64,000 bases of DNA from Escherichia coli. GTDB lineage: Bacteria > Pseudomonadota > Gammaproteobacteria > Enterobacterales > Enterobacteriaceae. The position numbers were made by a program, and so were the translations under genes. Within the stretch, counting starts at the first letter, position 1, and each line of letters starts with the position of its first letter. A model generated the notes under the pieces. The model ran no database searches, was not told the origin of the DNA, and was given only the letters and a program-made list of their open reading frames with translations. The stretch is taken from assembly GCF_003334785.1 (NCBI RefSeq), contig NZ_QOWV01000010.1. One strand, 5' to 3'. Below, piece after piece: positions 1 through 64,000 of the stretch.

Positions 1-13044: not shown

Positions 13045-13671
13045 TCAGAGATACAGCGAGCGGACGATCAGGAAGTGACCGGCAAAGTAGCAGGCCGCAG
13101 CAATCGCGTTATCCGCACGGAAGCGTCGGCGATAGTGGCTCCCCAGCCAGACAAAGTTACTGATAAACAGCAACGAAGCGCCAACAAACGCAGAGAGCGC
13201 CGGAGCGGTCGGACGGAAGAACCACAGTTCACCTGCCAGCCACACCATCACCAGCGTCATGCCGATAAACGTGCAGATAGGCCAACGGTACTCTTCCAGG
13301 CGCGTCCAGATAATCGCCAGTAACAGCGCACCCAGAACCAGCAGCACCAGTGGTAGAGGCCAGAAGAAAGAGAGCGTCATCTGACTGGCGAAATAGATGG
13401 TGTACAGCAGGTGCGAGAGGAAAAACGCGCCGATGGCGTACATCAGACGTTGACGTGGCAACAGGGTTAGCGCATCGCCCAGCAGTGAGGCGCACAGCCC
13501 TGCCAGCACCAGATAGCTAATGGCGTCGAACATCGGCGCTTGCCAGGCCAGTAACAGCAGGAGAAGAAGGGTTAACGGTTTAAACACCCAGCGTTGCCAG
13601 GTTGGCCCACGATACGATGCATCCACAGATAGCCATGCGGAAAGACAGACAGCGATAAACGACCAAAGCAT
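13045..13671 (-). CDS. yhhN: YhhN-family inner membrane protein
   Basis: 208-aa hydrophobic ORF; conserved position. Confidence 0.85.
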
Positions 13672-13811
13672 CTTAGTTCCTTGAATTCGTTATTTTTTCG
13701 TAAGCGGAATGCCTACGGTCTTGCTTCCAGTTTAGTGGCGAGGGTGGACGGATGACAACACCATAACTGGCAGGGTATGCTTATTTCCGCATTTTCCGAT
13801 GAGGGATAAAG

Positions 13812-14171
13812 ATGAGCAAACCACCTCTTTTCTTTATTGTTATCATTGGCTTAATTGTCGTCGCCGCATCGTTTCGTTTTATGCAACAGCGACGGGAAAA
13901 AGCTGATAATGATATGGCTCCGCTCCAGCAAAAGCTGGTGGTGGTGAGCAACAAGCGGGAAAAACCGATTAACGATCGCCGTTCGCGCCAGCAGGAAGTG
14001 ACTCCGGCAGGCACCAGTATACGCTATGAGGCAAGCTTCAAACCGCAAAGCGGAGGAATGGAGCAGACGTTTCGCCTCGACGCCCAGCAGTACCACGCCC
14101 TGACAGTGGGCGATAAAGGTACGCTGAGCTATAAAGGAACGCGCTTTGTCAGCTTTGTAGGCGAACAATAA
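13812..14171 (+). CDS. yhhM: Uncharacterised protein YhhM (N-terminal membrane anchor)
   Basis: 119-aa ORF, hydrophobic N-terminus; conserved position. Confidence 0.8.
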   Translation: MSKPPLFFIVIIGLIVVAASFRFMQQRREKADNDMAPLQQKLVVVSNKREKPINDRRSRQQEVTPAGTSIRYEASFKPQSGGMEQTFRLDAQQYHALTVGDKGTLSYKGTRFVSFVGEQ

Positions 14172-14173
14172 GG

Positions 14174-14443
14174 TTATTTTTTAACTTTAAATTTCTTCTG
14201 CCAGGCCAGCAGTTCAAACACGCCGAAAAGGAAAATCCGTACCTTTTCGGCGGTGGTCATCTGCGGGCCATCTTTCGGTAAAGTGGATTTCAATAGCGCC
14301 AGCTGCATACCATGCATCAGCACGGTAAAAATCAGCGCCACGTTAACGAAGATATTCAGCGGGCGTGGGAAGGGATGCACCAGGTTGAGGATTAAAAATC
14401 CCCAAACGCAGAGCATTAACAAACGACCAATATTAATCAGCAT
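14174..14443 (-). CDS. yhhL: Small membrane protein YhhL (DUF1145-like)
   Basis: Start chosen at MLINIGRLLML (89 aa); the longer 130-aa track ORF would overlap the rsmD 3' end extensively. Confidence 0.75.
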   Translation of the reverse strand: MLINIGRLLMLCVWGFLILNLVHPFPRPLNIFVNVALIFTVLMHGMQLALLKSTLPKDGPQMTTAEKVRIFLFGVFELLAWQKKFKVKK

Positions 14444-15029
14444 CACTTTCTCCTTGTGCTTCGCGTTGATACAGCCGATAAGCCACCTGACCCGCCACTT
14501 TTTCCCGATGTAATGACCAGTTTGCTGGAACAGTGGGCAGACCGTTTTCGACTTCGCTTTCGACATAAATCAGGGCTTCGTCAGCCAGCCAGCCGTTATC
14601 TTCCAGTAAATTTATCGTCTCTTCTAACAAGCCACGGCGGAACGGTGGATCGACAAACACGATATTATGCGGTGTACCTTTTTGCGCCAGGAATGACATC
14701 GCGTTGCTGTTCACCACGCGTGCATTGCCTGCTTTTAGTGTCGCCAGATTCTTAATTAACTGCTGAGAAACCGCGCGATCCATCTCAATCAACGTTGCCC
14801 CCGCAGCGTAGCGCGATAACGCTTCCAGCCCCAGCGCGCCGCTCCCGGCGAAGCAATCCAGACATTGGGCGTCAACAATGACCGGAGCCAGCCAGTTAAA
14901 CAACGTTTCGCGTACGCGGTCGGTGGTGGGGCGCAGACCTGGGCTATCAGGAACCGGGAGTTTACGGCCTCGCCACTGCCCGCCAATAATGCGGATTTGG
15001 CCGCTGCCGGAATGATTCGGTTTTTTCAT
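14433..15029 (-). CDS. rsmD: 16S rRNA m2G966 methyltransferase RsmD
   Basis: 198 aa; SAM-binding DCFAGSGALGLEA motif; divergent from ftsY. Confidence 0.9.
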   Translation of the reverse strand: MKKPNHSGSGQIRIIGGQWRGRKLPVPDSPGLRPTTDRVRETLFNWLAPVIVDAQCLDCFAGSGALGLEALSRYAAGATLIEMDRAVSQQLIKNLATLKAGNARVVNSNAMSFLAQKGTPHNIVFVDPPFRRGLLEETINLLEDNGWLADEALIYVESEVENGLPTVPANWSLHREKVAGQVAYRLYQREAQGESDAD

Positions 15030-15178
15030 GATAAATTGCTCAATCCGCCAGATAACACATACTTGCAGGCGGTGATGTGAATTAAGTTAAGTGATAGACT
15101 ATTTCATCATTTTTTTAGCTGCTATGTACATAGCGTTAACGCTGTGCCATGAAGCAACAGCGAGGAGTGTAGTCGCAA

Positions 15179-16672
15179 ATGGCGAAAGAAAAAAAACGTG
15201 GCTTTTTTTCCTGGCTGGGCTTTGGTCAAAAAGAGCAGACCCCGGAAAAAGAGACAGAAGTTCAGAATGAACAACCGGTTGTAGAAGAAATCGTTCAGGC
15301 GCAAGAGCCTGTGAAGGCCTCTGAACAAGCCGTTGAAGAGCAGCCGCAAGCGCATACTGAAGCCGAGGCGGAAACTTTTGCTGCCGACGTTGTGGAAGTC
15401 ACTGAACAGGTTGCTGAAAGTGAAAAAGCGCAGCCTGAAGCGGAAGTCGTTGCACAGCCGGAACCGGTCGTAGAAGAAACGCCGGAGCCAGTGGCTATCG
15501 AACGTGAAGAGCTGCCGTTGCCGGAAGACGTCAACGCCGAAGCGGTTTCGCCAGAAGAGTGGCAGGCTGAAGCGGAAACCGTAGAGATTGTCGAAGCGGC
15601 GGAAGAAGAAGCGGCTAAAGAAGAAATTACCGACGAAGAGCTGGAAACGGCGCTGGCTGCCGAAGCGGCAGAAGAGGCGGTGATGGTGGTTCCTCCGGCA
15701 GAAGAAGAGCAGCCGGTGGAAGAAATCGCTCAGGAGCAGGAAAAACCGACCAAAGAAGGTTTTTTCGCGCGCCTGAAACGCAGCCTGTTAAAAACCAAAG
15801 AAAATCTCGGTTCCGGATTTATCAGCCTGTTCCGCGGTAAAAAAATCGACGATGATCTGTTTGAGGAGCTGGAAGAGCAGCTTTTGATCGCCGATGTGGG
15901 TGTGGAAACCACACGTAAAATTATCACCAATCTGACGGAAGGCGCATCCCGCAAGCAGCTTCGTGACGCCGAGGCGCTCTATGGCCAGCTGAAAGAAGAG
16001 ATGGGCGAGATTCTGGCGAAAGTCGATGAGCCGCTGAATGTTGAAGGCAAAGCGCCGTTTGTGATCCTGATGGTGGGCGTCAACGGTGTGGGTAAAACCA
16101 CGACGATTGGTAAGCTGGCGCGTCAGTTTGAGCAGCAGGGTAAATCGGTGATGCTGGCGGCGGGTGATACTTTCCGTGCAGCTGCGGTTGAACAGCTTCA
16201 GGTCTGGGGTCAGCGCAACAATATTCCGGTGATTGCCCAGCATACCGGGGCGGATTCCGCCTCTGTTATCTTCGACGCCATTCAGGCAGCTAAAGCGCGT
16301 AATATCGACGTCCTGATTGCCGATACAGCCGGACGCCTGCAGAACAAATCGCACCTGATGGAAGAGTTGAAGAAAATCGTCCGCGTGATGAAGAAACTCG
16401 ACGTTGAAGCGCCGCATGAAGTTATGCTGACTATTGATGCCAGCACCGGGCAGAACGCGGTAAGCCAGGCCAAACTGTTCCATGAAGCCGTTGGCTTAAC
16501 CGGCATCACGCTAACGAAACTGGACGGCACGGCGAAAGGCGGGGTAATTTTCTCGGTGGCTGACCAGTTTGGTATCCCTATCCGCTACATTGGTGTCGGC
16601 GAACGTATTGAGGATTTGCGTCCGTTTAAGGCGGACGACTTTATAGAGGCACTTTTTGCCCGAGAGGATTAA
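15179..16672 (+). CDS. ftsY: Signal recognition particle receptor FtsY
   Basis: 497 aa; strongly acidic E/A-rich N-terminal domain; C-terminal SRP-GTPase domain (GVNGVGKTTT, DTAGR). Confidence 0.95.
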   Translation: MAKEKKRGFFSWLGFGQKEQTPEKETEVQNEQPVVEEIVQAQEPVKASEQAVEEQPQAHTEAEAETFAADVVEVTEQVAESEKAQPEAEVVAQPEPVVEETPEPVAIEREELPLPEDVNAEAVSPEEWQAEAETVEIVEAAEEEAAKEEITDEELETALAAEAAEEAVMVVPPAEEEQPVEEIAQEQEKPTKEGFFARLKRSLLKTKENLGSGFISLFRGKKIDDDLFEELEEQLLIADVGVETTRKIITNLTEGASRKQLRDAEALYGQLKEEMGEILAKVDEPLNVEGKAPFVILMVGVNGVGKTTTIGKLARQFEQQGKSVMLAAGDTFRAAAVEQLQVWGQRNNIPVIAQHTGADSASVIFDAIQAAKARNIDVLIADTAGRLQNKSHLMEELKKIVRVMKKLDVEAPHEVMLTIDASTGQNAVSQAKLFHEAVGLTGITLTKLDGTAKGGVIFSVADQFGIPIRYIGVGERIEDLRPFKADDFIEALFARED

Positions 16673-16674
16673 CA

Positions 16675-17343
16675 ATGATTCGCTTTGAACATGTCAGCAA
16701 GGCTTATCTCGGTGGGAGACAGGCGCTGCAGGGCGTTACGTTCCATATGCAGCCGGGTGAGATGGCGTTTCTGACCGGTCATTCCGGCGCAGGGAAAAGT
16801 ACCCTCCTGAAGCTGATCTGTGGGATTGAGCGGCCCAGCGCCGGGAAAATCTGGTTTAGCGGCCATGACATCACGCGTCTGAAAAACCGTGAAGTTCCGT
16901 TTCTGCGCCGCCAGATTGGCATGATTTTCCAGGATCACCATCTACTGATGGACCGTACTGTCTACGATAACGTGGCGATCCCGCTGATTATCGCCGGTGC
17001 CAGCGGTGACGATATTCGTCGCCGGGTGTCGGCGGCGCTGGATAAAGTCGGGCTACTGGACAAAGCGAAGAACTTCCCTATTCAGCTTTCGGGCGGTGAA
17101 CAACAGCGTGTTGGCATTGCCCGCGCGGTGGTGAACAAGCCCGCGGTACTGCTGGCGGACGAACCGACTGGTAACCTGGACGACGCGCTGTCGGAAGGCA
17201 TTTTACGTCTGTTTGAAGAGTTTAACCGCGTTGGGGTAACCGTATTGATGGCAACGCACGACATCAACCTGATCTCGCGGCGTTCCTATCGCATGCTCAC
17301 CCTGAGCGATGGTCACTTGCATGGAGGCGTGGGCCATGAATAA
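16675..17343 (+). CDS. ftsE: Cell-division ABC ATPase FtsE
   Basis: 222 aa; Walker [10 protein letters not shown], signature LSGGEQQRV. Confidence 0.95.
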
Positions 17344-18394
17344 GCGCGATGCAATCAATCATATTCGGCAGTTTGGCGGGCGTCTTGATCGCTTCCGTAA
17401 ATCGGTCGGCGGCTCAGGCGACGGCGGTCGTAACGCACCAAAACGCGCGAAATCCTCGCCAAAACCGGTAAATCGCAAAACCAACGTTTTCAACGAACAG
17501 GTGCGCTATGCCTTCCACGGCGCATTGCAGGATCTGAAAAGCAAACCGTTCGCCACGTTTTTAACGGTGATGGTTATCGCCATTTCTCTGACGCTGCCCA
17601 GCGTCTGTTATATGGTGTACAAAAACGTTAACCAGGCGGCGACGCAGTATTATCCGTCACCGCAAATCACTGTTTATCTGCAAAAAACGCTGGACGATGA
17701 CGCTGCTGCGGGCGTGGTGGCACAGTTGCAGGCCGAGCAAGGCGTGGAGAAAGTGAACTATCTTTCTCGTGAAGACGCACTGGGTGAGTTCCGTAACTGG
17801 TCTGGTTTTGGTGGTGCGCTGGATATGCTGGAAGAAAACCCGCTTCCGGCAGTGGCGGTGGTGATCCCGAAACTCGATTTCCAGGGGACGGAATCACTGA
17901 ATACGCTGCGTGATCGTATCACGCAGATTAACGGCATTGACGAAGTGCGGATGGATGACAGCTGGTTTGCCCGTCTGGCGGCGTTGACCGGGCTGGTCGG
18001 GCGCGTTTCGGCGATGATCGGCGTGTTGATGGTGGCGGCCGTGTTCCTCGTCATCGGTAACAGTGTGCGTCTGAGTATCTTTGCTCGCCGTGACTCCATT
18101 AACGTACAGAAACTGATTGGTGCGACAGATGGATTCATCCTGCGCCCGTTCCTGTATGGTGGCGCACTGCTGGGATTTTCTGGCGCATTGTTGTCATTAA
18201 TTTTGTCAGAAATTCTGGTGCTGCGATTGTCATCGGCGGTTGCGGAAGTGGCACAGGTTTTCGGAACGAAGTTTGATATCAATGGCTTATCATTCGATGA
18301 ATGCCTGCTATTGCTGCTGGTATGCTCGATGATTGGCTGGGTGGCAGCGTGGCTTGCCACGGTACAACATTTACGCCACTTTACGCCTGAATAA
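17336..18394 (+). CDS. ftsX: Cell-division ABC permease-like protein FtsX
   Basis: Start chosen at [10 protein letters not shown] (352 aa) giving an 8-nt overlap with the ftsE stop; the track ORF begins 9 codons upstream. Confidence 0.9.
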
Positions 18395-18411
18395 TAAAAG
18401 CGTGTTATACT

Positions 18412-18447
18412 CTTTCCCTGCAATGGGTTCCGTAGCAGGGAAAGAGA
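18412..18447 (+). terminator. Inverted repeat CTTTCCCTGC-N13-GCAGGGAAAG downstream of ftsX, upstream of rpoH
   Basis: 10-bp perfect arms read directly; lies inside the rpoH regulatory region so it could be a terminator or a regulatory hairpin. Confidence 0.4.
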
Positions 18448-18638
18448 CCCCGTTGTCTCTTCCCGGTATTTCATCTCTATGTCACATTTTGTGCGTAATT
18501 TATTCACAAGCTTGCATTGAACTTGTGGATAAAATCACGGTCTGATAAAACAGTGAATGATAACCTCGTTGCTCTTAAGCTCTGGCACAGTTGTTGCTAC
18601 CACTGAAGCGCCAGAAGATATCGATTGAGAGGATTTGA

Positions 18639-19493
18639 ATGACTGACAAAATGCAAAGTTTAGCTTTAGCCCCAGTTGGCAACCTGGATTCCTACATCCG
18701 GGCAGCTAACGCGTGGCCGATGTTGTCGGCTGACGAGGAGCGGGCGCTGGCTGAAAAGCTGCATTACCATGGCGATCTGGAAGCAGCTAAAACGCTGATC
18801 CTGTCTCACCTGCGGTTTGTTGTTCATATTGCTCGTAATTATGCGGGCTATGGCCTGCCACAGGCGGATTTGATTCAGGAAGGTAACATCGGCCTGATGA
18901 AAGCAGTGCGCCGTTTCAACCCGGAAGTGGGTGTGCGCCTGGTCTCCTTCGCCGTTCACTGGATCAAAGCAGAGATCCACGAATACGTTCTGCGTAACTG
19001 GCGTATCGTCAAAGTTGCGACCACCAAAGCGCAGCGCAAACTGTTCTTCAACCTGCGTAAAACCAAGCAGCGTCTGGGCTGGTTTAACCAGGATGAAGTC
19101 GAAATGGTGGCCCGTGAACTGGGCGTAACCAGCAAAGACGTACGTGAGATGGAATCACGTATGGCGGCACAGGACATGACCTTTGACCTGTCTTCCGACG
19201 ACGATTCCGACAGCCAGCCGATGGCTCCGGTGCTCTATCTGCAGGATAAATCATCTAACTTTGCCGACGGCATTGAAGATGATAACTGGGAAGAGCAGGC
19301 GGCAAACCGTCTGACCGACGCGATGCAGGGTCTGGACGAACGCAGCCAGGACATCATCCGTGCGCGCTGGCTGGACGAAGACAACAAGTCCACGTTGCAG
19401 GAACTGGCTGACCGTTACGGCGTTTCCGCTGAGCGTGTACGCCAGCTGGAAAAGAACGCGATGAAAAAATTGCGTGCTGCCATTGAAGCGTAA
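18639..19493 (+). CDS. rpoH: RNA polymerase sigma-32 heat-shock factor
   Basis: 284 aa; sigma-70 family regions 2 and 4; RpoH-box-like [15 protein letters not shown]. Confidence 0.96.
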
Positions 19494-19512
19494 TTTCCGC
19501 TATTAAGCAGAG

Positions 19513-19549
19513 AACCCTGGATGAGAGTCCGGGGTTTTTGTTTTTTGGG
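19513..19549 (+). terminator. rpoH intrinsic terminator
   Basis: Hairpin AACCCTGGA-loop-TCCGGGGTT (one G-U pair) followed by TTTTGTTTTTT, 20 bp after the rpoH stop. Confidence 0.7.
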
Positions 19550-19763
19550 CCTCTGTAATAATCAATTTCCCCTCCGGCAAAACGCCAATCCCCACGCAGA
19601 TTGTTAATAAACTGTCAAAATAGCTATTCCAATATCATAAAAATCGGGTATGTTTTAGCAGAGTATGCTGCTAAAGCACGGGTAGTCATGCATAAAACGA
19701 AACAAAGTGCTGAAAAACAACATCACAACACACGTAATAACCAGAAGAATGGGGATTCTCAGG

Positions 19764-20867
19764 ATGAACATAAAGGGTAAAGCGTTACTGGCAGGATGTA
19801 TCGCGCTGGCATTCAGCAATATGGCTCTGGCAGAAGATATTAAAGTCGCGGTCGTGGGCGCAATGTCCGGTCCGGTTGCGCAGTACGGTGACCAGGAGTT
19901 TACCGGCGCAGAGCAGGCGGTTGCGGATATCAACGCTAAAGGCGGCATTAAAGGCAACAAACTGCAAATCGTAAAATATGACGATGCCTGTGACCCGAAA
20001 CAGGCGGTTGCGGTGGCGAACAAAGTCGTTAACGACGGCATTAAATATGTGATTGGTCACCTCTGTTCTTCATCAACGCAGCCTGCGTCTGACATCTACG
20101 AAGACGAAGGCATTTTAATGATCACCCCAGCGGCAACCGCGCCGGAGCTGACCGCCCGTGGCTATCAGCTGATCCTGCGCACCACCGGCCTGGACTCCGA
20201 CCAGGGGCCGACGGCGGCGAAATATATTCTTGAGAAAGTGAAACCGCAGCGTATTGCTATCGTTCACGACAAACAGCAATACGGCGAAGGTCTGGCGCGA
20301 GCGGTGCAGGACGGCCTGAAGAAAGGCAATGCAAACGTGGTGTTCTTTGATGGCATCACCGCCGGGGAAAAAGATTTCTCAACGCTGGTGGCGCGTCTGA
20401 AAAAAGAGAATATCGACTTCGTTTACTACGGCGGTTATCACCCGGAAATGGGGCAAATCCTGCGTCAGGCACGCGCGGCAGGGCTGAAAACTCAGTTTAT
20501 GGGGCCGGAAGGTGTGGCTAACGTTTCGCTGTCTAACATTGCGGGCGAATCAGCGGAAGGGCTGCTGGTGACCAAGCCGAAGAACTACGATCAGGTTCCG
20601 GCGAACAAACCCATTGTTGACGCGATCAAAGCGAAAAAACAGGACCCAAGTGGCGCATTCGTTTGGACCACCTACGCCGCGCTGCAATCTTTGCAGGCGG
20701 GCCTGAATCAGTCTGACGATCCGGCTGAAATCGCCAAATACCTGAAAGCGAACTCCGTGGATACCGTAATGGGACCGCTGACCTGGGATGAGAAAGGCGA
20801 TCTGAAAGGCTTTGAGTTCGGCGTATTTGACTGGCACGCCAACGGCACGGCGACCGATGCGAAGTAA
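19764..20867 (+). CDS. livJ: Periplasmic Leu/Ile/Val-binding protein
   Basis: Start chosen at [23 protein letters not shown] (signal peptide; 367 aa) within the 386-aa track ORF; about 80% identical to the livK product further on. Confidence 0.93.
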
Positions 20868-20926
20868 TCATTAATCGGCAACTTTGGGTTGCCGCCAAAT
20901 TGCTAATATCGAGTACGTTGCTTCAT

Positions 20927-21026
<100 letters not shown>

Positions 21027-21054
21027 ATATCACTTTTGAAATCAAACTTGACGA

Positions 21055-21438
21055 TTAACACTTCTCCCAGCCGCCCTGTTGTGCCGTAAACCCCAGCGCC
21101 TGCATAAACGCCGTCATCACACCGCGATCTTCCACGCCTGCATCCGCCATCCACCAGCATGAAACGCCAGGATTGTTACGCAAAACCTCTTCCAGCAGAT
21201 ATTGCCCCACACCGCGACGGCGGGTGACTTCCCGCACGCGCAGGGAATCCAGTGCTCCCTCGGTGCCGCTTAAGGTTACCCGCACGGCAGCGAGCAGGCG
21301 CTCGTTAAAACGCGCGGCGTAGATACGGTGGTTATCGTCAACCTGTAACGAGGAAGGGGAATACTCCGGCCAGATCTTTTGCAGGTCAATCCGGTCTTGG
21401 TCGCTAAATTTTTCTAATCGAATGATGGTCAGCTTCAT
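21055..21438 (-). CDS. panM: PanD maturation factor (GNAT-fold)
   Basis: 127-aa ORF; conserved position between livJ and livK; recognised from memory (panZ/yhhK). Confidence 0.85.
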   Translation of the reverse strand: MKLTIIRLEKFSDQDRIDLQKIWPEYSPSSLQVDDNHRIYAARFNERLLAAVRVTLSGTEGALDSLRVREVTRRRGVGQYLLEEVLRNNPGVSCWWMADAGVEDRGVMTAFMQALGFTAQQGGWEKC

Positions 21439-21861
21439 GGGTAACCCGTGTAAATCACAAAAGTGGAACCAGTGTAGCGAAATAATTTAATCGGAGGCTT
21501 TCTCTTTTTTATTTCTTTTGGCAGGTGATTAATTTTTTAACAGCAATAATTACAAAGTTAAAACATTAGAGAATGAAAAATGTCCAGCATAATCCCCTGA
21601 ATGATAGTGAATTATTCCGCCCTTTGTGCCGTTATTTTATGCTGACAAAGGCACTTTTTTCTGTTTATCTATCAATAAATTCAGAATATTATCTGTTCTT
21701 AATCGACTGAAAAATAGGGATTTTAATCGCTATTATCACAAAATACTGCGCTAACCCCTTAATCAGACAGGCAAAAACAGTGCAGTATAAAAAAAGAACA
21801 GTCTGATTTGTTAACACATAAAAACAAAGCAACACAACATCACGAATGGGGATTTTTGACT

Positions 21862-22971
21862 ATGAAACGGAATGCGAAAACTATCATCGCAGGGATGATT
21901 GCACTGGCAATTTCACACACCGCTATGGCTGACGATATTAAAGTCGCCGTTGTCGGCGCGATGTCCGGCCCGATTGCCCAGTGGGGCGATATGGAATTTA
22001 ACGGCGCGCGTCAGGCAATTAAAGACATTAATGCCAAAGGGGGAATTAAGGGCGATAAACTGGTTGGCGTGGAATATGACGACGCATGCGACCCGAAACA
22101 AGCCGTTGCGGTCGCCAACAAAATCGTTAATGACGGCATTAAATACGTTATTGGTCATCTGTGTTCTTCTTCTACCCAGCCTGCGTCAGATATCTATGAA
22201 GACGAAGGTATTCTGATGATCTCGCCGGGAGCGACCAACCCGGAGCTGACCCAACGCGGTTATCAACACATTATGCGTACTGCCGGGCTGGACTCTTCCC
22301 AGGGGCCAACGGCGGCAAAATACATTCTTGAGACGGTGAAGCCCCAGCGCATCGCCATCATTCACGACAAACAACAGTATGGCGAAGGGCTGGCGCGTTC
22401 GGTGCAGGACGGGCTGAAAGCGGCTAACGCCAACGTCGTCTTCTTCGACGGTATTACCGCCGGGGAGAAAGATTTCTCCGCGCTGATCGCCCGCCTGAAA
22501 AAAGAAAACATCGACTTCGTTTACTACGGCGGTTACTACCCGGAAATGGGGCAGATGCTGCGCCAGGCCCGTTCCGTTGGCCTGAAAACCCAGTTTATGG
22601 GGCCGGAAGGTGTGGGTAATGCGTCGTTGTCGAACATTGCCGGTGATGCCGCCGAAGGCATGTTGGTCACTATGCCAAAACGCTATGACCAGGATCCGGC
22701 AAACCAGGGCATCGTTGATGCGCTGAAAGCAGACAAGAAAGATCCGTCCGGGCCTTATGTCTGGATCACCTACGCGGCGGTGCAATCTCTGGCGACTGCC
22801 CTTGAGCGTACCGGCAGCGATGAGCCGCTGGCGCTGGTGAAAGATTTAAAAGCTAACGGTGCAAACACCGTGATTGGGCCGCTGAACTGGGATGAAAAAG
22901 GCGATCTTAAGGGATTTGATTTTGGTGTCTTCCAGTGGCACGCCGACGGTTCATCCACGGCAGCCAAGTGA
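21862..22971 (+). CDS. livK: Periplasmic leucine-specific binding protein
   Basis: Start chosen at [23 protein letters not shown] (signal peptide; 369 aa); paralog of livJ; first gene of livKHMGF. Confidence 0.93.
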
Positions 22972-23018
22972 TCATCCCACCGCCCGTAAAATGCGGGCGG
23001 GTTTAGAAAGGTTACCTT

Positions 23019-23945
23019 ATGTCTGAGCAGTTTTTGTATTTCTTGCAGCAGATGTTTAACGGCGTCACGCTGGGCAGTACCTACGCGCTGATAGCCATCG
23101 GCTACACCATGGTTTACGGCATTATCGGCATGATCAACTTCGCCCACGGCGAGGTTTATATGATTGGCAGCTACGTCTCATTTATGATCATCGCCGCGCT
23201 GATGATGATGGGCATTGATACCGGCTGGCTGCTGGTAGCTGCGGGATTCGTCGGCGCAATCGTCATTGCCAGCGCCTACGGCTGGAGTATCGAACGGGTG
23301 GCTTACCGCCCGGTGCGTAACTCTAAGCGCCTGATTGCACTCATCTCTGCAATCGGTATGTCCATCTTCCTGCAAAACTACGTCAGCCTGACCGAAGGTT
23401 CGCGCGACGTGGCGCTGCCGAGCCTGTTTAACGGTCAGTGGGTGGTGGGGCATAGCGAAAACTTCTCTGCCTCTATTACCACCATGCAGGCGGTGATCTG
23501 GATTGTTACCTTCCTCGCCATGCTGGCGCTGACGATTTTCATTCGCTATTCCCGCATGGGTCGCGCGTGTCGTGCCTGCGCGGAAGATCTGAAAATGGCG
23601 AGTCTGCTTGGCATTAACACCGACCGGGTGATTGCGCTGACCTTTGTGATTGGCGCGGCGATGGCGGCGGTGGCGGGTGTGCTGCTCGGTCAGTTCTACG
23701 GCGTCATTAACCCCTACATCGGCTTTATGGCCGGGATGAAAGCCTTTACCGCGGCGGTGCTCGGTGGGATTGGCAGCATTCCGGGAGCGATGATTGGCGG
23801 CCTGATTCTGGGGATTGCGGAGGCGCTCTCTTCTGCCTATCTGAGTACGGAATATAAAGATGTGGTCTCATTCGCCCTGCTGATTCTGGTGCTGCTGGTG
23901 ATGCCGACCGGTATTCTGGGTCGCCCGGAGGTAGAGAAAGTATGA
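23019..23945 (+). CDS. livH: Branched-chain amino acid ABC permease
   Basis: 308-aa hydrophobic ORF; 4-nt overlap with livM. Confidence 0.93.
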
Positions 23946-25219
23946 AACCGATGCATATTGCAATGGCGCTGCTCTCTGCCGCGATGTTCTTTGTGCTGGC
24001 GGGCGTCTTTATGGGCGTGCAACTGGAGCTGGATGGCACCAAACTGGTGGTCGACACGGCTTCGGATGTCCGTTGGCAGTGGGTGTTTATCGGCACGGCG
24101 GTGGTCTTTTTCTTCCAGCTTTTGCGACCGGCTTTCCAGAAAGGGTTGAAAAGCGTTTCCGGACCGAAGTTTATTCTGCCCGCCATTGATGGCTCCACGG
24201 TGAAGCAGAAACTGTTCCTCGTGGCGCTGTTGGTGCTTGCGGTGGCGTGGCCGTTTATGGTTTCACGCGGGACGGTGGATATTGCCACCCTGACCATGAT
24301 CTACATTATCCTCGGTCTCGGGCTGAACGTGGTTGTTGGTCTTTCTGGTCTGCTGGTGCTGGGGTACGGCGGTTTTTACGCCATCGGCGCTTACACTTTT
24401 GCGCTGCTCAATCACTATTACGGCTTGGGCTTCTGGACCTGCCTGCCGATTGCTGGATTAATGGCAGCGGCGGCGGGCTTCCTGCTCGGTTTTCCGGTGC
24501 TGCGTTTGCGCGGTGACTATCTGGCGATCGTTACCCTCGGTTTCGGCGAAATTGTGCGCATATTGCTGCTCAATAACACCGAAATTACCGGCGGCCCGAA
24601 CGGAATCAGTCAGATCCCGAAACCGACACTCTTCGGACTCGAGTTCAGCCGTACCGCTCGTGAAGGCGGCTGGGACACGTTCAGTAATTTCTTTGGCCTG
24701 AAATACGATCCCTCCGATCGTGTCATCTTCCTCTACCTGGTGGCGTTGCTGCTGGTGGTGCTAAGCCTGTTTGTCATTAACCGCCTGCTGCGGATGCCGC
24801 TGGGGCGTGCGTGGGAAGCGTTGCGTGAAGATGAAATCGCCTGCCGTTCGCTGGGCTTAAGCCCGCGTCGTATCAAGCTGACTGCCTTTACCATAAGTGC
24901 CGCGTTTGCCGGTTTTGCCGGAACGCTGTTTGCGGCGCGTCAGGGCTTTGTCAGCCCGGAATCCTTCACCTTTGCCGAATCGGCGTTTGTGCTGGCGATA
25001 GTGGTGCTCGGCGGTATGGGCTCGCAATTTGCGGTGATTCTGGCGGCAATTTTGCTGGTGGTGTCGCGCGAGTTGATGCGTGATTTCAACGAATACAGCA
25101 TGTTAATGCTCGGTGGTTTGATGGTGCTGATGATGATCTGGCGTCCGCAGGGCTTGCTGCCCATGACGCGCCCGCAACTGAAGCTGAAAAACGGCGCAGC
25201 GAAAGGAGAGCAGGCATGA
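23942..25219 (+). CDS. livM: Branched-chain amino acid ABC permease
   Basis: 425-aa hydrophobic ORF; 4-nt overlap with livG. Confidence 0.93.
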
Positions 25220-35607: not shown

Positions 35608-36782
35608 TTTGTGTGGTCCATAATATTTTTCATGGGAGGATAAATTGAGCCAGATGGAATGGCCCAGGGAGTGATTTTGCTTTCACCTACTAATATTCCC
35701 TTAGCTATTCGTGATTGCATGTTAGTAAAAACTTTATGATATGGTTCGTTTTCGATTAATACTAAATTTTCGAAATCATTAGTACCACCATCATCTAGAG
35801 ATAGTTTATGGTGAACATTATAATTTAGAGGAACATTGCCCTTTCTCATTCTTAAAAGGTCTTCGGCGTTGAATCTTCCAGATGCTTCGGAGGTTTTTGC
35901 AAGTTTGATAAGAAAATTTTTTCTTACAGTTTTATTAAACTCCTTTCGTAAGTTAGCTAAGTCTTTTGAAGGTCTCTTAATGTATATTATTTCTATTATG
36001 TCTATACCATCAAGAAGTTTTTGTTGACCTCTAAGTTTGCCTAAGTAACTATTTATTTCTGTATATGTATCAACATTAGAACGCTTTGTTAAAAGAATAG
36101 ATGCTGTTGCTATCGCTATGCCCGCTGTTTTTTCATTTAGTATTTGATCATAGCCTTTTATTGCATCTCCACCCAGTTTTTCCGCAGTATCTCTGAATCC
36201 TTCAATGTTCCCATTGTATACGCCACCAGCAGCAAGTAGCCTGCCAATAGCTTTGCTGTTTAACGTTTTGAAACGATTATTTGTTTGGTTTTTTGAATTT
36301 GGTAAAAACAAACGGTTATAATTTTCAGGGAGTGCCAAATAGCTGAACTCGGTATTTGCGATAAGATGTTGACAGAGGATAAATTCATAACTAATAGTTA
36401 TTGTTTCTGTATCCAGTTGGTTTTCAATGATCTGGTGATGAATAGCCGATAAAAAAGCGCCTCTTAGTTGTATATAATAATACTTTTCCAATCTACCAAA
36501 TCTATTTATTCGATAGAAGTCAAATCCCATAAATAATTGTTCATTATTGTTAATGGAATTAATAAATAATGGAGTGCTTTTATCAATTAATTTACAAAAT
36601 GTTATACCATGGAACTGTGAACCAAGCCCCGTATTATTAATATTATTTAAGAGTGAGAATGTAAATATTTCATCCTCATGCCCGCTCTGCCAACGATTAC
36701 CTGTAGACTCAGAAGTCCCACAACCTGCGGAGATGCTTCCTTGTTGTTCTCCCGTTACTGTCAGGTAAACAATATTACTCAT
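35604..36782 (-). CDS. yhhZ: Hcp-like domain fused to C-terminal HNH-type nuclease (candidate orphan T6SS effector, yhhZ-like)
   Basis: 392 aa; N-terminal half resembles Hcp/TssD by my reading (MSNIVYLTVTGEQQG...); C-terminus carries an HNH motif (NVHHKLSLDDGGTNDFENLVLIENEPYH); AT-rich codon usage unlike neighbours. Confidence 0.8.
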   Translation of the reverse strand: MSNIVYLTVTGEQQGSISAGCGTSESTGNRWQSGHEDEIFTFSLLNNINNTGLGSQFHGITFCKLIDKSTPLFINSINNNEQLFMGFDFYRINRFGRLEKYYYIQLRGAFLSAIHHQIIENQLDTETITISYEFILCQHLIANTEFSYLALPENYNRLFLPNSKNQTNNRFKTLNSKAIGRLLAAGGVYNGNIEGFRDTAEKLGGDAIKGYDQILNEKTAGIAIATASILLTKRSNVDTYTEINSYLGKLRGQQKLLDGIDIIEIIYIKRPSKDLANLRKEFNKTVRKNFLIKLAKTSEASGRFNAEDLLRMRKGNVPLNYNVHHKLSLDDGGTNDFENLVLIENEPYHKVFTNMQSRIAKGILVGESKITPWAIPSGSIYPPMKNIMDHTK

Positions 36783-36986
36783 CCCTGAAAAGTCCTTTTA
36801 TGGCATGCTATTTTATCAATGGCAATATTATGCTTGTTAATTGTTATTTATTTACTCCAGGAAATTGTAGGCGTATATATTAAAAAATAAAATATTACAC
36901 TTTAGGAAGTAATTATGAGTTAAATCTCAATATATGTATTGGGCAAATAAATACCTTAAAGGAAGGTATGTCGATTTTGAATGACA

Positions 36987-37011
36987 CCCTTTTTCCATCT
37001 CAGAAAAAGGG
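36987..37011. terminator. Hairpin CCCTTTTT-N9-AAAAAGGG just downstream of yhhY stop
   Basis: Perfect 8-bp arms read directly, 8 nt from the yhhY stop codon on the minus strand; no clear U-run on that strand. Confidence 0.4.
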
Positions 37012-37018
37012 CACTATC

Positions 37019-37507
37019 TTACTTCACCCGCGCCATATAATATGCATCGACATATTCACCATTACGCAATGCGTACTTCTTACCAGTCCCTTCAATTTCA
37101 AAGCCGTATTTTTTATAGACCTTAATTGCCGGGGCGTTATCGACAAACACGGTTAGTTCAATGCGATCTACCCGCAACCAGTTGTCGCACATTTCAATCA
37201 TCTCTCGCATCAGGGCGCTGGCGACGCCGCGGTTCTTCCAACGAGAGTCGACACAGATACCAAAATCGGCAACATGACTGCGGCGTGGGCGCTGTTGCAC
37301 GTCAATGGTGAGATGGCCCACGACGTCTCCATCAATACAGGCGACGAGTTGCTTGATGCCGGGACGATCGGCGAGTCGCTCCTGCCACATATGATCGGAA
37401 GGATGAGGCACCTGTAGTGTGTTGCAATACACCTCCGGCTGGGCGTGAATCTGCCTGATGGCCTCGTAATCCCGTGTTTCTGCGTGGCGTATTACTATCT
37501 CACTCAT
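37019..37507 (-). CDS. yhhY: GNAT-family N-acetyltransferase
   Basis: Start chosen at MSEIVIRHAETRDYEAI (162 aa); GNAT motifs (RWKNRGVASALM); the track ORF extends 26 codons upstream. Confidence 0.88.
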   Translation of the reverse strand: MSEIVIRHAETRDYEAIRQIHAQPEVYCNTLQVPHPSDHMWQERLADRPGIKQLVACIDGDVVGHLTIDVQQRPRRSHVADFGICVDSRWKNRGVASALMREMIEMCDNWLRVDRIELTVFVDNAPAIKVYKKYGFEIEGTGKKYALRNGEYVDAYYMARVK

Positions 37508-37839
37508 TCCTTTGTCCTCTTTGGGGTAAATGTCCCTTTCAACATCATTGACTTTCAAATGCGAGTCAAATGCATTTTTTTGCAAAAAGTGTTGGACAAG
37601 TGCGAATGAGAATGATTATTATTGTCTCGCGATCAGGAAGACCCTCGCGGAGAACCTGAAAGCACGACATTGCTCACATTGCTTCCAGTATTACTTAGCC
37701 AGCCGGGTGCTGGCTTTTTTTTTGATCTTTCGTTCTCAATTTATCCACGGGAGTGCTTGTGTTCGTTATGCGCACTCCAGTAGGAACCACGTCCGCTTTG
37801 CGCTAAGGTGTAAATAACCACCTTAAAAAGGACGAAATC

Positions 37840-38877
37840 ATGGTCATCAACTGCGCCTTTATTGGCTTCGGCAAAAGCACCACCCGTTACCATCTGCCGT
37901 ATGTACTTAACCGCAAGGATAGCTGGCATGTCGCGCATATTTTTCGTCGCCATGCGAAGCCGGAAGAACAGGCTCCCATTTATTCCCATATCCATTTCAC
38001 CAGCGATCTCGACGAAGTACTAAACGATCCCGATGTTAAGCTGGTTGTTGTCTGCACCCACGCGGACAGCCATTTCGAGTACGCGAAACGCGCGCTGGAA
38101 GCCGGGAAAAATGTGCTGGTCGAAAAACCGTTCACTCCGACACTTGCGCAGGCGAAAGAGCTGTTTGCGTTGGCGAAAAGCAAAGGGCTGACCGTCACGC
38201 CGTATCAGAATCGTCGCTTTGACTCCTGCTTCCTGACAGCGAAAAAAGCGATTGAAAGTGGCAAGTTGGGAGAGATTGTTGAAGTGGAAAGCCATTTTGA
38301 CTATTACCGCCCGGTGGCAGAAACCAAACCTGGGCTGCCGCAGGATGGCGCGTTTTATGGCCTTGGTGTGCATACGATGGACCAGATTATTTCTCTGTTC
38401 GGTCGCCCGGATCACGTCGCTTATGACATCCGCAGCCTGCGTAATAAAGCCAATCCTGACGACACCTTTGAAGCGCAACTGTTTTATGGCGACCTGAAAG
38501 CCATCGTCAAAACCAGCCATCTGGTGAAAATCGATTATCCGAAATTTATCGTTCACGGTAAGAAAGGTTCGTTTATTAAATACGGTATCGACCAGCAGGA
38601 AACCAGCCTGAAGGCTAATATTATGCCGGGCGAACCGGGATTCGCAGCGGATGATTCGGTCGGTGTGCTGGAGTATGTCAATGACGAGGGCGTGACGGTC
38701 AGAGAAGAGATGAAGCCGGAGATGGGCGATTACGGGCGCGTTTATGATGCGTTGTATCAAACCATCACCCACGGTGCGCCAAATTACGTCAAGGAATCTG
38801 AAGTTCTTACCAATCTGGAAATCCTTGAACGCGGATTTGAGCAAGCCTCTCCCTCCACAGTAACTCTCGCTAAGTAA
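37840..38877 (+). CDS. yhhX: Gfo/Idh/MocA-family NAD(P)-dependent oxidoreductase
   Basis: 345 aa; N-terminal Rossmann motif (INCAFIGFGKS). Confidence 0.9.
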   Translation: MVINCAFIGFGKSTTRYHLPYVLNRKDSWHVAHIFRRHAKPEEQAPIYSHIHFTSDLDEVLNDPDVKLVVVCTHADSHFEYAKRALEAGKNVLVEKPFTPTLAQAKELFALAKSKGLTVTPYQNRRFDSCFLTAKKAIESGKLGEIVEVESHFDYYRPVAETKPGLPQDGAFYGLGVHTMDQIISLFGRPDHVAYDIRSLRNKANPDDTFEAQLFYGDLKAIVKTSHLVKIDYPKFIVHGKKGSFIKYGIDQQETSLKANIMPGEPGFAADDSVGVLEYVNDEGVTVREEMKPEMGDYGRVYDALYQTITHGAPNYVKESEVLTNLEILERGFEQASPSTVTLAK

Positions 38878-38999
38878 GTTTGATGGCCCCTCGAATAGTT
38901 CAATTTTTTTGAACAGAGGGGTCAATTTTCACCCTCTATCATCCCAGGCAGATCGGGTCCACACTAAGCCCATCGAAATCATTCAGGGGGCGAATACAA

Positions 39000-39695
39000 A
39001 TGATCTACTTACGCAAAGCAAATGAACGTGGTCATGCAAATCATGGCTGGCTAGACTCCTGGCATACTTTCTCTTTTGCCAACTATTACGATCCGAACTT
39101 TATGGGCTTCTCCGCGCTGCGCGTGATTAACGACGACGTGATTGAAGCAGGGCAGGGCTTCGGCACTCACCCGCATAAAGATATGGAAATTTTGACCTAC
39201 GTGCTGGAAGGTACTGTTGAGCATCAGGACAGCATGGGCAATAAAGAGCAGGTTCCGGCGGGTGAGTTCCAGATTATGAGTGCTGGTACGGGTATTCGTC
39301 ACTCAGAGTACAACCCAAGCAGCACCGAGCGTCTGCATCTGTATCAGATCTGGATCATGCCTGAAGAAAACGGTATTACGCCGCGTTATGAACAGCGTCG
39401 CTTCGATGCCGTACAGGGCAAACAGCTGGTGCTCTCGCCGGATGCGCGAGATGGTTCATTGAAAGTGCATCAGGATATGGAACTGTACCGCTGGGCGTTG
39501 CTGAAAGATGAGCAGTCGGTGCATCAGATTGCCGCTGAACGCCGCGTCTGGATCCAGGTGGTGAAAGGCAATGTCACCATTAACGGCGTGAAAGCCTCGA
39601 CCAGCGATGGTCTGGCAATCTGGGATGAGCAGGCAATCTCCATCCATGCGGATAGCGACAGCGAAGTGTTACTGTTCGATCTGCCGCCGGTTTAA
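39000..39695 (+). CDS. yhhW: Pirin-like cupin (quercetin 2,3-dioxygenase family)
   Basis: 231 aa; cupin metal-binding His motif (GFGTHPHKDMEI). Confidence 0.9.
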   Translation: MIYLRKANERGHANHGWLDSWHTFSFANYYDPNFMGFSALRVINDDVIEAGQGFGTHPHKDMEILTYVLEGTVEHQDSMGNKEQVPAGEFQIMSAGTGIRHSEYNPSSTERLHLYQIWIMPEENGITPRYEQRRFDAVQGKQLVLSPDARDGSLKVHQDMELYRWALLKDEQSVHQIAAERRVWIQVVKGNVTINGVKASTSDGLAIWDEQAISIHADSDSEVLLFDLPPV

Positions 39696-39918
39696 AACTC
39701 AACGGCATCTTTGAAGCCTGCCTTTTTGCAGGCTTCCTCGCTCGCTCCGGTCGCGTGCTGATGTACGCTTCCGGGGTTTTGCCGCGTCGTTAGCACAATG
39801 CGATGCAATTGATTTAGTGTATATCTAATAATTGTAAACAAGCACTGTTTTCCCCGGGAAGGTTCTGATGTGTCCGTGTTAAACTAAGAGAATCTATCTC
39901 TTTTGTACCTTCAGGACG

Positions 39919-40914
39919 ATGAAAAAGAAAAGACCCGTACTTCAGGATGTGGCTGACCGTGTAGGCGTGACCAAAATGACGGTCAGCCGTTTTTTACGCA
40001 ACCCGGAGCAGGTTTCCGTCGCTCTACGCGGCAAGATTGCCGCGGCTCTTGATGAACTGGGCTATATTCCCAATCGTGCGCCCGATATCCTCTCTAACGC
40101 CACCAGCCGGGCGATTGGCGTCCTGTTACCTTCTCTCACCAACCAGGTTTTCGCGGAAGTATTACGCGGAATCGAAAGCGTCACCGACGCGCACGGTTAT
40201 CAGACCATGCTGGCGCACTACGGTTATAAACCGGAAATGGAGCAAGAACGCCTCGAATCCATGCTCTCCTGGAATATCGACGGCCTGATCCTCACCGAAC
40301 GTACCCACACGCCGCGCACCTTAAAGATGATTGAAGTGGCGGGTATTCCCGTGGTGGAACTGATGGACAGCAAGTCGCCATGCCTTGATATCGCCGTCGG
40401 TTTTGATAACTTTGAAGCAGCACGCCAGATGACCACTGCCATTATTGCTCGCGGGCATCGCCACATTGCCTATCTCGGCGCACGTCTCGACGAACGTACT
40501 ATCATCAAACAGAAGGGATACGAACAGGCGATGCTGGATGCAGGCCTGGTGCCATATAGCGTGATGGTTGAGCAATCTTCTTCTTACTCTTCCGGTATTG
40601 AACTGATTCGCCAGGCGCGGCGGGAATATCCGCAGCTGGATGGCGTGTTCTGTACGAATGATGACCTGGCGGTCGGCGCGGCGTTTGAATGTCAGCGTCT
40701 GGGGTTAAAAGTTCCTGACGATATGGCGATTGCCGGTTTCCACGGTCATGACATTGGTCAGGTGATGGAGCCACGACTTGCGAGCGTGCTGACGCCGCGT
40801 GAGCGGATGGGCAGTATTGGCGCTGAACGCCTGCTGGCGCGTATTCGTGGCGAATCTGTGACACCGAAAATGTTAGATTTAGGTTTCACCTTGTCACCGG
40901 GCGGATCTATTTAA
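39919..40914 (+). CDS. gntR: LacI-family gluconate repressor
   Basis: 331 aa; N-terminal HTH (LQDVADRVGVTKMTVSRFL) and periplasmic-binding-protein-like core. Confidence 0.93.
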   Translation: MKKKRPVLQDVADRVGVTKMTVSRFLRNPEQVSVALRGKIAAALDELGYIPNRAPDILSNATSRAIGVLLPSLTNQVFAEVLRGIESVTDAHGYQTMLAHYGYKPEMEQERLESMLSWNIDGLILTERTHTPRTLKMIEVAGIPVVELMDSKSPCLDIAVGFDNFEAARQMTTAIIARGHRHIAYLGARLDERTIIKQKGYEQAMLDAGLVPYSVMVEQSSSYSSGIELIRQARREYPQLDGVFCTNDDLAVGAAFECQRLGLKVPDDMAIAGFHGHDIGQVMEPRLASVLTPRERMGSIGAERLLARIRGESVTPKMLDLGFTLSPGGSI

Positions 40915-41052
40915 GCCCACAAATTTGAAGTAGCTCACACTTATACACTTAAGGCATGGATGGATATTGCTTCTGATATTGTCCGGCTGGACAATGTTAC
41001 CGATAACAGTTACCCGTAACATTTTTAATTCTTGTATTGTGGGGGCACCACT

Positions 41053-41580
41053 TTGAGCACGACTAACCATGATCACCACATTTACGTCTTGATGGGCGTA
41101 TCGGGCAGCGGCAAATCTGCGGTCGCCAGTGAAGTGGCGCATCAACTTCATGCCGCGTTTCTTGATGGCGATTTCCTCCATCCACGGCGCAATATCGAAA
41201 AAATGGCGTCTGGCGAACCACTGAATGACGACGATCGCAAACCGTGGTTGCAGGCGCTGAACGACGCCGCGTTTGCTATGCAGCGCACTAATAAAGTGTC
41301 GCTGATCGTCTGTTCTGCATTGAAAAAACACTATCGCGACTTGCTGCGTGAAGGTAATCCGAATCTCTCTTTCATCTATTTGAAAGGCGATTTTGATGTG
41401 ATTGAAAGCCGCCTGAAAGCGCGCAAAGGCCATTTCTTTAAAACCCAAATGTTGGTGACGCAGTTTGAAACGCTGCAGGAGCCGGGTGCGGACGAAACCG
41501 ATGTACTGGTGGTGGATATCGATCAACCGCTGGAAGGTGTTGTGGCAAGCACCATTGAGGTTATTAAAAAAGGCAAATAA
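41053..41580 (+). CDS. gntK: Gluconokinase (thermoresistant)
   Basis: Walker A GVSGSGKS; start placed at the TTG encoding the L in ...TTLSTTNHDHH (175 aa), as I recall for gntK; the track's ATG start lies 7 codons upstream. Confidence 0.85.
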   Translation: MSTTNHDHHIYVLMGVSGSGKSAVASEVAHQLHAAFLDGDFLHPRRNIEKMASGEPLNDDDRKPWLQALNDAAFAMQRTNKVSLIVCSALKKHYRDLLREGNPNLSFIYLKGDFDVIESRLKARKGHFFKTQMLVTQFETLQEPGADETDVLVVDIDQPLEGVVASTIEVIKKGK

Positions 41581-41583
41581 GTA

Positions 41584-42924
41584 GTGACTACATTAACGCT
41601 TGTTTTAACAGCAGTAGGGTCTGTTTTACTGCTGCTGTTTTTAGTCATGAAGGCGCGTATGCACGCTTTCCTGGCTTTAATGGTGGTGTCCATGGGGGCT
41701 GGCCTTTTTTCTGGTATGCCGCTCGATAAAATCGCAGCGACGATGGAAAAAGGGATGGGAGGCACCCTCGGCTTCCTGGCGGTGGTTGTCGCCCTGGGAG
41801 CTATGTTTGGCAAGATCTTACATGAAACCGGCGCAGTCGATCAGATTGCCGTCAAAATGCTCAAATCCTTCGGTCACAGCCGCGCGCATTATGCCATCGG
41901 CCTTGCGGGGCTGGTCTGTGCGCTACCGCTGTTCTTTGAAGTGGCGATAGTTCTGCTGATTAGCGTTGCTTTCTCAATGGCGCGCCACACCGGTACGAAC
42001 CTGGTGAAGCTGGTAATCCCATTATTTGCAGGCGTGGCGGCAGCGGCGGCATTTCTGGTGCCTGGACCAGCGCCGATGCTGCTGGCATCGCAGATGAATG
42101 CCGACTTTGGCTGGATGATCCTGATTGGCCTGTGTGCGGCAATTCCGGGAATGATTATTGCCGGGCCGCTGTGGGGTAACTTCATCAGCCGTTACGTTGA
42201 GCTGCATATTCCTGACGACATCAGCGAACCGCATCTCGGCGAAGGCAAAATGCCATCTTTCGGATTCAGCCTGTCGCTGATCCTGCTGCCGCTGGTGCTG
42301 GTAGGGCTGAAAACCATTGCCGCGCGTTTTGTGCCGGAAGGATCAACTGCTTACGAATGGTTTGAGTTTATCGGTCATCCGTTTACCGCGATTCTGGTTG
42401 CTTGTCTGGTGGCGATTTACGGTCTGGCAATGCGTCAGGGCATGCCAAAAGACAAAGTGATGGAGATTTGCGGTCACGCGCTGCAACCGGCGGGGATCAT
42501 TCTGCTGGTGATTGGTGCGGGCGGCGTGTTCAAACAGGTGCTGGTTGACTCTGGCGTAGGTCCGGCACTGGGCGAAGCGTTAACCGGCATGGGCCTGCCG
42601 ATTGCTATCACCTGCTTCGTGCTGGCAGCTGCAGTGCGCATCATTCAGGGTTCTGCCACCGTAGCCTGTTTAACGGCGGTAGGACTGGTGATGCCGGTTA
42701 TTGAACAACTGAACTACTCCGGTGCGCAAATGGCGGCGCTGTCGATTTGTATCGCTGGTGGTTCGATTGTTGTCAGCCACGTTAACGACGCCGGTTTCTG
42801 GTTGTTCGGTAAATTTACCGGCGCGACCGAAGCCGAAACGCTGAAAACCTGGACCATGATGGAAACCATCCTCGGCACTGTCGGTGCCATCGTTGGGATG
42901 ATTGCGTTCCAGCTGTTGAGTTAA
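41584..42924 (+). CDS. gntU: Low-affinity gluconate:H+ transporter (GntP family)
   Basis: 446-aa hydrophobic ORF beginning with GTG 3 nt after the gntK stop. Confidence 0.9.
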   Translation: MTTLTLVLTAVGSVLLLLFLVMKARMHAFLALMVVSMGAGLFSGMPLDKIAATMEKGMGGTLGFLAVVVALGAMFGKILHETGAVDQIAVKMLKSFGHSRAHYAIGLAGLVCALPLFFEVAIVLLISVAFSMARHTGTNLVKLVIPLFAGVAAAAAFLVPGPAPMLLASQMNADFGWMILIGLCAAIPGMIIAGPLWGNFISRYVELHIPDDISEPHLGEGKMPSFGFSLSLILLPLVLVGLKTIAARFVPEGSTAYEWFEFIGHPFTAILVACLVAIYGLAMRQGMPKDKVMEICGHALQPAGIILLVIGAGGVFKQVLVDSGVGPALGEALTGMGLPIAITCFVLAAAVRIIQGSATVACLTAVGLVMPVIEQLNYSGAQMAALSICIAGGSIVVSHVNDAGFWLFGKFTGATEAETLKTWTMMETILGTVGAIVGMIAFQLLS

Positions 42925-42980
42925 GTTTGTTCGCCCGGTAGTTGTGACGCTACCGGGTTCTTTTCGAAAAACTCTCCTCG

Positions 42981-43574
42981 TTACCCCTTCATCCACATTC
43001 GAATGCCGTCGAGGAACATCTGGGTTGCCATCATCACCAGAATCAATCCCATCAGGCGTTCAAGTGCGTTCACCCCTTTCTCGCCCAGCAGACGTAAAAA
43101 TAGCGAAGACTGTAGCAGGATGACAAAGGTGCCGCCCCAGGCCAGCAGCAGAGCAATCACCAGATGCCCCATCTGATTCGGGTACTGATGAGACAACAAC
43201 ATCAGCGTGGCGAGAATAGTCGGCCCGGCGACTAACGGAATTGCCAACGGCACGATAAATGGCTCTTCACCTGCCGGAAGCCCGCTGCTATTTCCTGAAG
43301 CGCTGGGGAAAATCATTTTAATGGCGATCAGAAACAGAATGATGCCGCCAGAAATGGAGACGGTTTCTGCTCGTAGGCTAAGAAATGCCAGAATTTTCTC
43401 ACCCGCAAACAGGAACACCAGCATCACCAGGAGAGCAATAAGCAACTCTCGCACCATGATTGCCCGCCGTCTTTTCGGTTCAGTATGTTTCAGTACGGAC
43501 ATGAAAATAGGTAGGTTTCCGAGCGGATCCATAATCAGGATCAATAAAACTGCTGCAGAAATGATTTCATTCAT
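42981..43574 (-). CDS. yhgN: MarC-family inner membrane protein
   Basis: 197-aa hydrophobic ORF; conserved position next to asd. Confidence 0.88.
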   Translation of the reverse strand: MNEIISAAVLLILIMDPLGNLPIFMSVLKHTEPKRRRAIMVRELLIALLVMLVFLFAGEKILAFLSLRAETVSISGGIILFLIAIKMIFPSASGNSSGLPAGEEPFIVPLAIPLVAGPTILATLMLLSHQYPNQMGHLVIALLLAWGGTFVILLQSSLFLRLLGEKGVNALERLMGLILVMMATQMFLDGIRMWMKG

Positions 43575-43766
43575 AACTCAAATTCCCTGATAATTGCCGC
43601 GGACTTTCTGCGTGCTAACAAAGCAGGATAAGTCGCATTACTGATGGCTTCGCTATCATTGATTAATTTCACTTGCGACTTTGGCTGCTTTTTGTATGGT
43701 GAAAGATGTGCCAAGAGGAGACCGGCACATTTATACAGCACACATCTTTGCAGGAAAAAAACGCTT

Positions 43767-44870
43767 ATGAAAAATGTTGGTTTTATCGGCTGGCGCGGTA
43801 TGGTCGGCTCCGTTCTCATGCAACGCATGGTTGAAGAGCGCGACTTCGACGCCATTCGCCCTGTCTTCTTTTCTACTTCTCAGCTTGGCCAGGCTGCGCC
43901 GTCTTTTGGCGGAACCACTGGCACACTTCAGGATGCCTTTGATCTGGAGGCGCTAAAGGCCCTCGATATCATTGTGACCTGTCAGGGCGGCGATTATACC
44001 AACGAAATCTATCCAAAGCTTCGTGAAAGCGGATGGCAAGGTTACTGGATTGACGCAGCATCGTCTCTGCGCATGAAAGATGACGCCATCATCATTCTTG
44101 ACCCCGTCAATCAGGACGTCATTACCGACGGATTAAATAATGGCATCAGGACTTTTGTTGGCGGTAACTGTACCGTAAGCCTGATGTTGATGTCGTTGGG
44201 TGGTTTATTCGCCAATGATCTTGTTGATTGGGTGTCCGTTGCAACCTACCAGGCCGCTTCCGGCGGTGGTGCGCGACATATGCGTGAGTTATTAACCCAG
44301 ATGGGCCATCTGTATGGCCATGTGGCAGATGAACTCGCGACCCCGTCCTCTGCTATTCTCGATATCGAACGCAAAGTCACAACCTTAACCCGTAGCGGTG
44401 AGCTGCCGGTGGATAACTTTGGCGTGCCGCTGGCGGGTAGCCTGATTCCGTGGATCGACAAACAGCTCGATAACGGTCAGAGCCGCGAAGAGTGGAAAGG
44501 GCAGGCGGAAACCAACAAGATCCTCAACACATCTTCCGTAATTCCGGTAGATGGTTTATGTGTGCGTGTCGGGGCATTGCGCTGCCACAGCCAGGCATTC
44601 ACTATTAAATTGAAAAAAGATGTGTCTATTCCGACCGTGGAAGAACTGCTGGCTGCGCACAATCCGTGGGCGAAAGTCGTTCCGAACGATCGGGAAATCA
44701 CTATGCGTGAGCTAACCCCAGCTGCCGTTACCGGCACGCTGACCACGCCGGTAGGCCGCCTGCGTAAGCTGAATATGGGACCAGAGTTCCTGTCAGCCTT
44801 TACCGTGGGCGACCAGCTGCTGTGGGGGGCCGCGGAGCCGCTGCGTCGGATGCTTCGTCAACTGGCGTAA
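43767..44870 (+). CDS. asd: Aspartate-semialdehyde dehydrogenase
   Basis: Start chosen at [16 protein letters not shown] (367 aa; NAD-binding motif) within the 408-aa track ORF. Confidence 0.95.
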
Positions 44871-45142
44871 TCTTTATTCATTAAATCTGGGGCGCGATGC
44901 CGCCCCTGTTAGTGCGTAATACAGGAGTAAGCGCAGATGTTTCATGATTTACCGGGAGTTAAATAGAGCATTGGCTATTCTTTAAGGGTGGCTGAATACA
45001 TGAGTATTCACAGCCTTACCTGAAGTGAGGACGACGCAGAGAGGATGCACAGAGTGCTGCGCCGTTCAGGTCAAAAAAATGTCACAACCAGAAGTCAAAA
45101 ATCCAATTGGATGGGGTGACACAATAAAACAGGAAGACAAGC

Positions 45143-64000: not shown

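Follow-up and report, generated by a model that had tools for sequence, protein, structure and literature searches.

In the stretch of Escherichia coli DNA analyzed here (64,000 nucleotides, hereafter the window), the first 194 codons of ftsY, which encodes the receptor of the signal recognition particle (SRP), most probably specify the A domain of this protein, namely a basic lipid-binding motif (residues 1–14) and a disordered acidic linker of about 180 residues (15–194), after which an amphipathic helix follows (195–207), with the linker tolerating insertions and deletions (indels) under relaxed selection. We put the probability of this reading at roughly 0.93. The domain itself, its acidity, disorder and dispensability, as well as its role as a membrane/translocon tether, are already established for this exact protein. 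The catalog of length alleles that we compiled over 5,426 complete E. coli genomes, including a circulating natural 40-residue deletion, is only mildly new material; a non-exhaustive literature search returned nothing specific on ftsY indels within the species.

Position 15179 of the window is the ATG of a 497-codon open reading frame (ORF), and the interval highlighted by the initial annotation (15179–15760) corresponds exactly to codons 1–194, with position 15760 closing codon 194, one residue ahead of the FFARLK amphipathic helix. The ORF was recognized by the NCBIfam equivalog TIGR00064 (signal recognition particle-docking protein FtsY) with 385 bits (cutoff 260.7) and coverage of profile positions 1–279 out of 279, as well as by the Pfam families SRP54_N (PF02881, residues 210–275, E 1.7e-14) and SRP54 GTPase (PF00448, residues 293–493, E 1.2e-79), and two PDB chains of E. 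coli FtsY, 5gad_l and 2yhs_A, share all 497 of its residues (100% identity). Upstream lies the divergent rsmD, while an ftsE-like ORF (16675–17343), an ftsX-like ORF ending at 18394 and an rpoH-like ORF follow downstream; the same ftsY-ftsE-ftsX order with rsmD is annotated in RefSeq genomes. Judged by the TIGR00064 match, the SRP54-type NG domain, the PDB identity and the ftsYEX context, all of which agree, the ORF is ftsY. Residues 1–194 taken alone matched none of the NCBIfam families and gave no Pfam match below E 0.001, and their sole PDB matches were the two full-length E. coli FtsY chains. The corresponding 582 nt of DNA are 100% identical in K-12 strains, and one copy of this region was present in each of the 5,426 complete genomes.

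That approximately 190 residues are dominated by E, A, V, Q and P, as initially annotated, was borne out by the composition of residues 1–194 (E 28.4%, A 15.5%, V 11.9%, Q 8.2% and P 8.2%), where these five amino acids account for 72% of all positions compared to 33% in the remainder of FtsY. The Shannon entropy is 3.35 bits in this part and 3.96 bits in the remaining protein, glutamate and aspartate together make up 30%, and the net charge is −46 versus −4 for the rest of FtsY. As a background for the charge we used 840 windows of 194 residues drawn from the 38 remaining ORFs with a length of 250 residues or more in the window, which averaged −1.6 ± 6.7 and never fell below −20. Likewise, finding at least 55 glutamates among 194 residues at a background frequency of 5.2% has a binomial probability of 3e-25. 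Thus, both the acidity and the glutamate content of residues 1–194 far exceed what chance would give. These values agree with those reported for the E. coli FtsY A domain (pI 4.08, Glu about 25%; PMC5094494), and the equation of the acidic, low-complexity N-terminus with this domain matches the published domain (PMC2928010, PMC4602035, PMC5094494). The charged A domain was also given as the explanation for why the 56-kDa FtsY runs at about 100 kDa on SDS-PAGE (PMC3128533).

The description as acidic holds for residues 15–194, but not for the first 14 residues, which carry a positive net charge (Table 1). These residues lie inside the annotated interval without being acidic, and the helix at 195–207, with a charge of +5, begins immediately past it. 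Both the basic N-terminal motif and the junction helix are present here and conserved across genera, and the protein sequence, the DNA and the tripartite layout are the same as in the FtsY A domain of E. coli K-12 (which spans residue 1 to approximately 197), without any difference. By NMR, lipids were found to be bound by Gly8–Lys18 and the center of the A domain was found to be disordered, in a protein identical to the one studied here (PMC5094494), and the junction helix was described as lipid-binding and essential (PMC2928010, PMC3128533). The disorder of the acidic center is consistent with its low complexity, with the absence of an NCBIfam or significant Pfam match and with its tolerance of indels. 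Functionally, both ends of the A domain bind lipid, while its negatively charged center binds SecYEG electrostatically, in a non-specific and salt-sensitive manner and with the same Kd as full-length FtsY (0.18 uM), and contains a transient helix at Asp152–Ala161; it was proposed that the domain acts as a flexible tether allowing the NG domain to look for SRP bound to ribosomes (PMC5094494). Cross-links to SecY map to residues 143–176, and the A domain is non-essential and missing from many bacterial homologs (PMC4602035). FtsY-NG+1, in which the A domain is reduced to Phe196, keeps lipid activation and most of the targeting activity, with the remaining A domain modulating the effect about twofold (PMC2928010).

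Table 1. Features of ftsY in the window (nucleotide positions) and length alleles of FtsY in E. coli (protein length in aa).
Feature	Position or length	Strand	Basis or occurrence
ftsY coding sequence, 497 aa + stop, SRP receptor, K-12-type allele	15179–16672	+	ORF, TIGR00064, Pfam, PDB identity
Basic N-terminal lipid-binding motif MAKEKKRGFFSWLG, aa 1–14, charge +3	15179–15220	+	charge; conserved in other genera (P0122, P0123)
Acidic low-complexity core, aa 15–194	15221–15760	+	composition, no family match, dN/dS, unalignable between genera
Direct repeat D10, copy 1 GCAGCCTGAAGCGGAAGTCGT	15430–15450	+	132 nt from copy 2
24-nt unit CAGCCTGAAGCGGAAGTCGTTGCA (QPEAEVVA, 15431–15454), then degenerate copy (QPEPVVEE, 15455–15478)	15431–15478	+	unit gains in other strains
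Direct repeat D16, copy 1 CGCCAGAAGAG, left boundary of natural 40-aa deletion	15549–15559	+	
Direct repeat D10, copy 2 GCAGGCTGAAGCGGAAACCGT	15562–15582	+	paired with copy 1
Higher-scoring tandem-repeat call, 15-nt period x 2.2 (GAAGCGGCGAAAGAA), codes EAAEEEAAKEE	15593–15625	+	Tandem Repeats Finder
Codon T157 (ACG), K-12 type 3 nt shorter; GCA CAG (Ala-Gln) in most strains	15647–15649	+	alignments
Codons AAE160–162 GCTGCCGAA, first of two imperfect 9-nt units (GCNGCNGAA x 2), lost in 495-aa allele	15656–15664	+	
Direct repeat D16, copy 2 CGGCAGAAGAG, right boundary of natural 40-aa deletion	15666–15676	+	
Codons AEEE174–177 (GCA GAA GAA GAG), one Glu codon lost with A174V in second 497-aa allele	15698–15709	+	
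Amphipathic membrane-targeting helix FFARLKRSLLKTK, aa 195–207, charge +5, A/N junction	15761–15799	+	charge; cross-genus conservation
K-12-type allele, ...ELE-T-ALAAE...	497 aa		841 of 5,426 complete genomes
AQ junction, ...ELEAQALAAE... (498-aa type)	498 aa		at least 3,532 of 5,426 complete genomes
AQ + A174V + one Glu of EEE175–177 lost	497 aa		852 of 5,426 matched, about 850 after likely false matches
AQ + loss of AAE160–162	495 aa		140 of 5,426 complete genomes
One extra QPEAEVVA unit	506 aa		20 of 5,426 complete genomes
40-aa deletion	458 aa		2 of 5,426 complete genomes (PSJ-07, ET734; Ecuador and China; one protein accession)

The initial annotation had also called this N-terminus repeat-rich, with imperfect repeats. 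Both strings that it quoted are there (EAEAETF at residues 61–67 and EAEVVAQPEPVVEET at residues 87–101), and many short direct DNA repeats exist; an array of repeats, however, is not what we found. The best ungapped self-match of residues 15–194 scores 73, a value reached by 124 of 300 residue shuffles (71.5 ± 10.5), and the repeated 8- to 12-mers in the DNA of the acidic region lie inside the range of codon shuffles, without any excess. Tandem Repeats Finder reported only two arrays in the region, the one listed in Table 1 and a 10-nt unit x 1.9. A true repeat architecture was rejected, given that shuffling of residues and codons reproduces the self-similarity and that the Tandem Repeats Finder arrays are marginal; the repeats are not stronger than composition predicts, as those of a tandem-repeat protein domain would be. 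What was called repeats is compositional low complexity and not a repeat array. At the DNA level, the acidic core contains 37 repeated 8-mers and 18 repeated 9-mers versus 2 and 0, respectively, in NG DNA of equal length, and 17 families of direct repeats were counted in the A-domain DNA, a wealth of short repeats that follows from the narrow codon vocabulary. Since the repeats are no stronger than the composition gives, repeat-driven instability in this region would be a by-product of low complexity rather than the property of a dedicated structure.

The same annotation had predicted, from the repeat-rich N-terminus, that its length varies between strains, and aligning the ftsY N-termini of different strains, the check it had proposed, did reveal indels, yielding at least nine length alleles of 458 to 542 residues. 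Intact forms of 458, 495, 497 (of two independent kinds), 498, 499, 506, 514 and 542 residues are known, and among 40 rows sampled systematically from the 5,426 genomes the matched lengths were 582, 585, 576 and 465 nt. We counted the alleles in these genomes using junction-specific megablast queries of 43–50 nt with flanks shorter than 28 nt, such that the matching allele alone seeds. The count for the AQ junction includes derived alleles that keep this junction, and it is a lower bound because 1,053 genomes match neither the K-12 nor the AQ query, among them at least one lineage (L013) in which an L155P SNP close by disrupts the 28-nt seed. Among the 852 matches to the A174V junction, three have an identity of 90–95%, and the H90 example, gapped over 53 nt, is probably without the deletion. 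The 506-residue FtsY with one additional 24-nt unit was seen in strain 1190 (L011), whereas the longest forms came from a metagenome contig (L010, ERZ28636837; 514 residues, two extra 24-nt units) and a draft genome (L009, GCA_904810135.1; 542 residues, a 132-nt or 44-codon tandem duplication), two kinds of assembly in which errors in repeat length are possible.

The 120 E. coli/Shigella protein variants from the database have lengths of 495, 497, 498, 499, 502, 514 and 542 residues, and all internal indels in these variants and in 11 fetched intact alleles fall between K-12 residues 86 and 175. Apart from these, the 120 variants showed a C-terminal extension of five residues as a singleton. 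No indels were seen in the first 85 residues of FtsY in our sample, and the NG GTPase domain had none either, with no gap column in any DNA alignment. A length difference of 1 nt in the NG part, present in many BLAST rows (913 vs 912 nt), was discarded as an alignment-edge artifact that arises where the query begins (TTTTTC / TTTCTTC). Strain NCTC86 (L004) is short by one T in a T7 run and by another in a T6 run, and its gene is annotated as frameshifted, probably as the result of an error.

The large indels begin and end in short direct repeats that are already visible in K-12. The 120-nt deletion of PSJ-07 and ET734 joins ...GTTTCGC to CAGAAGAGGCG..., with the crossover inside the 8-nt repeat CAGAAGAG of family D16, the two copies of which lie 117 nt apart in K-12 (15549 and 15666). 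At the junction of the 132-nt duplication in the draft genome, the two D10 copies, which have the sequence CTGAAGCGGAA in common, are fused into a hybrid. The alleles longer by 8 and 16 residues consist of added copies of the 24-nt unit at 15431–15454, the 9-nt loss corresponds to one of two GCNGCNGAA units being gone, and the 3-nt loss lies within GAA GAA GAG. Such junctions are as would be expected if replication had slipped, or unequal exchange had taken place, between short direct repeats.

To compare selection on the two parts of the protein, we calculated dN/dS for the 66 pairs of 12 E. coli alleles, separately for residues 15–194 and 195–497. The ratio was 0.22 for the acidic core and 0.016 for the NG part, while dS was equal (0.065 in both). 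Substitution patterns therefore indicate that the acidic core is under strongly relaxed yet still purifying selection; with a dN/dS of 0.22, that is, below 1, its sequence is not free to drift. Across the alleles the A domain spans 155–239 residues and its net charge −32 to −61, while the acidic fraction is steady at 0.28–0.31.

A comparable layout is found in FtsY proteins of other bacteria, many of which begin with basic and aromatic residues (e.g. MGLFSFFKKK or MAKKGFFSWLG), continue with an acidic segment and reach a KxGFFxRLK junction, as in E. coli. Among 133 complete-looking FtsY cluster representatives, the extension ahead of the NG domain measures between 2 and 942 residues (median 176), and short FtsYs start right at the junction helix (e.g. 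MEEKKKGFFARLK). In an alignment across genera the K-x-GFF-x-RLK junction lines up, as does the N-terminal motif, with G194, F196, R198, L203, K205 and T206 being invariant, whereas the acidic middle is unalignable. Some of the extensions differ from that of E. coli in consisting of genuine tandem repeats (in P0123, for example, (AEAKAAEEARLA)n), and other FtsYs have, in place of the acidic linker, an N-terminus that is hydrophobic and transmembrane-like, together with a domain of about 350 residues that is not acidic. The eukaryotic SR-alpha likewise has an N-terminal membrane-localizing part upstream of a homologous NG domain (PMC2928010); its folded X domain dimerizes with the integral membrane protein SR-beta, whereas FtsY relies on lipid-binding helices and a disordered acidic tether. 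Residues 1–194 showed no detectable sequence relationship to the SR-alpha X domain in NCBIfam or, below E 0.001, in Pfam.

Length differences in a repeat-like, GAA-rich region could be artifacts of sequencing or assembly, and the single-nucleotide losses of NCTC86 in its T7 and T6 runs are clearly artifact-like, while a metagenome scaffold and a draft assembly are the sources of the 514- and 542-residue alleles. Nevertheless, artifacts are a very improbable explanation overall, as all variants but NCTC86 are in frame (multiples of 3) with intact ORFs, each of the common alleles is shared by between 140 and more than 3,500 complete genomes that were sequenced independently, the identical junction of the 40-residue deletion is found in two complete genomes from different countries, the junction of the +8 allele occurs in 20 complete genomes, and the repeats involved (8–24 nt) are much shorter than reads. 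The chance is smaller still, and indeed next to nil, that the odd composition is explained by some further element concealed in this stretch, be it an antisense gene, a small RNA or an internal regulatory element. Antisense ORFs do overlap here, one of 77 aa (15122–15355) and one of 79 aa (15295–15534), both on the − strand, but their richness in Leu/Phe/Arg or Ser/Thr/Cys mirrors the GAA- and GCN-rich codons of the sense strand, and the indels together with a dS equal to that of NG (0.065) speak against any extra constraint on the DNA. A search of positions 14000–19000 on both strands yielded no Rfam family at gathering score.

The indels might, alternatively, be adaptive, with lineages tuning the FtsY tether in length or charge, or else the SecY-contacting segment (residues 143–176), and thereby altering co-translational targeting, which we regard as highly unlikely. 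The indels at residues 86–175 overlap the segment cross-linked to SecY (PMC4602035) and the transient helix 152–161 (PMC5094494) while the first 85 residues have none, several alleles occur at high frequency, and the net charge spreads from −32 to −61. Most events, however, alter only one to three residues and leave the net charge at −45 to −48, the breakpoints at all eight variant loci examined in DNA sit in short repeats, as mutational bias predicts, cells can do without the A domain in vivo and its center binds SecY non-specifically (PMC4602035, PMC5094494), the dN/dS of 0.22 gives no hint of positive selection, and the allele frequencies probably mirror phylogroups. We therefore see only a slim chance that the cluster of indels at residues 86–175 reflects lineage-specific tuning of the FtsY–SecY tether as opposed to neutral slippage. 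Among these indels is the circulating 40-residue deletion, which takes out the transient helix 152–161 and about two thirds of the SecY-cross-linked peptide 143–176. If such tuning did occur, natural alleles (the 40-residue deletion and the gains of 8, 16 and 44 residues) would differ measurably in translocon affinity or in the efficiency of co-translational targeting.

Altogether, an indel-tolerant A-domain linker under relaxed selection is the reading that we favor. In published experiments on this very protein, the basic ends of the A domain bind anionic phospholipids, and the NG GTPase domain, thereby held near the translocon, would be able to capture ribosome-bound SRP. The function of the linker would rest on its bulk charge and flexibility rather than on its exact sequence, with which the tolerated indels, the raised dN/dS and the preserved acidity are in line; if bulk charge and flexibility suffice, purifying selection on the linker would be relaxed but not absent. 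Slippage or unequal recombination between short direct repeats could then give rise to in-frame insertions and deletions which, being tolerated, are retained among strains as length alleles. Annotation and variant-calling pipelines should consequently not flag in-frame length differences in codons 86–175 of ftsY as errors, while homopolymer frameshifts there, as in NCTC86, are probably errors. The natural alleles of 458 and 542 residues, finally, are ready test cases for how the length and charge of the tether matter in SRP targeting.

Two isolates taken far apart, PSJ-07 from human faeces in Ecuador and ET734 from sediment in China, carry an identical 458-aa FtsY (WP_155555796.1), which lacks residues 126–164 of the K-12 protein. 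That the same shortened protein occurs in such distant isolates shows that much of the acidic linker is dispensable in nature, the transient helix 152–161 (PMC5094494) included. In the NG domains, an alignment of the K-12-type protein encoded in the window with four other E. coli alleles revealed only two amino-acid differences, namely Q270 and A292 in the K-12-type protein and L270 and T292 in the other four.

Searching 5,426 complete E. coli genomes for ftsY returned 5,430 places, so that a few of these genomes contain two copies of the gene, through either duplication or misassembly. In strain NCTC86 (NZ_LT601384.1) the annotation lists ftsY as a pseudogene with a frameshift, and the assembly is missing one T from each of two homopolymeric T runs (see the table). 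Given that ftsY is an essential gene, this frameshift is most likely a sequencing error.

Features of ftsY and its acidic region in the window
Feature	FtsY residues	Window coordinates	Strand	Remark
N-terminal membrane-binding motif, RGFFSWLG	7–14	15197–15220		
Junction membrane-binding motif, EGFFARLK	193–200	15755–15778		
T7 run		15203–15209		encodes the Phe-Phe pair of the N-terminal lipid-binding motif
T6 run		15760–15765		encodes the Phe-Phe pair of the second lipid-binding motif
Codon 270	270	15986–15988		
Codon 292	292	16052–16054		
Antisense ORF, 77 aa		15122–15355	-	overlaps the acidic region
Antisense ORF, 79 aa		15295–15534	-	overlaps the acidic region

Nothing suggests that the two antisense ORFs are genes, since the synonymous divergence of the acidic region that they overlap equals that of NG. 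Their predicted products, rich in Leu/Phe/Arg or in Ser/Thr/Cys, are what GAA- and GCN-rich codons yield when read as their reverse complement.

Among FtsY homologues, P0136, P0156, P0163, P0133 and about 12 further cluster representatives have a non-acidic N-terminal extension (335–375 aa, with 4–8% E+D) whose first segment is hydrophobic and resembles a signal or transmembrane sequence; compared with the acidic A domain, this extension represents another route to the membrane. The 552-aa homologue P0123 has an A domain built of true tandem repeats, (AEAKAAEEARLA)n, whereas that of E. coli FtsY is merely of low complexity.

Both membrane-binding motifs of E. coli FtsY have a basic-x-GFF core in common, and short homologues, such as P0241, start directly at MEEKKKGFFARLK. 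On these two grounds, the N-terminal motif appears to be a duplicate of the junction helix, the acidic linker having grown between the two.
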